This document shows, in pieces, positions 1 to 64,000 of a stretch of DNA of 64,000 bases. Every line of letters starts with the position of its first letter. Positions within the stretch are counted from its first letter, which is position 1. Under the pieces are notes generated by a model. That model had not been told where the DNA came from. It ran no database searches and was given only the letters and a program-made list of their open reading frames with translations. Origin of the DNA: Anaerolineae bacterium (GTDB lineage Bacteria > Chloroflexota > Anaerolineae > Promineifilales > Promineifilaceae); the NCBI GenBank assembly GCA_026129185.1, contig JAHCIO010000019.1, positions 4,198-68,197 on the forward strand, in the 5' to 3' direction. Position numbers and translations under genes: made by a program.

Positions 1-148
1 CGGACAGAATCTCTTGCCGGATCGGGCCGATGATCTCCGTCCGCAATTCATCAATGAGCCGGCGCAACTCCATGACGTGGGGCTTCGTCTCAGTTGTGGG
101 CCGTCGCAGGGCTAGGGACCAGACCGAGGTATCAACGAGGACGTTCAT
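1..148 (-). CDS. PIN-domain (VapC-like) toxin, N-terminal part, truncated by window edge
   Basis: Manual translation from ATG at 148: MNVLVDTSVWSLALRRPTTETKPHVMELRRLIDELRTEIIGPIRQEILS. This has the PIN beta1 'VDTS' motif and overlaps the upstream antitoxin stop. Confidence 0.85.
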   Translation of the reverse strand, partial: MNVLVDTSVWSLALRRPTTETKPHVMELRRLIDELRTEIIGPIRQEILS

Positions 149-641
149 AACGTCGCTGAGCCTTGTAATCGTACTCCGGGTTATAATCAATCGTTCCGAA
201 CAAGTCGAGGATCGCCCGCCGGCGCTGGCGAGTGATGTACTCCTCCAGCGCGGCCTCGACAGCGGCGGCAGCGGTCATATGATGACCCAGTTGCCGGGCT
301 TCGGCTACAAGCCGGTCATTTAGCTCTCCGTCCGCAAGATTCACGCCCGTATAGGCTCCGCCCGCGTCATGAACGGGCCGGCCGCTGGGTGGGGCCGGCT
401 CACCCTCACGATCCGCGCGTAGCAGGATGGTACTGTCGGGCGCGCCGGCGGCCATTGGGCTATAGGCGCGGCGGCGGCCAATGCGGGCTGGGGTTTCTCT
501 CTGGCTGTTCGGGTCTTCGACCAGCGCCCGATCGAGTAAGACCAGGATCTCGGCGCTCAGCGAGCGGTTCTGCGCCTCTGCCTGCCGGCGCAGGCGCTCG
601 TAGAGGGCGTCGGGGACGTTGCGGACGTGAAGGGTGGCCAT
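132..641 (-). CDS. Antitoxin: FitA/Arc-like RHH N-terminus fused to a VapB-like C-terminal module
   Basis: N-terminus is MATLHVRNVPDALYERLRRQA..RSLSAEI (RHH). C-terminus is LNDRLVAEARQLG..AVEAALEEYI..ILDLFGTIDYNPEYDYKAQR (VapB-like). It lies directly upstream of the PIN gene. Confidence 0.75.
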   Translation of the reverse strand: MATLHVRNVPDALYERLRRQAEAQNRSLSAEILVLLDRALVEDPNSQRETPARIGRRRAYSPMAAGAPDSTILLRADREGEPAPPSGRPVHDAGGAYTGVNLADGELNDRLVAEARQLGHHMTAAAAVEAALEEYITRQRRRAILDLFGTIDYNPEYDYKAQRRYERPR

Positions 642-897
642 GGGAGTATTCTAGCCGAAGTGGTTGCAGAGTGCAACACAGCGCGCGGGGACGGGCGATT
701 TCTTAAGCACCCTGAAGATGGCGCGACTCGCTTTCTGGATGGTCAGGATGCAGTTGCCGTCGGCGTCGTAGGCGAAGCGCCAACTCGAATCTATCTGGCT
801 TTGAACCACAGGATTGCAATTGGAAGAATGATGACGGCTAGGATCCCGAACAGGGCTACAGAGAGCGCTCGGCTGTTCGCTGTCGTTCCTACTGTAC

Positions 898-1627
898 CAG
901 GGCAATCGCATACTAACGAGAAAGGACGCGGAGGAGGTAGGCAGGATTCATGGCGGCCTTCAGTTGCTTGCCCTGGACGCCGCGTTTGAGGGTCTTCTCC
1001 TGTCGGAGCAAGGACACGGCGATGCGCCTGAGCAGGGCCATGTTTTCCGGGGCGTGGTGCTTGCGAATGCGGCTGGTATCCTCGCTCATGGCCACATCCA
1101 GAACCTAGTGGAGCGAATTCTCGATGCCCCAATGGCTACGCGCGGCCTTCAGTATCGCGGCGGCGTCGTTAGGCAAGCTAGAAATGTGGAAGAACAGTTC
1201 CATGTCCTCCAGCAGGTGAGCCTGGTTATCCTTGACGGCCAGCACATAGTCGCCGCCCTGGTCGATAATCTGCCCAGCAATCTCCGTCTGACAGCCCATC
1301 GCGTCGATCATCACGATGCAGCCGCTAAGGTGTCGTGCGAGGGGATGCCATTCTCCAGTTCCAGAAACTGCCTCAGCCACTCCAGCCGTTCGTTGCCGAA
1401 CAACTCGATGTCTGTCCACGTCTCCGCCCCGCAGATGACCCCACAGATGGCAATGATGATGATCTCCACCAGCTTATGGTCGGTCAGATGTCTGGCCCGC
1501 GGGTCTTCCAGCGTCCCAAGATGCTCGGTCAGTGTCGCGCCAACTCCGTTCATGGCTATCCTCCTGCGCTTCTCCTAAGGATAGCCTGCCTCCTCCCTCA
1601 TGCCCTGTTCTATATGCGATTGCCCTG
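898..1627 (-). mobile_element. Internally deleted ISAs1-family element (730 bp)
   Basis: Perfect 15-bp TIRs CAGGGCAATCGCATA (898-912) and TATGCGATTGCCCTG (1613-1627) enclose ISAs1 transposase fragments. Confidence 0.85.
913..1553 (-). pseudogene. ISAs1-family transposase, fragmented
   Basis: Three ORF pieces carry ISAs1 motifs: LEDPR..HKLVEIIIIAIC..GIPSHDT; IDAMGCQTEIA..GGDYVLAVKDNQ..RSHWGIENSLH; EDTSRIRK..APENMALLRRIA. Confidence 0.9.
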
Positions 1628-1705
1628 AACCATCGATCTGCCATGCAGCGCCGACTGCCGGCCGCGATAGCCCGTCTTTTCTAGAACATTTGTGTCATTA
1701 TCCAG

Positions 1706-1728
1706 CCCTTAATGTGCTATAATAAGGG
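1706..1728 (+). promoter_or_regulatory. Extended -10 promoter (TGcTATAAT, 1715-1723) flanked by inverted repeat CCCTTA/TAAGGG
   Basis: Direct motif match. A Shine-Dalgarno GGGAGG precedes the ATG at 1762. Confidence 0.55.
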
Positions 1729-1761
1729 TAAGTCGTTCGCGTTCTAATAGGGAGGCCACGT

Positions 1762-2190
1762 ATGACGACATTGACAATCTCCACCCGCGTTGTCGGCCGC
1801 CGGTTGCCGGCGATGCCCGATTTCCCCGTGGTGCTGCCGGCCGGGCCGGCGCAGCCAACGCTGACCCTGCGCGACTTGCTGACGCTCCTCGTCGTTCGCG
1901 AGGTCGAGGCGTTTCATGAGCGGCAGGAAGAGCGGCGGCTGGCCCAGGTGCTCTCCCCGGCGGCCATCGCCCAGGGGGCGGCGCGGGGCAAGATCGACCC
2001 CGGCGAGCGCGACCCCGGGCCGTCGGTCGACGTCGTCGCCGCCGTGGCCACGGCTTTGCAAGCCTTCGAGGATGGCTTCTACTTCGTTTTCATCGACGAC
2101 GTGCAGCGCCAGTCGCTCGACGAAACCATGACGGTGGGCGACGACAGCCGCCTGCTCTTCGTCCGCCTGACGCCGCTGGCCGGAGGCTGA
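1762..2190 (+). CDS. Putative ubiquitin-like (beta-grasp) protein with C-terminal Gly-Gly
   Basis: Ends FVFIDDVQRQSLDETMTVGDDSRLLFVRLTPLAGG*, which resembles the MoaD/ThiS C-terminal half. Has a good SD; its stop is 1 nt before the next ATG. Confidence 0.7.
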   Translation: MTTLTISTRVVGRRLPAMPDFPVVLPAGPAQPTLTLRDLLTLLVVREVEAFHERQEERRLAQVLSPAAIAQGAARGKIDPGERDPGPSVDVVAAVATALQAFEDGFYFVFIDDVQRQSLDETMTVGDDSRLLFVRLTPLAGG

Positions 2191-2191
2191 G

Positions 2192-5100
2192 ATGCTGACG
2201 CCCGACGCCGCCAAAGCCGCCCTCGATGCCCGGCGCGTGCCCGACATGGTGAAGGCCGTCCGCGCCGCCGCCGGCCGCCTGCCCGGCGACTTGCGCCCCA
2301 TCGCCTACGCCCTCATCGGCTTCGATGCGTGGGGGGCGAAGATGGACTCCATGAGACCCATCACCGACCCCGACTCCAACATCCGCCAGGGCGGCCTGCG
2401 CTACGAGAAGCTGAGCGGCAACGACCGCCGCCGTATTCTGCGCGCCCTGGCCCCGCGCGTGGCCGACGACCTGGACGCGGCCTGGGAACTGATGAAGTCC
2501 ATGCCCTATGGCTTCGATGTCTTTCGCCGTCCCTTCCGCGCTAAGCACCCGGCCCTCAGCTTCTGGAAGCGCTGGTACTGGCTGCGGGGCGTACTGGCCC
2601 CGGTGGCCGAGTTCGACGCTGACACGGCCTGGTTCGCCGTCCACGCCGGCTATCTACCCGCAGATGCCGACCGGCTCGGCCGCCTCTTCGCCGGGGCCAT
2701 CGACCACGGCCACGGCGAAGTGTTCGACATCCTGACCGCCACCGCCCGCGGACGCCATCCCACGGCGCTGATGGGCCGCCACGTGACGCGCGGCCTGCTC
2801 TCGGCGGCGCGGCCGGAGGGCTGGGCGGCCGTGGTCGATCTGCTCCTGTCCGCCCAGCGCGAGGAGGGGCTGCGGCAGGTCATCCTGGAGACGGCTGACG
2901 AGAGCCACCCCGACGCCTTCCGGCTTATCCTGCGCGCCATTATCGACCACAACCTGAGCCGCTTCAGCGCCACCACGCGCGCCGCCAACACCTGGCTGGG
3001 CTTCGGGCTGGACGCGGAGATCGGCGGCGACCTGCCCGGCATCCTGCGCCAGGTCTTGCTCTACCTGGACAACCGCGCCGAGCGCGAATGGGTCGCCGCC
3101 CGCGGCACGGGGCAAGAGGCCTACCTGGCGTTGTGGGCTATGGCCTACGAGAACATCGACACCGCCGCCAACGCGGCCGAGCCGCTGCTGGGCGATGCCG
3201 ACGCGGCGCGCCGCTTCGCCGCGGCCTACGTGCTGGGCAGCATGCAGCTTCCCCCGGCGTCGTCGGCGCTCATCCCCTGCCTGGCCGACGAAGACCTGCG
3301 CCTCGTTGCCCTGACCTGTAGCTTCTGGGCGCAAACCCCGCCGCACGACGCCGCCGCCTTCGAGGCGCTGGAGGCGGCGCTGCCCCGCCTGCCCAAAACG
3401 CCCCGGCCGCTGCCGCCTCTCCTCTGGCCGTGGCTGCCGCTGACGGCCGGGCGCGCCCAGGCCGCCGACCTGCTGCTCAAGCTGCTGGGCGACCGGCCGC
3501 CGCAACGGCTCATCCCCCACCTGCCGGCCATGTCGCCCTGGCCGCGCGGCCAGGCCGCCGGCCGGCTCGGCGCGGTGGCCGGCGACCACGCCGCCCGTGA
3601 TGCGCTCTTTGACCTGCTGGCCGACCGGAGTGGCGCGGCCCGCGACGCGGCCCTGAAGGCGCTCGGCCAGACCGTCCTCCGCCCGCAGGAAGCGCCGCAG
3701 GTGGAGGCGCTGCTGGGCCGGCCGAGCGGCGACGTGCGCCGGGCGGCCCTGTCGCTGCTGGCCGAGCAGCTGCCCGACGCGGCCCTGGCCAGCGCTGACC
3801 GCCTGCTGGCCGCCAGGGACGAGACCAGCCGCCTCGGCGGGCTGGAGTTACTGGCCCAGTTGGCCCGCGCCGGCCGGGAGGTCGAAGCCGCCCGCGCCCG
3901 GGCCGCGGCCTATCGCGTCGGCCGGCCGGCCCTCTCCCCGGCCGAAGAAACCCAACTGGCCGCCCTGCAACCGGCCGCGCCCGCGCCAACGCCAACGCTC
4001 GCCAACGCGCTGGGGCTGGCCCCGTCGGCGGCGCGGACGGCGTGCGCGCCGCCGCGCCGGCTCAAGGTCTCTGACTGGACGCCGGCCACGGCCGCCTGCC
4101 TCAAGTCGCTCGATGCCCTCATCCACGCCCACCGCGACACGCCCATCCCCCACCGCGACGGGGGCGAGGCGGTCCTGCTGGGCGATAGCTGGGCCTGGAC
4201 ACACTTGCGCGAGCCGGACCCGAACCGGCCGCTGGAGGAAAACCTGCCCAACTTCTTCCTGCGCGACGTGTGGGAGAAGTGGTGGGCCGAGCGCGGGCCG
4301 GCGTGCCGCGACGCGGACGGATTGGAGCTGCTGCGCGCGTGGATCAACTCCCTGGCAAGCTACTATCTCGCTTTTCCCGACGAGAAGCCCCAACGCATCG
4401 GCTTCGACTACCCCGATGTCGCCCGGCGCGTGCTGACCTGGCTCATCCGTCTGCATCCGCCGGCGGCCGGGCCGGACGCCGCGCTCGATCTGCTGGAGTC
4501 GGCCTGCCAGTTGCGGCCCCATGACGCGGCCGCGCGCCCGGCCGGCGGCGGCGCGGATTCCGACAGCTTCGACAGCCACAAGGCGTTTCGACGACGCCTG
4601 AGCCACTACCCCCACGGCCTGCGCTTCTACCGCCGCATTGACCCGGGCTGGGGCGACGCCCACCACCGGCGCTTCTTCCACCTGTTGCGCTGGATCGACG
4701 AGCCGCCGGGCTACACCCTGCGCCAACGGCCCACCATCGAAGACGTACTGCTGGCCCACCGCGCCGGCGGGGCGACAACCGCCGACATCTACGACCAACT
4801 GCTGGGCGACCGCGGCCTGACGCTGGGCCAGCCGTTCGGCGAACTGCAAGCTCTCTCCGCCGCGCGGCCCCACCGGCTGATGACCGAGTTCCCCGTGCTG
4901 GGCGAAGTCATGGCCGCCAGCCGCGAGCGCATCCTGGCCGTGGAAGTAGCCCGTGGCGAGTTGACGACCGCGGCCACTCAACCGGCCCTGGCCTTGCAGG
5001 CCATTTACGGCGCGCCGTGGTTCCTGCGTCTCGTCGTTGCCCTGGATGGCCACTTTCAGCATTCGGTTCACTTCGTCTTTCCCGCCGACAGCCGGGCAGA

Positions 5101-7048
5101 GACGCTCAGCCACCTTCTGCGCGTGTGCCTGCCGGCGGCCGACGACACGCCGGAGGCCACGGCCGCGCTGCTGCGCCAGGCCGGCCTGCCGCAGCGAACG
5201 CTGATCGGCGCCGGCCTCTTCGCGCCGCAGTGGGCCGCGGCCGTCGAACAGGCCCTCGGCTGGGCGGGCTATGCCGACGCGGTCTGGTGGGTTCACGCCA
5301 ATATGGCCGGCCCAAATCACGGCCAGGCCCACGACATCGGCCGGCAGTGGTTGGCCGAGATCGCGGCGCGCACCACTCTGCGCCCGGAGGAGCTGCGGAA
5401 CGGCGGGGCCGACGTGGCCTGGTTCCAGCGCGTCTACGCCACGCTGGGCGAGGCGCGCTGGCTGAAGTTCGCCCCGCAGATGCGCCACGCCCAGCGCGGC
5501 GATTACAAGCGCGCCGCCCTCTTTGCCGACGCGCTTCTCGGCCGCGTCAGCCGCGAGGAGATCGAGCGGCGCATCCTGACCAAGCGCCATCAGGACAGCG
5601 TGCGCGCCCTGGGGCTGCTGCCGCTGCCGGAGGAAGGGCGCGAGGCGGAGTTGCTGAGCCGCTATCAGACTATTCAGGCATTCCGCCGCGGTTCGCGCCA
5701 GTTCGGGGCGCAACGCCGCGAGAACGAGGGGCTGGCGGCGCAAGCCGGGCTGGAGAACATGGCCCGCGCCGCCGGCTACCCCGACCCGCTGCGCCTGACC
5801 TGGGCGATGGAAGGGCGCGAGATGGCCGAGTGGCTCGCCGGCCCGCTCAGCGCCACCGCCGGCGACGTGACCGTGCGCCTGACGCTCGATGTAGTGGGCA
5901 CGCCCGACATCCTGGTGGATCGGGCCGGGCGCAAGCTGAAGTCCATCCCCGCCGCGGCGCGCAAGGCCCCGGCCGTCGTCGATCTGCTGGAGCGCCGCCG
6001 GGCCATTGAGGGGCAGCAGAAGCGCATGCGCCCGGCGCTGGAGGCGGCGATGTGCCGCGAGGAATGCTTCCTGGCCGGCGAGCTGCGCGACCTGTTGATC
6101 CATCCCACGCTGGCCCCGATGTTGGCCCAACTGGTCTGGATCGGCGCGAACGGCGACGGCTGCCTGGGCTACCCGGTGGACGGCGGCCGGGCGCTGCAAG
6201 GCCACGACGGCCGCCGCATCCCCCTGACCGACGACACGCCGCTGCGCGTGGCCCATCCCTATGACCTATGGCAGACGGGCGAGTGGCATCTCTGGCAACG
6301 GGAGTGCTTCCGCGCCGAGCGCATCCAGCCCTTTAAGCAGGTCTTCCGCGAGCTATACCTGCTGACCGCCGCTGAGACCGAAACCGGCCACCTCTCGCGG
6401 CGCTACGCCGGGCAGCAGATCAAGTCCCGCCAGGCCGCGGCGCTACTCAATGGTCGCGGCTGGGTGCTGACCCATGAGATGGGCGTCCGGCGCGCCTTCC
6501 GCGAGCGCGGCCTGACGGCTGTGATTGAGTCGATGATGGACTGGCTGACCCCGGCCGAGACGGAGGGCGTGACGCTGGAAGCGGTCTTCTTCGTCCGTCC
6601 CGACCAACCGTGGCAGCCGCAGCCGTTGGCCGACGTGCCGCCGCTGGTGTTCAGCGAGGTGATGCGCGATCTCGATCTGGTGGTCAGCGTGGCCCACAGC
6701 GCCGGCGTCGATCCGGAGGCCAGCTTCTCGACCGTCGAGGCGCGCGCGGCCCTGTTGCGCGAGACGCTAGACCTGTTGCGCCTGGGCAACGTGCGCCTGG
6801 AAAACCGTCACGCGCTCATCGACGGCCGGCTGAGCAGCTACGCGGTACACCTGGGTAGCGGGGTAGTACACCGGCGGCCGGGCGGCGCATTGTGCATCGT
6901 GCCCGTCCATAGCCAGCAGCGCGGTCGCCTCTTCCTGCCCTTTGCCGACGATGACCCCAAGACGGCCGAAGTGGTCGCCAAAGTCATCCTGCTGGCCCGC
7001 GATGAGTTGATTCGCGACCCGACGATATTGGAGCAGATTGTGAGGTAG
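2192..7048 (+). CDS. Large helical-repeat protein with DUF4132-like C-terminal region (1618 aa)
   Basis: Long ORF with HEAT-like repeats. C-terminal RERIQPFKQVFRELY and FSEVMRDLDLVVSVAH segments are typical of DUF4132-containing proteins. Confidence 0.8.
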   Translation: MLTPDAAKAALDARRVPDMVKAVRAAAGRLPGDLRPIAYALIGFDAWGAKMDSMRPITDPDSNIRQGGLRYEKLSGNDRRRILRALAPRVADDLDAAWELMKSMPYGFDVFRRPFRAKHPALSFWKRWYWLRGVLAPVAEFDADTAWFAVHAGYLPADADRLGRLFAGAIDHGHGEVFDILTATARGRHPTALMGRHVTRGLLSAARPEGWAAVVDLLLSAQREEGLRQVILETADESHPDAFRLILRAIIDHNLSRFSATTRAANTWLGFGLDAEIGGDLPGILRQVLLYLDNRAEREWVAARGTGQEAYLALWAMAYENIDTAANAAEPLLGDADAARRFAAAYVLGSMQLPPASSALIPCLADEDLRLVALTCSFWAQTPPHDAAAFEALEAALPRLPKTPRPLPPLLWPWLPLTAGRAQAADLLLKLLGDRPPQRLIPHLPAMSPWPRGQAAGRLGAVAGDHAARDALFDLLADRSGAARDAALKALGQTVLRPQEAPQVEALLGRPSGDVRRAALSLLAEQLPDAALASADRLLAARDETSRLGGLELLAQLARAGREVEAARARAAAYRVGRPALSPAEETQLAALQPAAPAPTPTLANALGLAPSAARTACAPPRRLKVSDWTPATAACLKSLDALIHAHRDTPIPHRDGGEAVLLGDSWAWTHLREPDPNRPLEENLPNFFLRDVWEKWWAERGPACRDADGLELLRAWINSLASYYLAFPDEKPQRIGFDYPDVARRVLTWLIRLHPPAAGPDAALDLLESACQLRPHDAAARPAGGGADSDSFDSHKAFRRRLSHYPHGLRFYRRIDPGWGDAHHRRFFHLLRWIDEPPGYTLRQRPTIEDVLLAHRAGGATTADIYDQLLGDRGLTLGQPFGELQALSAARPHRLMTEFPVLGEVMAASRERILAVEVARGELTTAATQPALALQAIYGAPWFLRLVVALDGHFQHSVHFVFPADSRAETLSHLLRVCLPAADDTPEATAALLRQAGLPQRTLIGAGLFAPQWAAAVEQALGWAGYADAVWWVHANMAGPNHGQAHDIGRQWLAEIAARTTLRPEELRNGGADVAWFQRVYATLGEARWLKFAPQMRHAQRGDYKRAALFADALLGRVSREEIERRILTKRHQDSVRALGLLPLPEEGREAELLSRYQTIQAFRRGSRQFGAQRRENEGLAAQAGLENMARAAGYPDPLRLTWAMEGREMAEWLAGPLSATAGDVTVRLTLDVVGTPDILVDRAGRKLKSIPAAARKAPAVVDLLERRRAIEGQQKRMRPALEAAMCREECFLAGELRDLLIHPTLAPMLAQLVWIGANGDGCLGYPVDGGRALQGHDGRRIPLTDDTPLRVAHPYDLWQTGEWHLWQRECFRAERIQPFKQVFRELYLLTAAETETGHLSRRYAGQQIKSRQAAALLNGRGWVLTHEMGVRRAFRERGLTAVIESMMDWLTPAETEGVTLEAVFFVRPDQPWQPQPLADVPPLVFSEVMRDLDLVVSVAHSAGVDPEASFSTVEARAALLRETLDLLRLGNVRLENRHALIDGRLSSYAVHLGSGVVHRRPGGALCIVPVHSQQRGRLFLPFADDDPKTAEVVAKVILLARDELIRDPTILEQIVR

Positions 7049-7112
7049 GGGGAGGTTCTAGAGGCTAGGGAAGAACGCTTTTACCTGGCCCCTGGCCCCT
7101 GGAACCTCCTCC
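7049..7112. repeat. Imperfect palindromic intergenic repeat (AGGTTC..GAACCT arms with CCCTGG heptamers)
   Basis: Shares the AGGTTC(C/T)AG..GGAAGA(G/A)CGCT core with copies near 9712, 12383 and 16833. Confidence 0.65.
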
Positions 7113-7155
7113 CTATCTTGCGCGCCGCCGGTCGGGGAGAGACAATTGCCCGATC

Positions 7156-8829
7156 ATGAAACGACCGCTGCTCTTGCTGATTCTCCTGCTGCTGCTGGCC
7201 GCTTGCCGCTTTGGGCCGACGGACGACGGGCCACAGACCACGGCTGTGCCAACGGCGGCGCCGACGACGGACGACGCTAACCCGACCGCCGCTAACCCGA
7301 CAGCCGACAGCCGACCGACGACCGCCGCCAACCCGACTGCCGTGCCGCCAACCACGGCCGCCAGACCACAGACCACGCCCGCCGACGCCCCCCTAATCCC
7401 TAATCCCTATCCCCTAGCCCCTATCTTCGACATCGCCTGGGACGACCGCGCCATCTACGCCCGCGGCCTCGTCGCCCCGGCGGCCGAGGACGTGCCCGGC
7501 GCGCCCGTCTACCACATCGACATCACCATCGCCGACGACCTGCGCACCGTCACGGGGCGGCAGACGGTCTTCTATACCAACATGGAAGACGCGCCCCTGA
7601 GCGAGATCGTCTTCCACCTCCACCCCAACCTGCTCGACAGCGCCATCGAGGTCAGCGACCTGACTGTGGACGGCGCGCCCGCGCCGACGACCATCAGCGG
7701 GGCCAAGCGCAGCATCCTGACCGTGGCCCTGCCCGCGCCGCTGCCGCCGGGGGCCACGACGACCCTCGACATGCACTTCGTGACCGAGGTGGCCACCGAC
7801 ATCGGCCGCAACTACGGCGTGCTGGCCATCTACGACGGCATCCTCGCCCTGGCCCACTTCTACCCCATGCTGTCGGTCTACGACGCCACGGGCTGGAACA
7901 CGGCCGAGGCCGACGTGCAGGGCGACCTGACCTATAGCGATGCCGGCTACTACCTCGTGCGCGTGGCCGCGCCGGCGGGAGTCACGGTCGTGGCCTCCGG
8001 GGTGGCGGTTGAAGAAGAAGCCCTCTCTCAAGAGGAGGGCGAACAGCGGACGACGGTCTATGCCGTTGGGCCGGCGCGCGATTTCTACCTGGCCGCGGGC
8101 GACTTCGCGGTCGTCAGCGGCACGGCCGGCGCGACGACGATCAACAGCTACGCCCCGGCCGAACTGCGCGACGGCGCGGCGCTGGCCCTCGACGTGGCCG
8201 CGGCGGCTATCGGCATCAACGAGGCCCGCCTGTCGCCCTTCCCCTACACCGAACTCGACATCGTCACCACGCCCACGGCCGCGCTGGGCATCGAATACCC
8301 CGGCCTCATCGTCGGCACGCTACGCATGTACGACATCACCGCCACGAACCAGGCCGGCGTGGGCTACGACGACATCCTCGAATCGACCACCGCCCACGAA
8401 GTCATGCATCAGTGGTTCTATAACCTCATCGGCAACGACCAGCTCGACGAGCCGTGGCTGGACGAGTCGATGGCCGGCTACCAGACCTATCGCTACTACG
8501 CTGACCGCTACGGCCAGGCCGCCGGCGACGCCTACTTCGGCAACTTCGCCGGCCGCTGGGAGAGCGTTGACCGGGCCGAGATTCCCATCGGCCTGCCCGT
8601 GCGCGCCTACCAGGGGCCGGAGTATGGAGCCATCGTCTACGGCCGCGGCCCCTTCTTCCTGCGCGCGCTGGAGGAGCAGATGGGGCGGGAGACGTTCGAC
8701 GCCTTTCTGCGCGACTACGCCGCGGCGTTCCGCTGGGGCATCAGCACGACGGCCGACTTCCAGACCCTGGCCGAGGCGCGCTGCGGCTGCGACCTGGAGC
8801 CGCTCTTCGCCGCGTGGGTCACTGAGTAA
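7156..8829 (+). CDS. M1-family zinc aminopeptidase, lipoprotein
   Basis: Lipobox LLAAC; HEVMH zinc motif followed by WLDES; GIEYPG exopeptidase-like motif. Confidence 0.9.
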   Translation: MKRPLLLLILLLLLAACRFGPTDDGPQTTAVPTAAPTTDDANPTAANPTADSRPTTAANPTAVPPTTAARPQTTPADAPLIPNPYPLAPIFDIAWDDRAIYARGLVAPAAEDVPGAPVYHIDITIADDLRTVTGRQTVFYTNMEDAPLSEIVFHLHPNLLDSAIEVSDLTVDGAPAPTTISGAKRSILTVALPAPLPPGATTTLDMHFVTEVATDIGRNYGVLAIYDGILALAHFYPMLSVYDATGWNTAEADVQGDLTYSDAGYYLVRVAAPAGVTVVASGVAVEEEALSQEEGEQRTTVYAVGPARDFYLAAGDFAVVSGTAGATTINSYAPAELRDGAALALDVAAAAIGINEARLSPFPYTELDIVTTPTAALGIEYPGLIVGTLRMYDITATNQAGVGYDDILESTTAHEVMHQWFYNLIGNDQLDEPWLDESMAGYQTYRYYADRYGQAAGDAYFGNFAGRWESVDRAEIPIGLPVRAYQGPEYGAIVYGRGPFFLRALEEQMGRETFDAFLRDYAAAFRWGISTTADFQTLAEARCGCDLEPLFAAWVTE

Positions 8830-8862
8830 AATGTCGGTGATCAATTGACCGGCAAATTGTAA

Positions 8863-8891
8863 GTGACATCGTAACAAATGTCGTGTATAGT
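8863..8891 (+). promoter_or_regulatory. Sigma70-type promoter (-35 GTGACA, 17-bp spacer, -10 TATAGT)
   Basis: Each hexamer matches consensus at 5/6 positions with ideal spacing. Confidence 0.65.
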
Positions 8892-8897
8892 ATCAAC

Positions 8898-9216
8898 ATA
8901 TCCCGTAGGAATGACGCGGCGCAAACAACGAGGCCACGGAGCCACATCGCCGCCGGCACCATAACAACATCACACTATCACCGCACTACTGCGTGACTAT
9001 CAGGGCTGCAACACTGTCGCACCATTGCCACACGCATCGCAACCACTCTGGGGGGCCATTGGCCTTATGCCATCACGTCATCGCCGCATCACCACAGAGC
9101 ATCGCCGCATCACCATCCTGACCTGATAGTCTCCGCGTCATTCACCACCATTGCCAACATCACACACGGGATTCAGAAAGACAAAGACCGAGCCAGCCAC
9201 TCGGTCTTTTCTTTTT
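8898..9216 (+). ncRNA. Candidate novel structured sRNA
   Basis: Lies between the promoter and an intrinsic terminator. Nested perfect helices are 8900-8906/9166-9172, 8909-8919/9133-9143 and 8995-9004/9122-9131. It has no credible ORF. Confidence 0.6.
9183..9216 (+). terminator. Intrinsic terminator, probably bidirectional (also serving aroQ)
   Basis: Stem AAAGACCGAG/CTCGGTCTTT with a 7-nt loop and a T-tract. Confidence 0.8.
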
Positions 9217-9241
9217 GGGGCGATTGTTGCCGCGCGGCGGC

Positions 9242-9679
9242 TCAGCGCTCCAGCAGATAGTCCAGCAGCGCCGCCAGGCCGAGCCGGTAGCTGTGCCGGC
9301 CGAAGCCGCTGATTTGCCCCACGCAGACGGCGGCGATGACCGAGCGGTGGCGGAACTCCTCACGGGCGTGGATGTTGGACAGATGTACCTCGACCGTGGG
9401 CAGCCCGACCGCGGCGAGCGCGTCGCGCAGGGCGTAGCTGTAGTGGGTCAGCGCGCCGGGGTTGATGAGGATGCCGTTGGCCCACAGCCGCGCGTCGTGG
9501 ATGGCGTCGATGAGCACGCCCTCCTGGTTCGATTGCAGGATACGCAGCTCCGTGCCGCGCTTGGTCGCCTCGGCGACGAGCATCTCGTTGATCTCGGCCA
9601 ACGTCCAGCGGCCGTAGACCTCCGGTTCGCGCTGGCCGAGCAGGTTCAAGTTGGGGCCGTGAAGGGTTAGGATGCGCAT
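9242..9679 (-). CDS. aroQ: Type II 3-dehydroquinate dehydratase
   Basis: [40 protein letters not shown] motifs. Confidence 0.97.
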
Positions 9680-9680
9680 A

Positions 9681-9890
9681 GGGGTTAGGGGATAGGGGTT
9701 AGGGGATAGGGATTAGGTTCCAGAGGCCAGGTTCCAGGGAAGAGCGCTCACGCAAGAAGCTTACGCCAAGGGGGCCAGGGACGCAAAGGGAAGAAAGCTT
9801 ATTCTTCTTTGCGTTCTTGGCCCCCTTCGCGTCCTTTGCGTGAGCTTCTTCCCTGGCCCCTGGAACCTGGCCCCTATCCCCTAATCCCTC
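9681..9890. repeat. Nested composite palindrome: G-rich TAGGGG(T/A) arms enclosing a CGCAAAG-type palindrome
   Basis: Left arm GGGGTTAGGGGATAGGGG.., right arm CCCCTATCCCCTAATCCC; inner arms CACGCAAG../..CTTTGCGTG. Confidence 0.8.
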
Positions 9891-11491
9891 GCCCCCAGCC
9901 CCGCCAACACGCCCACGACCGCCGCCGCGGGCACGTCATCGCGGAGGAACACGTCGCCGATGTCGTGGAGGAGGACGAAGCGCAGGCGGCCGGCCAGCTT
10001 TTTCTTGTCCGTGCTCATGGCGGCGAAGAGGGCCGCCGGGTCGAGCGACGGCGGGATGTGGGTCGGCAGGCCCAGCCGGGCCAGGGTCATCTCGACGACG
10101 TGGGGCAGCGACGGCGAGCACTCCTCCAGGGCGGCCGACAGCCGCGCCGCCGCGGCCAGGCCGATGGCCACCGCGTCGCCGTGGCGGACGGCGTAGCCCG
10201 ACACTTGCTCGATGGCGTGGCCGAAGGTGTGGCCGAGGTTCAGCACCGCCCGCCGGCCGCGCTCATATGGGTCGGCCTCGACCACGTCGCGCTTGACACG
10301 GATGGCCCGCGCCAGCAGCGATTGCAGGTCAGCCCGTCGCAGCCGGTCGGTGGCCAGCAGGGCCGGGTCGATGTGCCACTCCTCCATCAGCAGCCGTTGC
10401 CACAGCAGCGGGTCGGCGATGAGGCCGTGCTTGGCCGCCTCGGCCAGCCCGGCGGTGAACTCGGCCGCGGGCAGAGTCGCCAGCGTGCCCACGTCGGCCA
10501 GCACGCCGCGCGGCTGGGCGAACGCCCCGACGAGGTTCTTGCCCTGCGGCAGGTCAACGCCCGTCTTGCCGCCGATACTGGCATCGACCATGGCCAGCAG
10601 GCTTGTCGGGCAAAGGGCGAAGTCAATGCCGCGCAGGTAGGTCGCGGCCACGAAGCCGGCCACGTCGCCGACGACGCCGCCGCCCAGGCCGATGATCGTC
10701 CCGTCGCGCCCCAGCCCGGCGGCCAGCAGCCCGTCATAGAGGTCGCGCACGGTGTCGAGCGTCTTGTGCCGTTCGCCCGCGGGCATGGTCAGCACGGGCG
10801 GCGGGCCGAAGCGGGCCGCATGGCCAAGCCGGGCCGCGTGGCGCGGGCCAACCTCGCTATCGGTGATGACCACGGCCGGGCCGCGGGCCAGCCCGGCGGC
10901 CTCCGGCAACAGGTCTTCGCCGATGACGACCGCGTAGCTGCCGCCGGGGTGGCGGACGGTCAGCGTGTCGCGCAGCCCGGCGGCCAGGGCCGCGGCGATG
11001 TCGTCGGCCACGGCCGCGGGCGAACGGCCGTCGGTGTCCACCGGCCGGAAGCGGGCATAGCCAACGGCCCGCTGGCGCTGTAGCGCGGCCACGCGCGCCG
11101 CGGCATCGTCGCCCGCCAGCAGCGGCCGGGCCGCGCCGCCGACGGCCACGCGCGCCAGGATTTCTCCGACCGAGGCGGACAGGCAGAAGACCGGCCCCGT
11201 GGCCCCCAGCGCCGCGGCGTTGGCCGCGTCGAGCATCAGCCGGCCGCCCGTGGCGATGACCAGCCCGCGCCGGCCGGCCAGTTCGGCCGCCGCGTCGGCT
11301 TCCCAGGCGCGGAAGCGCTCTTCGCCTTCGTCGCGGAAGATGTCGGCCACGGGCTTGCCGGCGCGGGCGACGATGAGGTCGTCGCTATCGACGAAGTCGC
11401 GGCCCAGGCGCGCGGCCAGCAGCCGGCCGACGGTCGTCTTGCCCGTGCCCATGAAGCCGGTCAGGATGATGTTGTCGCGCGGGTCAGTCAT
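9881..11491 (-). CDS. aroKB: Bifunctional shikimate kinase / 3-dehydroquinate synthase
   Basis: N-terminal GFMGTGKTT..DSD..ATGG (AroK). C-terminal GGGVVGDVAGF, PTSLLAMVDASIGGK, LNLGHTFGHA, HGDAVAIG (AroB). Confidence 0.95.
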   Translation of the reverse strand: MTDPRDNIILTGFMGTGKTTVGRLLAARLGRDFVDSDDLIVARAGKPVADIFRDEGEERFRAWEADAAAELAGRRGLVIATGGRLMLDAANAAALGATGPVFCLSASVGEILARVAVGGAARPLLAGDDAAARVAALQRQRAVGYARFRPVDTDGRSPAAVADDIAAALAAGLRDTLTVRHPGGSYAVVIGEDLLPEAAGLARGPAVVITDSEVGPRHAARLGHAARFGPPPVLTMPAGERHKTLDTVRDLYDGLLAAGLGRDGTIIGLGGGVVGDVAGFVAATYLRGIDFALCPTSLLAMVDASIGGKTGVDLPQGKNLVGAFAQPRGVLADVGTLATLPAAEFTAGLAEAAKHGLIADPLLWQRLLMEEWHIDPALLATDRLRRADLQSLLARAIRVKRDVVEADPYERGRRAVLNLGHTFGHAIEQVSGYAVRHGDAVAIGLAAAARLSAALEECSPSLPHVVEMTLARLGLPTHIPPSLDPAALFAAMSTDKKKLAGRLRFVLLHDIGDVFLRDDVPAAAVVGVLAGLGARD

Positions 11492-11600
11492 TGGCCCCCA
11501 TTATCCACCAAATTGCCACGTTTGTGGAACCATTGGCCGCACCCCGGCGTCCTAGGAGCAGACCGGCAACGGTTGAAAACACTTGCAAGGAGAGTAACAG

Positions 11601-12356
11601 ATGTCTAAGCACAAGAATCTGATCGCCGTTCTGCTCATCGTCGTCTTGAGTCTGGCTTTGGCGGCCTGCAACGCGGCCACGCCCAGCGCCGCCGGCCCCG
11701 CCGCGCAGTCGGGTTCGACCGTCAGCGCCGGGGGCATCACTGTCGTCGGCCAGGGCACGGCCTATGGCCAGCCCGACCAGGCCACCGTCGTCGTCGGCGT
11801 CGATACCTTCGCTGAGACGGTCGGCGAGGCCACGGCGCAGAACCAGACGACCCTCGACAACGTGATGGCCGCGCTGGCCGCGGCCGGCATCGCCAACGAG
11901 GACATCCAGACGACCAACTACAGCCTCTACGCCGAGCAGGTCTACGGCGACAACGGCCCGGAAGGGATCGCCGGCTACCGCGTCAGCAACCAGGTCAACG
12001 TCAAGATCCGCGACATCAGCCTCGTCGGCGATGTCCTCGGCGCGGTGACCGAGGCGGGGGCCAACGCCATCTATGGCGTCAACTTCTCCGTGGCCGACCC
12101 GGCGGCGCTGGAGGCCGAGGCCCGCGCCCTGGCCATGCAAGACGCCGCCGAGCGGGCCGCGTCCCTGGCCGAACTGGGCAACGTGACCCTGGGCAATGTG
12201 ACCGTCATCAGTGAGGTCGTGGGCCAACCGGTCACGCCGCTGGGCATGGGCGGCGGCAACTACGCGATGGAGCAAGCCGCCTCGGCCCCCGGCATCTCCC
12301 CCGGCCAGCTGAGCTACCAGGTGCAGGTGCAGGTGACGTATGGGATTGGGGGGTAG
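11601..12356 (+). CDS. SIMPL (DUF541) domain lipoprotein
   Basis: Lipobox LAAC; ITVVGQGTAYGQPDQA, DIQTTNYSL, GANAIYGVNF, ISPGQ motifs. Confidence 0.9.
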   Translation: MSKHKNLIAVLLIVVLSLALAACNAATPSAAGPAAQSGSTVSAGGITVVGQGTAYGQPDQATVVVGVDTFAETVGEATAQNQTTLDNVMAALAAAGIANEDIQTTNYSLYAEQVYGDNGPEGIAGYRVSNQVNVKIRDISLVGDVLGAVTEAGANAIYGVNFSVADPAALEAEARALAMQDAAERAASLAELGNVTLGNVTVISEVVGQPVTPLGMGGGNYAMEQAASAPGISPGQLSYQVQVQVTYGIGG

Positions 12357-12395
12357 GGATTAGGGATTAGGGGATAGGGATTAGGTTCCAGGGGA
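12348..12395. repeat. G-rich TAGGG(A) heptamer tract
   Basis: GGGGGTAGGGATTAGGGATTAGGGGATAGGGATTAGGTTCCAGGGG. Confidence 0.75.
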
Positions 12396-12404
12396 AGAGA
12401 GCGT

Positions 12405-12610
12405 CGCAGTGCCTGGCACTTTCCGGAGTGCCTGGCACTTTCTTGATCTGGCTGCGCCTCCGAGAAGGTGCGACGCACTCAAGAAAGTGCGACGCACCGG
12501 CGCGCCGCGCAGTGCCTGGCACTTTCCGGAGTGCCTGGCACTTTCTTGATCTGACTGCGCCTCCGAGAAGGTGCGACGCACTCAAGAAAGTGCGACGCAC
12601 CGGCGCGCCG
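12405..12610. repeat. Two tandem 103-bp REP/BIME-like units
   Basis: Near-identical units at 12405-12507 and 12508-12610, each with two GTGCCTGGCAC and two GTGCGACGCAC palindromes. Confidence 0.85.
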
Positions 12611-12616
12611 CGCAGG

Positions 12617-15600
12617 TTAGGCCCGCCCTTCGACGATGGCGATCTCCTCGTCGGTCAGGCCGTAGAGCTTGTAGACGATCTGGTCGATGAGCCGGTCGGT
12701 GTGGGCGATGCGCTCGACCAGTTCGCGGTAGCGGGGGGCGTAGCGGCCGTAGACCTTCACCAGCCCGCTCAACCCATCCACCGGCCCGGCCAGGGCGCGA
12801 ACGAAGGCCTTGAAGGCGGCCTCGTCCCAGGCCAGGCTTTCGTCCAGCGCGCGCGTGCTGTGGCTGTCGGCGCGGACGTAGGCGGCCAGGGCCGGGTCGG
12901 CGGCCAGGCCGGCCTCCTGTTTGCCCTTGTCGCGCAGCTTGCGGAAGGCCGCCGGGGCGGTCACGCCTTCGAGGTCGATCCAGAAGTCGGCGGTTAGGGA
13001 TTGCCTCATCTGAACAAAGTCTAGGCGTCGAGTGGCCAAGTGATCCAAAGCTACGCATACATGCTTTGAGTTCACTGGCATTTCTGTACATGCTTCGAAG
13101 GTCTCGACGTATAGGCCTGAATCATCCGATAGTTGTACAGACTCCCAGTTAACCGGAATAGGGAATGCGGCTAATCGTTCCGGCTGAACTTCGTAGTATC
13201 CATTGGCTTTCGGTGCGAACACTTTCCGGCAATAGTAATACGCTAGCCGAGAGTTGAGTAGGGCCACAACAAACCGCCCCTTTGCAACATCAGCTACAGG
13301 GATGACGTATGAAGTATTGGATGCGTACAGGGTGTCCTGTCTCAGAGAGAAAGAGGGCTGAAACGAAACCTTGGTGGAATGAATGCGAGGCGCTTCAAAA
13401 ACCGGGTAATAATCGACTGAGTCCTGAATTTCAAACCATTTATACTGTCCGGCCTTCCGTCCGAGCCAAGGTTGGGAATTGTCCCAATCATTCGGCTTCG
13501 GTTCTAGGCGTTCGCGATACAGTTCAAGGTACTCTGCAATGGCAGGATACTGAGCTAAATCGGTTCCTCGGCGGGTGAATATAAGAAACAGTTGTGGATC
13601 ATCTTGGTACCACGGGTGCAGATCCTCTCCTCGAACGTACGGTTTAATCAGCAAAGCTGAGCCGGGGTCTTGCTCAATCAATCGCTGCTTGACGTGGCTG
13701 TCAATGACAAATGCGTTATTAAGGCCGGTAGTAACGCCGCGGTATACTGAAGTTGCCATTACTACAGAGAGGGGCAGGTAGGCATTGGAACCAGCTAGAA
13801 ACTCTTGTAGCTTCCCTCCAACAAAGACCCATTGCTCAGTGCCCTTTGGCACAGCGACAGACCAACTTGGACTTTGTGAGATTTCTACAAGTTCAGTCTG
13901 TTCAGCGTTTACAAACAGCAGGCTGTCCTCTGCGGTTGGCGCTCTTTTCTCTATAACGAGAATAATGGGGTAAGTCGTAGCATCTTCAAAAACCTGACGC
14001 TTGCCAAAATCCACAATCACTGCAAGGCTGCTTGTCTTGGTCAAATAATCCCGCACAGGCGCACCATAACTCAGACGACAGAATTGGCTAGAACAAATTA
14101 AGCCTAGCCTGCCTGCCTGCCTGAGCGTAGTGACTCCAAGAGCTAAGAAGTACACGTAGATATCTGCTGCGCCATGATATATTTCGCTAAACCTTGATTC
14201 GTAGAACCCTTTGTTGAGTCCACCCAGAACTTCCTGCCTCACATACGGCGGATTCCCAATCACCGCGTCAAACCCGGCTCTCTCCCCTTTCGGCCGCCCG
14301 TAGCGGTCGAAGAAGACCTCCGGGAATTCCAGTTCCCAGTGGAAGTAGTCGTTGTCGGTCGCGGCGGGGTGGTTCAGGTAGCGGGCGGCCTGCTCGGCGC
14401 TCATCGTCGCTTCGGGCTGGCCCTGTAGCCGCAGGGCCAGGTCGCGGTACTCGGCCGCGCTCATCTCGTTGCCGAACCAGGCGCTCACCCACAGATCGGC
14501 CAGCCGCCGCCAGCGGCCAAGGTGGGCCTCGCGGATGGTCTGGTAGACCTGCTCCTTGGCATGGACGGCCTCCAGGTCTTCGGTCAGCATCGTCTCGATG
14601 GTCGCTGCCTCGCTGACGGCCTGCCCGGCGTTGGCCGTGAAGGCCGATTCGTTGAAAAGGGGCGCGGCCTCCGGCGGCTGACCGCCGGCGGCTGGCGACC
14701 GGCCGCGAATCGCCCCCGGCGGCCGGTCCAAATCCTTCAGCCACGCGCCGATGAGGCTGTCGCCGTGGCGCAAATGGTGGTCAAGGAAGCTCAGCGGCTT
14801 CGCCTCGGCCACGGTCACCAGCCACAGGCTCAGCTTGGCCAACTCCACGGCCAGTTCGTTTTTGTCCACGCCATAGATGCAAGCCTCCACGACGCGGCGC
14901 CGCCAGTAGGTCAGGTCGCTCTCTTCGGAAGGATAGGGATTAGGGGATAGGGAATAGGGGTTAGGGGTGGCGGCGGTGGTCGTTCCGTCGGCCGTCGGCG
15001 GTCGGCCGTCGGCGGTCGTCTTGCCCCCGGCCGTCGTCCACTCGGCCGTCGCCAGGGCGCGGGCGAGATAGTCGGTCGCGTCCACCAGGAAGTGGCCCGA
15101 CCCCATCGCCGGGTCGAGGATGTTCAGGGCCAGAATCTCGGCCTCGAACCGCCGCGCGGCAACGGCCCGGTGCGGCTCTGGCCCGTGGGTCTTGGCCCCC
15201 GGCGCGTCCCCGGCGTGGGCTTCTTCCGCCCGCCGGCGCGCCTCGGCCACCAGCGGCCCCAGCGTCTGCTCGACGATGTACTTGACGATGGCGTCGGGCG
15301 TGTAGTAGCTGCCGGTGGCCTTGCGCTCGCCCTTGTCCGTGGCCAGATACAGCTCGCCCGGCGCTTTCGTCTCGATGGTCTTGGCCTTGCCGCGCTCGCG
15401 GGCCGGCAGCCACGTCTCCTTGCCGCCGCGCCGCACGGTGACCAGCGCTTCGGCGGCGACGCTGACCTTATATTCCAACAGCCCCTCGTAGATGGAGCCG
15501 AGCTGGCGCACGCCCAGCGTGCGATAGTCAACCGGCTCATAGCCGGCGAAATTGCCTTTGTCGTCGGTCTTGCGCCGCCGGGCCAAATAGTCGAGCGCCC

Positions 15601-16804
15601 GGACGAGGTGGCGGTCGCCGACGAACTTCTGCTCCAGGAAGGCGTGGCGCTGCGGGTCGAACAAGCCGCCGTTATAGCGGGGCACGCCCAGGAAGGCGTT
15701 CAGGTCGCTGTCGTCGCCGTTGATGACGGCGAACAACTCGGCCAGGTGGCCCCAATGCCGCCGGGTCATCGTCGGCTGGCTATCGACGGTGTGGTTGTCC
15801 ACTTGCCGCGCCGCGACCTTGGCCAGTTCGGTCAGGCTGCGCTCGACGTAGGCCGGGTTGCGCATGGGCAGCAGGCCGCGGCTCTCGCCAAAGAAGAGGA
15901 ACAGCAGCCGGTAGAGTAGCAGCAGGCTGTGGCGATAGACGGCGTCGCGGTCGGCCGGGTCGTTGGCGTCCAGCCCGTTGGCCGCCGGGGCAAAGAAGCC
16001 GATGATGAGCTGTTCCAGGGCCTTGTAGGCGTTGTCGCGCAGGTCGCTTTCCAGGGCGACGGCGTAGGTGCGGCTGCCGCGCAGCACGTCGTCGAGGCGG
16101 CGCGCGCCGGTCGGGCCGGGGCGGAAAGCGTCCTGGCCGAAGAGGACAGCGAAGTAGTTGACCACGGCCAGGGCTTGCCGCTCGTCGGCCGCGGTCAGGG
16201 CGTCGAGCAGATCGACCTCGAAGAAGACGTCGAGCTTGTAGCTGGTATCGCGCTGCACGAGCCGCCAGACGCGGCCGTTGGCGACGATGCCCCAATGGAC
16301 GCCGGTCGACTTCAGGTAGTAGTCGATCTGGAACATGGGGTTGTTGTTGTCGAAGGTGGGCGCGCCGGCCGTCTTCTTGCTCAGGTTGACCGGCCAGGCC
16401 TTAACCTCGCCGATGGCCAGGGCGTGGCGGGCGTATTCGTCGGTGCGCTGGTCGGCCACGGCGGCGCGGCGGGCGTCGTCGTCGGCAAAGAAGACGTAGT
16501 CGGGCTTCTTGATGCCCCGGTCGAGGCCGGGCACGGCGGCCTGCGGCTCCCAGACGTGGCCGAGTTGGCCAAGGATGGGCTTGATCCAGCGCTCCTCAAG
16601 CTGGGCCTCGCTGTAGGCCGGCAACTGGGCCTGTTCCTGGGCATAGAGCGCCCGCAGAAAGGCCAACAGGCCGGCCGCGCGCGCCTGGGTCTTCTCCCAG
16701 ACCGGCTCGCGGCGCAGAATCTCCTCCAGATAGTGATCGGAGAAGAGGCCGTGGTTGCGGTGGCCCTTGCCCAGTCCGAGCGTCAATTGCCGCGCGTCGC
16801 TCAT
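12617..16804 (-). CDS. Single-chain Type IIG-like (Eco57I/TaqI-like) restriction-modification enzyme
   Basis: N-terminal KKPDYVFF..IGEVK nuclease motif; ATGSYYTP, ILDPAMGSGHFL and FDAVIGNPPY N6-adenine MTase motifs; C-terminal TRD. Confidence 0.9.
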   Translation of the reverse strand: MSDARQLTLGLGKGHRNHGLFSDHYLEEILRREPVWEKTQARAAGLLAFLRALYAQEQAQLPAYSEAQLEERWIKPILGQLGHVWEPQAAVPGLDRGIKKPDYVFFADDDARRAAVADQRTDEYARHALAIGEVKAWPVNLSKKTAGAPTFDNNNPMFQIDYYLKSTGVHWGIVANGRVWRLVQRDTSYKLDVFFEVDLLDALTAADERQALAVVNYFAVLFGQDAFRPGPTGARRLDDVLRGSRTYAVALESDLRDNAYKALEQLIIGFFAPAANGLDANDPADRDAVYRHSLLLLYRLLFLFFGESRGLLPMRNPAYVERSLTELAKVAARQVDNHTVDSQPTMTRRHWGHLAELFAVINGDDSDLNAFLGVPRYNGGLFDPQRHAFLEQKFVGDRHLVRALDYLARRRKTDDKGNFAGYEPVDYRTLGVRQLGSIYEGLLEYKVSVAAEALVTVRRGGKETWLPARERGKAKTIETKAPGELYLATDKGERKATGSYYTPDAIVKYIVEQTLGPLVAEARRRAEEAHAGDAPGAKTHGPEPHRAVAARRFEAEILALNILDPAMGSGHFLVDATDYLARALATAEWTTAGGKTTADGRPPTADGTTTAATPNPYSLSPNPYPSEESDLTYWRRRVVEACIYGVDKNELAVELAKLSLWLVTVAEAKPLSFLDHHLRHGDSLIGAWLKDLDRPPGAIRGRSPAAGGQPPEAAPLFNESAFTANAGQAVSEAATIETMLTEDLEAVHAKEQVYQTIREAHLGRWRRLADLWVSAWFGNEMSAAEYRDLALRLQGQPEATMSAEQAARYLNHPAATDNDYFHWELEFPEVFFDRYGRPKGERAGFDAVIGNPPYVRQEVLGGLNKGFYESRFSEIYHGAADIYVYFLALGVTTLRQAGRLGLICSSQFCRLSYGAPVRDYLTKTSSLAVIVDFGKRQVFEDATTYPIILVIEKRAPTAEDSLLFVNAEQTELVEISQSPSWSVAVPKGTEQWVFVGGKLQEFLAGSNAYLPLSVVMATSVYRGVTTGLNNAFVIDSHVKQRLIEQDPGSALLIKPYVRGEDLHPWYQDDPQLFLIFTRRGTDLAQYPAIAEYLELYRERLEPKPNDWDNSQPWLGRKAGQYKWFEIQDSVDYYPVFEAPRIHSTKVSFQPSFSLRQDTLYASNTSYVIPVADVAKGRFVVALLNSRLAYYYCRKVFAPKANGYYEVQPERLAAFPIPVNWESVQLSDDSGLYVETFEACTEMPVNSKHVCVALDHLATRRLDFVQMRQSLTADFWIDLEGVTAPAAFRKLRDKGKQEAGLAADPALAAYVRADSHSTRALDESLAWDEAAFKAFVRALAGPVDGLSGLVKVYGRYAPRYRELVERIAHTDRLIDQIVYKLYGLTDEEIAIVEGRA

Positions 16805-16817
16805 GTGTCCGTCCGTG

Positions 16818-16888
16818 GTCAGGGGTTAGGGATTAGGTTCCAGGAAGAGCGCTCTTCCCTAGTCCCTAATCCCTAATCCCTACTCCCC
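16818..16888. repeat. Palindromic repeat with TAGGG/CCCTA arms and GGAAGAGCGCTCTTCC core
   Basis: Seen directly; it overlaps the holA stop codon. Confidence 0.75.
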
Positions 16889-17832
16889 ACTCCTGCAATC
16901 AACAAATGCAGCGCCGTCACCAGATCGGTCTGCCCCGTTTTGGCCTGCATGTCGATGTCCAGCAGGCGGTGGTAGATTTGCTCCAGCTGGGCCATGCTGA
17001 AGCCGGCGGCCTGGCGGGCCAGCTTCTCAGCCACGAACGGCCGCAGCTTCAGTTGTTGGGCGATGCCCGCGGCCCGCTCGCCCGATTCCAGCAGCGACTT
17101 GGTTTGCAGCAGCAGCCGGAACTGGCGGATGAACATGGAGAACAGGTAGAACGGCTCCGCGCCGGCGTTGAGCTTCTCCTGGAACAGCACCGCCACGCGG
17201 GCCGACTGCCGGCCGCCCAGCGCATCGACAAGGTCCCAGATCTCCGCCTCGCTGCTATAGGGCGACAGCAAGGCCACATCCTCGGCCGTGATCGTCCCCT
17301 CCGGCCCGACGTAGAGCAGCAGCTTCTCGACCTCGTTGCCCAGCGCGGCCAGGTCGCTGCCGACGTTGGCGGCCAGGGCCTGCACTGCCGCCGGGGCGAT
17401 GCGCCCGCCGCGTTCGGCCACGTGGCCGCGCAGCCAGCGCTCCAGGTCGTTGCCCTCCGGCTGGTCGAAGCGCTTGACGCGGCCGGTCTTGTCCTTGTCG
17501 ATCAGTTGCAGCAGGCGGTGGTTGGGCGGCAGCGCGTCGGCCTCCAGGAAGAATAGCCGCGTCGTGGCCGGCAGGGTCGGCAGATAGGCCGCCAGCCGGT
17601 CGAGGAAGGCCTTGTCCACCCCGGCGGCGAACAGCCCCTCGACGATGACCACGCGCACGCGGGCCAGGAAGGGCACGGCGTCGCAGGCCCCTTGCAGCTC
17701 GTTGAACGTCACCTTGCCCGACAGCCGCGTCGTGTTGAGCGAGACCATGTCGGCGTCGCCCTCCTTGGCCAGCAGCCCGGCCAGGAACTCGTGCTGCGAG
17801 AAGGTGTCTTTGCCGTGGAAGAGGTAGTACAT
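16873..17832 (-). CDS. holA: DNA polymerase III delta subunit
   Basis: MYYLFHGKD, ACDAVPFLARVRVVIV, LGNEVEKLLLY, IWDLVDAL, LLDIDMQAKTG. Confidence 0.93.
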   Translation of the reverse strand: MYYLFHGKDTFSQHEFLAGLLAKEGDADMVSLNTTRLSGKVTFNELQGACDAVPFLARVRVVIVEGLFAAGVDKAFLDRLAAYLPTLPATTRLFFLEADALPPNHRLLQLIDKDKTGRVKRFDQPEGNDLERWLRGHVAERGGRIAPAAVQALAANVGSDLAALGNEVEKLLLYVGPEGTITAEDVALLSPYSSEAEIWDLVDALGGRQSARVAVLFQEKLNAGAEPFYLFSMFIRQFRLLLQTKSLLESGERAAGIAQQLKLRPFVAEKLARQAAGFSMAQLEQIYHRLLDIDMQAKTGQTDLVTALHLLIAGVGSRD

Positions 17833-17833
17833 G

Positions 17834-18066
<233 letters not shown>

Positions 18067-18657
18067 CTATTCCCCGCCCACCGTCCGCACGAAGTACGAC
18101 TTCGGCGGCAGGGCGCTGTTGCCGGCCGTCAGCAACAGCTGGAACAGCCGCGCCACGGGGGAGACGGCCACGGGCTGGACAGAGACGATCTCCAGGTCGG
18201 CGATGTCGCCGTCAACGGTGTAGCGTTCTTGCAGCGTCAGGCCCAGCGGCCGGCCGACGATGAGCGCGGCGACGACGGCCAGGATGGCCCCCGGCAGGGC
18301 GTTGAAGGCGGCGGTCAGGGAACGGCCGCGGTCGTCGCCGGGGGGCATGCGCCGCTGCTCCCAGGTCAGCGCCGCCTGCGCCGCCAGCGTGGCCAGCGTC
18401 GCCGTGGTCACCAGCACCGTGCCGCAGTTGGGGTGGACGGCCAGTTGCCGCTCGCCCGCCCGCAGCCGGCGCTGGGCCTCGGCCGCCGCCGCGCGCACCT
18501 CGTCGGGCGTCACCTCGCCATAGATGTTCAGGTGGAAGCCGCGGTGGTCGGAGTTGCCCTGGGCGCTGAAGCGCTTGTGGCTCTCCGAGAGGACGTGGAT
18601 GGTGGCGTGTTCCAGGCCGTGGTTGCGGCGGATGCGGTTGACGGTGCGGGTGATCAT
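18067..18657 (-). CDS. Conserved hypothetical protein (DUF6391-like)
   Basis: RIRRNHGLEHATIHVL..LAVHPNCGT motif; ATG at 18657. Confidence 0.7.
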   Translation of the reverse strand: MITRTVNRIRRNHGLEHATIHVLSESHKRFSAQGNSDHRGFHLNIYGEVTPDEVRAAAAEAQRRLRAGERQLAVHPNCGTVLVTTATLATLAAQAALTWEQRRMPPGDDRGRSLTAAFNALPGAILAVVAALIVGRPLGLTLQERYTVDGDIADLEIVSVQPVAVSPVARLFQLLLTAGNSALPPKSYFVRTVGGE

Positions 18658-18671
18658 CGTTGGGCCTCGGC

Positions 18672-19094
18672 CTAGCCGACCAGCTTGGCGTTGAGGACGA
18701 TCTCCGGCCCGCCTGCCAGCGCCTTGGACACAGGGCACTTGGCCTTGGCCTCGGCGGCGTACTCCTGGAAGGCGGCCTCGTCCAGCCCGGGCACGACCGC
18801 CTCTACGTCAAGGTTGATGCGCGCGATGGTCGGCCCGTCCTCCAGATGGACGGACGCCCGCGTGTCGATGGCGGTCGGGGGGACTTTGTTGCGCGTCAGG
18901 ATGGCGGCGAGGAACATGCTGTAGCAACCGGCGTGGGCCGCGCCGATCAGTTCTTCGGGGTTCGTGCCGCCGCCGTCGGCGAAGCGGTCGGCCCAGGTGT
19001 ATGGCCCCTCAAACGCGCCGCTCTCGACCTTCAACGTGCCCGCGCCTTCCTTCAACGTGCCCTGCCAGTGGGCATCTGCGTGACGAATCGACAT
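18672..19094 (-). CDS. osmC: OsmC-family peroxiredoxin
   Basis: GTNPEELIGAAHAGCYSM..AKAKCPVSKAL. Confidence 0.93.
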   Translation of the reverse strand: MSIRHADAHWQGTLKEGAGTLKVESGAFEGPYTWADRFADGGGTNPEELIGAAHAGCYSMFLAAILTRNKVPPTAIDTRASVHLEDGPTIARINLDVEAVVPGLDEAAFQEYAAEAKAKCPVSKALAGGPEIVLNAKLVG

Positions 19095-19204
19095 GAGTGA
19101 TAGACTCTCCTTTGATGGGATCGGGAGCGGCCGGCGGTTCCGGCCGCTGGGGGGATATTAGCAGACGTGGAGGGAATGGGGCAAACGGGGGGGAGTGGAC
19201 GCCC

Positions 19205-20572
19205 CTAGCGCGGTTGGCCCCGCCCGCCCGCCCGCCGCGCGCGCATGTTCTTGCCGCGGTAGCTGGGCGCTTCGATGACGAAGAAGGTGCAGCGGATGCC
19301 GTCGAGCATGCGCGAGGCCAGGCGCGGGTCGAGTTCTTCGATGGGCACGGCCGTGGTGATGACCGTGGGCAGGCGAGCGCTGTAGCGGTAGTTGAACAAC
19401 TGGTAGAGCTTCTCGCGCGCCCAGGCCGTGGCGCTCTCCGTGCCCAGGTCGTCGAGCACCAGGAAGGGGGCCGACTTGACCTCGTCGAAGCGCTTGTCCA
19501 GACGCACGTTGCTGCTGGGGTTGAATGTCGCCCGCAGGTGGTCGAGCAGGTCGGGCACGACGACGAAGAGCACCGGCTCGCCGGCGTTGGCGCGGGCGTT
19601 GGCGATGGCCGCGGCCAGGTGGGTCTTGCCGTTGCCATAGGCGACGCTGTTGAAGACGAGCCAATCCCGCGGCTCCTCAGAGAAGGCCACGGCCAGTTCC
19701 AGCGCCCGGCGCAGGTTCTCGCCCTGCGGCCGGGGCAGTTCGTTCTCGCGCAGGTCGAAGGTGTCGAAGGTCTTGTCGCCGTGCAGGTTCAGCGTCGAGA
19801 GGTCCGATTGCTCGTCGCCCACGCCGGCGCGGCGGAAGTCCGGCGCGGCGATGTGGACGATCTGCGCCAGGCTGGGATCGACCATGCGCGAGCGCACGCG
19901 AATCTCAATGGCCTCCAATTCCAGGTTGGTGGTGATGACCGTCGGGAGCTTGGCATTGTAGCGGTAGTTGAGGATCTGGTAGAGCTTCTCCTGCGCCCAC
20001 TCGCTGTTGGTCTGCGTGCCCAGGTCGTCGAGGATGAGCAGGGGGCTGTTGCGCACCTGGTCGAAGCGTTCGTCGTAGCTGACCGTGGACTCCGGGTTGA
20101 ACGTCGCCCGGAGGTGATCGAGCAGGTCAGGCGTGTTGACGAACAGCACCGGCTGCCCGTGGCTCAGACGGGCGTTGGCGATGGCCGCGGCCAGGTGGGT
20201 CTTGCCGCAGCCATAGCCGCCCTTCAGCACCAACCAGCCCACGGGCGCGGCGGAATAGGCCCGCGCGCTCTCGAAGGCCATGCGCAGGTTGCGCTGCTTG
20301 GTGGCGGTCATGCCGTGGCCGTCGGGGATGAAGCTCTCGAACGTGCAGTCGGCCAGCGCGCCGATCTGGCTCAGGCGCAGCAGGCCGTCGAGTTGGGCGG
20401 CCTGCTGCTCGGCGGCGCGGCAGACGCAGGCCACGGCGCGGCCGAAGCCGGGCTGCCCCGGGGCCACGTCGGGCATGACGTAGCCCAGCCCCTCGCAGAA
20501 GGGGCAGTCGGGCTTGCCAATGCCGCCGTCGTCGCGCTCGGCCGGCGGCTCAGCGCTGGACGATGTCGTCAT
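19205..20572 (-). CDS. DnaC/DnaI-like helicase-loader ATPase with two tandem IstB-like AAA+ modules
   Basis: N-terminal CPFC..CVC Zn motif; Walker A GGYGCGKT and AYGNGKT; two (L/V)LDDLG Walker B motifs. Start overlaps the dnaD stop. Confidence 0.85.
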   Translation of the reverse strand: MTTSSSAEPPAERDDGGIGKPDCPFCEGLGYVMPDVAPGQPGFGRAVACVCRAAEQQAAQLDGLLRLSQIGALADCTFESFIPDGHGMTATKQRNLRMAFESARAYSAAPVGWLVLKGGYGCGKTHLAAAIANARLSHGQPVLFVNTPDLLDHLRATFNPESTVSYDERFDQVRNSPLLILDDLGTQTNSEWAQEKLYQILNYRYNAKLPTVITTNLELEAIEIRVRSRMVDPSLAQIVHIAAPDFRRAGVGDEQSDLSTLNLHGDKTFDTFDLRENELPRPQGENLRRALELAVAFSEEPRDWLVFNSVAYGNGKTHLAAAIANARANAGEPVLFVVVPDLLDHLRATFNPSSNVRLDKRFDEVKSAPFLVLDDLGTESATAWAREKLYQLFNYRYSARLPTVITTAVPIEELDPRLASRMLDGIRCTFFVIEAPSYRGKNMRARRAGGRGQPR

Positions 20573-21278
20573 ACTCAGACGGGACTTGCCGTTGGAGGTT
20601 CCGTTGAGCATCTCGTTGACCCAGGGCATCCTTTCTCCCCTCCACGCGCCAGCGCTCCAGGATACTCTGGACATAGCGCCAGCGGCGAACGTTGTTGGTG
20701 ACGGCCAGCTTGATGGCCTCCTCGATCCAGCGCGGCGGGTAGGTCTTCTCCGCCTCGCGCAATTCGTCGGCGATCATCGGCGTCAGCGCGCCGATGTTCT
20801 GCTCATAGAGGACGAAGATATTGGGTCGCTCGATGAGCAGGGTGATGGGCTGCTCGTCGTCGGGCGAGGGCCGCCACTCGCCGCGGCTGATGCCCTCGAC
20901 GGCGGCGCGGCCCTTCTCAGTATTCAGGAAGTACAACTCCATCTGGCCGTCGCCGCCCTCCACCTCAACCTTCAGGAACGTGCCCCGCGCCAAGGCCCGC
21001 TCGATGCCGTCCAGCAGCGCATCGACGCCGCTCTGGATGCTGGCCTCGCCCATCGCCTTCAGCAGCAGCGGGTCGCTCATGAAGTCGGTCAGGCGCAGAT
21101 AGCGCACCGCGCCCTCGCGCTGGCCCAGCGCCCAGAAGGCATAGAGCGTCACCTTTAGCTCGGCCATGTGGTCGATGAGCGGCAGCAGGTCGCTGAAGAA
21201 CAGGTTGGGGATGGGCGTCGCCCGGCGCATGCCGTCGGGGAAGCCGGCGAAGCCCTGCATGGAAGTCCGTGTCGTCAT
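20550..21278 (-). CDS. DnaD-domain replication protein
   Basis: C-terminal NIFVLYEQNIGALTPMIADEL..WIEEAIKLAV..WRYVQSILERW (DnaD/DnaB_2 domain). Confidence 0.85.
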   Translation of the reverse strand: MTTRTSMQGFAGFPDGMRRATPIPNLFFSDLLPLIDHMAELKVTLYAFWALGQREGAVRYLRLTDFMSDPLLLKAMGEASIQSGVDALLDGIERALARGTFLKVEVEGGDGQMELYFLNTEKGRAAVEGISRGEWRPSPDDEQPITLLIERPNIFVLYEQNIGALTPMIADELREAEKTYPPRWIEEAIKLAVTNNVRRWRYVQSILERWRVEGRKDALGQRDAQRNLQRQVPSEYDDIVQR

Positions 21279-21289
21279 GGCGTCCTCTT

Positions 21290-21370
21290 GTAGGGCGGGT
21301 TCGTAACCCGCCCTCTACCGCTTGTCGATGAAAATTGCGAAGCAGGGGCGGGTTGCCAACCCACCCTACA
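21290..21370. repeat. Two REP-like palindromes (GTAGGGCGGGTT..AACCCGCCC..TAC family)
   Basis: Hairpins at 21290-21318 and 21345-21370. Confidence 0.7.
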
Positions 21371-22709
21371 ACTCTATCTCCTGCCGATGCAAATTGCGGA
21401 AGGTGGCCAGCTTGCCATGCCAGAACAGGTCAATCGAGCCGGTGGGGCCGTTGCGGTGTTTGGCGACGCTGATTTCGGCGATGTTCGGCCGCTCGGAACT
21501 GTCGGGATTATAGTAATCGTCGCGGTAGATGAACATGACGACGTCGGCATCTTGTTCGATACTACCAGAGTCGCGCAAGTCCGACAGCTGCGGCCGCTTG
21601 TTCTGCCGGCTCTCGACGGCGCGGCTGAGCTGCGCCGCGGCCAACACGGGCACGTCCAACTCGCGGGCCAGCCCCTTCAGTTCGCGCGAGATCTCGCTGA
21701 CTTCCTGCACGCGGTTGCTGCTGGGGTGCTCGGCCTGCATGAGCTGGAGGTAGTCGATCATCACCAAGTCCAGCCCGTGCTCGGCGTAGAGACGGCGGCA
21801 CTTGGTGCGCAGTTGCATGGGCGAGATGGAGGGCGTGTCGTCGATGTAGATGCGCGTCTCCGACAGGCGGCCGAGCGCCTCCAGGAAGATGCCCCACTCG
21901 TGGTCGGCTAGATCGCCGCGCCGCAGCCGCTGCGAGTCGATGCGCGTCTCGGCGGCGATCATACGCTGCAACAGCTGCTCGCCCGACATTTCCAGGTTGA
22001 ACATGGCCACGCGCTTGTCATAGCGGCGGGCGGCGTTGAGGGCGATGGCGATCTCCAGCGCCGTCTTGCCCATGCCCGGCCGGGCGGCGATGATGACCAG
22101 GTCGGACTTGTTCAGCCCGCTCAGCATCCGGTCCAACTCGATGAAGCCGGTGGGGATGCCGATGAACTCGTCGCCCCGCTCGCGCAATAGCTCCATCCGC
22201 TCCAGGTAGTCGGCGGCGATGTCGCGGACGGGCTGGAGGTCGCGCGTGGTGCGCTGCTCGCTGATGCTGAACAGGGTGTGCTCGGAGCGGTCGAGGACGA
22301 CGTTGATGTCCTCGGCCTCGTTATAGGCCAGCTTGGCGATGGAACCGGCGGCCAGGATGAGTTTGCGGCGAATGGCGGCGGCCTCAACCATGCGGCCGTA
22401 GGCCTCAACGTTGATGGAGGTCGGCACGGCGTTGAGCAGGCTGATGACGACGCCCTCGCCGCCGATCTCCTCCAGCCGCTCGCGGCGGCGCAATTCCTCA
22501 ATGAGCGTCACCACATCCAGCGGCACGCGCTGGTCGCTAAGGGCCAGCATGGCCTCATAGACCCAGCGGTTGGGCGCGCGGTAGAAGGCGTCGGCCTTCA
22601 GGAAGTTGGAGACCTCGAAGAGCGAATCGGGGTCGATGAGCAGCGAGCCGAGGACGGCCTCCTCCGCTTCGATGCTATGGGGTGGTAGACGTTCTTCTAT
22701 CGTGTCCAT
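21366..22709 (-). CDS. dnaB: Replicative DNA helicase
   Basis: PPHSIEAEEAVLG, AARPGMGKT, LVMIDYLQL, SDLRDSGSIEQDAD, KHRNGPTG. Confidence 0.97.
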   Translation of the reverse strand: MDTIEERLPPHSIEAEEAVLGSLLIDPDSLFEVSNFLKADAFYRAPNRWVYEAMLALSDQRVPLDVVTLIEELRRRERLEEIGGEGVVISLLNAVPTSINVEAYGRMVEAAAIRRKLILAAGSIAKLAYNEAEDINVVLDRSEHTLFSISEQRTTRDLQPVRDIAADYLERMELLRERGDEFIGIPTGFIELDRMLSGLNKSDLVIIAARPGMGKTALEIAIALNAARRYDKRVAMFNLEMSGEQLLQRMIAAETRIDSQRLRRGDLADHEWGIFLEALGRLSETRIYIDDTPSISPMQLRTKCRRLYAEHGLDLVMIDYLQLMQAEHPSSNRVQEVSEISRELKGLARELDVPVLAAAQLSRAVESRQNKRPQLSDLRDSGSIEQDADVVMFIYRDDYYNPDSSERPNIAEISVAKHRNGPTGSIDLFWHGKLATFRNLHRQEIEL

Positions 22710-22728
22710 TGCCGCCCTCTCTGGGGCC

Positions 22729-22762
22729 AAACGAAAACGTGAAACGGCTTCCGTTTCACGTT
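22729..22762 (-). terminator. 12-bp hairpin with weak U-tract between the nuclease gene and dnaB
   Basis: AACGTGAAACGG/CCGTTTCACGTT followed by TTCGTTT on the minus strand. Confidence 0.45.
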
Positions 22763-22822
22763 CACTGCGAACCGCGAGGTTCGGTTAGCCGGCTGCGATT
22801 CAACCGTCGGCGCGTTGCCTTG

Positions 22823-23356
22823 TCAGGAACGGTCGCTCTCGTCAAAATCGTCGAAATCGAGCGTGTCCAGGAAGTCGCTGAAGGCATCGAGCTTGCCGAC
22901 ATCGGCCGCCTCGCCGCCTTGCTGGCTCTGGGCCGCTTCCTGCAAGTCCGGCTCCGGCTCCACGCCGGCCACATCCATGACCTCCTCGGCGATGAAGATA
23001 GGCACCTTGGCGCGCACGGCCAGGGCGATGGCATCGGACGGACGGCAATCGATCTCGCGCGGCTCCCGTTCACCGGTGATGTTGATGAACAGCCGGGCAT
23101 GGAAGACGCTCTCGTTCAGTTCCTTGATGAGGACGTGCGAGACCGTGCCGCCCAACTCGGTGATGACGTTCTTGAGCAAGTCCTGGGTGAGGGGACGCGC
23201 CACCTTGACATCCTGCAACTCGATGGTGATGGCGTCGGCCTCGCAGGGGCCGATCCAGATGGGCAGTTGGCGATCGCTGTCCACCTCGCGCAAGAGCACG
23301 ATACGGTGTTGAGATACCAGACTGATACGGATGCTGTCGATCACAACCTCGATCAT
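22823..23356 (-). CDS. Bifunctional nuclease family protein (DUF151)
   Basis: LPIWIGPCEA, RPLTQDLL, IDCRPSDAIALA. Confidence 0.92.
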   Translation of the reverse strand: MIEVVIDSIRISLVSQHRIVLLREVDSDRQLPIWIGPCEADAITIELQDVKVARPLTQDLLKNVITELGGTVSHVLIKELNESVFHARLFINITGEREPREIDCRPSDAIALAVRAKVPIFIAEEVMDVAGVEPEPDLQEAAQSQQGGEAADVGKLDAFSDFLDTLDFDDFDESDRS

Positions 23357-23441
23357 GGGCCGTCCCTCAGTTTACGGATAGTGCGCGCCGCGGCGCGGAG
23401 CCAGGATTTTGAGGGGATTGTAGCACAGAATGGGCCAGGGG

Positions 23442-25211
23442 CTAATGGGACAAGATGACCCAGTTCTGGCCGCGCATTTCCATGACGAGGTTCTTCAGGC
23501 GCGGGTCGGGGGCCTGGGTGGCCGTGGCGCGGGCGGTCGCGCCGGCCAGATCGACGGCGTGCAGCTCGTAGCCGTACTCGGCCGCGGCGCGAACGATGCC
23601 CAGATAGCTGGCGGCCATCGGGTCGATGATCGTCCCGTCGCGGTCGAGGATGTCCTCCACGCTGTCGAGGATGACGTTGGCGCGGCTGTAGTCGCCGGCG
23701 CGCATAGACGTGTCGGCGGCGATGAGCATCACCTCCAGGGTGACGTTCATCTCCGTCTCCGGCCGGCGGGTCAGGTCGGCCGGGTTGCCGAACTCGCGCA
23801 CCTCCGTCGGGTGGGGCAGCCAGGCATTCAGATAGTGGGCCGTGGGGTCATAGAGGGCCTGATAGCGCCGGGCGATGTCGTAGTAGCGGATGGTGGTCTG
23901 CAAGTCGTCGATGGCCACGGCCGGCGGCGGGTTGCTCTTCAGCCCGGTCAGCCAGTCACTTTCGGCCTGGGCCAGGGTAATGCCGTAGTAGCGCTGCAAG
24001 TTGGCATCGACGGCAGCCGAGAGCGTCGGCCCGTCGTCGGCGGAGACATCGCTGTAGAACTCCTTGAAGGTGCCCCAGCCGGCGCGGTCGATCAGGTAGG
24101 TCACGAAGCCGCCTGCTTCCAGATAGCCGATCTCGTGCTGCACCGGGTAGAAGTCGTCGATGAGCTGGGCCAGGGGCACGTTACGCTGCATAGCCACCAG
24201 CGCCGCCGCGCGTTGTGTCAGGTCTTCGGGCTTGTAGTGGCCGCCGCTGGCCCACACGGCCAGCCCTTCGGCCATGAAGGAGATGCGGCGGGGGGCGAAC
24301 TGCTGGTCGAGGATGTGGGTGGCCTCGTGGACGAGCAGTTCGTAGACGCCGCCGCCGGCATACTGCCGGTCGGCGTAGGACACAACCATGTCGGCCCCGG
24401 CAAAGCCGCCCTGGCCCACGACGCGGTCGATCAGGTAAACGTTGATCTTCTGGCTGGGCTGGACGGTCAGGCGGTCGGCGGCCTGCCCCACGGCGGCCTC
24501 CAGTTGCGGCAGCAGCGTGTCCAGGTCGCGAGCCGCGGCCGTGTCGCTGACGACGTGAACGATGCAGCAGTTGATCTCGGCCGTCTGCCAGGTGGCGGCC
24601 ACGTCGAGCGCCGCCTGCCCAGAGGCCACTTCGACGGTCGTCGTCATCGTCACGCGGTTGTTGCCGGCGTCCTCGTCGTTGGTCTGGATGGCGTCACTGG
24701 GGTCGAGGACGACCTCGATGGTGTGGTCGCCGGCCAGCCCGGTCGTGTCCCAGGCCCACTCGTAGACGCCCTCGGCCTGGCCGTTCCAGTTGCGCCGGTC
24801 GAGCGGCCCGCCGGCCACCTGCTGTCCATCAACGTAGATGGCGGCGCTGACGTCGCTGACGTTGATCGCTTCGGGCACGTGGGGCAAGAGCTGGAAAGTG
24901 ACCTTGTCGCCGGCATAGACGACGGACACGGGGTAGAGAAAGATGTCGGCGGCGTCGATGGCCAGGTCGTTGGCGACGATGTGGGCCGGGCCGCCGGTGG
25001 GCGAAGGCAGGAGGATGGTCGTGGGCGAGGCGACCGGCGCGGTGGTTGGCTCGGCGGTGGGGATGATGAGCTGGGTGGTCGGCGCGGACGGAGCCTGGGT
25101 AGGCGCGACGACAGCCGCGGTTGACGGCAGTGTGTCGGCGGCTGTCTGGCGACCACAGGCCGCCAGGAACATCACGGACGCGACAAGCAGGAAAGACGCA
25201 ATGCGCTGCAT
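23442..25211 (-). CDS. Lipoprotein with Ig/CARDB-like domain and HExxH zinc-peptidase-like domain
   Basis: Lipobox LAAC, Pro/Thr linker, DPSDAI..DAGNN motif, HEATH followed by MAEGLA. Confidence 0.7.
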   Translation of the reverse strand: MQRIASFLLVASVMFLAACGRQTAADTLPSTAAVVAPTQAPSAPTTQLIIPTAEPTTAPVASPTTILLPSPTGGPAHIVANDLAIDAADIFLYPVSVVYAGDKVTFQLLPHVPEAINVSDVSAAIYVDGQQVAGGPLDRRNWNGQAEGVYEWAWDTTGLAGDHTIEVVLDPSDAIQTNDEDAGNNRVTMTTTVEVASGQAALDVAATWQTAEINCCIVHVVSDTAAARDLDTLLPQLEAAVGQAADRLTVQPSQKINVYLIDRVVGQGGFAGADMVVSYADRQYAGGGVYELLVHEATHILDQQFAPRRISFMAEGLAVWASGGHYKPEDLTQRAAALVAMQRNVPLAQLIDDFYPVQHEIGYLEAGGFVTYLIDRAGWGTFKEFYSDVSADDGPTLSAAVDANLQRYYGITLAQAESDWLTGLKSNPPPAVAIDDLQTTIRYYDIARRYQALYDPTAHYLNAWLPHPTEVREFGNPADLTRRPETEMNVTLEVMLIAADTSMRAGDYSRANVILDSVEDILDRDGTIIDPMAASYLGIVRAAAEYGYELHAVDLAGATARATATQAPDPRLKNLVMEMRGQNWVILSH

Positions 25212-25512
25212 TGAATGCGACTGTAATTGAAATCCGCGAATACGACCGAACGCCACGGCTATTTCTACTCTACTGCTGCTATTCTATCGACCGACGATAG
25301 GCAATTCTGCCGGACAAGTGGGATGTTCACCGAGTCTTAACCTGTTAGCGGGCCATGCTGACGGCGCGACACCGCTCCTACCCAAGCTGGCAAATGGTGT
25401 ATAATTCCGCGCTTACCATTTTAGCACAATCAGGTGCGGCGTTGAAGGGGCTTGGCCGGGGTGGTCGCTGGCTCGTGTGCGCCGCGCCATACCAACAACG
25501 CAGGAGTTGAAC

Positions 25513-26754
<1,242 letters not shown>

Positions 26755-26788
26755 GCGCGGTTCGCTGACCGGCAGATGATGAAGAAGG

Positions 26789-26830
26789 CTTAACAGCACC
26801 GGCGGACATCAGTCCGCCGGTGCTGTTAAG
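26789..26830. repeat. Perfect 19-bp hairpin (REP-like or terminator) after icd
   Basis: CTTAACAGCACCGGCGGAC-ATCA-GTCCGCCGGTGCTGTTAAG. Confidence 0.7.
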
Positions 26831-26974
26831 TTGGGGGCGTATGACGGCCAGCGCGCGTCCGGGAGCGTGCTTAAGCGCATAGCGGTCGGTGGAGTGTAGA
26901 CCGACCTGAGCCTTTGGCATGAGCGTCCTCACGACCACTGGTATCAGCCAGGTGTTAGAGCTATACTGAGAATT

Positions 26975-27253
26975 GTGGAGTTCGAATGGGATCCCGGCAA
27001 AGCAGAAGTCAACCTGCGCAAGCACGGCGTGTCCTTCGCTGAGGCTGCAACGGTGTTGGCCGACCCACTCTCAATTACAGCCTCCGATCCCGACCACTCC
27101 CGTGTAGAGGAACGTTTTATTACCGTCGGCATGTCTTTCAACCACCGCCTGTTGCTCGTGGCTCATACTGAGCGAGGAAAGACCATCCGGATCATCAGTG
27201 CTCGCGAATTGACTTCCACCGAACGAACGACTTATGAAAGCGGAAACTTCTGA
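26975..27253 (+). CDS. BrnT-family toxin
   Basis: FEWDPGKAEVNLRKHGVSF..EERF..G..LLLVAHTERG..IRIISAR. Confidence 0.92.
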   Translation: MEFEWDPGKAEVNLRKHGVSFAEAATVLADPLSITASDPDHSRVEERFITVGMSFNHRLLLVAHTERGKTIRIISARELTSTERTTYESGNF

Positions 27254-27470
27254 TCCCAATGATGATCTCCGACCCGAATACGATCTGACGACGTTGCTGA
27301 AGGACGGTGTACGTGGCAAGTATGCTGCGGCGTTTGCCCGGGGCACGAACCTTGTCTTGCTGGCCCCCGACGTGGCGCAAGCTTTCCCCACCGAAGCGTC
27401 CGTCAACGAAGCCTTACGGCTGGTCATGCGTCTGGCCGAGTTGCCCGTCTCACCGGCCAGTTCTCGCTAA
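27234..27470 (+). CDS. BrnA-like antitoxin
   Basis: Overlaps the brnT 3' end; LRPEYDL..GVRGKY..LAPDVAQAFP..SVNEALR. Confidence 0.8.
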   Translation: MKAETSDPNDDLRPEYDLTTLLKDGVRGKYAAAFARGTNLVLLAPDVAQAFPTEASVNEALRLVMRLAELPVSPASSR

Positions 27471-27558
27471 GCCGATCTCTACACCGTCCAATCCCGATAG
27501 CCGCGTAGAATCCATGGCGGAGGCGCTCTCGGTCAGCGTCTCTGCTATTATTCGTTTC

Positions 27559-28374
27559 ATGCTGCAACCTCTCCCCCTCCTAACCATCGCCGGCTCCGAC
27601 TCCGGCGGCGCGGCCGGGGCGCAGGCCGACCTGAAGACCTGGGCCGCGCTGGGAGCCTATGGCATGAGCGCCCTCACTGCCGTCACGGCGCAGAACAGCG
27701 TGCTTGTGCAACAAGTCCACTTCCTGCCGCCGGAGATGGTCGCCGCGCAGATCGACGCCGTGCTGTCCGACTACGGCGCGGCGGCGATCAAGACCGGCTT
27801 CCTCGGCCGCGTGGAGATCATCGAAGTCGTGGCCGACCGCCTGGCATATTGGTGTAGGGGCGGGTCTGAGACCCGCCCCTACATTGTGATCGACCCGGTG
27901 CTGGTGAACCATCGCGGCGAGGCGATGTTTGGGCCGGACGTGGCCGACGCCTATCGCCGGTGGCTGCTGCCGTTGGCCGACCTGGTGACGCCCAATGCGG
28001 CCGAGGCGCGGCTGCTGGGGCTAGGCGAGGACGAGCAGGGAAGCGGGGGAGCGGGGGAGCAGGGGAGCCAGAGCGTGGCGGCGCGCGTGTTGATCAAAGG
28101 GGCCAGACGGTCGGACAGCGAGATCGTCGACGTCTATTGGGACGGAGCGCGGCGCGTGGAACTGCCGCAAGTGCTCATCGACACGACCAACACCCACGGC
28201 AGCGGCGATACGCTCTCGGCCGCCGTCTGCGCCTTCCGCGCCGCGGGCCACGACTGGCCGGAGGCCATCCACCGGGCGCAGGCCTTTACCCATGCCGCCC
28301 TCCGGCGCGGGGCAGGCTGGCGGCTGGGCGCGGGCCACGGGCCGCTGGGCCACGCGCCCGCCGAAAGCGCTTGA
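27559..28374 (+). CDS. thiD: Hydroxymethylpyrimidine/phosphomethylpyrimidine kinase
   Basis: LTIAGSDSGGAAGAQADLKT, TAVTAQN, IKTG, DPV, TPN, THGSGDTLSAA. Confidence 0.92.
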   Translation: MLQPLPLLTIAGSDSGGAAGAQADLKTWAALGAYGMSALTAVTAQNSVLVQQVHFLPPEMVAAQIDAVLSDYGAAAIKTGFLGRVEIIEVVADRLAYWCRGGSETRPYIVIDPVLVNHRGEAMFGPDVADAYRRWLLPLADLVTPNAAEARLLGLGEDEQGSGGAGEQGSQSVAARVLIKGARRSDSEIVDVYWDGARRVELPQVLIDTTNTHGSGDTLSAAVCAFRAAGHDWPEAIHRAQAFTHAALRRGAGWRLGAGHGPLGHAPAESA

Positions 28375-28422
28375 CGCTGCCCGTGACCTCTGGTATTCTC
28401 CCATCATTCAAAACATTTTGAA
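28371..28422 (+). promoter_or_regulatory. Promoter (TTGACG-17-TATTCT) with downstream operator palindrome TTCAAAA-CA-TTTTGAA
   Basis: Direct motif match immediately upstream of a GbsR/MarR regulator. Confidence 0.65.
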
Positions 28423-28433
28423 CGTTGGGTACT

Positions 28434-28970
28434 ATGCACCAGACGCTTAACGCAGTCAACGAAAGCACCGCCACCGGGCTGGCGCGACTGGCCCGCTTCT
28501 TCGGCTTCAGCGACATCATGGGCCGGCTCTATGGCACACTGCTGCTCAGCCCCGAGCCGATGTCCCTGGACGATCTCTGCGACCGGTTGCAGATCAGCAA
28601 AGGCTCGGTCAGCATGACCATGCGCGACCTGGAGCGCTGGGGCATGGCCAAAGAGGTTTGGGTGCGCGGCAAGCGGCGCAAGTACTACAAGGCCGAGTCG
28701 GATATGTGGCAGGTGATTCGCAACGTGCTCAGCGGCCGGGAGCAGCGCGAGGTGCAGTTGGCGCTGCACGTGCTAGGCGAGAGCGTCGAGAAGTTGCAGG
28801 CGGCCGAGTGCCAGCTGTCGCCGGAGGAGCAGCAACTGGCGCGCTACTACCTGGATCGCATCGCCGACCTGCAAGCGTTCTTCCAATTCGCCCAGTTGGC
28901 CCTCCACACCGTCCTGGGCAGCGAGAAGTCGCTGGATTTTGAAGCGATTACGCGGATTGAGATTGAGTAG
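28434..28970 (+). CDS. GbsR/MarR-family transcriptional regulator
   Basis: FGFSDIMGRLYGTLLLSPEPMSLDDLCDRLQISKGSVSM..RRKYYKAE. Confidence 0.9.
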   Translation: MHQTLNAVNESTATGLARLARFFGFSDIMGRLYGTLLLSPEPMSLDDLCDRLQISKGSVSMTMRDLERWGMAKEVWVRGKRRKYYKAESDMWQVIRNVLSGREQREVQLALHVLGESVEKLQAAECQLSPEEQQLARYYLDRIADLQAFFQFAQLALHTVLGSEKSLDFEAITRIEIE

Positions 28971-28977
28971 GTAGTTA

Positions 28978-29250
28978 TTATTTGTAGACTTCGCGCCGGT
29001 GCCGAACGTATTCGATAACGATCTGGGCTGCTGGCGCCTGCGGTTCAAGCCGATAAATCACGCGATAATCCCCAACACGCAACTTGTAGTAGCCCTGCCA
29101 AGCGCCGTGCAGGGGAAGCAAGGTGGTAGTATCCAGGTTCTCAGCCAACCATCGGATTCGCTGCACGACCCGTGTGGCCACGGCTCTGTCCAGTTTCGCC
29201 AGGTCAGCCTTCGCCTCTTTGGTGACAAGAACCGGATGCGAAGTTGTCAT
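28978..29250 (-). CDS. RelE/ParE-family toxin
   Basis: AKADLAKLD..LHG..YKLRVGDYRVIY. Confidence 0.9.
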   Translation of the reverse strand: MTTSHPVLVTKEAKADLAKLDRAVATRVVQRIRWLAENLDTTTLLPLHGAWQGYYKLRVGDYRVIYRLEPQAPAAQIVIEYVRHRREVYK

Positions 29251-29471
29251 TCCAATCCAAGTTCGACGAGTACGTCTTGCAGCGATTCCGTTTCCTGATA
29301 ACCGGTAAGTCGCTTTTCAACTGAGCGCTTGAGTTCCATTTCGAATTCCTCGCGAAGCTCTAACCCTTCGTCGGGATCGGCAAATAGGTCGGCCAGGCTT
29401 TCCGTGACTGCCTCGCGAATCAGCGCGCGAAACTCTGCTAAGGTCAAGTCGGCGATTTTCATTTCAGTCAT
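29247..29471 (-). CDS. Cognate antitoxin of the RelE-like toxin
   Basis: Small acidic ORF with a 4-nt ATGA overlap with the toxin. Confidence 0.75.
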   Translation of the reverse strand: MTEMKIADLTLAEFRALIREAVTESLADLFADPDEGLELREEFEMELKRSVEKRLTGYQETESLQDVLVELGLE

Positions 29472-29558
29472 TTGCTCTACCCTGTAGCCCTGTCTTCGCT
29501 AGTCCTTCTTAGTATTATATCACGCTCGCTCAACAGCGAGCCGGCACTGCGAGACTAC

Positions 29559-30104
29559 CTACCGGGCGTTGCGCAGATAGCCCGCCACGCACAGCACCAA
29601 CAACACCAGATAGCCAATGACCACCGTCCAGATGTGGAAGGCAAACCGCCAGTCGCCCGCCGGTAAGAGCCACTGGCCGAGCAAAACTGCCAGCGTGTAG
29701 ACCGCTGCATAGACGGCGATGCGCCGTTTCAGCGGTCGCAGCCGCGCGTCGCCGTCCACGACGATGAGCGGCACAACCACCAGGCAGGCCCAATAGGCGG
29801 CCATGCCCAGCTGGCCGGCGTCGGGGTTGCCCCAGGGGGAGTTGCCGATGAGGAACCATTCGACGCCCAGACCGGCCACGGCCGCCAGGATCACGCAAGC
29901 CAGGAAGGCCGCCCGCCGCGGCAGCAGCCGGAAGAGCGCCCACACCACCACGAACGCCCCGGTCAGATAGACAGCGTTGAAGACCATCGAGCCGAGCAGG
30001 TTGGCCCAGTCGCCACGGATGAAGACCGAGTATTGCAGCTCGCCGACGGCCGCGGTCAGCACGCCAACGAGAACGAACAGAGGCAAACGCAGCCAAACGC
30101 GCAT
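29559..30104 (-). CDS. Hypothetical integral membrane protein
   Basis: Multiple hydrophobic segments; SD GGGAG before the ATG at 30104. Confidence 0.7.
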   Translation of the reverse strand: MRVWLRLPLFVLVGVLTAAVGELQYSVFIRGDWANLLGSMVFNAVYLTGAFVVVWALFRLLPRRAAFLACVILAAVAGLGVEWFLIGNSPWGNPDAGQLGMAAYWACLVVVPLIVVDGDARLRPLKRRIAVYAAVYTLAVLLGQWLLPAGDWRFAFHIWTVVIGYLVLLVLCVAGYLRNAR

Positions 30105-30187
30105 CGATTTCACTCCCATCGCTCGCAGGGTTGCTATCCCATACGCACGACAGGCGAAATCGATGCAGCGGGGCGGGTTGTGGCCGC

Positions 30188-31222
30188 CTAGAATAGCTCG
30201 CGGTTGGCCGACACCCAGTCGTACAGCCGCCGCACACCCTCGGCCGGCGAGACGCGCGGACGCCAACCCAGGAGCGCCTCCGCCCGGCGGATGTCGGCCA
30301 CGAAGACGCGCTGGTCGCCCGGCCGCCACGGGCCATAGCGCACCGGCACCGGCCGCCCGGCCAACTCGGCCAGCAGCGGCCCGAACTCCGTCCAGATCGA
30401 TAGCGTGTTGTCCGGCCCGCCGCCCAGGTTGAGCACTTCGCCGCGCAGGTCGTCGATGTGGTCGATGCCGCGCTGGTAGGCGTCGAGCAGGTCGTCGATG
30501 TAGAGCACGTCGCGCACCTGCCGGCCGTCGCCGTAGATGGCGATGGGCCGGTCGAGGACGGTGGCGATGACGAAGTGGGCCACCCAGCCCTGGTCTTCCA
30601 CGCCGAACTGCCGCCGGCCGTAGATGCACGACTGGCGCAGCACCAGCGTCCGCAGGCCATAGATGCGGGCATAGTCGCGCATGTACTGGTCGCCCGCGCC
30701 CTTGGAGCAGCCATAGGGGGAGTGGAAGTCCAGCGGGAAGCTCTCCGGGATGCCGTGGGGGTAATCGGCGTAGGCGTAGCGCTCGCCGGCCGGGACGATG
30801 CCGACGTGCTCCATGCCGCCGTAGACCTTGTTGGTGCTGGCATAGAGCAGGGCCGCGCCCGGCGCGCCGTGGCGCACCGCCTCCAGGACGTTGAACGTGC
30901 CCAGGGCGTTGCTCTCGAAGTCCTCGCGCGGGTCGGCCACCGACTGGGTGACGGCCACCTGCCCGGCCAGATGCAGCACCACGTCTGGCGGCCGCTCGGC
31001 CACGGCCGAGGCCAGCCGGCCGTCGTCGCGGATGTCGGCCTCCAGGACGCACAGCCGCTCGCCGCCGTGCGTGGCGTGGAGCCAATCGAGGTTGGCCCGG
31101 CCGCCGCGCCGGGTCAGGTTGTCGTAGATGGTCACGGCGTCGCCGCGCCGCAGAAAGTGGTCGGCGGCGTTGCAGCCGATGAAGCCGGCCCCGCCGGTGA
31201 TGAATACGTGTTGTCCGCTCAA
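30188..31222 (-). CDS. NAD-dependent nucleotide-sugar epimerase/dehydratase (CDP-paratose epimerase-like)
   Basis: TGGAGFIG, HLAGQ, STNKVYG, YGCSK, RQSCIYG, GDGRQVRDVL. Confidence 0.92.
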   Translation of the reverse strand: MSGQHVFITGGAGFIGCNAADHFLRRGDAVTIYDNLTRRGGRANLDWLHATHGGERLCVLEADIRDDGRLASAVAERPPDVVLHLAGQVAVTQSVADPREDFESNALGTFNVLEAVRHGAPGAALLYASTNKVYGGMEHVGIVPAGERYAYADYPHGIPESFPLDFHSPYGCSKGAGDQYMRDYARIYGLRTLVLRQSCIYGRRQFGVEDQGWVAHFVIATVLDRPIAIYGDGRQVRDVLYIDDLLDAYQRGIDHIDDLRGEVLNLGGGPDNTLSIWTEFGPLLAELAGRPVPVRYGPWRPGDQRVFVADIRRAEALLGWRPRVSPAEGVRRLYDWVSANRELF

Positions 31223-31304
31223 GTGATTTTCTCTCGCATCGCTCGCCGCGCCCCGCGCCGGGCGATTAAGCTATGTGATTATACAGCCGTCGCCGGCCAT
31301 ACCC

Positions 31305-31850
31305 TTAGCGCCCCCTTTCTTCCGCCTCGACAATCGCCCGTTCCCGTTCGGCCAGCCAGGCGCAGTAGTCCGGCTGCTCGGCCAGGTCGACGGTCAGCAG
31401 CAGGGCGTCCTCGGGCGGGTTGCGGTAGTAGCGGCGGCGCACGCCGACCTCGACGAAGCGGTATTTGGCATAGAGCGCCTGGGCGACGAGGTTGCTGCGG
31501 CGCACTTCCAGTGTGACGAGCAGCGGCTGCAGGGCGCAGGCCAGCAGCAGCAGGTTCAGCAGCAGCCACTCGCCCCGGCCGCGGCCGCGCTCGGCCGGAG
31601 TTACGGCGATGGTGCTGATGTGAATCTCCCCGGCGATGAGCCAGAAGCCGGCAAAGCCGATAAGCGCCTCGCCGCCGGCATCGTCGCGCGCGAGCACCTG
31701 ATAGTGAGCCAGCTGGTTGTCGGTCAACTCATTGATGAAGAGCTGCTCCGTCGCCGGGGTAGGAAACGAGGCGCGGTCGATGGCCAGGACGGCGGGGATG
31801 TCGGCGACGGTCATCGACCGCAACCGGTAGGGCGAAGGCAGAGCCAGCAT
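31305..31850 (-). CDS. rimI: Ribosomal-protein-alanine N-acetyltransferase
   Basis: GNAT motifs RGRGRG, LEVRRSN..A..LY..GVRRRYY; adjacent to tsaB/tsaE. Confidence 0.88.
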   Translation of the reverse strand: MLALPSPYRLRSMTVADIPAVLAIDRASFPTPATEQLFINELTDNQLAHYQVLARDDAGGEALIGFAGFWLIAGEIHISTIAVTPAERGRGRGEWLLLNLLLLACALQPLLVTLEVRRSNLVAQALYAKYRFVEVGVRRRYYRNPPEDALLLTVDLAEQPDYCAWLAERERAIVEAEERGR

Positions 31851-31855
31851 CGTGC

Positions 31856-32515
31856 CTAGCCCGGCTCGCGCAGGTAGAGCGGCGCCAGGTTATCGGCCGG
31901 GTCGGTCTGCTTGCGCTTCCAGCGCCACCAGCCGATCTCGGCCAGCACGGCGGCGCGCCGCACCGACTCGGCCGGCGGGGCAATGACCGCGGCGCGGTTG
32001 GCCCGGCGGATGAGCTTGGCCGTGTTCGCGTCGATCTCGCCGGCGAAGGCGATCGGCAACGCCAGTCGCGCGGCCAACTCTTCCCAATTGGTCAGCATCG
32101 GCTCGCCGACGCGCTCCCAGCCTCGCTTGGCGACCCACTGGTACTGCCCGGCCCAGACGCGCGTGCGGCCGGCCTGGGCGACAACGACCAGATCCGTCTC
32201 CAGCCGGCAGACGGACCGGGCGACGATGTCGAGCGTGGGCACGCCGACGAGGGGCAGGTTGTGGGCCAGCGCCAGGCCCTTGGCCAGCGCCAGGCCGACG
32301 CGCAAGCCGGTGTAGGAGCCGGGGCCAATGGCCACGGCCACCGCGCTCAGGTCGGCCGGGGCGACGCCCGTTCGGCCCCACAGTTGGGCCACGGCCGGGG
32401 CCAGCTCAATGGTCTGCGTGCGCCGGCTACGCCAGCCGAACTCGGCCAGGATGGCCGCGCCATCGTGGAGAGCCAGGCCGATCCAGTCGGTTGCCGTGTC
32501 GATTGCCAGGATCAT
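31856..32515 (-). CDS. tsaB: tRNA threonylcarbamoyladenosine biosynthesis protein TsaB
   Basis: MILAIDTAT, GPGSYTGLRVG, PLYLR. Confidence 0.93.
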   Translation of the reverse strand: MILAIDTATDWIGLALHDGAAILAEFGWRSRRTQTIELAPAVAQLWGRTGVAPADLSAVAVAIGPGSYTGLRVGLALAKGLALAHNLPLVGVPTLDIVARSVCRLETDLVVVAQAGRTRVWAGQYQWVAKRGWERVGEPMLTNWEELAARLALPIAFAGEIDANTAKLIRRANRAAVIAPPAESVRRAAVLAEIGWWRWKRKQTDPADNLAPLYLREPG

Positions 32516-32521
32516 CGTTGT

Positions 32522-33022
32522 TCAGACCCCGAAAGTGTTTTTGCGGAAGCCCGCCAGCAGTTGGGTGGCCCGCGGCCCACCGGCGTTCAAGCGCAGGCGG
32601 CGGCGGGTTGGGCTGTCGTAGCTGAGAGCGATCCACAGCCGGTCGGCCGGCAGCAACGCCAACACGTGCTCCGGCCACTCGATCATCACCGTGGCGTCGC
32701 TGTCGAACAGGTCTTCCAGGCCAACGGTGGCGATGTCGCCGGCCCGCTCCAGCCGGTAGCAGTCGAGATGGTAAAGCGTGGCCCCGTCGCGCGGGCGGGG
32801 GTACTCGTTGACCAGGACGAAGGTCGGGCTGGTGACGCGCAATGGCGTGCCCCAGCCACGGCCGATGCCCCGCGCCAGTGTCGTCTTGCCCGCGCCCAGC
32901 TCGCCGGACAGACAGACGATGTCGCCCGGCGCTAGCAGTTCGCCCAAGCGGATGCCCAGGCGCTCCGTCTGCGCGGTGCTGGTGCTGACGAAATCGAGTG
33001 TCCGGTCGTCGAGAATGGCCAT
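32522..33022 (-). CDS. tsaE: tRNA threonylcarbamoyladenosine biosynthesis ATPase TsaE
   Basis: LSGELGAGKTT, SPTFVLVNEY, HLDCYRL, IEW. Confidence 0.95.
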   Translation of the reverse strand: MAILDDRTLDFVSTSTAQTERLGIRLGELLAPGDIVCLSGELGAGKTTLARGIGRGWGTPLRVTSPTFVLVNEYPRPRDGATLYHLDCYRLERAGDIATVGLEDLFDSDATVMIEWPEHVLALLPADRLWIALSYDSPTRRRLRLNAGGPRATQLLAGFRKNTFGV

Positions 33023-33027
33023 ACGAG

Positions 33028-33200
33028 TGGTCGGTAATCAGTGGCCAGTCAAAAACAGTGGCCTATATCAGGGGACAGTATAACCCAAATCAACCACATC
33101 CTGAAAACAACTGCCCGCCAACCGCCCCGACCTCAGAGGTTTTCTGAAACCTCTGAGGTCTCCCGCCGGCCGCCGGCCACTGGCCACTGTCCACCGTCCA
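33028..33200. repeat. CAGTGGC/GCCACTG heptamer arms with an inner 14-bp REP-like hairpin (33129-33160)
   Basis: GACCTCAGAGGTTT-TCTG-AAACCTCTGAGGTC plus flanking heptamers. Confidence 0.65.
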
Positions 33201-33221
33201 CGATTCCGATATACTCCCCTC

Positions 33222-33953
33222 ATGCGCGTTCTCTTGCTAACCGACATTCATGCTAATCTGGTCGCCCTGGAAGCGGTGCTGGCCGACGCCGAAGGGCAAT
33301 GGGAGCAGCTGTGGTTCCTGGGCGATCTCGTCGGCTACGGGCCGCAGCCGAATGAGTGCGTCGAACGATTGCGGGCGCTGGCGCCGCTGGCTCTGTCGGG
33401 CAATCACGACTGGGCCGTGCTGGGCAAACTCGACGACGAGGACTTTAACAGCGACGCCCGCTACGTGGCCCGCTGGACGCGCCGCGTGCTGACGGCCGAC
33501 AACCGCGACTACCTGAACACCCTGCCGCCCCTGCGTGTCGAACCGCCCTTCACCCTGGCCCACGCCAGCCCGCGCCACCCCGTCTGGGAGTACATCCTCG
33601 ACCTGCCGACGGCGCTGGAGAACTTCGCCCACTTCGACACGTCCTACTGCCTGGTCGGCCACACCCACGTGCCGGCCGTCTTCGCCCTGGACGAGGCGAG
33701 CGGCGGGGTGGACTTCGCCCTCATCGAGCATGGCGACGTGCTCGACCTGAGCCGCCACCGGCTGATCGTCAACCCCGGTGGCGTGGGCCAGCCGCGCGAC
33801 GGCGACCCGCGCGCCGCCTATGCCCTGCTGGACACCGAGGCCATGCGGATGACCTTTCACCGCGTGGCCTACGACGTCGCCGCGACGCAAGCGCTCATGC
33901 GCGAGCAGAAGTTGCCGCGCCGGCTGATCAAGCGGCTGGAACAAGGGCTATAG
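33222..33953 (+). CDS. Calcineurin-like metallophosphoesterase
   Basis: DIHAN, LGDLVGYG, GNHD, HAS, GHTH, NPGGVGQPRD. Confidence 0.92.
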   Translation: MRVLLLTDIHANLVALEAVLADAEGQWEQLWFLGDLVGYGPQPNECVERLRALAPLALSGNHDWAVLGKLDDEDFNSDARYVARWTRRVLTADNRDYLNTLPPLRVEPPFTLAHASPRHPVWEYILDLPTALENFAHFDTSYCLVGHTHVPAVFALDEASGGVDFALIEHGDVLDLSRHRLIVNPGGVGQPRDGDPRAAYALLDTEAMRMTFHRVAYDVAATQALMREQKLPRRLIKRLEQGL

Positions 33954-34031
33954 CGGAACATTTGGCCAGGCGGCAGCGTCCTCTCAACAGAGACGAGCAA
34001 CTGAATGAGAACGCCGTGCAGACAGGAGAGA

Positions 34032-34973
34032 ATGAAGATGAAACGCCGAGTTATCGTATTTGTGGGGTTGCTGTTGCTGGGACTGCTGGTTGTGGCCTGC
34101 GGTGGTGCAACAGGTGTCGAAGTGACACGGACAGCCAGTGAAACGGTTATGGAAGAGGCCGCGCCCCAGGCGTATGACGCCGAGGGCGACTTCAGCATGG
34201 CCGCGGGGTCGGCCGTGGCCGGCCAACCCCCGGCCGATCCGGCGGCGCAGCCCGTCGCCAATCAGGAGCGGCTCATCATCCGCAATGCCGACATGTCTAT
34301 CGTGGCCACCGACACCGAAGTCGCCCTGGCCCAGATCGCCGCAATGGCCACCAACGGCGGCGGTTGGGTCGTCAGCAGCAACGTCTACCAGTCGAGCGAG
34401 ACCAGCAAGACCGGCTACATCCAGATTCGCGTCCCCGCCGAGGGCTTCCAAAGCGTGCTGGACGCCATCACCGGGCTGGCCGTCAGCGTCGAGAGCCTGT
34501 CCACGTCGGGGCAGGACGTGACCGAGGAATACGTCGATCTGTCGTCGCAGCTGACCAACCTGGAGGCGACGGCGGCGCGGGTGCGCACCTTCCTCGACGA
34601 CGCCACGAAGGTCGATGACGCCCTGGCCGTCAACGCCGAACTCAGCCGGCTGGAGGGCGAGATCGCCGTCGTCAAGGGGCGGATGCAGTATCTGTCGCAA
34701 TCGGCCGCCTTCTCGTCCATCACCGTCAACGTCACCCCGGACGAGCTGGCCCAGCCCATCGAGGTCGCCGGCTGGCAGCCCAGGGGCGTGGCCAAGGAAG
34801 CGCTTGAGTCGCTGGTCAATGCGCTGCAATCGCTGGCCAACCTGGTCATCTGGCTGGTCGTGTTCGTCCTGCCGATTCTGCTGCTCATCGCCATCCCGCT
34901 GCTGATCATCTTCCTGCTCATCCGCTGGCTGCGACGGCGGCCGGGGCGAATGGCGAGGCCGCCGGCCGAGTAA
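34032..34973 (+). CDS. DUF4349-domain lipoprotein/membrane protein
   Basis: Lipobox VAC; RLIIRNADMSI, QDVTEEYVDL, IAVVKGRMQYL; C-terminal TM helix. Confidence 0.85.
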   Translation: MKMKRRVIVFVGLLLLGLLVVACGGATGVEVTRTASETVMEEAAPQAYDAEGDFSMAAGSAVAGQPPADPAAQPVANQERLIIRNADMSIVATDTEVALAQIAAMATNGGGWVVSSNVYQSSETSKTGYIQIRVPAEGFQSVLDAITGLAVSVESLSTSGQDVTEEYVDLSSQLTNLEATAARVRTFLDDATKVDDALAVNAELSRLEGEIAVVKGRMQYLSQSAAFSSITVNVTPDELAQPIEVAGWQPRGVAKEALESLVNALQSLANLVIWLVVFVLPILLLIAIPLLIIFLLIRWLRRRPGRMARPPAE

Positions 34974-35057
34974 TAGACTGGCGCTGGGGTGGGTCAGAAA
35001 CCCGCCACGGAACGAGACAAGGAGGTCGGGCGCTGGTTTGCGCCCGACCTCTTTTTG

Positions 35058-35645
35058 TTACCGGCGCAAGAAGCGCTGCCGCAGCACAAAGGCCTGATAT
35101 TGGGCCAGGCCGCTGATGGCCGCGATGGTCAGAAAAAGCACCAGGGGGAAGGCCGCGCCGAGCGTAACCGTCGGATCATCAGTCGCCACACCCAAACCGA
35201 ACAGCGCGCCCAGCCCGAGAACGACGAAGTAGGCGCCGGCCAGGCTGGTGGCGAAGACGGTGACGAGCGGCCCTAACCGCCGGCCAAAGAACCCGCCCAG
35301 CCCCGCGCCGGCCAGGGCCAGGATGCTGCCGAAGAGGCCCAGGTCTAGCCCGCCCAGCCGGAACAGCCCCAGGATGGCCAGCATCAGAACCAGCCCCATG
35401 ACGCCGCCGGCCACGTAGAGAGCGAATTTCACCAGGAAATACAACACTGCCGCCAGGATACCGCCGACGATAATGGCGACGACGATCCGCAGGCCCGCGT
35501 CCAGCCCACCGCCCAGCCACATGACCAGGTAGACGCCCAGAGCGAAGCCGATGAAGGCCAGGGCCAAGCGAAACAACTGGTGGCCATAGGCAGCGATGAA
35601 GATGCCACATAGCAAAACAATCACGCCCCAGAGGATACTGTCCAT
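35058..35645 (-). CDS. DUF4203 (TM7S3/TM198-like) membrane protein
   Basis: Gly-rich multi-TM protein, YGHQLFR..GF..G; SD AAGGAG. Confidence 0.75.
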   Translation of the reverse strand: MDSILWGVIVLLCGIFIAAYGHQLFRLALAFIGFALGVYLVMWLGGGLDAGLRIVVAIIVGGILAAVLYFLVKFALYVAGGVMGLVLMLAILGLFRLGGLDLGLFGSILALAGAGLGGFFGRRLGPLVTVFATSLAGAYFVVLGLGALFGLGVATDDPTVTLGAAFPLVLFLTIAAISGLAQYQAFVLRQRFLRR

Positions 35646-35703
35646 GATGAGTACTCCTTGTGATGTAGTGATGACAACTCGGGTTCTATTGCGCGCTCGT
35701 TCC

Positions 35704-36558
35704 TCAATCAATATCCGGCCCCAGACCTGTTCGCGCCTCATCCCTGACGCGGATGGCGGCGCGGACGGTGGCGACAGTGGCCTGGAAGACGGCCGTGGCC
35801 GACAGCTCCGGTGCGCGCGGCCGGGGCAGGTCGATGGCGAAGCGCTCGGTAATCGTCGCCGGGCGGCCATTCATCACCAGCACCTCGTCGGCCAGCAGCA
35901 CCGCCTCGCCGATGCTGTGGGTGACCATCAGCACCGTCACCGGCCGAGCCTGCCAGATGCGCAGTAGCTCCTGGGCCATGCGCTCGCGCGTCAGGGCGTC
36001 CAGCGCGCCGAACGGCTCGTCGAGCAGCAACAGGGCGGGGTGATGGACGAGGGCGCGGGCCAGGGCGACGCGCTGGGCCATGCCGCCGGAGAGCTGCGCC
36101 GGGTAGCTGCCGGCCTGGTCGGCCAGCCCGACGAGGGCCAGCGCATCGAGCACCTGGGCGGAGGTCTCAAGCGCCGTCGCGTCGTCGCCCGGCTGGGTCA
36201 CGCCCACCCGCCCCAGCGAGTGGCCCGGGCCGGCGTGCATCTCCAGCGGCAGGCGGACGTTCTCGGCCACGGTGCGCCAGGGCATCAGGTTATCGCGCTG
36301 GAAGACGATGCCGATGGGGGCCTCGACGGTGCGCGGATCGTCGCCCAGCAGGCGAACGGCCCCACTGGACGGCGGCAGCAGCCCGGCGATGACGCGCAGC
36401 AGCGTCGATTTGCCGACGCCGGACGTGCCCACCAGGGCCACAAACGCGCCCACGGGGATGTCGAGCGACACGCCGGCCAGCACGTGGTCGCGCCGCCGAC
36501 CGTCGTTGTCGCTGTAGGTCAGCCCCACGTCGCGCAGGGTCAGGAAGTCGGTCGTCAT
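35704..36558 (-). CDS. ABC transporter ATP-binding protein (NitT/TauT/SsuB family)
   Basis: GTSGVGKST, FQRDNLMPWRT, LSGGMAQR, LLLDEPFGALD, VTH. Confidence 0.93.
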   Translation of the reverse strand: MTTDFLTLRDVGLTYSDNDGRRRDHVLAGVSLDIPVGAFVALVGTSGVGKSTLLRVIAGLLPPSSGAVRLLGDDPRTVEAPIGIVFQRDNLMPWRTVAENVRLPLEMHAGPGHSLGRVGVTQPGDDATALETSAQVLDALALVGLADQAGSYPAQLSGGMAQRVALARALVHHPALLLLDEPFGALDALTRERMAQELLRIWQARPVTVLMVTHSIGEAVLLADEVLVMNGRPATITERFAIDLPRPRAPELSATAVFQATVATVRAAIRVRDEARTGLGPDID

Positions 36559-36564
36559 GCCGCG

Positions 36565-37542
36565 CTAGGGCTGGGCGCTCTCGACGAAGTCGTTGGTGTA
36601 GAGCGCGTCGAGGTCGGGCAGCGGCGCTTGCAGCAGGCCCATGGCCAGCAGCAGGTCGTGGGTCTCCTGCCAGGCGGCGGGGTCGCCGCGGCCGAGCTGG
36701 TCGGCGCGCCACAGCTCAATGGAAGCGTCGAGCACGCCGCGCCGGCTGTCGTCCAGCCCCTCGACGTAGCCCTTGCTGATCTCGAACGCGGCGTCGGGGT
36801 CATCGAGCGTGTCGCGCAGGCCGCGCAGGAAGGCGCGCACGAAGCCCTCCACCAACTCCGGCTCCTCGGCGATGGTCTGCTCGTTGGTCATCAGGCCGTT
36901 GGCGACCAGGTTGGCGTAGTCGGCCACGTTGATGACGTTGATGGCCTCGCCGCGCTGGGCCAACTGCACCGGCTCATTGTTGATGTAGACGACGACCGCC
37001 TCCGACTGGTCGGTCAGCAGCGATTCGACCTGGTTGAAGCCGATCTCGTTGGCGTCGATGTCGTCGAGGGTCATGTTGTTGGCGAAAAGCAGGCCGACGA
37101 GGCCGACGTAGCTGGCCCCGAAGAAGCCAGGCACGCCGACGTTGCGGCCGGCCAGGTCGGCCGGCGCGGCGATGCCCGCCGATGCCTTGCTGACGACGGC
37201 GATGGGGTACTGCTGCCACCACTGCATGACGAAGACAACCGGCAGCCCCTCGGCGCGGGCCAGGACGGCCTGCTCGCCGCTGGCCAGGGCGAAAGGCAGT
37301 TCGCCCGCGCCCACCAGAGCGATGCCGTCGGTCTCGAAGCTGTAGTCGAACTCCAGCGCCAGCCCCTCCTCGGCGAAGTAGCCGCGCTCGACGGCAACGT
37401 AGAGCGGCGCGTACTGCGGGTCGGCCACGTAGCCCATCGGCAGGCGGATGGTGCGCAGGGTTTCCGGGGCGGTTGGGCCGGCGCAGGCGGCGAGGAGGAG
37501 CAGGGTAAGCAGGCTCAAGAGTGTTTTCGTTTTAACTTTCAC
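36565..37542 (-). CDS. ABC substrate-binding lipoprotein, NMT1/THI5-like
   Basis: Lipobox LAAC; GYVADPQYAPLYVAVERGYF; GTG start after an SD. Confidence 0.88.
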   Translation of the reverse strand: MKVKTKTLLSLLTLLLLAACAGPTAPETLRTIRLPMGYVADPQYAPLYVAVERGYFAEEGLALEFDYSFETDGIALVGAGELPFALASGEQAVLARAEGLPVVFVMQWWQQYPIAVVSKASAGIAAPADLAGRNVGVPGFFGASYVGLVGLLFANNMTLDDIDANEIGFNQVESLLTDQSEAVVVYINNEPVQLAQRGEAINVINVADYANLVANGLMTNEQTIAEEPELVEGFVRAFLRGLRDTLDDPDAAFEISKGYVEGLDDSRRGVLDASIELWRADQLGRGDPAAWQETHDLLLAMGLLQAPLPDLDALYTNDFVESAQP

Positions 37543-37666
37543 ATCTTCCTCTCTGTCAGACGATAACACAAGCATAGGTTATTGCACAGTGGCCCAAAAA
37601 CACCTGAGGCCTGGGGCATAATTGTGGTATCGTTAGCCCCACACTCAACCCACACGGAGTAAGAAG

Positions 37667-39691
37667 ATGACCGACAACGAAGCCGCCGCGCCGCGGCTGA
37701 CTCGAGCCGATGACCTCTACCTGTTTCAATTGCCCTCCGACCCGCAGATCTCACCCGACGGCGCGCAGGTGGCCTTCTGCGTCCAGCGCGTGGAGCGCGA
37801 GACGGAGAAGAAATACGCCAACCTGTGGCTGGCCGACAGCGACGGCGGCCGCCTACGCCAGTTCACCCACGGCAAATGGGCCGACAGCCAGCCGCGCTGG
37901 TCGCCCGACGGCCGGACGCTGGCCTTCCTGTCCAACCGCGGCAACGACGAGCAGGCCCAACTCTACCTGCTGCCGACCGACGGCGGCGAGGCCCGGCCAC
38001 TGACCGACCTGAAGGGCAACTTCGCCAACTACGAATGGTCGCCCGACGGCGCGAAGCTCGTCTGCCAGTTTCGCCGGAAGGACGCTGACGCCCTGGAGCG
38101 CGAGAAGGACGAGGCCAAGAAGAAGCTCGGCGTCTCCTTCCGCCACATCACCCGCGCCGACTACAAGTTCGACGGCGCGGGCTATCTGCCCCAAGAGCAC
38201 TGGCACGTCTGGGTCATCGACGCGACGACGGGCGCGGCCACGCAACTCACCGAGGGCGACCACGACGAGACGGAGCCGCGCTGGTCGCCCGACGGGCAGA
38301 GCATCCTCTTCGCCGCCAATCGCAGCGACCGGCCGGATATGGACCTGGACGCGACGGAGCTATACCTGATCCCGGCCGAAGGCGGCGAGGCGAAGCAACT
38401 GGAGACGCGCCCCGGCCGCAAGTTCGCCGCTGTCTTCTCGCCCGATGGGCAGCACGTGGCCTATCTGGGGCGCGACAAGCCCGGCCGCTGGTATCAGAAC
38501 GCGCGGCTCTACGTGGCCCCGCTGGCCGGCGGCGGCGCGCGCGAGGTGGGCGGCGATCTGGACCTGCACCTGTCCGGGGCGACGAACGGCGACGTGTTCA
38601 ACGACTCCACGCCGTCGCTGCCGATCTGGTCGGCCGACAGCCGGCGCGTGGCCTGCGTGGCGACGACGCGCGGCAACGAGTGGCTACTCTCGCTGAATGT
38701 CTTCGAGCCGAACGACGCGCCGCAATGGCTGATCGCCGAAGCGGGCGTGCTGGGCGGCTACACCTTCGACCGGGCGCGGCAGCGCGTGGCCTACCTGTGG
38801 TCAACGCTCGACGACCCGGCGCAACTGGTCGTCCGCGGCCTGGGCCACGACGACGCGACCGGGCCGCGAACGCTGACGGCGCTCAACCCGTGGCTGCCGG
38901 AGATCGAGACGGGCGCGATCGAAGAGGTGTGGTTCAAGGCGTATGACGGCCACGACCTGCACGGCTGGATTCTCAAGCCGCCTGGTTTCGATCCGTCGCA
39001 GCGCTACCCGTCGATCCTGCAAATCCACGGCGGGCCGCAGACGCAGTACGGCAACATCTACATGCATGAGTTCCACTACCTGGCCGCCGCCGGCTACGTC
39101 GTCTATTGGAGCAACCCGCGCGGCAGCCAGGGCTATGGCGAGGCCGTCACCGGGGCCATCTACGGCCAGTGGGGCACGGTCGATTACGACGACGTCATGG
39201 CCTGGGCCGACACTGTAGAGAAGCGGCCCTACATCGACCCGGAGCGCATGGGCGTCACCGGCGGCAGCTACGGCGGCTACATGACCACGCTGATCATCGG
39301 CCGCACCCAGCGCTTCAAGGCCGCCGTGGCCCAGCGCGTCGTCAGCAACTTCCTCAGCTTCTACGGTTCCAGCGACCTGAACGCCGGGTTGGAGCATCTG
39401 GCCGGCACGGCCGCGCCGTGGGACGACGTTCTGACCAACTGGGCGCAGTCGCCCATCAGCGCCATCGGCAACGCCCGCACGCCAACGCTGGTCATCCACA
39501 GCGAGAACGACCACCGTTGCGACCCGGAGCAGGGCGAGCAGGTGTTCGTCGCCCTGCGCCGGCTGGGCGTTGACACCGAGTTGCTGCTGCTGCCGGGCGA
39601 GTCGCACGGCGTCAGTCGCGGCGGCCGGACCGACCGGCGCATCGCCCGGCTGGAATATATGTTGGGCTGGTTTGAGCGCTATCTGAAGTGA
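37667..39691 (+). CDS. S9-family prolyl oligopeptidase/acyl-peptide hydrolase
   Basis: WSPDG propeller repeats; IHGGP, GGSYGG, D..C, ESHG catalytic triad. Confidence 0.93.
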   Translation: MTDNEAAAPRLTRADDLYLFQLPSDPQISPDGAQVAFCVQRVERETEKKYANLWLADSDGGRLRQFTHGKWADSQPRWSPDGRTLAFLSNRGNDEQAQLYLLPTDGGEARPLTDLKGNFANYEWSPDGAKLVCQFRRKDADALEREKDEAKKKLGVSFRHITRADYKFDGAGYLPQEHWHVWVIDATTGAATQLTEGDHDETEPRWSPDGQSILFAANRSDRPDMDLDATELYLIPAEGGEAKQLETRPGRKFAAVFSPDGQHVAYLGRDKPGRWYQNARLYVAPLAGGGAREVGGDLDLHLSGATNGDVFNDSTPSLPIWSADSRRVACVATTRGNEWLLSLNVFEPNDAPQWLIAEAGVLGGYTFDRARQRVAYLWSTLDDPAQLVVRGLGHDDATGPRTLTALNPWLPEIETGAIEEVWFKAYDGHDLHGWILKPPGFDPSQRYPSILQIHGGPQTQYGNIYMHEFHYLAAAGYVVYWSNPRGSQGYGEAVTGAIYGQWGTVDYDDVMAWADTVEKRPYIDPERMGVTGGSYGGYMTTLIIGRTQRFKAAVAQRVVSNFLSFYGSSDLNAGLEHLAGTAAPWDDVLTNWAQSPISAIGNARTPTLVIHSENDHRCDPEQGEQVFVALRRLGVDTELLLLPGESHGVSRGGRTDRRIARLEYMLGWFERYLK

Positions 39692-39702
39692 GGGGAAAAG
39701 TC

Positions 39703-40998
39703 ATGAACCGGAAGTTCCGTCACCTGCTCCTGTTGCTAGCCCTGCTGGGGGCGCTGCCGGCCGTGGCCACGACCGTGGCCACTGTCCACGGCCAGACCGA
39801 GCCGCCCATCTCCACCTTCCTGCCGCTGATCGACGTCGGCGACGATTGGCAGGCGTCGGAGTACGCCACCGACATCGCCTTCGGCGACGTGGACGGCGAC
39901 GGCCGCGACGAGGTGGCCATTGTCCGCAATGCCGTCATCGGGCCGCGCGTGCTGCTGCTCGATGACGCCGAAGCCGATTTCGCGCCGCTGATGACGTTCG
40001 GCGATGCCTGGGGCGCGGGTTCCTACGCCACCAGCGTCGCCCTGGGCGACGTGGACGGCGACGGCCGGGACGAGATCGGCCTGACGCGGGCGACGTCGAT
40101 CAACGAGCGGGCCATCCTCTACGACGACGCCGCGGCCGACTTCGCCGTGCTGGAGACGTGGGGCGCGGACTGGGACACGACCGTCCACGGCGTGGCCATC
40201 GCCTTTGGCGACACCGACGGCGACGGCGAGGCCGAGGTCGTCCTGGCCCACAACGGCGGCAGCGGCCCGCGCGTCTTCGCCTACGACAGCGCCGCGGCCG
40301 GCTTCGCCTTCCTGTGGGACGCGGCCGACGACTGGGGCAACCTGGCCGTGGCCACCAGCGTCGCCCTGGGCGACGCCGACGGCGACGGCCGGGCCGAGGT
40401 CGGCGTCACCCGCCGCCACGACAGCAACGCCCGCGTCTTTCTCTTTGCCGGCGACGACGGCGAGCAGCTTTGGGCGACGGGCAACAGCTGGGGAGCCGGG
40501 GCGTGGGCAACCGACATCGCCTTTGGCAACGTCGATGCCGACGCCGCCGATGAGATCGGCGTGGCCCGGCGCAACTCGGTCAACGAGCGCGGCTTTGTCT
40601 TCGACGATGCCGCCGCCGGCTTCGCCGTCCTGGCCCGCTTCGGCGAGTCGTGGAATACCAGCGCCTACGGCACGAGCATCGCCTTCGGCGACGTGGACAA
40701 CGACGGCCGCGACGAGGTAGGCCTGGCCCGCCAGACGACCATCAACCCGCGCTTCTACATCCACGACGACGCCCTGGCCGAGGGGCCGTTCGCCGAAATC
40801 TGGGCCGGCGGCTCGCGCTGGCCGGGCGAGGACTTCGCCACGGCCATCGCCTTCGGGCAGGTAAATGCCACGCCGGCGCTGGAGCTGGGCGTCGGCCGGC
40901 GCACAGCCGACGGGCCGCGCGCCTGGGTCTACGCGCCCGGCTGGTCGACGCGGCTGCCGTTCATCACCGGTGGACCGGAGGAAGAACCGGGGCCGTAG
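39703..40998 (+). CDS. Secreted FG-GAP-like seven-bladed beta-propeller protein
   Basis: Signal peptide; seven (D/S/A)(I/V)A(F/L)G(D/N/Q)xDxDGxxE repeats. Confidence 0.8.
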   Translation: MNRKFRHLLLLLALLGALPAVATTVATVHGQTEPPISTFLPLIDVGDDWQASEYATDIAFGDVDGDGRDEVAIVRNAVIGPRVLLLDDAEADFAPLMTFGDAWGAGSYATSVALGDVDGDGRDEIGLTRATSINERAILYDDAAADFAVLETWGADWDTTVHGVAIAFGDTDGDGEAEVVLAHNGGSGPRVFAYDSAAAGFAFLWDAADDWGNLAVATSVALGDADGDGRAEVGVTRRHDSNARVFLFAGDDGEQLWATGNSWGAGAWATDIAFGNVDADAADEIGVARRNSVNERGFVFDDAAAGFAVLARFGESWNTSAYGTSIAFGDVDNDGRDEVGLARQTTINPRFYIHDDALAEGPFAEIWAGGSRWPGEDFATAIAFGQVNATPALELGVGRRTADGPRAWVYAPGWSTRLPFITGGPEEEPGP

Positions 40999-41004
40999 GC
41001 GAAC

Positions 41005-41865
41005 TCAGCCGCCCAGCCCCTGGTCTTGCAGCCAGTGGAGGACGACGGCGGCCGTGTCGGCCGGCGCTTCGGCGGTCAGCATATGGCCGACGCCGTCCAT
41101 CTCGACGAACGTCGCCGCGGGCTGGAGGTTCTGCCACAGCGCCCACGCCTCCGGGTAGAGCGTGTCCGACTGTGTGCCGCGCACGGCCAGCGTCGGCAGC
41201 CGCAGACCGGGTAGCTCGTCCCAGACGTTGGCCGGCGGCCGGGCGTAGAAGCGCGCTTCCCACTCGCGCGGGTAGCGCAGCACCACCTCGCCCGTGGCCG
41301 GGTCGTCGCCCAGACCGTCGTTGACGTAGTCCCACAGGGCTTCGTCCGACCAGCCGGCGAAGACTGCCTTGTCGCGGAAGCGGGCGAAGGCGTCGGCGCG
41401 GCTGGGCCAGCGGTCGCGGCGGCGCAGCGCGGCCAGGACGAACGGCCGTTCGGCGGCCATCTGCGGGTGCGCCTGCACGGCCGCCAGGACGTGCGGCGGC
41501 AGAAAAACCGGCTCGATGAGGGCCAGCGCCCGGAAGCGCTCCGGCTGCCGGCGGGCGGCGATCATCGTCGCCACCGCGCCCAGCGAGTGGCCCACGCCGA
41601 TGACCTGTTCCAGCCCCTGCTGGTCGAGAAAGCGCAGCAGGTCGTCGGCGATGGCGTCCCAGGTGAAGTCGATGGCGGCCTCCGGCGGGCCGGCGGCGTC
41701 GCTGCCGGGCGACACGGGCCACAGCGGCCGGTGGTGGGCGGCCAGGACGTGGTAGTGTCCGGCCAGGTGACCCAGGAATTGCCGGAAGGAGCCGGGCGTG
41801 TAGGCATTGGGGTGGGAGAAGTGCAGCACGGGGCCGCGTCCGCCGAAGTCGTCGTAAGGGATCAT
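41005..41865 (-). CDS. Alpha/beta hydrolase
   Basis: GHSLG nucleophile elbow; GVGHM catalytic His. Confidence 0.88.
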   Translation of the reverse strand: MIPYDDFGGRGPVLHFSHPNAYTPGSFRQFLGHLAGHYHVLAAHHRPLWPVSPGSDAAGPPEAAIDFTWDAIADDLLRFLDQQGLEQVIGVGHSLGAVATMIAARRQPERFRALALIEPVFLPPHVLAAVQAHPQMAAERPFVLAALRRRDRWPSRADAFARFRDKAVFAGWSDEALWDYVNDGLGDDPATGEVVLRYPREWEARFYARPPANVWDELPGLRLPTLAVRGTQSDTLYPEAWALWQNLQPAATFVEMDGVGHMLTAEAPADTAAVVLHWLQDQGLGG

Positions 41866-41897
41866 AGCAGTATCGGTATGGGTCTGTTGTCCGGCGC

Positions 41898-42689
41898 TCA
41901 ACCGTTGGCGTGCGGCGTGTAATGCCGCCGCAGCCAGACGCTCAGGCCGTCGAGGCCGGGAAAGAGCACGCGCTCGGTGATGTTGGCCTGGTCGAGCTTG
42001 TCGCGAATCTCCCACTTGAGCGCCGCGGGGATGATGTAGCGAATGTGGAACTCCGGCCGCGCCGCCAGCCACTCATCCACGCGCGTCGTGGCGCTGGACA
42101 TGACCGACAGCAGCGCGTACTGGTTCACCACACGGTCATCGATCGACGGCGGTTCCAGAAAGAGCAGGCCCGGCTCGTCCTGGGCCGTGGCCAGGCCGTC
42201 GATGCCCGGGGCGACGCGGTCGAGCATCTCCACGGTGAACAGGTCGGCGCCCTCCTTCCGCAGTTCGTTCTGCAAACGCTCCGGCAGCGCGGCGTGAACC
42301 TTGACGTAGTCCACCGCCCAGATGACGCCGTCGCGGTCGAAGGCTTCCGTGTTGGCCGTGGCGAAGTGCATAGCCACGTAGGGCGAGAACGTCCAGTCCA
42401 TCAGCCGCGTCGGCAGGCCGTGGTGCTGGGCCAGCGTCAGCCAGTTCCAGTTGGAGTCGTCGGGCACGGCGTCGCGGTGGGCATACTTGCGGAAGTTGCG
42501 CAGCAGGTGCTTCTCCAGCCGGTTATAGCCGACGCCCAGGCGCATCAGCGAGGTGGACAGGTCATAGCGCGCGTCGGACAGGCCGCGAAAGGCCAGTTGC
42601 GCCCGAAAGCGGTTGATGGTGGGCTGCCAGGCGGGCTGGAACAGCTTGTCGTGCAGGTCGAGCCAACTCTCGACGAGAATGTCGCTCAT
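41898..42689 (-). CDS. FRG-domain protein
   Basis: AFRG..LAQHHGLPTRLMDWTFSPYVAMHFA. Confidence 0.92.
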   Translation of the reverse strand: MSDILVESWLDLHDKLFQPAWQPTINRFRAQLAFRGLSDARYDLSTSLMRLGVGYNRLEKHLLRNFRKYAHRDAVPDDSNWNWLTLAQHHGLPTRLMDWTFSPYVAMHFATANTEAFDRDGVIWAVDYVKVHAALPERLQNELRKEGADLFTVEMLDRVAPGIDGLATAQDEPGLLFLEPPSIDDRVVNQYALLSVMSSATTRVDEWLAARPEFHIRYIIPAALKWEIRDKLDQANITERVLFPGLDGLSVWLRRHYTPHANG

Positions 42690-43132
42690 GCCGTCGCGTC
42701 GTTCCAGTCGCCGATCCAGTGGACCCACTCCAGCCCGGCCGCCTGGGCCGCGGCGGCCAGGCGGCGGTCGGCGGTCCAGAAATGCGCGTCTTCGCGCGCG
42801 GCGAGGGCGAGGTACTGGGCGTCATAGGCTTTGCTCTGGCCGATGCGTCCGGCCCAATAGAGCGCTTGCTCGTGCAACTCTGCGGTTGGGGCAATGCTCT
42901 GGACGCCAGATTCGCGCAGTTCATAGAGTATCGGCAACGCCCTCTGCTCCCGCAATTGACCGCTGGCCACGCCACGGCGAATGGCCGTTACCAACTCATA
43001 CTCCATGAGCATTGGCGCGATGAGTTGTTCACCCTGCGCGATCCAATGACTGATCGCCGCTGTCGCCAGGTCTGCATAGGGTAGGGGCAACGCCAGGGCA
43101 ACGACCAGATTGGCGTCGATAACGATTGTCAT
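42686..43132 (-). CDS. PIN-domain VapC toxin
   Basis: IVIDAN, EYE, AYDAQYLALA, WTADRRL. Confidence 0.92.
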   Translation of the reverse strand: MTIVIDANLVVALALPLPYADLATAAISHWIAQGEQLIAPMLMEYELVTAIRRGVASGQLREQRALPILYELRESGVQSIAPTAELHEQALYWAGRIGQSKAYDAQYLALAAREDAHFWTADRRLAAAAQAAGLEWVHWIGDWNDATA

Positions 43133-43428
43133 TCGTTCAGTCCCATCCTCTGCCAGAGTTCCTCTTCGCGCTCAGCACGATCGTTGAGGATGAGTTCGTC
43201 CGGGAACGCGCCTGATTCCAGACGAATAGCTTCACGGATTTGGGCGAGTTCGGCGATTGTCGTCAGTGTTTGCCGCTTGCGCGTTTCATCGTCACGCTCA
43301 ACCAGGTAATGGGCCACAGCCTCACGGATTACTTCGGACATACTGCGCCCCTCGGCCGCGGCCAACTGCTGCAAGCTCTCGTGTTGCGCGCGCTCTAACA
43401 AAACTTGGGTGCGATAGAGTTGGGTCAT
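43129..43428 (-). CDS. CopG/RHH antitoxin
   Basis: RTQVLL..AAAEGRSMSEVIREAV; ATGA overlap with vapC. Confidence 0.85.
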   Translation of the reverse strand: MTQLYRTQVLLERAQHESLQQLAAAEGRSMSEVIREAVAHYLVERDDETRKRQTLTTIAELAQIREAIRLESGAFPDELILNDRAEREEELWQRMGLNE

Positions 43429-43486
43429 AGGTCACCTCTAAGCTATTATATTACATCTACACATGTGTATTAGCAATCTCACAATC

Positions 43487-43915
43487 TCATCGCCCAGACT
43501 CTTTGATAAGCTGATCAATCTGCTCGGTGATTTCTCGCCTTTCAAATTCCAATTGACTCAACATATCGACTAGCCTATCCATAGATAGTGACTGGGCGTA
43601 ATTCTTAGTCAACTGTGTGTGCCAAGTTATGTATTGATAATAAGCTGAACGAGCAGCCGGAGAGGATGTCATGCTAACCTTTACGTTTCCCTCTGAATCG
43701 GAAACTAAGTCCATGCTACCTAGCGCAACTATGAGTTGCGCTATTTCGTTACGCTTTCTTTCAAGCTCGTGTAAACGAGTTTGACGTTGCCAAACAGCTT
43801 CCTGGTATCTTAAGGTTCGATTTGTCACCAAGAAGCTGAAGCCTCCGGCGATTAAGGCGCCAATTAGTGTTCCTATTAATGTGAACACTCCTATGGCCAC
43901 GTCTGGATTCTCCAC
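43487..43915 (-). CDS. Low-GC hypothetical protein with N-terminal TM helix
   Basis: 142-aa ORF with SD AGGAG, in an AT-rich segment. Confidence 0.65.
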   Translation of the reverse strand: MENPDVAIGVFTLIGTLIGALIAGGFSFLVTNRTLRYQEAVWQRQTRLHELERKRNEIAQLIVALGSMDLVSDSEGNVKVSMTSSPAARSAYYQYITWHTQLTKNYAQSLSMDRLVDMLSQLEFERREITEQIDQLIKESGR

Positions 43916-44269
43916 TTAGCAACTCCTATTGAGAATAAGCTTTGGCTCAGGGGTTGATAAATTGCTAGAAAGCAGGGTTTTAGGCGCTCGCAGCAGGAGC
44001 GGCGTCAGCAGCGTGCTGCCGATGACTACTCGTTCACTGTCGACCACGCTGCGCGCTCATCGTTCAGATAGGTGGTTGTATCAATCCCTGTCACACTTCG
44101 CGGTGCAGTCCTGAAGTGACAGCCACCCAATCCTTTGGTTTGCGCCACAGAAAAAGCAGCCAATCCTGAACTGTAACAAGTAAACAATTACCCGGTTCGA
44201 TTCCAAGCTCCCGTCACACGCGGTCAGACAAGCGAATCTGGTGGCTTCGATTGACCTTAACCGATCTGG

Positions 44270-44471
44270 GGTATGTATGCAAAGTAGCGCTGGCCACGCC
44301 CGCGCCGAGTTGAAGACCCGGGGCTACTCAACGACGGTCCCTGAACAGGCCATCAGAGGTGAACGCGCGTTGTCTGAGCCGGCCTCGGCCGGCGTCGTTG
44401 CGTAGCCCGGTTGCCTTTAGGCCCGGGCAGCCTGGTCGAACAGACAGTTTCACCACTTTGCATACACGACC
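44270..44471 (-). ncRNA. Probable 6S RNA-like rod-shaped RNA (~200 nt)
   Basis: Terminal stem GTATGCAAAGTGG/CTACTTTGCATAC (G-U pairs only on the minus strand), a central bubble about 48 nt from the 5' end, and an inner stem GGGCTAC..AACGACG/CGTCGTT..GTAGCCC. Confidence 0.55.
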
Positions 44472-47014
44472 TAACCTTGCTCATTAGTCTGTTGTTCCCG
44501 CGTCAGAATCGCCAGCAATTGCCGCGTGACCTCCTTGGTGTCCGGGCCGATGTCGCCGGGCGGGCCGACGCAGGCCGGGCAGCCGGAGCGGCACTGGCAA
44601 TCGCGCACCAGTTCCAGCGCGGCGGCCAGCAACTCGTCGTGCAGCTCGTAGAGCCGCTGGCTAAAACCCACGCCGGCGGGCACGCGCTCGTAGACGACCA
44701 GCGTCGGCGCGCGCGTCACCGGGCTGATCTGCTCGGCCGAGACGCTGATGTCTTCCGGGTCGCACATCAGGAACAGCGGGGCCAGGTTGCGCAGCACGTA
44801 GCCCAGACCGCTGAGGGCCGAGCGCGTCTGCTGGCCGGCCTCGGCCCGCCGGTGGCAACTGGGGCAGAGCGTCACCAGGTTGTCGATCTGGTTGGCCTGG
44901 CGGTAGTTCTCGTTGCGGCCGGGGACGTAGCCGTATTCGCGGAAGGGGCGAATGTGGTGGACGTGCAACAGGAACTCCTCGGCGCTGGCCCCGCACGTGC
45001 GGCAGCGGTGGTTGTCGCGCTCCAGGACGAGTTGCCGCTGCTGGGACCAGTTCGGGCCGTAGTCGTTGGGCCGCAGCAAGATGCCCAGGTCTTGCAGCCG
45101 GTCGGTCAGGGCTTCGCTGAACACCAGCCAGTAGCCGGTCGTCTCTAGCGTCATGGCCGGCAGATCGATCTGGCCATAGCCAAGTGTCTCGTGGGTATAG
45201 CGGCGGATCTTGCGGTAGCCGGTGGCCTGAGTGACGACCGTGGTCTCGCCGTGGGCGACAAGCAGGCCACCCTCGATGCGCTCAGCGACCGGCTCCAGGC
45301 GGCGGATGCTGCTGCCGGCAACGGCGCGGGTGTAGTAGTCAACGTTGACCGGACGCACGCTGGCGATGCGGCCGTCCCAGTCAAGTTGCTCCACCAGGTA
45401 GGTCTGCGCCTGGTGCATGTAGATAGCCCCCTCGTAGACGAGCATGGGCGCGCTATCCAGATCCACCTGGCCAATGACGTTCGGTTGCTCCTCGCTGATG
45501 TCCTGGATGACCACGGTCTCGTCGCCGCCGGTGCGCAGCGAGACGCCGGTGGCCGGGGCGTCGCCGACGTAGTGGTACTGGTCGCGGCTGGCGTACAGAT
45601 CGCCGGCGCGGGCCAATTCCTCCAGCACCGGCCCGACGCGCGCGAAGCCGCCAAAGGACTCGTCGGCGGTGAAAGGCAGTTCGTAGGCCGCGCAGAGCAG
45701 ATGGCGGGTCAGGATGGGCAGGTTGTCGGGGTTGGTCAGGGCATACTCCGGCGAGCGGCCGAAGAGAAAGCGCGGGTGCAGGCAGAGGTACTGGTCCAGC
45801 GCGCTGCTGCCGGCGACGAGGATGGCCGCCGAGCGTTCGGCGCGGCGGCCGGCGCGGCCGACCTGCTGCCACGTGCTGGCCACCGTGCCGGGGTAGCCGG
45901 TCAGCACGGCGGCATCGAGCTGGCCGATGTCGATACCCAACTCCAGGGCGTTGGTGGCCACGACGCCGCGCACCGTGCCGTGGCGCAGCCCGGCCTCGAT
46001 CTCGCGCCGCTCCAGGGGCAGGTAGCCGCCGCGGTAGCCGGCGACGAAGGTATCACCGCGGTTCTGATAGGCCAGGTCGTCGCGCAGATAGCCGAGCAGC
46101 AGTTCAACCGTCTGCCGGGCGCGGGCGAAGACGATGGTCTGGATATCCTGACTGAGGAAAGTCACGGCGGCGTCCTTGGCCGTCAGCACCGTGCTGGCTC
46201 GCAGGCCAAGCTCCTCGTTGATGATGGGCGGGTTGTAGAGGATGAAGTCCTTGGCCCCGCGCGGCGCGCCGTTCTGAGACTCATCGACAAGGGTGAACGG
46301 CTGTTCGATTAAACGTTCGGCGTGCTCGGCCGGGTTGGCGATGGTCGCCGAGGCACAAATGAAGCGCGGATCGCTGCCATAGAAGCGGCACAGGCGTTGC
46401 AGGCGGCGCAGAACGTTGGCCACGTGGCTGCCGAAGACGCCGCGGTAGATGTGGATTTCGTCGACGACGACGTACTCCAGCGCGCCGAAGAGCGCTCGCC
46501 ACGATGGATGGAAGGGCAGGATGCCGGCGTGGAGCATGTCGGGGTTGGTGATGAGGACGCCGCCGGCGCTGCGCACGGCCGAGCGCTTGCCGCGCGGCGT
46601 GTCGCCGTCGTAGGTGTTGACGGCCACTGGCAGGCGCGCGGCGGCGATCAGGCCGGCCGTCTCCGCCTCCTGGTCATGGGCCAGCGCCTTGGTGGGGAAG
46701 AGGTAGAGGGCGCGGGCGTCGGGGCGCTCCAGCAGCCGTTGCAGGACGGGCAGGGTGTAGGCCAACGACTTGCCGCTGGCCGTGGCCGTGCTGACGATGA
46801 CATTCTCGCCGCGGCGGGCGGCCTCAATGGCTGCGGCCTGGTGGGTGAAGAGGCGGTCAATGCCCCGCCCGTGCAGCGCCGCCGCCAGCCGTGGGTCGAG
46901 CCACTCCGGCAGCGGGGCTGTGCGCGCCGGCCGCGGCGGAATGCGCTCCCAGGCGACAACGTTGGCCATGAAGTCGCGATTGAAGCGCAGATGGTCGAGG
47001 AGGGCGGGCAGCAT
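44471..47014 (-). CDS. Hrq1/MrfA-like DEAD/DEAH helicase with DUF1998 region and embedded HNH domain
   Basis: TATASGKS, PTKAL, YDGDT, TNPDMLH, VDEIH, ATNALELGID, QVGRAGR; HNH insert; C-terminal C..GCP.C. Confidence 0.92.
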   Translation of the reverse strand: MLPALLDHLRFNRDFMANVVAWERIPPRPARTAPLPEWLDPRLAAALHGRGIDRLFTHQAAAIEAARRGENVIVSTATASGKSLAYTLPVLQRLLERPDARALYLFPTKALAHDQEAETAGLIAAARLPVAVNTYDGDTPRGKRSAVRSAGGVLITNPDMLHAGILPFHPSWRALFGALEYVVVDEIHIYRGVFGSHVANVLRRLQRLCRFYGSDPRFICASATIANPAEHAERLIEQPFTLVDESQNGAPRGAKDFILYNPPIINEELGLRASTVLTAKDAAVTFLSQDIQTIVFARARQTVELLLGYLRDDLAYQNRGDTFVAGYRGGYLPLERREIEAGLRHGTVRGVVATNALELGIDIGQLDAAVLTGYPGTVASTWQQVGRAGRRAERSAAILVAGSSALDQYLCLHPRFLFGRSPEYALTNPDNLPILTRHLLCAAYELPFTADESFGGFARVGPVLEELARAGDLYASRDQYHYVGDAPATGVSLRTGGDETVVIQDISEEQPNVIGQVDLDSAPMLVYEGAIYMHQAQTYLVEQLDWDGRIASVRPVNVDYYTRAVAGSSIRRLEPVAERIEGGLLVAHGETTVVTQATGYRKIRRYTHETLGYGQIDLPAMTLETTGYWLVFSEALTDRLQDLGILLRPNDYGPNWSQQRQLVLERDNHRCRTCGASAEEFLLHVHHIRPFREYGYVPGRNENYRQANQIDNLVTLCPSCHRRAEAGQQTRSALSGLGYVLRNLAPLFLMCDPEDISVSAEQISPVTRAPTLVVYERVPAGVGFSQRLYELHDELLAAALELVRDCQCRSGCPACVGPPGDIGPDTKEVTRQLLAILTREQQTNEQG

Positions 47015-47547
47015 CACCTTCTCCTGGCCTGGGCCACTTTTATGGCGGTGTCGCGATTGAGGCACAAAGTTGATTGAACGGCTTCCAAAGCCGTGGGGCT
47101 GAAGCGAGCCACGATTTGCTCGACAGTCAGACGGCTCAATTGCAGGCCGACGAGGAACTGCCCCGGATTGACGATGCAGATATCCTGATAGTGGTGCAGG
47201 TCCAGTAAATCGCGATCGCTGCTGACAAGATAATCGGCCTGTCCCTCGACGGCACAGGCCAGGAAGACATCATCTTTAGGATCGCGGCACGCGCCCGTGA
47301 CGGTCATCTGGCCCGGAACGTGCCATGAGTGATGCTCCAGTTCATCGGCAATCCAGGTCAAAGGTGCTTCGGCTCGCGCCCGAATGCGCGGCCGATCAAG
47401 GACACGCCGCAACTCGTCCCGCATGACGGCTGTCGCTAGCAAAGTGAACTCTTCTGCCTGCCAGGCGCGAATGATTTGGCTGGTAATCTCTCCCGACGTC
47501 AAAGCGAAGCTGACAAGGGTGCTGGTATCAATGACGACGCGAAGCAT
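47014..47547 (-). CDS. PIN-domain putative toxin
   Basis: VVIDTS, CRDPKDDVFLACA, YLVSSDRDLL. Confidence 0.9.
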   Translation of the reverse strand: MLRVVIDTSTLVSFALTSGEITSQIIRAWQAEEFTLLATAVMRDELRRVLDRPRIRARAEAPLTWIADELEHHSWHVPGQMTVTGACRDPKDDVFLACAVEGQADYLVSSDRDLLDLHHYQDICIVNPGQFLVGLQLSRLTVEQIVARFSPTALEAVQSTLCLNRDTAIKVAQARRR

Positions 47548-47558
47548 GACAACCGTTC

Positions 47559-47855
47559 CTAGCGCTCATCGTAAACTTCATCGCGCGCTGCATCAATGAG
47601 CGTTAGGAGTTGCTCTTCGGTCAAGTCAGAATTGATCTTGGCGTTGGCTTCGCCGGCTGCCAGTAGCCGCTCGAAAAACGATTGGCGCATCGCACGATAG
47701 GTCTTTAAGCTTTGATACTCATTGGCGTCTACGATCACGACCTGTGGCCGCCCAAACGTTTCCACTACGTAGGCCACCTGCTCTTCCTTCACCGCCTGAA
47801 TCACGTCCGTCAGGCGTTGCCGCAGTTCTGTTGTGCCGATCTGGCGCTCTTCCAT
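47559..47855 (-). CDS. Phd/YefM-family antitoxin
   Basis: IGTTELRQRLTDVIQAV..VVETFGRPQVVIV..EY. Confidence 0.88.
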   Translation of the reverse strand: MEERQIGTTELRQRLTDVIQAVKEEQVAYVVETFGRPQVVIVDANEYQSLKTYRAMRQSFFERLLAAGEANAKINSDLTEEQLLTLIDAARDEVYDER

Positions 47856-47941
47856 CGCTGGCCTCTTATAAGGTTTATGATGTTTGTAAACATTATACAC
47901 GTTTTAGTCGCGTTAGGCCAACGGATTCTCCTTCTCCTGTG

Positions 47942-47995
47942 GCGGGCGATTCGGGAGAATCGCGCCACGCGGGCGATTCGGGAGAATCGCGCCAC
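47942..47995. repeat. Two tandem 27-bp REP-like hairpin units
   Basis: GCGGGCGATTCGGGAGAATCGCGCCAC x2. Confidence 0.75.
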
Positions 47996-48180
47996 TCGTC
48001 GCCATTTGACGCTCATCGGCGCGGTGCTAGAATGCGGTGAGCGTCCATCGGGCGCTTGGGGCGGCGCGGTTGCAGCCCTTATGTCCCCCAGACTGGCAAA
48101 GGGCCTTGAGCCGGCAGCGTTGCCCTGTAAGTCACCGCAGCGAGCAGCTTCACAACAGTATCACCCAGCAGGAGCAACAC

Positions 48181-48930
48181 ATGAAACTGGAAAACAAGGT
48201 CGCCCTGGTCACGGGCGCCGGCTCCGGCATTGGCCGGGCCGTTGCCGAACGATTCGTCCAGGAAGGCGCGCGCGTCCTGGGCGCCGACATCCGCAGCGAT
48301 CGGTTGGACGAGGTCAGCGCAGCGCTGAACGCGGCCGGCGCCTTCACGACCTTCACCGGCAGCGTCGGCGACCGGGCCGACAACGCCCGCATGATGGACG
48401 CCGTCATGGATACCTACGGCCGGCTGGACATCGTCGTCAACAATGCCGGCATCATGGACGACTTCTACCCCCTGGCCGAGCTGGACGACGCCCTGTGGGA
48501 TCGGGTCATGGCCATCAACCTGGATGGGCCGATGGTCATCTGCCGGCGGGCGTTGCAGATCATGCTGCCGCAGGGCGGCGGCGCGATCATCAACGTCGCC
48601 TCCATCGGCGGCCTGTTCGGTGGCCGGGCGGGCGTGGCCTACACCACGTCGAAGCACGCCATCATAGGCCTGTCGCGCAGCGTCGCCTTCCACTACGCCC
48701 AGCAGGGCATCCGCTGCAACGTCATCGCCCCCGGCGGCGTGGCCACCAACATCGAGGTCAAGAACCCCAGCATGTTCGGCTACCAGCGCTTGCAGACGAC
48801 GCTGGCGATGGTGCCGCGCCAGGGCCAGCCCGGCGAACTGGCCGCGGCGGCGCTCTTCCTGGCCTCCGACGACGCCAGCTTCGTCAACGGCGAAGTGCTG
48901 GTCGTCGACGGCGGCTGGACGGCCGGCTAA
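48181..48930 (+). CDS. Classical SDR oxidoreductase
   Basis: TGAGSGIG, NNAGI, YTTSK. Confidence 0.92.
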   Translation: MKLENKVALVTGAGSGIGRAVAERFVQEGARVLGADIRSDRLDEVSAALNAAGAFTTFTGSVGDRADNARMMDAVMDTYGRLDIVVNNAGIMDDFYPLAELDDALWDRVMAINLDGPMVICRRALQIMLPQGGGAIINVASIGGLFGGRAGVAYTTSKHAIIGLSRSVAFHYAQQGIRCNVIAPGGVATNIEVKNPSMFGYQRLQTTLAMVPRQGQPGELAAAALFLASDDASFVNGEVLVVDGGWTAG

Positions 48931-49030
48931 GGCCGGCCTCCTAACACAAAGCCAACCACTTCTTCACATCTTCTGAACGGCGGGCGGCTACCATCTGGAA
49001 AGTAGATTGCTTTTCAGAAGGAGCCGCCTG

Positions 49031-49762
49031 ATGAAACCAGACCGAAGATTGATGAGCCGGCGCGAGTTTCTCATCGCCGCCGGGTGTGGTTGTGCCGCGA
49101 CGGTACTTGTCGGCAGCGGCTGTGCGCGCAATAGCGCCGCCGCTGCCGCCGACACCGTCATCTGCCCCTACGGCTACGTCTATGACACCTGGCCGGGGCA
49201 GTGCCCGCGCTACGTCGATAGCAACGGCAGCGGTTACTGCGATTACTCCGAACCCATCACCGCCACGACGGGGACGACGCAGGCCGCGACCGAGTCCGCT
49301 CTCTCCACGGCCGCCGGCACGACAACCACCTATAGCCCCACCACCTCGACCGCCCTGTGCGACCGGCACTGTAGCTATCCCGGCCGGTGCGCCCGCTTTG
49401 TCGATAGCGACAACTCCGGCTACTGCGACTGGTCGGAAAGCGGCGTAGCGGCTCAGGCAGCCGGCAGCGCGGCGACGGCCACGCCCGCCGCGACCACGGC
49501 CGCGACGACGACCGGCAGCGCCGCGGCAACGGCCACACCCGCCGCGACGGCCACATCTGCGGCCGCCACAGCGACAGCTGTGGCCCCCACAGCCACCGCG
49601 GCCGCCCTGGTGGTGCTCTGCAACCGCGGCTGTCGCACCCCCGGCAGCTGTGGCCGCTTCACCGACGCCAACGGCAGCGGCATCTGCGACCTGTTCGAGG
49701 GCGTGCCCGCCGACCAGGCCGCCAACTACGCTCAGCCGGGCCGGCGCGGGCGGGGAGGCTAA
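49031..49762 (+). CDS. Tat-exported protein with three Cys-rich repeats
   Basis: SRREFL twin-Arg signal; three PGxCxR(Y/F)xDx(N/D)xSGxCD repeats separated by Ala/Thr linkers. Confidence 0.75.
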
Positions 49763-49766
49763 CGCC

Positions 49767-50291
49767 ATGACCACGACCACGACGCGCAAAACCAACCCAA
49801 CGCGGGTCAACCTGTGGCTCGACGTGCTCATGCTGATCGTCTTCCTGATCGTCTTCGATCCGCGGCTAACGGGCGGTACGCTCCACGAATGGCTGGGGCT
49901 GGCCATCGGCGCGACGGTCATCGTCCACCTGCTGCGGCACTGGAACTGGATCGCGCAGGTGACCAAGCGCTTCCTGGGGCGGACGACGGCCGCGGCGCGC
50001 TTGAACTACCTTGTGGACGCGCTGTTCTTCGTCGCCCTGACGCTGATCATCCTGTCGGGCCTGATGATCTCCGAGGTCGTCCTGCCCTTCGTGGGGCTGA
50101 GCGGCGCGGAGTCGCCCTTCTGGCATCTGCTGCACAACATGGCTGCCAGCTGGGCCGTGGCACTCGTCGCCATCCATACGGCGCTGCATTGGAAATGGAT
50201 TGTCAACACTGTCCGTCGCTACGTCCTGCGGCCGGCGAGTGTCGCCGGGCGGGCCGTCGTCGGGCGCACGCAGAAAGAGGTTACGCAATGA
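49767..50291 (+). CDS. DUF4405-like cytochrome b-type membrane protein
   Basis: Four TM segments with His-rich motifs LHEWLG, VHLLRHW, WHLLHN, IHTALHW. Confidence 0.8.
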   Translation: MTTTTTRKTNPTRVNLWLDVLMLIVFLIVFDPRLTGGTLHEWLGLAIGATVIVHLLRHWNWIAQVTKRFLGRTTAAARLNYLVDALFFVALTLIILSGLMISEVVLPFVGLSGAESPFWHLLHNMAASWAVALVAIHTALHWKWIVNTVRRYVLRPASVAGRAVVGRTQKEVTQ

Positions 50292-50599
50292 AAACAGTAT
50301 CTCGCATCGCCCTAATCTTGCTGGCAGCCGTCCTCATCGCCGGGGCCACCTACGCGCTGGCGCAGAGCGGCTGGGCCGATAGCTTCACCAATGGCGTCAT
50401 CGGCGCGAACCAGGCGCAGATGACCGCCACCCACGACGCCTTGGCGGCCGCCGGCGCGCAGCCGGAAGGCGGCGGCGAATACTTCGCCATGGCCGGCAAT
50501 CTGCTCAAGATCGCCCTCGTCGCCGCGGGGGTGATCCTGCTAAGCGTCGTCCTGGAGAAGCGCGCCAGGCTGCGGAGGGTGCGAATACTTTTGGTGTAA
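50288..50599 (+). CDS. Small two-TM membrane protein; C-terminus and stop supplied by the IS end
   Basis: ATGA overlap with the upstream gene; the last codons lie in the IS left TIR. Confidence 0.7.
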   Translation: MKTVSRIALILLAAVLIAGATYALAQSGWADSFTNGVIGANQAQMTATHDALAAAGAQPEGGGEYFAMAGNLLKIALVAAGVILLSVVLEKRARLRRVRILLV

Positions 50600-52145
50600 A
50601 AAGGGGCTAGGGGGACAATAGGGTATGGATGAGAAAGGAGTTCCCCAGCCAGAAGTACCCAACGAATTGGCCCGCAAGATGAGTCAGTGGCGGCAGGCCA
50701 ACCCCAACGCGACATTGACTGAGATCGAGGCAGCGGTGGAAGCCGAACTGGCCGAGTTGCGACGGCAACTGGTGCAAGCGATGGTGCAAGAAGAAGCCGA
50801 TGCGCAGCCCGACGTGCCGGACTGTCCGCAATGTGGCCAGGCAATGGTCAAGAATGGGCGGCGGAAACGAAAACTACAGACGAAAGAAGGCCAAACAATC
50901 CAGCTTGAGCGGCCGCAATGGCGTTGTCTGGCCTGTGGGACAACGCTTTTTCCCCCTGGATAGAGCGTTAGGATTGCTGCCCGGCGCATACACACCGCAA
51001 GTGCAGGAGGCCATCACGCGCTTGGGCAGCCGGATGAGCTACGGCGAGGCGCGGGAAGAGTTGGCCCGGTTGTGGAAGGTGAAGATAAGCACAGGGAGTC
51101 TACGCCAGGTGACGCTGCGGCATGGGATTGTGGCCGACCGCCTCATCCAGGAGCAGGTGGCGCAGTTGGAGGCGACCAGCCCGGAGCCAACGGCGCAACC
51201 AGAGCAGTTGGTGATGTGCGTCGACGGGGCGATGGTGCAGGTGACGAGCGGGGAATGGCGCGAGGTCAAGACGATGGCCCTGGGTGAATTCAAGCCGTAT
51301 TGGGATGCCAAAGAGCGCCAAGTGGTGACCCAAACGACGCACCTGAGCTACTTTTCCCGGGCGGACACAGCCGAGAACTTCAGCCGCTTGGCGCTGGCCG
51401 AATGGCAGCGCCGGGGCGGGGATAACGCCCACACCGTCGTCGCGGTTCAGGACGGGGCGGCGTGGATTCAGGGGGTCATTGACACTCATTGCCCCCAGGC
51501 GACCCGCATCATTGATTTTGCTCATGCGCAGGGCTACCTGGCCGTCGTCGGACGAGCGATCTATGGTCCGGAGACGGACGCCTTTCGCCAGTGGTATGGT
51601 CGGATGTCGCGGCAGTTGGGCCACCAACCCCCGCAGCGCACAGTGGGCGAACTACGACTGCTGCAACGACAGCATCCCGACCACCTCCAGGCCACAGAGA
51701 TAGAGGCGGCCATCCGCTATCTGGAAACCCGTTTGCCGATGATTGATTACCCCCATTTTCGTCGCCAACAACTGCCCATCGGCTCAGGCATCGTCGAGAG
51801 TGGCCACAAGGTGGTCATGCAGAAACGGATGAAACAGGCGGGCATGCGCTGGTCCGAATCCAGTCTTAACCCCATGCTGGCCTTACGCACCGCTTTGTGT
51901 AACCAGATCTGGAACCAGACCTGGCAAGAGATTGAGGCCCGTGTTCGTCAGGATAGGTTCCCAATTCGCGCCCAACCGCAACAGCCACCGACCACAGCAA
52001 CCACAGATACGGTGACAGACGCAGACTGCCAACGCCTGATTGGCTTAGCCGAGCGAATGGCCGCGCGAAAACGACAACCCTGGCGGGACCATCGCTGGGT
52101 CTTCCCACGGCGGGCACATCTCTTACACCAAAAGTAATCGCACCC
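50577..52145 (+). mobile_element. ISKra4-like insertion sequence (1569 bp)
   Basis: 23-bp TIRs with one mismatch (50577-50599, 52123-52145); 8-bp TSD GCTGCGGA (50569-50576, 52146-52153). Confidence 0.92.
50625..52137 (+). CDS. ISKra4-like DDE transposase split in two frames at TTTTTCCCCC (50947-50956)
   Basis: OrfA has a CPQC..CLAC Zn ribbon. OrfB continues FFPLD.. with VDGA, QDGAAWI, IIDFAHA and GSGIVESGHK. Confidence 0.85.
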
Positions 52146-52160
52146 GCTGCGGATTGCCGT

Positions 52161-52189
52161 TTGACTTCTCACCCCATCCCGGCTATAAT
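52161..52189 (+). promoter_or_regulatory. Sigma70 promoter (TTGACT-17-TATAAT) for the P1B ATPase
   Basis: Near-consensus hexamers with ideal spacing. Confidence 0.8.
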
Positions 52190-52350
52190 TTAACCAGCGT
52201 TAAATTCAACAGTAACGCTGATTAAGAATAAAGTTGCCCTTTGGTAGGCGGGCGCGCCTCCAAAGGGCAATTGGCTATTGGGGCGGCAATGCGCCCGTCG
52301 CCGACCGGCGACCCCATTCCTGCGGCCCGCCCCAACTGAGGGAACCAGCC

Positions 52351-54915
52351 ATGCCAGACCCCCGCCCCATCGAAGCCGAGGAGCCGAGCTGTCTCGAACT
52401 CCTCGACGAAGCCGTCGCTGACCAAAAGGGCATCGTCAACGTGGCCGTAGACACGGCCGACGAGACGATCACCTTCGCCTATGACCCCCAGCGCGTCAGC
52501 GAGGGCGACATCCTGCGCGTTGCCCACGCTGTTGCCCCGGCGCTGCAACAGCGTTGGGAGCGCTGCACGCTGCGGCTGGAGAAGCGCGGCGGCCGGGCGT
52601 GCGAGTCGTGCGCGCTGGCGCTGGAACGGCAGGTCGGCCGCCTGCCCGGCGTGCGCCAGGCCACGGCGAGCTTCGCCGGCGGCGTCATGGCCGTCCACTA
52701 CGACAGCGGTCTGATCAGCATCAGCGACATCGCCCAGCGCGTGGAGCAATTCGGCGTCGGCGTGGGGCCATCGGCCGCGGCCCGGGTTGCCGCGCCGCCC
52801 GCCCCAACGACCCGCCTCGGCCGCGCCCGCGTCTGGCTGACGCCGCAACGGCTCCAGGCCATCTTGACCGTCATCACCTTCGTGGCCATGATCGCCGCCT
52901 GGCTGCTGCAGCGGACGGCCGCCGGCCCGGCCTGGCTGGCGCCGGCGCTGTTCGCCGTGGCCTATGTGGCCGGCGGCGCGTTTGGCCTGAAGGGCGGCGT
53001 CGAATCGCTCATGGCCCGCACCATCGACATCGACCTGCTGATGATCCTGGCCGCCCTGGGCGCGGCTATCGTCGGCCAGCCGTTCGAAGGGGCCATGCTG
53101 CTGTTCCTCTTCTCGCTATCCAACACGCTGCAAGACTTCGCCCTTGATCGGACGCGCAACGCCATCCGCGCCCTGATGAAGCTGCGGCCGGACGAGGCCA
53201 CGGTTTACCGCGGCGAGCGCCTCGTCACCCTGCCCATTGAGCAGGTGCGCGTTGGCGACCGGATGCTGGTCAAGCCCGGCGACCGCATTGCCCTCGACGG
53301 CATGGTACTCAACGGCGCGGGCAGCGTCGATCAGGCGTCGCTGACGGGCGAATCGATTCCGGTCTACAAGAAGCCCGGCGACACGTGCTTCGCCGGCACG
53401 ATCAACCAGGATGGCAGCCTGGAGATCGGCGTCACCAAGCTGGCCAAGGACTCGACGCTGGCCCGGCTTATCCAACTGGTGGAGGAGGCGCAGAGCGAGA
53501 AGGCCGAGACGCAGCGCTTCATCGACCGTTTCGAGCAGTGGTACGCGCTGGGCGTCATCGTCCTGACGGCGCTGGTGGCCACCCTGCTGCCGCTGATCTT
53601 TGGCCAGTCGTGGAACGCGGCCTTCTACACGGCCATGACCGTCATGGTCGCCGCCTCGCCCTGCGCCATCGTCATCAGCACGCCGGCCACCGTCCTATCG
53701 GCCATCGGCAACGGGGCGCGGCGGGGCGTGCTGTTCAAGGGCGGCGTCCACGTGGAGAACGCCGCCACCGTCCGCGCCGTGGCCTTCGACAAGACGGGCA
53801 CGCTGACCGAGGGCAAGCCGGTGGTGACCGACGTCGTCTTGCTGGAGGAGGCAGAAGTTAACGCCAGGGCGCAAGGGGGCGAGGACGCAAGGGAAGAGAT
53901 TAACGCAAGGACGCAAGGACGCAAGGACGCGAGGGGAAATGAGGCGGGGAATGAGGCGATGACGTTGGCCCGGCCGGGCGGGCTGGCGCTGGCGTCGGCC
54001 GAGGAGTTGTTGCTCCTGGCCGCGGCCGTGGAGGCGCGTTCGCAACACCCGCTGGCGGCGGCCATCGTCGCTGAAGCGGCGGCGCGCGAGCTGGAACTGC
54101 TGCCGGTGGCCCACTTCCAATCCGTCGCCGGGCAGGGCGTGCGCGGCACGGTGACGGCCCCCGGCCACGGCCCGCTGACGATCCACATCGGCAACGCGCG
54201 CTACTTCGACAGCTATGGGCTGGATGGCGCGATGGAAGCGACCAGCGCCCGCGTGGCTGCCCTGGAGGAACAGGGCAAGACCAGCGTGATCGTGGCCGCG
54301 GAGAGGCCCACGGCCGGCGGTGAGTTGTCGCTGACCCTGCTGGGCATCATCGCTCTGGCCGACGTGTTGCGGGCCGATGCCCCGGCGGTCGTGCGCGAGC
54401 TAAAGGCGGCCGGCGTCGAGCGGGTCATTATGCTGACCGGCGATAACAAGCGCGTCGCCCGGCGCATCGCCGCCCAGGCGGGCGTGGACGAGGTCTTTGC
54501 CGACCTGCTGCCGGAGGACAAGGTCAACGCCATCCGCCATGTGCGCGACCACTTCGGCCCGGTGGCCATGGTCGGCGACGGCGTCAATGACGCCCCGGCG
54601 CTGGCCGCGGCGACTATCGGCATCGCTATGGGCGCGGCCGGCACCGACGTGGCCCTGGAGACGGCCGACATCGTCCTGATGAGCGACAACCTGCGCAACA
54701 TCCCCTACGTCATTCGCCTGAGCCGGGCCACGCGGCGGACGCTCATCGTCAACCTCGGCTTTGCTCTGTTCATGATCGCCCTGATGCTGGTGACCATCTT
54801 CGCCCGCAACCTGCCGCTGCCGCTGGCCGTCGTCGGCCACGAGGGCGGCACGGTGCTGGTGTCGCTCAATGGCCTGCGGCTGCTGGGGTATCGCGATAGG
54901 ACAAGAAGTGGATAG
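52351..54915 (+). CDS. Heavy-metal P-type ATPase, P1B-4-type signatures
   Basis: N-terminal HMA-like domains (CESC), LTGES, ASPC, DKTGTLT, HP, GDGVNDAP, HEGGT. Confidence 0.93.
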   Translation: MPDPRPIEAEEPSCLELLDEAVADQKGIVNVAVDTADETITFAYDPQRVSEGDILRVAHAVAPALQQRWERCTLRLEKRGGRACESCALALERQVGRLPGVRQATASFAGGVMAVHYDSGLISISDIAQRVEQFGVGVGPSAAARVAAPPAPTTRLGRARVWLTPQRLQAILTVITFVAMIAAWLLQRTAAGPAWLAPALFAVAYVAGGAFGLKGGVESLMARTIDIDLLMILAALGAAIVGQPFEGAMLLFLFSLSNTLQDFALDRTRNAIRALMKLRPDEATVYRGERLVTLPIEQVRVGDRMLVKPGDRIALDGMVLNGAGSVDQASLTGESIPVYKKPGDTCFAGTINQDGSLEIGVTKLAKDSTLARLIQLVEEAQSEKAETQRFIDRFEQWYALGVIVLTALVATLLPLIFGQSWNAAFYTAMTVMVAASPCAIVISTPATVLSAIGNGARRGVLFKGGVHVENAATVRAVAFDKTGTLTEGKPVVTDVVLLEEAEVNARAQGGEDAREEINARTQGRKDARGNEAGNEAMTLARPGGLALASAEELLLLAAAVEARSQHPLAAAIVAEAAARELELLPVAHFQSVAGQGVRGTVTAPGHGPLTIHIGNARYFDSYGLDGAMEATSARVAALEEQGKTSVIVAAERPTAGGELSLTLLGIIALADVLRADAPAVVRELKAAGVERVIMLTGDNKRVARRIAAQAGVDEVFADLLPEDKVNAIRHVRDHFGPVAMVGDGVNDAPALAAATIGIAMGAAGTDVALETADIVLMSDNLRNIPYVIRLSRATRRTLIVNLGFALFMIALMLVTIFARNLPLPLAVVGHEGGTVLVSLNGLRLLGYRDRTRSG

Positions 54916-55070
54916 TGATCAGTGACCAGTAAGTAGTGGACAGTGGACACTGCTTACCGCTTACTGCTTACTGCTTACTGCTTACTGCTTACTGCTTACT
55001 GCTTACTGCTTACTGCTCACTGCTCACTGCTCACTGCTCACTGCTCACTGCTTACTGCTCACTGTCCACT
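54916..55070. repeat. Heptamer tandem array (CT(T/C)ACTG)x16 with a short inverted CAGT arm
   Basis: 16 units at 54953-55064; inverted CAGTGA/CAGTAA/CAGTGG units at 54916-54946. Confidence 0.9.
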
Positions 55071-55150
55071 TCTCTTCTATTCTTTCTCCCCCGATTGTCC
55101 TAAAATGGGTCGGAGGCCGCCGGACACACGGTGGCCCAACGGACAACCCT

Positions 55151-55858
55151 ATGGCTCACCTTCAAGGACAAGAGCGCGCCGAGTACGTGCAGGATATGTT
55201 CGCCCGCATTGCCGGCCGCTACGACACGATGAACCGGCTGATGACCTTCGGTCAGGACGTTCGCTGGCGGCGAGATGTCATCCGCCTGGCCAACCTGCCC
55301 GCGGGCGGCCGGCTGCTCGACATCGCCACGGGCACGGGCGACATCGCCGACGAGGGCCGGCGGCAAGTGCCCGACCTGCACGCCGTCGGCGGCGACTTCA
55401 CCATCGAGATGATGCGCGCCGGCAAGCGCCTGCCCGGCCGGGAGACGATCCGCTGGGTGGCGGCCGACACGCTGAGGCTGCCCTTCCCCGACGAGACGTT
55501 CGACGCCGTCACCTCCGGCTTCCTGATGCGCAACGTTATCAACGTGGCCGGGGCGTTCCGCGAGCAGTGGCGCGTGACGCGCCCCGGCGGGCGGGTCGTC
55601 GTGCTGGAGTCCAGCCCGCCCAAGGACAATCTGCTGCGGCCGTTCATCAGAATCCACCTGAACACGGTCATCCCCACGCTCGGCCGGCTCATCACCGGCG
55701 AGGCCGACGCCTACCGCTATCTGCCCGACAGCACCCAGGGCTTCCAGGGGCCGGCGGAACTGGCGGCGACGATGCGCGACAGCGGCTTTGTGGACGTGGA
55801 CTACCGGCTGTATATGTTCGGGACAATCGCCATTCATGCAGGGACGAAGCCAGGCTAG
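55151..55858 (+). CDS. menG: Demethylmenaquinone methyltransferase (UbiE/MenG)
   Basis: YDTMNRLMTFG, LDIATGTGD, AYRYLPDS. Confidence 0.85.
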   Translation: MAHLQGQERAEYVQDMFARIAGRYDTMNRLMTFGQDVRWRRDVIRLANLPAGGRLLDIATGTGDIADEGRRQVPDLHAVGGDFTIEMMRAGKRLPGRETIRWVAADTLRLPFPDETFDAVTSGFLMRNVINVAGAFREQWRVTRPGGRVVVLESSPPKDNLLRPFIRIHLNTVIPTLGRLITGEADAYRYLPDSTQGFQGPAELAATMRDSGFVDVDYRLYMFGTIAIHAGTKPG

Positions 55859-55859
55859 T

Positions 55860-56486
55860 ATGAGCACCCTCAACCTCTCCGGCCAGGTGGCCATCGTCAC
55901 CGGCGCGGGCCAGGCGGCCGGCGCGGCCGTGGCCCGGGCGCTGGCCGCGGCCGGCGCGCGCGTGGCCGTCAACGATCTCAACCCTGACCGCATCGCCCGG
56001 CTGACGGCCGAATTGCGCGCCGGCGGCGGCCAGGCCCTCGACATCGCCGCCGACACGGCCAGCAAGTTCCAATGCGTCACCCTCATCGAGACAACCCGCG
56101 CCGAGTGGGAGCGCGTCGATATCCTCGTCAACGCCACCTCCGTCCGCCCGGCGGCGGCGGTGCTGAAGATGGACGAGTGGGAGTGGGCGCGCTGCCACGA
56201 CGTGAACCTGAAAGCAGCCTTCTTCATGTGCCAACTCGTCGGCCGGGTCATGGACGACCAGAACCGAGCCGCGCCCGATGCCCGCGGCGGGCTGATCGTC
56301 AACGTCGCCTGGCCCGCGCCGGACGAGGACGGCCGCGCCGCCTATGCCGCCGGGCAGGCCGGGCTGGTGGCCTTTGGCCGCGTCTGCGCGCGGGAGTTCG
56401 CGCCGCTGGGCGTGCGCGTCGAGACGGTCATGGCCGACCCCGCCGCGCCCGAAGCCGTCGCCGGGCAAGTGCTGGAGCTATTCTAG
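55860..56486 (+). CDS. Atypical SDR-fold protein
   Basis: SDR Rossmann start TGAGQAAG, DILVN; the YxxxK motif is replaced by YAAGQ. Confidence 0.75.
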   Translation: MSTLNLSGQVAIVTGAGQAAGAAVARALAAAGARVAVNDLNPDRIARLTAELRAGGGQALDIAADTASKFQCVTLIETTRAEWERVDILVNATSVRPAAAVLKMDEWEWARCHDVNLKAAFFMCQLVGRVMDDQNRAAPDARGGLIVNVAWPAPDEDGRAAYAAGQAGLVAFGRVCAREFAPLGVRVETVMADPAAPEAVAGQVLELF

Positions 56487-56499
56487 GCAATAAGACCTC

Positions 56500-56624
56500 G
56501 CGCCAAGCCGCTCACGCAAAGGACGCCAAGGAAGCAAAGAGCGCTAAGTAAGAAAGCTGCTTCTTTGCGCCTTTGCTTCTTCGCTTCTTTGCGCCTTTGC
56601 TTACTTTGCGGCTTGGCGTGAGCT
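56500..56624. repeat. CGCAAAG/CTTTGCG-type imperfect palindrome
   Basis: Same family as the inner palindrome at about 9745-9848. Confidence 0.75.
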
Positions 56625-56667
56625 CTTATTCGTCATCCCTGTTCGATTTGTGGGCTATAATGGGTCT

Positions 56668-57450
56668 ATGTCCTTTCGTCAGATGCTGCCCTTCCTGTTC
56701 CTGAATATCGTCGTCTCCGCCGTCGTCGTGTTGAGCATCCTCTTCTGGTGGGACAATCGCAACGGCGAGGCCGCCCTGGCTGAGGCGACCGCGGCGGCGA
56801 CACTGCCGCCGGGCGTGCTGGCCACGCCCAACATCGCCGCGCCGCCGTCGGGCACCGTGCCGGCCGAGGCCGCCGCCAACACGGCCGCGACCGGCGACGA
56901 CGCCCCCGTCGTCCACACCGTGCAGGCCGGCGACACGCTCAACCGCATCAGCCAGCAATACGACGTCAGCGTGGACGACATCATGGCCGCCAACGGCCTG
57001 ACCGACCCCAACATCATTTCCGTCGGGCAGCAACTGATCATCCCCGTGGGCGGACTGCCGACCCCAACCGTCCCGCCACCGACGGAGATCGCCGCCCTGC
57101 CCTCGCCCATTCCCACCGAGGCGGTCGTCACCGGCCAGGGCGAGATCGCCATCGCCGGCATCAACACGCCCGGCGTGCTGGCCACCGAGGCTGTGCAAAT
57201 CGTCAACAACGGCGCGGAGTTGCAATCGCTGCAAGGCTGGAAGGTGCGCGACGAGGACGGCAACGTCTACACCTTCGGCGACGTGGGCATCTTCGGCGAG
57301 GGCGCGGGCATCCTGTTGCACAGCGGCGCGGGCACCGATAGCCCGCTGGAGTTGTTCTGGGGGCTGACCGAGCCGGCCTGGCGCAGCGGCGAGACGTTGA
57401 CGCTCTGGGACGCGGCCGACCAGGTCGTCGGTACGTTTGTCATTCCCTGA
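56668..57450 (+). CDS. Membrane-anchored LysM plus lamin-tail-domain protein
   Basis: N-terminal TM; HTVQAGDTLNRIS..NGLTDPNIISVGQQLIIP (LysM); EAVQIVN..LQGWKVRD..YTF (LTD-like). Confidence 0.85.
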   Translation: MSFRQMLPFLFLNIVVSAVVVLSILFWWDNRNGEAALAEATAAATLPPGVLATPNIAAPPSGTVPAEAAANTAATGDDAPVVHTVQAGDTLNRISQQYDVSVDDIMAANGLTDPNIISVGQQLIIPVGGLPTPTVPPPTEIAALPSPIPTEAVVTGQGEIAIAGINTPGVLATEAVQIVNNGAELQSLQGWKVRDEDGNVYTFGDVGIFGEGAGILLHSGAGTDSPLELFWGLTEPAWRSGETLTLWDAADQVVGTFVIP

Positions 57451-57468
57451 CGAGGAGGTGGATGAGCG

Positions 57469-57696
57469 ATGCGTGGTCTGGTCGATCGCAAGGGCGAACA
57501 GTTCGCCTACCTCATTGGCAATGTCCTCTACACGATGGACGACGAGCCGAGCGGCCGGCTGGAAGGCGAGACTATCGTCGATCTGGCCGGCAAGCCGGTC
57601 TGGCGCGTCGTCGGCGACGGCGTCTATGCCATTCGCGGCCTGGAGACCATCGGCTACCTGACCGAAGAGCGGCGCGAAGACGAGCACCGGGGTTAA
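57469..57696 (+). CDS. Small hypothetical beta-rich protein
   Basis: SD GAGGAGG; fills the gap between flanking genes; repeated D..G..(A/V/I)G(Y/R) units. Confidence 0.65.
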   Translation: MRGLVDRKGEQFAYLIGNVLYTMDDEPSGRLEGETIVDLAGKPVWRVVGDGVYAIRGLETIGYLTEERREDEHRG

Positions 57697-57697
57697 C

Positions 57698-58582
57698 ATG
57701 CGACTGGGCGCCCACATCAGCACGGCCGGCGGGGCCTATCGTTCCTTCGAGCGCGCGCGCGAGGCCACGTGCGAGTCGCTGCTCATCTTCACCAAGAGCA
57801 ATCGCCAATGGGCGGCCAAGGCGCTGACCGACGACGACATCAGCCGCTATCGCGCCGCCGCCACAGAGTACGCCGACCTCTTCCCGACGTGCGTCCACGC
57901 CAGCTACCTGATCAACGTCGCCTCGCCCGACCCGGCACTATGGGAGCGGTCGTGTGTGGCGCTACGGGATGAGGTCGAGCGGGCGGCGGCGCTGGGGATC
58001 GAGCTGATCACCTTCCACCCCGGCTCCTACATGGACAGCGACGCCGAGGCCGGGCTGGACGCCATCGCCCGCGCGCTGCGCCGCCTGCTGGCGGAGACGG
58101 CCGAGAGCGCGCCCAGGACGATCATCTGCCTGGAGACGATGGCCGGCCAGGGGACGAACCTTGGCGGGCGCTTCGAGCACCTGGCGGCGATCATCGAGCG
58201 GGCCGGCGGCAGCGCGCGGCTGGGCGTCTGCTTCGATACTTGCCACGTCTTCGCCGCCGGCTACGACATTCGCATGCCGGCGGCCTACGCGGCCACGCTG
58301 GCCGAGTTCGACCGCGTCGTAGGTCTGGGGCGCATCCGCTGCTTCCACTTCAACGACAGCAAGCACGGCCTGGGCGAGGGCAAGGATCGTCACGAGCACA
58401 TCGGCCGCGGCCAGATCGGCCTGGCCGGCTTCGCCAACTTCGTCAACGACCCGCGCTGGGCCGGCCATTGCGCCCACCTGGAGACGCCGCCGACCGAGGA
58501 CGCCGACGACGGCACGGTGACGGACATGAACCAGGTCAATCTGGCCGCGCTGCGCGCCCTGCGCGCGTCGTCCACGGAGTAG
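57698..58582 (+). CDS. nfo: Endonuclease IV
   Basis: GAHISTAGG, HASYLINVAS, FHPGS, LETMAGQG, CFDTCH, HFNDSK, DRHEHIG, LETP. Confidence 0.96.
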   Translation: MRLGAHISTAGGAYRSFERAREATCESLLIFTKSNRQWAAKALTDDDISRYRAAATEYADLFPTCVHASYLINVASPDPALWERSCVALRDEVERAAALGIELITFHPGSYMDSDAEAGLDAIARALRRLLAETAESAPRTIICLETMAGQGTNLGGRFEHLAAIIERAGGSARLGVCFDTCHVFAAGYDIRMPAAYAATLAEFDRVVGLGRIRCFHFNDSKHGLGEGKDRHEHIGRGQIGLAGFANFVNDPRWAGHCAHLETPPTEDADDGTVTDMNQVNLAALRALRASSTE

Positions 58583-58646
58583 CGCCCGCCCGCGCGGCCA
58601 CAACCCACAATGCCGGATCAGCATCCGGCGACCATTTGGAGCGCCT

Positions 58647-59720
58647 ATGTTTATCGTCGATGCCCATCTCGATATCGCCTACAACGCCCTGAACAAGGGG
58701 CGCGACCCGCGGCGCAAGCTGACGGAGATTCGCGCCGCCGAAGCGCCCGCCTACGCCCGCGGCATCCCCACGGTCAGCTTCTCGGCCATGCGCCGTGGCG
58801 GCGTGGGCCTGGCCTTTGCCACGCTCTTCAACTCGCCGCGAGACAACCCCTTCCCCGACGGCAGCGAGGAGGATGAATGCTACAGCACGGCCGAGGAGGC
58901 CCACCGCCTGGGCATGAAGCAGGTTGACTTCTACCGGCGGCTGGTGGATGAGGACGAGACGCTGCGGCTGGTGACCGACCGGGCGACGCTGGACGAGGTC
59001 GTCGCCAGCCACGCGGCCAGCGGCGAGGACGCCCGGCCGCTACTGGGCCTGCTGCTGCTCATGGAAGGGGCCGACCACATCCGCGTGCCGGAGGAGACAG
59101 AGCTATGGCGCGACGCCGGCGTGCGCGTCATCGGCCCGGCATGGGACGACACGCGCTATTGCGACGGGGCCTGGCGCGGCAGCAAGACCGGCCTCTCGGC
59201 CGCCGGCCGCCGCCTGCTGGAGGTCATGGCCGACCTGGGGCTGATCCTCGACCTGACCCACATGAGCGAGATCGCCGCCCTCCAGTCCCTCGACGCCTAC
59301 GCCGGGCCGGTCGTGGCCACCCACGCCAACGCCCGCGCCCTCGTGCCCACCGAGCGGCAACTGGGCGACAAGCAAATCCGCCTCATCGGCGAGCGCGACG
59401 GGATGATCGGCTGCGTGCTGTTCAACGCCTTCCTACGCGCCGGCTACCGCAAGGGCGACAACAAGGCCACAGTGACGCTCGACCACGTCGTCGCCCACAT
59501 CGACCACGTCTGCCAGCTCATCGGCGACGCGCGCCACGCGGGCATCGGCAGCGACCTCGACGGCGGCTTCGGCGCGGCCGACATCCCCACGCCGCTGGAC
59601 AGCATCGCCGACCTGCGCCTCATCGGCGAGGCGCTGGGCGAAAAGGGCTACAGCCCGGACGACGTGGCCGGCATCATGGGCGGCAACTGGGTGGCGCTGC
59701 TGCGGCGGACGCTGGCCTAG
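58647..59720 (+). CDS. Membrane dipeptidase (M19 family)
   Basis: DAHLD, EGAD, DLTH, ATHAN, GIGSDLDG, GGNW. Confidence 0.9.
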   Translation: MFIVDAHLDIAYNALNKGRDPRRKLTEIRAAEAPAYARGIPTVSFSAMRRGGVGLAFATLFNSPRDNPFPDGSEEDECYSTAEEAHRLGMKQVDFYRRLVDEDETLRLVTDRATLDEVVASHAASGEDARPLLGLLLLMEGADHIRVPEETELWRDAGVRVIGPAWDDTRYCDGAWRGSKTGLSAAGRRLLEVMADLGLILDLTHMSEIAALQSLDAYAGPVVATHANARALVPTERQLGDKQIRLIGERDGMIGCVLFNAFLRAGYRKGDNKATVTLDHVVAHIDHVCQLIGDARHAGIGSDLDGGFGAADIPTPLDSIADLRLIGEALGEKGYSPDDVAGIMGGNWVALLRRTLA

Positions 59721-61369
59721 CCCGCGCCGAACGTCGGTAAGCCCAAATCGATCATCGGCTGCCCCGCCAGGAGAGCGTCGAGCGCGGCCCGCGTCGCCGC
59801 GCGGTCGTCCCACGGGTATTCGACCGCGCCGAAGGCCATCGACTGCTCGTGCCCCTTGCCGCAGACCAGGACGACATCCCCCGGCCGCGCCAGCGCCAGG
59901 GCGAAGTGGATCGCCTGGCCGCGGTCGGGCACGCGCCAGAACGTCTGCCCCTCCACGCCGCCGGCGGCCCGCGCGGCCTCAGCCATCGTCGCCAGGATGG
60001 CGTCGAGCGACTCGGTGCGCGGGTCTTCGGCCGTCAGCACGGTCAGGTCGGCGGCGCGGGCGCTGATGTCGGCCATGAGCGCGCGCTTGGCCACGTCGCG
60101 CTTGCCGGCGCTGCCGAAGACGGCAATGACCCGGCCGGGCGCGTCAGCCATCCGTCGCGCCGCGCCGATGGCCCGGTCGAGAGCGTTGGGCGTGTGGGCG
60201 AAGTCCACCAGAACGAGGAAGGGCTGGCCGCGGTCGATGCGCTCCATGCGCCCGCTGAGGGCGCGCACCGCCTCCAGCCCGGCGCGGATGGCCGCCGGCG
60301 CGATGCCCAACGCCGCCGCCGCGGCGGCGGCGGCCAGCATGTTGTCGACGTTGAACGCGCCCACCAGCGCCGAGGACACCGGCAGCGGCTCGACCTGCCC
60401 GCGTAACCCCAGCGCCAGCCGCGTCGCCCCCGGCTCATAGGCGACGGCCGCGGCCCAGGCGTCCAGCGCGGTCCCGCCCGGCCGTTGGCCATAGGCGCGC
60501 ACGTCCACCGGCCGCCCGGCCAGAAACGCGGCCAGCGGCGCGTAGGAAGCGTCGTCGCGGTTGAGAACGGCTGTGCGCGGGATGGCCACCTTCTGTGGAT
60601 TAGACGAGGGCGCGTGCAAGGGGTCATCGAGCAGGGCGGCGAAGAGGCGGCGCTTGGCCGCGAAGTAGGCCTCGTAGCTGCCGTGGTAGTCGAGGTGCTC
60701 GTGGGTGATGTTGGTGACGACGGCCACATCGAAGGCGACGGCGGCGACGCGGCTCTGGGCCAGGGCGTGGGAGGTCGTCTCCAGGACAACGTGGGTCAGC
60801 CCGGCATCGACCATGCGCCGCAGATAGCGCTGGACGACGGGGGCCTCCGGCGTGGTGACGTGGACGGCCAGCGGCTCCTCCTCGTCGCCGATGATGGCGC
60901 GGATGGTGCTGAGCAACCCGGCCCGCAGGCCGGCGGCGCGCAGGATGGCGTGGAGGATGTTGGCCGTGGTGGTCTTGCCGTCGGTGCCGGTGATGCCGAT
61001 CACCACCAGGTCGCGGCTGGGGAAGCCCTCCGTGGCGGCAGCCAGCCAGGCCTGGGCCTCGGCCGTGTCGGGCACGGCCAGGTAGGCGACGCCGGGCGGC
61101 ACAGCCACGCCGGCCACTTCCGGCGGCTGTTGGGCCAGGATGACGCTTGCGCCACGGGCCAGGGCGTCGCCGATGTAGGGGTGGCCGTCGCTGCCGGTGC
61201 GGACGCGGGCGACGAAGGCCATGCCCGGCTCGACCTCGCCCGACTTCTCCGTGAAGCCGGTCAGCACCACGTCGGGGCCGTCGTAGGCGGGGGGCTGGGG
61301 GTGGTGGGTGCCGGCGACGGCGGCGCGCCAGGTGGAGAGGAGGGACGAAAGGGAGTGACGGGTGATCAT
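59717..61369 (-). CDS. murE: UDP-MurNAc-tripeptide synthetase
   Basis: ITGTDGKTTT, TTPEA, LETTSH, NITHEHLDYH, GRMER, VDFAHTP, GKGHE. Confidence 0.93.
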   Translation of the reverse strand: MITRHSLSSLLSTWRAAVAGTHHPQPPAYDGPDVVLTGFTEKSGEVEPGMAFVARVRTGSDGHPYIGDALARGASVILAQQPPEVAGVAVPPGVAYLAVPDTAEAQAWLAAATEGFPSRDLVVIGITGTDGKTTTANILHAILRAAGLRAGLLSTIRAIIGDEEEPLAVHVTTPEAPVVQRYLRRMVDAGLTHVVLETTSHALAQSRVAAVAFDVAVVTNITHEHLDYHGSYEAYFAAKRRLFAALLDDPLHAPSSNPQKVAIPRTAVLNRDDASYAPLAAFLAGRPVDVRAYGQRPGGTALDAWAAAVAYEPGATRLALGLRGQVEPLPVSSALVGAFNVDNMLAAAAAAAALGIAPAAIRAGLEAVRALSGRMERIDRGQPFLVLVDFAHTPNALDRAIGAARRMADAPGRVIAVFGSAGKRDVAKRALMADISARAADLTVLTAEDPRTESLDAILATMAEAARAAGGVEGQTFWRVPDRGQAIHFALALARPGDVVLVCGKGHEQSMAFGAVEYPWDDRAATRAALDALLAGQPMIDLGLPTFGAG

Positions 61370-61372
61370 CAA

Positions 61373-62134
61373 CTACGAAAGGCCCGGCATGGTTTTGTCC
61401 AAGTCGTAATTGCCTGAGTTTGCTTCTACTAGCCTGGGCCAGTCAATCGCGCCGGTTTCATCACAGAATCTGTCTACGAACTGTTGGGTTAGTAAATTGA
61501 CAAGGCCGTCGCGCGCCCTGATATAGGCATCGTTGTGATCCTTGGCACGATAGCCTACTGGCTCGATGATGTTGCGATAGAGGTCTCTGTCGCCGGAGAT
61601 AAATGTCCAGAAGTTCTGGCCAACAATTTTAAGGTAGCCGTGCTTGGGGTTCCGCGCGGTCTTCACCTTGCCGTAGCAAATACCAAGCACCGCGTCGGCA
61701 TTGACGCGCCCTTGCCTTAGACGAATGAGCGCCTTGCTAAGATGCTCGGCAAGCTTCTCTTGCTGGGAAGAGTTACCCCAGTTCGTCCCCGACTTTATGC
61801 TAATGACATAGTGGACACCGTCGCGCACTAGTTCCAGGTCAATGCCGGGGCTGGAGGACTTACGCCCATCTATCGCTTGCGCAGCCACAAAGATCGCCAG
61901 CCCCTCCAGAAAGTCGCCAAAGTCTTTTTCCTCAGAGGATGAAAGAAAGGCGGTGAGTGTCTGCTCTACCAGTTCAGATGCCCTGGTGATGTTCTTGGCA
62001 CGGAAGAGATATGGGTTCTTGTTAATCAGATGGGATAGCTTGAGTTCCTGAACGCACCGCAGCCTGCGAGCATGGAACATGTCAATGTTCTCATTGACAT
62101 AAGCTGCGATGTCGGCTGGGTCTATTTGGTTCAT
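61373..62134 (-). CDS. Type II restriction endonuclease (EcoO109I/PmeII-like)
   Basis: KNPYLFRAK, FGDFLEGLA, GIDLE..SIKSGTNWGNSSQ; adjacent MTase. Confidence 0.8.
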   Translation of the reverse strand: MNQIDPADIAAYVNENIDMFHARRLRCVQELKLSHLINKNPYLFRAKNITRASELVEQTLTAFLSSSEEKDFGDFLEGLAIFVAAQAIDGRKSSSPGIDLELVRDGVHYVISIKSGTNWGNSSQQEKLAEHLSKALIRLRQGRVNADAVLGICYGKVKTARNPKHGYLKIVGQNFWTFISGDRDLYRNIIEPVGYRAKDHNDAYIRARDGLVNLLTQQFVDRFCDETGAIDWPRLVEANSGNYDLDKTMPGLS

Positions 62135-62141
62135 GACAAAA

Positions 62142-62975
62142 TCACCAAAGTGTCTCCTGGTACGCAGCCACTTTATCCAACCGCTCCCTGGCCAGCTTAA
62201 CGAACGCTTCCTGCGCATCGATGCCGATCCACTGCCGGCCGACTTGCTTGGCGGCCACGCACGTTGTGCCTGAACCGGCAAAAGGATCGAGGACGACATC
62301 GTCCTTCTCCGTCAGAAGCTTGATGAACCAGGCCGGCAGGGCGACGGGAAACGTGGCCGCGTGGCCGCGATTGTAACACTCTGTGGCCATGTGCAGGACG
62401 TTGTTGGGGTAGACCATCTCGCGCCCTACCCAGTTGGAGATGTTCTTGCCAAAGCCGCTGCCGACGCGGGAGTTGTCGCGCCGCTTGTCAGTGTCGCTCA
62501 GGTTCTTCAGGCGCGATTCGGCCCACTCGCCCACGGGGACCATAACGGCATCCTGGAACATCTTGAACTGCTTGCTCCGGGTGAAGTGCAGCAGACGTTC
62601 CCAGTTGTCCCGGAAGCGGTTGGGCCACTTGCCAGGATGGGAGTTCTTCTTGTGCCACATGTACTCTTCCGTCCACAGCCAGCCCTGCCGTCTCATGGCG
62701 AGGATGAGTTCCAGCACATAGGTGTGGCGCTCGCCATCGACAACACGTTCCTTGATGTTCAGGATGAAGGAGCCTGTCGGTTTGAGCACCCGCCGCATCT
62801 CCTCGGCGCGGGGCATGAACCATTCGACGTAGCGATCGGGGTGGATGCCGCCGTAGACGTTCTTGCGTTGGTCAGCGTAGGGCGGCGAGGTCACGATGAG
62901 ATCGACCGTGGCGTCAGGAATCTCTCTGAGCACGTCCAGGCAGTCGCCAAGAAGGATCTGGTTTAGGTAGCTCAT
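62142..62975 (-). CDS. Beta-class amino-methyltransferase (SPPY; likely m4C)
   Basis: LIVTSPPY precedes LDPFAGSGTT. Confidence 0.92.
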   Translation of the reverse strand: MSYLNQILLGDCLDVLREIPDATVDLIVTSPPYADQRKNVYGGIHPDRYVEWFMPRAEEMRRVLKPTGSFILNIKERVVDGERHTYVLELILAMRRQGWLWTEEYMWHKKNSHPGKWPNRFRDNWERLLHFTRSKQFKMFQDAVMVPVGEWAESRLKNLSDTDKRRDNSRVGSGFGKNISNWVGREMVYPNNVLHMATECYNRGHAATFPVALPAWFIKLLTEKDDVVLDPFAGSGTTCVAAKQVGRQWIGIDAQEAFVKLARERLDKVAAYQETLW

Positions 62976-63020
62976 GGGATCTCTCAATTGCTCAGCCGAA
63001 CGGCACAAGGTTTTTAGCAC

Positions 63021-63746
63021 CTATTGCGGGGCGGCAAGGCCGAGCGCGGCATCCTCCGCGAACGGGCTGCCCCTCTCCGCCAACAGCGACAGCAGCCGCG
63101 GGTAGCCGGCGTAGACGCCGCGGTGGCTGGGCGGCAACAGGGCGGCGATCTGGCACATGATCTCGTCGGTCTGCTCTTGCAGCCAGGCGTCGCGGTTGGC
63201 GCGCGGCATGGGCGGCAGGAAGTAGGGCGCGCCCACGCGGATGGTGATGTCCAGCCGTTGGAAGCGCTTCAGACGCTGCTTAACGATGCGATCCTCCGTG
63301 CCGACGATGCCGATGGGGATGATGGGCAGGTTCGACTTGGCCGCCAGATAGGCCGCGCCGCGTTGGCCGGGCAGCAGCGACTCGGTCGGGCTGCGCGTGC
63401 CCTCCGGGGCCACGGCCAGCACCTCGCCCTGCTCCAGCCGCTTCAGCACCGCCCGCAGCGCGCCGAAGTCAGCGTCGAAGCGGTTGATCCAGATGCCGTC
63501 CACCTTGCGAGCGATGTAGCGCCAGATGGCGTACTTCTTGTACTTCTCGGCCAGGATAAGAACGATGTCATCCCGGTTGGCCAGGATGATGGCCAGGAAG
63601 GCTTCCAGCCGGCCGATGTGGTTGCCGGTGATAATGAAGCCGCCGGTCTGGTGGTCGATGCTCCCGATGATCTCAATCCGGGCGATGACGTGCAGGACAA
63701 AGCGGGCAATGGCCCGAACGAGGCGCAGGAACGTGTGCTTGCTCAT
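63021..63746 (-). CDS. plsC: 1-acyl-sn-glycerol-3-phosphate acyltransferase
   Basis: NHIGRLE (HX4D/E-like), APEGTRS, PIIPIGI. Confidence 0.85.
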   Translation of the reverse strand: MSKHTFLRLVRAIARFVLHVIARIEIIGSIDHQTGGFIITGNHIGRLEAFLAIILANRDDIVLILAEKYKKYAIWRYIARKVDGIWINRFDADFGALRAVLKRLEQGEVLAVAPEGTRSPTESLLPGQRGAAYLAAKSNLPIIPIGIVGTEDRIVKQRLKRFQRLDITIRVGAPYFLPPMPRANRDAWLQEQTDEIMCQIAALLPPSHRGVYAGYPRLLSLLAERGSPFAEDAALGLAAPQ

Positions 63747-63833
63747 GGGAGAAGTATTGTAGAGCAACGGCCGCGGGTGGCAAAGGAGAGGCGGAGTGAG
63801 CAGTGGGGGCATATGGTCATTGGTAGCCGGCCA

Positions 63834-64000
63834 CTATTCCGGCTCCAGACGCCATGTGCCGGCGGCGGCAGCCAGGACGCGCGGGCGGGAGAAGAGGAGC
63901 GGGAAGTAGCGCCCTTCGCGCCATTCCGCCAGCCGGTCGCGGTAGTGGGGGCTGGCAGGATGGCCCGATTGGCCGCCGGGCAGCGCCGCCAGGCTCTCGT
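63834..64000 (-). CDS. Penicillin acylase family protein, C-terminal end (partial)
   Basis: Manual translation: ..LPGGQSGHPASPHYRDRLAEWREGRYFPL..*. Confidence 0.8.
   Translation of the reverse strand, partial: ESLAALPGGQSGHPASPHYRDRLAEWREGRYFPLLFSRPRVLAAAAGTWRLEPE

Follow-up and report, generated by a model that had tools for sequence, protein, structure and literature searches.

The gap between a gene for an M1 peptidase and the convergent gene aroQ in Candidatus Promineifilum, a wastewater filament bacterium, raises the question of what is encoded at a site for which a sequence-only reading had proposed an as yet unannotated structured RNA, about 320 nt long, with a promoter and a terminator of its own. 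Within the window (the whole stretch of 64,000 nucleotides of DNA that was analysed), both signals were found where they had been placed, and the element that they delimit is conserved and transcribed. Positions 8898 to 9216 of the plus strand are a real non-coding RNA gene of ~320 nt, which we call the CAUCGC-repeat RNA and which, being conserved, covarying and transcribed, lies far beyond what chance would produce. The gene and its signals are arranged as follows.

8841 to 8848, plus strand: palindrome TCAATTGA, within a block 5′ of the promoter that is conserved in the long-form Promineifilum group
8863 to 8891, plus strand: promoter GTGACA-17-TATAGT, with GTGACA at 8863, TATAGT at 8886 and a consensus match of 10/12
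8898 to 9216, plus strand: CAUCGC-repeat RNA, ~319 nt if counted from the predicted start through the last T of the terminator run, drawn from alignments and metatranscriptome contigs
9183 to 9216, plus strand: intrinsic terminator AAAGACCGAG...CUCGGUCUUU and U run, with the stem at 9183-9209 followed by the T run to 9216 (terminator scan)

A promoter scan of the 900-nt region found three promoter-like sites where 0.1 would be expected. The near-consensus promoter of the sequence-only reading is in place, but its −35 element GTGACA is kept in close relatives only; what is retained across genera of the family is YGTAAY-N10-TATAnT, and in the window CGTAAC occupies 8870-8875, 10 nt 5′ of the −10 element. 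Both the −10 element and the terminator are kept in all orthologues, including short-form orthologues, which carry the same terminator as the 8898-9216 RNA. The terminator stem is 99% paired in 12 sequences and contains one covarying pair, A-U in six of them and G-C in the other six; this terminator probably also serves aroQ, whose coding sequence is not overlapped by the RNA. The block containing palindrome TCAATTGA is kept in five syntenic extracts (G000, G006, G013, G021 and G014), and the palindrome is a possible regulator site. Because of the promoter, the terminator and the presence of 48 G-U versus 11 A-C cells in the helices, the RNA is assigned to the plus strand. As had been anticipated in describing the region as devoid of a credible open reading frame, the listing of frames contains none of 60 or more amino acids on the plus strand inside the RNA, and the RNA is regarded as non-coding because the frame in which its conserved bases would be read differs from species to species.

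The architecture proposed for this RNA rested on three perfect nested long-range helices, each of which matches its predicted coordinates exactly. These helices (P1 to P3), together with a fourth that emerged from the alignment (P2a), are formed by the following segments.

8900 to 8906, plus strand: 5′ arm of P1, ATCCCGT, pairing with 9166-9172
9166 to 9172, plus strand: 3′ arm of P1, ACGGGAT, pairing with 8900-8906
8909 to 8919, plus strand: 5′ arm of P2, GAATGACGCGG, pairing with 9133-9143; the family-wide clamp helix
9133 to 9143, plus strand: 3′ arm of P2, CCGCGTCATTC, pairing with 8909-8919
8919 to 8923, plus strand: 5′ arm of P2a, GCGCA, pairing with UGCGU at 8990-8994 and closing the 5′ G-poor loop
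8995 to 9004, plus strand: 5′ arm of P3, GACTATCAGG, pairing with 9122-9131
9122 to 9131, plus strand: 3′ arm of P3, CCTGATAGTC, pairing with 8995-9004

The minimum free energy (MFE) fold of −93.2 kcal/mol (z = −3.9 relative to shuffled sequences) includes P1, P2 and P3. Covariation in related genomes had been named as a check on these helices, and it was observed within the genus for P1 and P3 and between genera for P2. The within-genus sample consists of 12 related Promineifilum variants, a small set, in which 97% of P1 cells are paired, with one compensatory change from C-G to U-A (in G006), and P3 is 96% paired, with compensatory changes at four of seven pairs, one of them G-C in seven sequences and A-U in five. 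Helix P2 is invariant and 97% paired within the genus; in G011/G005 and in G019 its arms are swapped for different yet complementary ones, and in other genera the helix takes the form GGUGGCGC/GCGCCAC, with A-U to G-C exchanges. P2a, an alternative to the last pair of P2, is 98% paired in the same 12 sequences (RNAalifold), its closing pair being G-U in seven and G-C in five. Controls in which partner columns were slid gave 8-64% pairing, compared with 96-99% for the true helices and the terminator stem; for P1, P2, P2a and P3 alone the corresponding figures are 8-62% and 96-98%.

The CAUCGC-repeat RNA is very abundant in sludge metatranscriptomes, where it is present in at least 14 runs from several studies. 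A discrete transcript of about 300 nt starting near 8898 had been expected, and assembled contigs over the RNA span 8909-9193 (X3) and 8922-9199 (X7). In the two larger runs, word depth on the RNA is ~3,000-13,000 (X1) and 1,948 (X2), with ~0-60 on aroQ, and exceeds that of either neighbour about 100-fold; these figures come from assembled contigs, which are strandless and do not give exact ends, and the depths are rough measures. In a run of 7 million letters, the sole contig matching the window is the RNA itself.

The clamp helices P1, P2 and P3 enclose an almost G-free, C/A-rich strand of ~130 nt with about 10 copies of CAUCGC(C/A)GC. This strand is displayed in three segments.

8924 to 8989, plus strand: 5′ G-poor loop with conserved blocks CAUCGCCGCCRGCACC and AACAAC, mostly unpaired by prediction
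9035 to 9121, plus strand: central domain with CAUC motifs at 9035, 9071, 9079, 9087, 9100 and 9108, plus 9114
9144 to 9165, plus strand: 3′ internal loop, C/A-only, containing CACCAU and CAUCAC; both the MFE and the consensus structure leave it unpaired

An earlier hand count of 45 G residues in 8941-9180 was reproduced exactly (G 45, C 91, A 61, T 43). The window as a whole is 33.6% G, and only 151 of its 63,761 intervals of 240 nt are equally G-poor; the depletion is strand-specific. Both repeated motifs that had been reported occur at the positions given for them, CATCGCCGC at 8945, 9079 and 9100 and CACCAT at 8957, 9020 and 9146, with a fourth copy of the latter at 9111. The motif CAUCGCCGC is the local form of a family-wide unit of 11-12 nt, CAUYGCAGCC. 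Against dinucleotide shuffles of 12 orthologues, CAUC is enriched at z = 8 and CAUCG at z = 12; the enriched words are CAUCG, AUCGC and ACAUC, and A-rich triplet repeats are not among them. CAUC bases have a predicted unpaired probability of 0.81, versus 0.46 for other bases, and the unpaired half of the RNA is 42% C and 3% G. The trinucleotide GGA occurs three times in the whole RNA. Within the central domain, 9079-9099 and 9100-9120 form a local 21-nt tandem duplication in G000.

This RNA is the Promineifilum member of an apparently undescribed family of RNAs in Anaerolineae. Related RNAs occupy the same intergenic position, with the M1 peptidase gene on one side and aroQ on the other, in at least six genera of the bacterial family examined, and other loci in at least three further genera (the locus in G077 is unrelated), and similar RNAs are found in three more Anaerolineae families, at unrelated loci that do not flank aroQ. 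Members share a clamp helix, a G-poor interior built of 11-12-nt units (CAUYGCAGCC) and an intrinsic terminator, all three of which are present in the window's copy. The arrays of sister genera have a unit spacing of 11 or 12 nt and multiples thereof, with the logo CAUYGCAGCC, and the spacing in the window's own copy is much less regular. Copy number and length shift rapidly, with bodies of 140-390 nt, as the motif, clamp and terminator persist. Paralogous copies exist in G053 and G082; in the genome from which the window derives, BLAST, CAUCG density and a scan for G-poor windows revealed no paralogue, and the RNA is single-copy. The remaining G-poor windows of this genome, which has many other repeat families, consist of repeat elements or of AT-rich DNA of foreign origin.

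Searches of Rfam gave no match at the gathering score in the window, only terminator-like noise in 8780-9280 at E values up to 10, and no match in eight homologous loci of other genera; since it has no Rfam match, the RNA does not belong to a known family. Exact 19- to 21-mer scans of genome and metagenome collections returned Promineifilum copies plus chance matches only. A covariance model of the 5′ 134 nt (R1) found close long-form relatives only, and its weak matches in G052, G133 and G009 were rejected as coding or unrelated sequence. Matches to a loose two-unit pattern, screened by eye, were mostly coding (for example, Ile-Ala-Ala runs and IF-2) and were likewise set aside, whereas a strict three-unit pattern, though specific, fails to pick up most members, the window's copy among them. 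We found nothing relevant in the literature on Promineofilum, Anaerolineae or sludge sRNAs.

What might such an RNA do? The reading that we favour, and to which we give about an even chance, is that the CAUCGC-repeat RNA is a clamped multi-site decoy that titrates a protein binding single-stranded RNA. The clamp helices would hold open a G-free strand and thereby display many CAUYGC units, these units would be bound by an abundant protein that recognises single-stranded RNA, and titration would set the amount of this protein left free for its mRNA targets, in parallel with the action of CsrB/RsmZ on CsrA and of CrcZ on Hfq/Crc. Rho, three cold-shock-domain (CSD) proteins and KhpA are encoded in the genome, and the candidate partners would be Rho, an idealised rut site of which the loops resemble, a CSD protein or a KH protein of the KhpA type. 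Neither Hfq (PF17209) nor CsrA (PF02599) was found in the 99.7%-complete genome; in the search for CsrA, control genomes were positive. The idea of an architecture like that of CsrB/Rsm with a different motif, first put forward in the sequence-only reading, fits all of these observations. Searches of the genome, the rRNA operon and 53 tRNAs revealed no extended antisense partner. Rapid change in copy number and length with a persistent motif, clamp and terminator is an evolutionary pattern typical of sponge RNAs. Orthologues of ~140 nt carry only one to three CAUC motifs, which is few for a sponge and counts against the titration reading, as does the less regular spacing of the units in the window's own copy. 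No conserved neighbouring protein gene hints at a partner, the adjacency of aroQ being limited to one bacterial family.

A bolder version, which we consider unlikely, is that in Anaerolineae these RNAs supply the RNA component of a global regulatory system so far unrecognised, either as a decoy for Rho or by sponging up a CAUC-reading cold-shock-domain or KH protein. Rho favours unstructured, C-rich, G-poor RNA of at least 70-80 nt with a C every 11-13 nt (PMC6407284), and the cold-shock domain of human YB-1 selects CAUC and CACC (PMC3458536). Judged by the first of these descriptions (PMC6407284), taken as at least 80 nt of unstructured sequence with more C than G and a C every 11-13 nt, the RNA qualifies, with 91 C versus 45 G over 240 nt, an unpaired part that is 42% C and 3% G, and an 11-12-nt period that is clear in the arrays of the family and weaker in the window's copy. 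If Rho were the partner, abundant clamped arrays of idealised rut sites would tune Rho-dependent termination genome-wide.

The alternative that deserves most attention is a base-pairing regulator or RNA sponge, in which the C-rich, G-free loops would serve as multiple seeds for G-rich stretches of mRNAs, in Shine-Dalgarno or start regions, or of another small RNA. RsaE/RoxS and the actinobacterial 6C RNA pair through C-rich seeds in Hfq-free Gram-positive bacteria, and the exposed, C-rich loops, the failure to find Hfq here and the AUG contained in the complement of CAUCG all speak for such a mechanism. We nevertheless regard it as unlikely. The conserved blocks of 16-24 nt have no genomic complement except loose matches (mostly with two mismatches in 18 positions, one with a single mismatch) that appear to lie in long, coding-like stretches of high GC content, the longest complementarity to the rRNA operon, 11 nt, does not surpass that of shuffled sequences, and no tRNA matches of 9 nt or more were detected. 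Moreover, the conserved unit has two G residues and a periodicity that seeds do not need, and such abundance would be unusual for a stoichiometric antisense regulator. The specific link that had been drawn to AUG/GUG start contexts and leaderless genes gained no support, as the genome, rRNA and tRNAs showed no extended complementarity and the variants CACCAU and CAUCAC do not represent the conserved core. A resemblance of AUCACC to the 3′ tail of 16S rRNA, and a partial complementarity of the unit to GCGGCUGGAU, were also dropped, because such variants are a minority of the units and because this stretch of the rRNA belongs to helix 45, where it is paired. In its size, very high abundance and long 5′-3′ closing helix, the RNA would also be compatible with a binder of RNA polymerase that sequesters holoenzyme or core in the manner of 6S RNA or mycobacterial Ms1; this is very unlikely, given that no Rfam 6S match appears even at E values up to 10 and that the RNA is not a rod with a central bubble, its interior being a variable-length array of short repeats in a body of 140-390 nt.

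Local roles fare less well. The RNA could be a 3′ extension of the M1-peptidase mRNA, or control the convergent aroQ by antisense or transcription interference, and in this regard its position between the two genes is kept in at least six genera, and contigs join it to the peptidase gene (X1, 8554-8975) and, through its 3′ part, to aroQ (X2). It has, however, its own conserved promoter and terminator and ~100 times the depth of its neighbours, the aroQ coding sequence is not overlapped, and G077 and members in other Anaerolineae families occupy unrelated loci, so that a cis-acting element is highly improbable. Harder still to sustain is a small protein, encoded by a 17-codon frame from the AUG at 8911 or a 19-codon frame at 9067. 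Although all 12 close variants retain the AUG at 8911 and MTRRK as the first codons, this AUG lies inside the invariant P2 arm without a Shine-Dalgarno sequence, the frame downstream varies from 12 to 69 codons with the same conserved bases read as SPPAP or HIAAGT depending on the species, indels are not multiples of three, and the 9067 frame is lost or frame-shifted in most variants. Both small frames were rejected, and we consider the chance of a coding function minute. Finally, units of 11-12 nt that expand and contract quickly, in a genome rich in other repeat families, might suggest a non-functional tandem-repeat or mobile DNA element transcribed by chance, but the RNA is single-copy here, its G depletion is strand-specific, it is very abundant, and its locus, promoter, clamp and terminator are kept across genera with compensatory changes. 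This last explanation is barely credible, being already largely refuted by covariation and synteny.

Filamentous Anaerolineae such as Promineifilum belong to the core community of wastewater sludge and are mostly uncultured, and the CAUCGC-repeat RNA stands out among them for its abundance in sludge (word depths in the thousands), its conservation in several families and its absence from Rfam and the literature searched. Since its features are those of a titrating RNA and its lineage yielded neither CsrA nor Hfq, it points to post-transcriptional control through a protein partner, and the 11-nt unit CAUCGCAGCCA offers a defined bait in the search for that partner. We know of no described RNA antagonist of Rho, and should the partner be this termination factor, the RNA would be the first such antagonist to our knowledge. 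In practical terms, the RNA also contributes very abundant reads to wastewater metatranscriptomes without being annotated there, and it is a sensitive marker of the activity of Promineifilum-type filaments.

Among known systems, CsrB, CsrC and RsmX-Y-Z, which titrate CsrA/RsmA in Gammaproteobacteria, are likewise stand-alone, abundant RNAs of 100-400 nt with an intrinsic terminator and many exposed copies of one short motif, and they too change rapidly in copy number and length and have paralogues in some genomes. Their motif, however, is GGA in hairpin loops, whereas here CAUYGC(A)GCC occupies long G-free loops with only three GGA in all, and the many GGA/ANGGA loop motifs, CsrA gene and Rfam match by which that class is recognised were not found. 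The Pseudomonas RNAs CrcZ, CrcY and CrcX, titrators of Hfq/Crc, sequester a global RNA-binding protein, as is proposed here, by means of several unpaired C/A-rich motifs in ~400 nt, and AACAAC-type stretches are common to both groups; yet the CrcZ motif is the A-rich AAnAAnAA, read by the distal face of Hfq, a protein not found here, whereas the conserved unit here includes U and two G residues and is repeated at intervals of 11-12 nt. Tandem direct repeats within a non-coding RNA, with protein binding proposed here, are shared with the protein-binding type III antitoxin RNAs (ToxI and relatives), whose ~34-45-nt units are processed into monomers and immediately precede a toxin gene, in contrast to 11-12-nt units with no adjacent toxin gene. 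Resemblance to 6S RNA and Ms1 is confined to abundance, a size of ~200-300 nt and paired 5′ and 3′ ends; the CAUCGC-repeat RNA has a repeat interior of variable length, no rod-and-bubble fold and no Rfam match. RsaE/RoxS and the 6C RNA also expose C-rich unpaired motifs, have their own genes and reside in GC-rich or Hfq-less hosts, but they are 70-120 nt long, with two to four C-runs in hairpin loops and known G-rich mRNA targets, whereas the present RNA is longer by a factor of three to four, its motif is no C-run and the search for targets was negative. Lastly, rut sites likewise comprise more than 80 nt of unstructured sequence that is rich in C and poor in G, in which C or YC returns every 11-13 nt (PMC6407284), a period that the arrays of this RNA family share. 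Unlike rut sites, which are parts of nascent mRNAs and are devoid of a conserved sequence unit, the CAUCGC-repeat RNA presents a conserved motif array clamped within a stable, terminated and highly abundant RNA.

The RNA gene, about 319 nt in length from its predicted start (8898-9216, + strand), lies between the genes for an M1-family peptidase and a type II dehydroquinase (aroQ), the latter being followed by an aroK-aroB fusion. The promoter and terminator proposed in the sequence-only reading were both recovered by scanning the region, and its hand count of 45 G residues in 8941-9180 was exact on recount, compared with 91 C residues in the same interval and 33.6% G in the whole window. The features of the locus are as follows.

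7156-8829, + strand: M1-family peptidase gene, flanking the RNA
8863-8891, + strand: promoter GTGACA-17-TATAGT, 10 of 12 by consensus scan
9183-9209, + strand: terminator-like hairpin, then a T run, from a scan of the region
9242-9679, - strand: aroQ, type II dehydroquinase gene, flanking the RNA

At least 14 metatranscriptome runs from activated sludge or wastewater, produced in several studies, contain the RNA sequence among their assembled contigs; some of these runs comprise only 2-8 million letters. Four runs, all picked for containing the RNA sequence, were compared over 8400-9700 using contigs, which are strandless, with depth taken as the assembler's word depth. In run X1, word depth is ~3,000-13,000 across 8928-9147 and 0-26 on aroQ; the upstream value of 259, a flat mean over one 422-nt contig (8554-8975) of which 78 nt belong to the RNA, would fit weak expression upstream together with some read-through. 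Run X2 gives 1,948 on the RNA, 0-14 upstream and ~46-58 downstream, the last from another strain's contig. The sole contig of run X3 (7.3 million letters) in this region spans 8909-9193 with zero mismatches, and run X7 likewise yields one contig (8922-9199) with low flanks. The simplest reading is a discrete RNA of ~300 nt whose level exceeds that of the neighbouring genes about 100-fold.

The three perfect long-range helices recognized earlier are found at 8900/9166, 8909/9133 and 8995/9122, and all three occur in the minimum free energy structure of the + strand (-93.2 kcal/mol, z = -3.9). The reverse strand folds about equally well, so the strand is not given by folding alone. RNAalifold analysis of a 12-sequence alignment (A6) returned the terminator and four helices.

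8901-8906 / 9166-9171, + strand: P1
8909-8918 / 9134-9143, + strand: P2, the clamp helix
8919-8923 / 8990-8994, + strand: P2a, an extra helix
8995-9001 / 9125-9131, + strand: P3

By pair counts in A6, 97% of cells are paired in P1 and in P2, 98% in P2a, 96% in P3 and 99% in the terminator, versus 8-64% in a control in which the partner column was slid by 1-3 positions. The expectation that the helices would covary in related genomes is borne out: P3 exhibits double changes at four of its seven pairs (one pair, for example, is G-C in seven sequences and A-U in five), P1 contains one C-G to U-A exchange, and one terminator pair is A-U in six sequences and G-C in six. In this small sample of related sequences, the compensatory changes provide good support for the helices, short of statistical proof. 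The promoter, the U tract and the excess of G-U (48) over A-C (11) cells in the helices of A6 jointly place the RNA on the + strand.

A small-protein reading of the open reading frames at 8911 and 9067 was rejected. The AUG at 8911 and the codons for MTRRK are present in 12 of 12 variants, but fall within the P2 arm, which is itself invariant; past this point reading frames shift, such that the same conserved bases (CAUCGCCGCCGGCACC) would encode either SPPAP or HIAAGT depending on the species, and lengths vary from 12 to 69 codons. Indels in A6 have lengths without a multiple-of-three pattern, and the 9067 frame is lost among variants. Judged by these comparisons, the RNA is non-coding.

The closest public contigs to the window's peptidase belong to MAGs named Promineifilum (Chloroflexota, Anaerolineae). 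The RNA is single-copy in its own genome (G000; 4.9 Mb, 99.7% complete), and a DNA search of relatives revealed full-length copies in four congeneric genomes (74-86% identity) and partial copies in two more, with seven more variants (70-95% identity) from one metagenome scan. The peptidase-aroQ gap was extracted from 20 Promineifilum genomes, with the following contents.

Long form, ~310-340 nt: G000, G006, G013, G021, G014, G008
Divergent long forms: G019, G011/G005
Short forms, 140-220 nt: G010, G018, G004, G022, G015/G002/G003
Without the RNA: G001, G009, G020, G012

In the divergent long forms the P2 arms differ yet remain perfectly complementary (e.g. GUUGGUCAUCG/CGAUGACCGAAC). Common to all forms are a TATAGT-like -10 element, a G-poor interior, a terminator (AAGACCGGG...CCCGGUCUUU) and pairing of the 5′ end with the stretch immediately before the terminator.

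Several other elements occupy or adjoin this gap. Directly past the peptidase stop codon, a block (8830-8862) conserved in the long-form group contains a perfect 8-bp palindrome, TCAATTGA, at 8841-8848; short-form species carry AAATGACG ... CGTCAAAT inverted repeats at this place. In G013 (locus L048), the stretch separating the RNA terminator from the aroQ stop codon contains a GC-rich hairpin and, after it, 13 consecutive C residues. The RNA-less gap of G001 (locus L056) is occupied by a long palindrome in which CACAGATT-type repeats flank a GC-rich hairpin, giving the impression that a REP-like element has taken the place of the RNA gene. Elsewhere in the window, only 43390-43700 is as G-poor as the RNA; this AT-rich, foreign-looking DNA beside toxin-antitoxin genes was rejected as a second copy. 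On many contigs of G000, the G-poor windows are dominated by many repeat families with strand asymmetry, among them arms of the CCCTAATCCCTAA type that surround hairpins and arrays of the heptamers ACTGACC/GACCACAGAC.

A second genus carries a 316-392-nt RNA in the same gap in six of seven genomes, with an interior built from tandemly repeated units like ACAUCGCAGCC (14 CAUCG in G123), and a homologue from this genus is present in ~20 metatranscriptome runs (biofilm, wastewater, wetland). Pattern scans, followed by inspection of the matches, identified members adjoining aroQ in four more genera (G094, G088, G159/G132 and G127), at other or unplaced sites in G119, G077 and G058, and away from aroQ in three other Anaerolineae families (G268; G311/G340; G528). 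In two genomes of one genus, G053 (contigs C50, C57 and C69) and G082 (C12 and C14), pattern-matched CAUYGCAGCC arrays lie at two or three distinct loci and may well be paralogous RNA copies. Every member inspected has a terminator and a clamp helix, e.g. GGUGGCGCU/AGCGCCAC or GGGGCAUCGCUCAG/CUGAGCGAUGCCC; the GGAAUGACGC...AAACA arm of P2 in Promineifilum can be aligned with the GGGGUGGCGC...AAACA clamp of other genera, both arms showing A-U to G-C exchanges. Eight loci of other genera compared with Rfam have no match, and literature searches on Promineofilum, Anaerolineae or sludge sRNAs did not find the family described.

Across genera of the taxonomic family, the RNA promoters exhibit YGTAAY exactly 10 nt before TATAnT, instead of a -35 hexamer at 17 nt. 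This arrangement, seen at 8870-8891 and upstream of the RNAs in L080, L085, L089, L096, L130, L131, L136 and L174, may represent a regulator binding site or an unusual promoter type. Upstream of the RNA gene of G088, the opposite strand carries a T-box leader (RF00230, 109.9 bits; L130:112-413, - strand). In G119, 20-22-nt double units (CAUCGCAGCC UCAUCG..CAC) form a very long array that reaches the ends of two contigs without stopping (L126 on C424, and C654); either this member could far exceed 400 nt, or the array could have disrupted the assembly. At L133 (G047:C116:6700-8000), a tandem repeat of another kind, ~25-37 nt long (CATCTTGCCCGCATCGCAGCGCSG..., including the word CAUCGCAGC), may be unrelated to the family.

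The motif copies described from the sequence alone sit at 8945, 8957, 9020, 9079, 9100 and 9146. Word counts in ten divergent Promineifilum orthologues single out CAUCG (33 occurrences versus 2.3 expected), AUCGC and ACAUC as the most over-represented. Versus dinucleotide-preserving shuffles, CAUC reaches z = 8 and CAUCG z = 12 among 12 orthologues, values that overstate independence because of the kinship of the sequences; the enrichment persists in orthologues too diverged for alignment. Logos anchored on CAU(C/U) read CAUCGC(C/A)GC(C) in Promineifilum and C-A-U-(C 0.7/U 0.3)-(G 0.7/A 0.2)-(C/U)-(A)-G-C-C in other genera, where unit spacing is overwhelmingly 11 or 12 nt and multiples thereof (eight consecutive 11-nt steps in G159). 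The window copy is less regularly spaced and instead contains a 21-nt tandem duplication (9079-9120). In the partition-function fold of the G000 RNA, CAUC bases have an unpaired probability of 0.81 versus 0.46 for other bases, and the confidently unpaired part (~130 nt) is 3% G, 42% C and 38% A.

The RNA is a clamped, exposed, fast-evolving array of a single sequence unit, very abundant and stable. Through its multiple exposed units it would titrate a protein, in line with the sponge proposed from the sequence alone; this is the best-supported hypothesis and most likely mechanism, to which we assign an even chance. Any sponge model is weakened by the short orthologues, which have just 1-3 units. 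A base-pairing role found no support: genome sites complementary to the conserved blocks are only loose matches, apparently in GC-rich coding-like sequence, the rRNA operon is no more complementary to the RNA than shuffled sequence is, and the tRNAs searched gave zero matches. Pairing through short seeds is a less probable alternative to titration. With no complementarity beyond these levels, the suggested link to AUG/GUG start codons is unsupported.

For protein titration, the genome encodes three candidate partners: Rho, a cold-shock-domain protein and KhpA-type KH proteins. The cold-shock domain of human YB-1 selects CAUC and CACC (PMC3458536), a preference that offers a lead for the cold-shock candidate. 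Rut sites are unstructured, C-rich and G-poor, extend over at least 70-80 nt and present a C every 11-13 nt (PMC6407284). The family arrays are strikingly similar to them in composition and period, but the conserved G's of the unit point to a reader more specific than classical rut recognition.

Both CsrB/RsmZ and CrcZ are titrating RNAs. Membership in either family was rejected: unlike CsrB/RsmZ, the whole RNA contains only three GGA triplets, genes for CsrA and Hfq were not found in the 99.7%-complete genome (control genomes were positive), and comparison with Rfam gave no match, so the RNA belongs to no known Rfam family. The finding is real and not ordinary, and the features described from the sequence alone are confirmed. 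The RNA appears to define a new, highly expressed family, probably of the multi-site titrating kind with a presumed protein partner, and, as in CsrB/RsmZ and CrcZ, its clamped, exposed repeat array matches the design of a titrating RNA.
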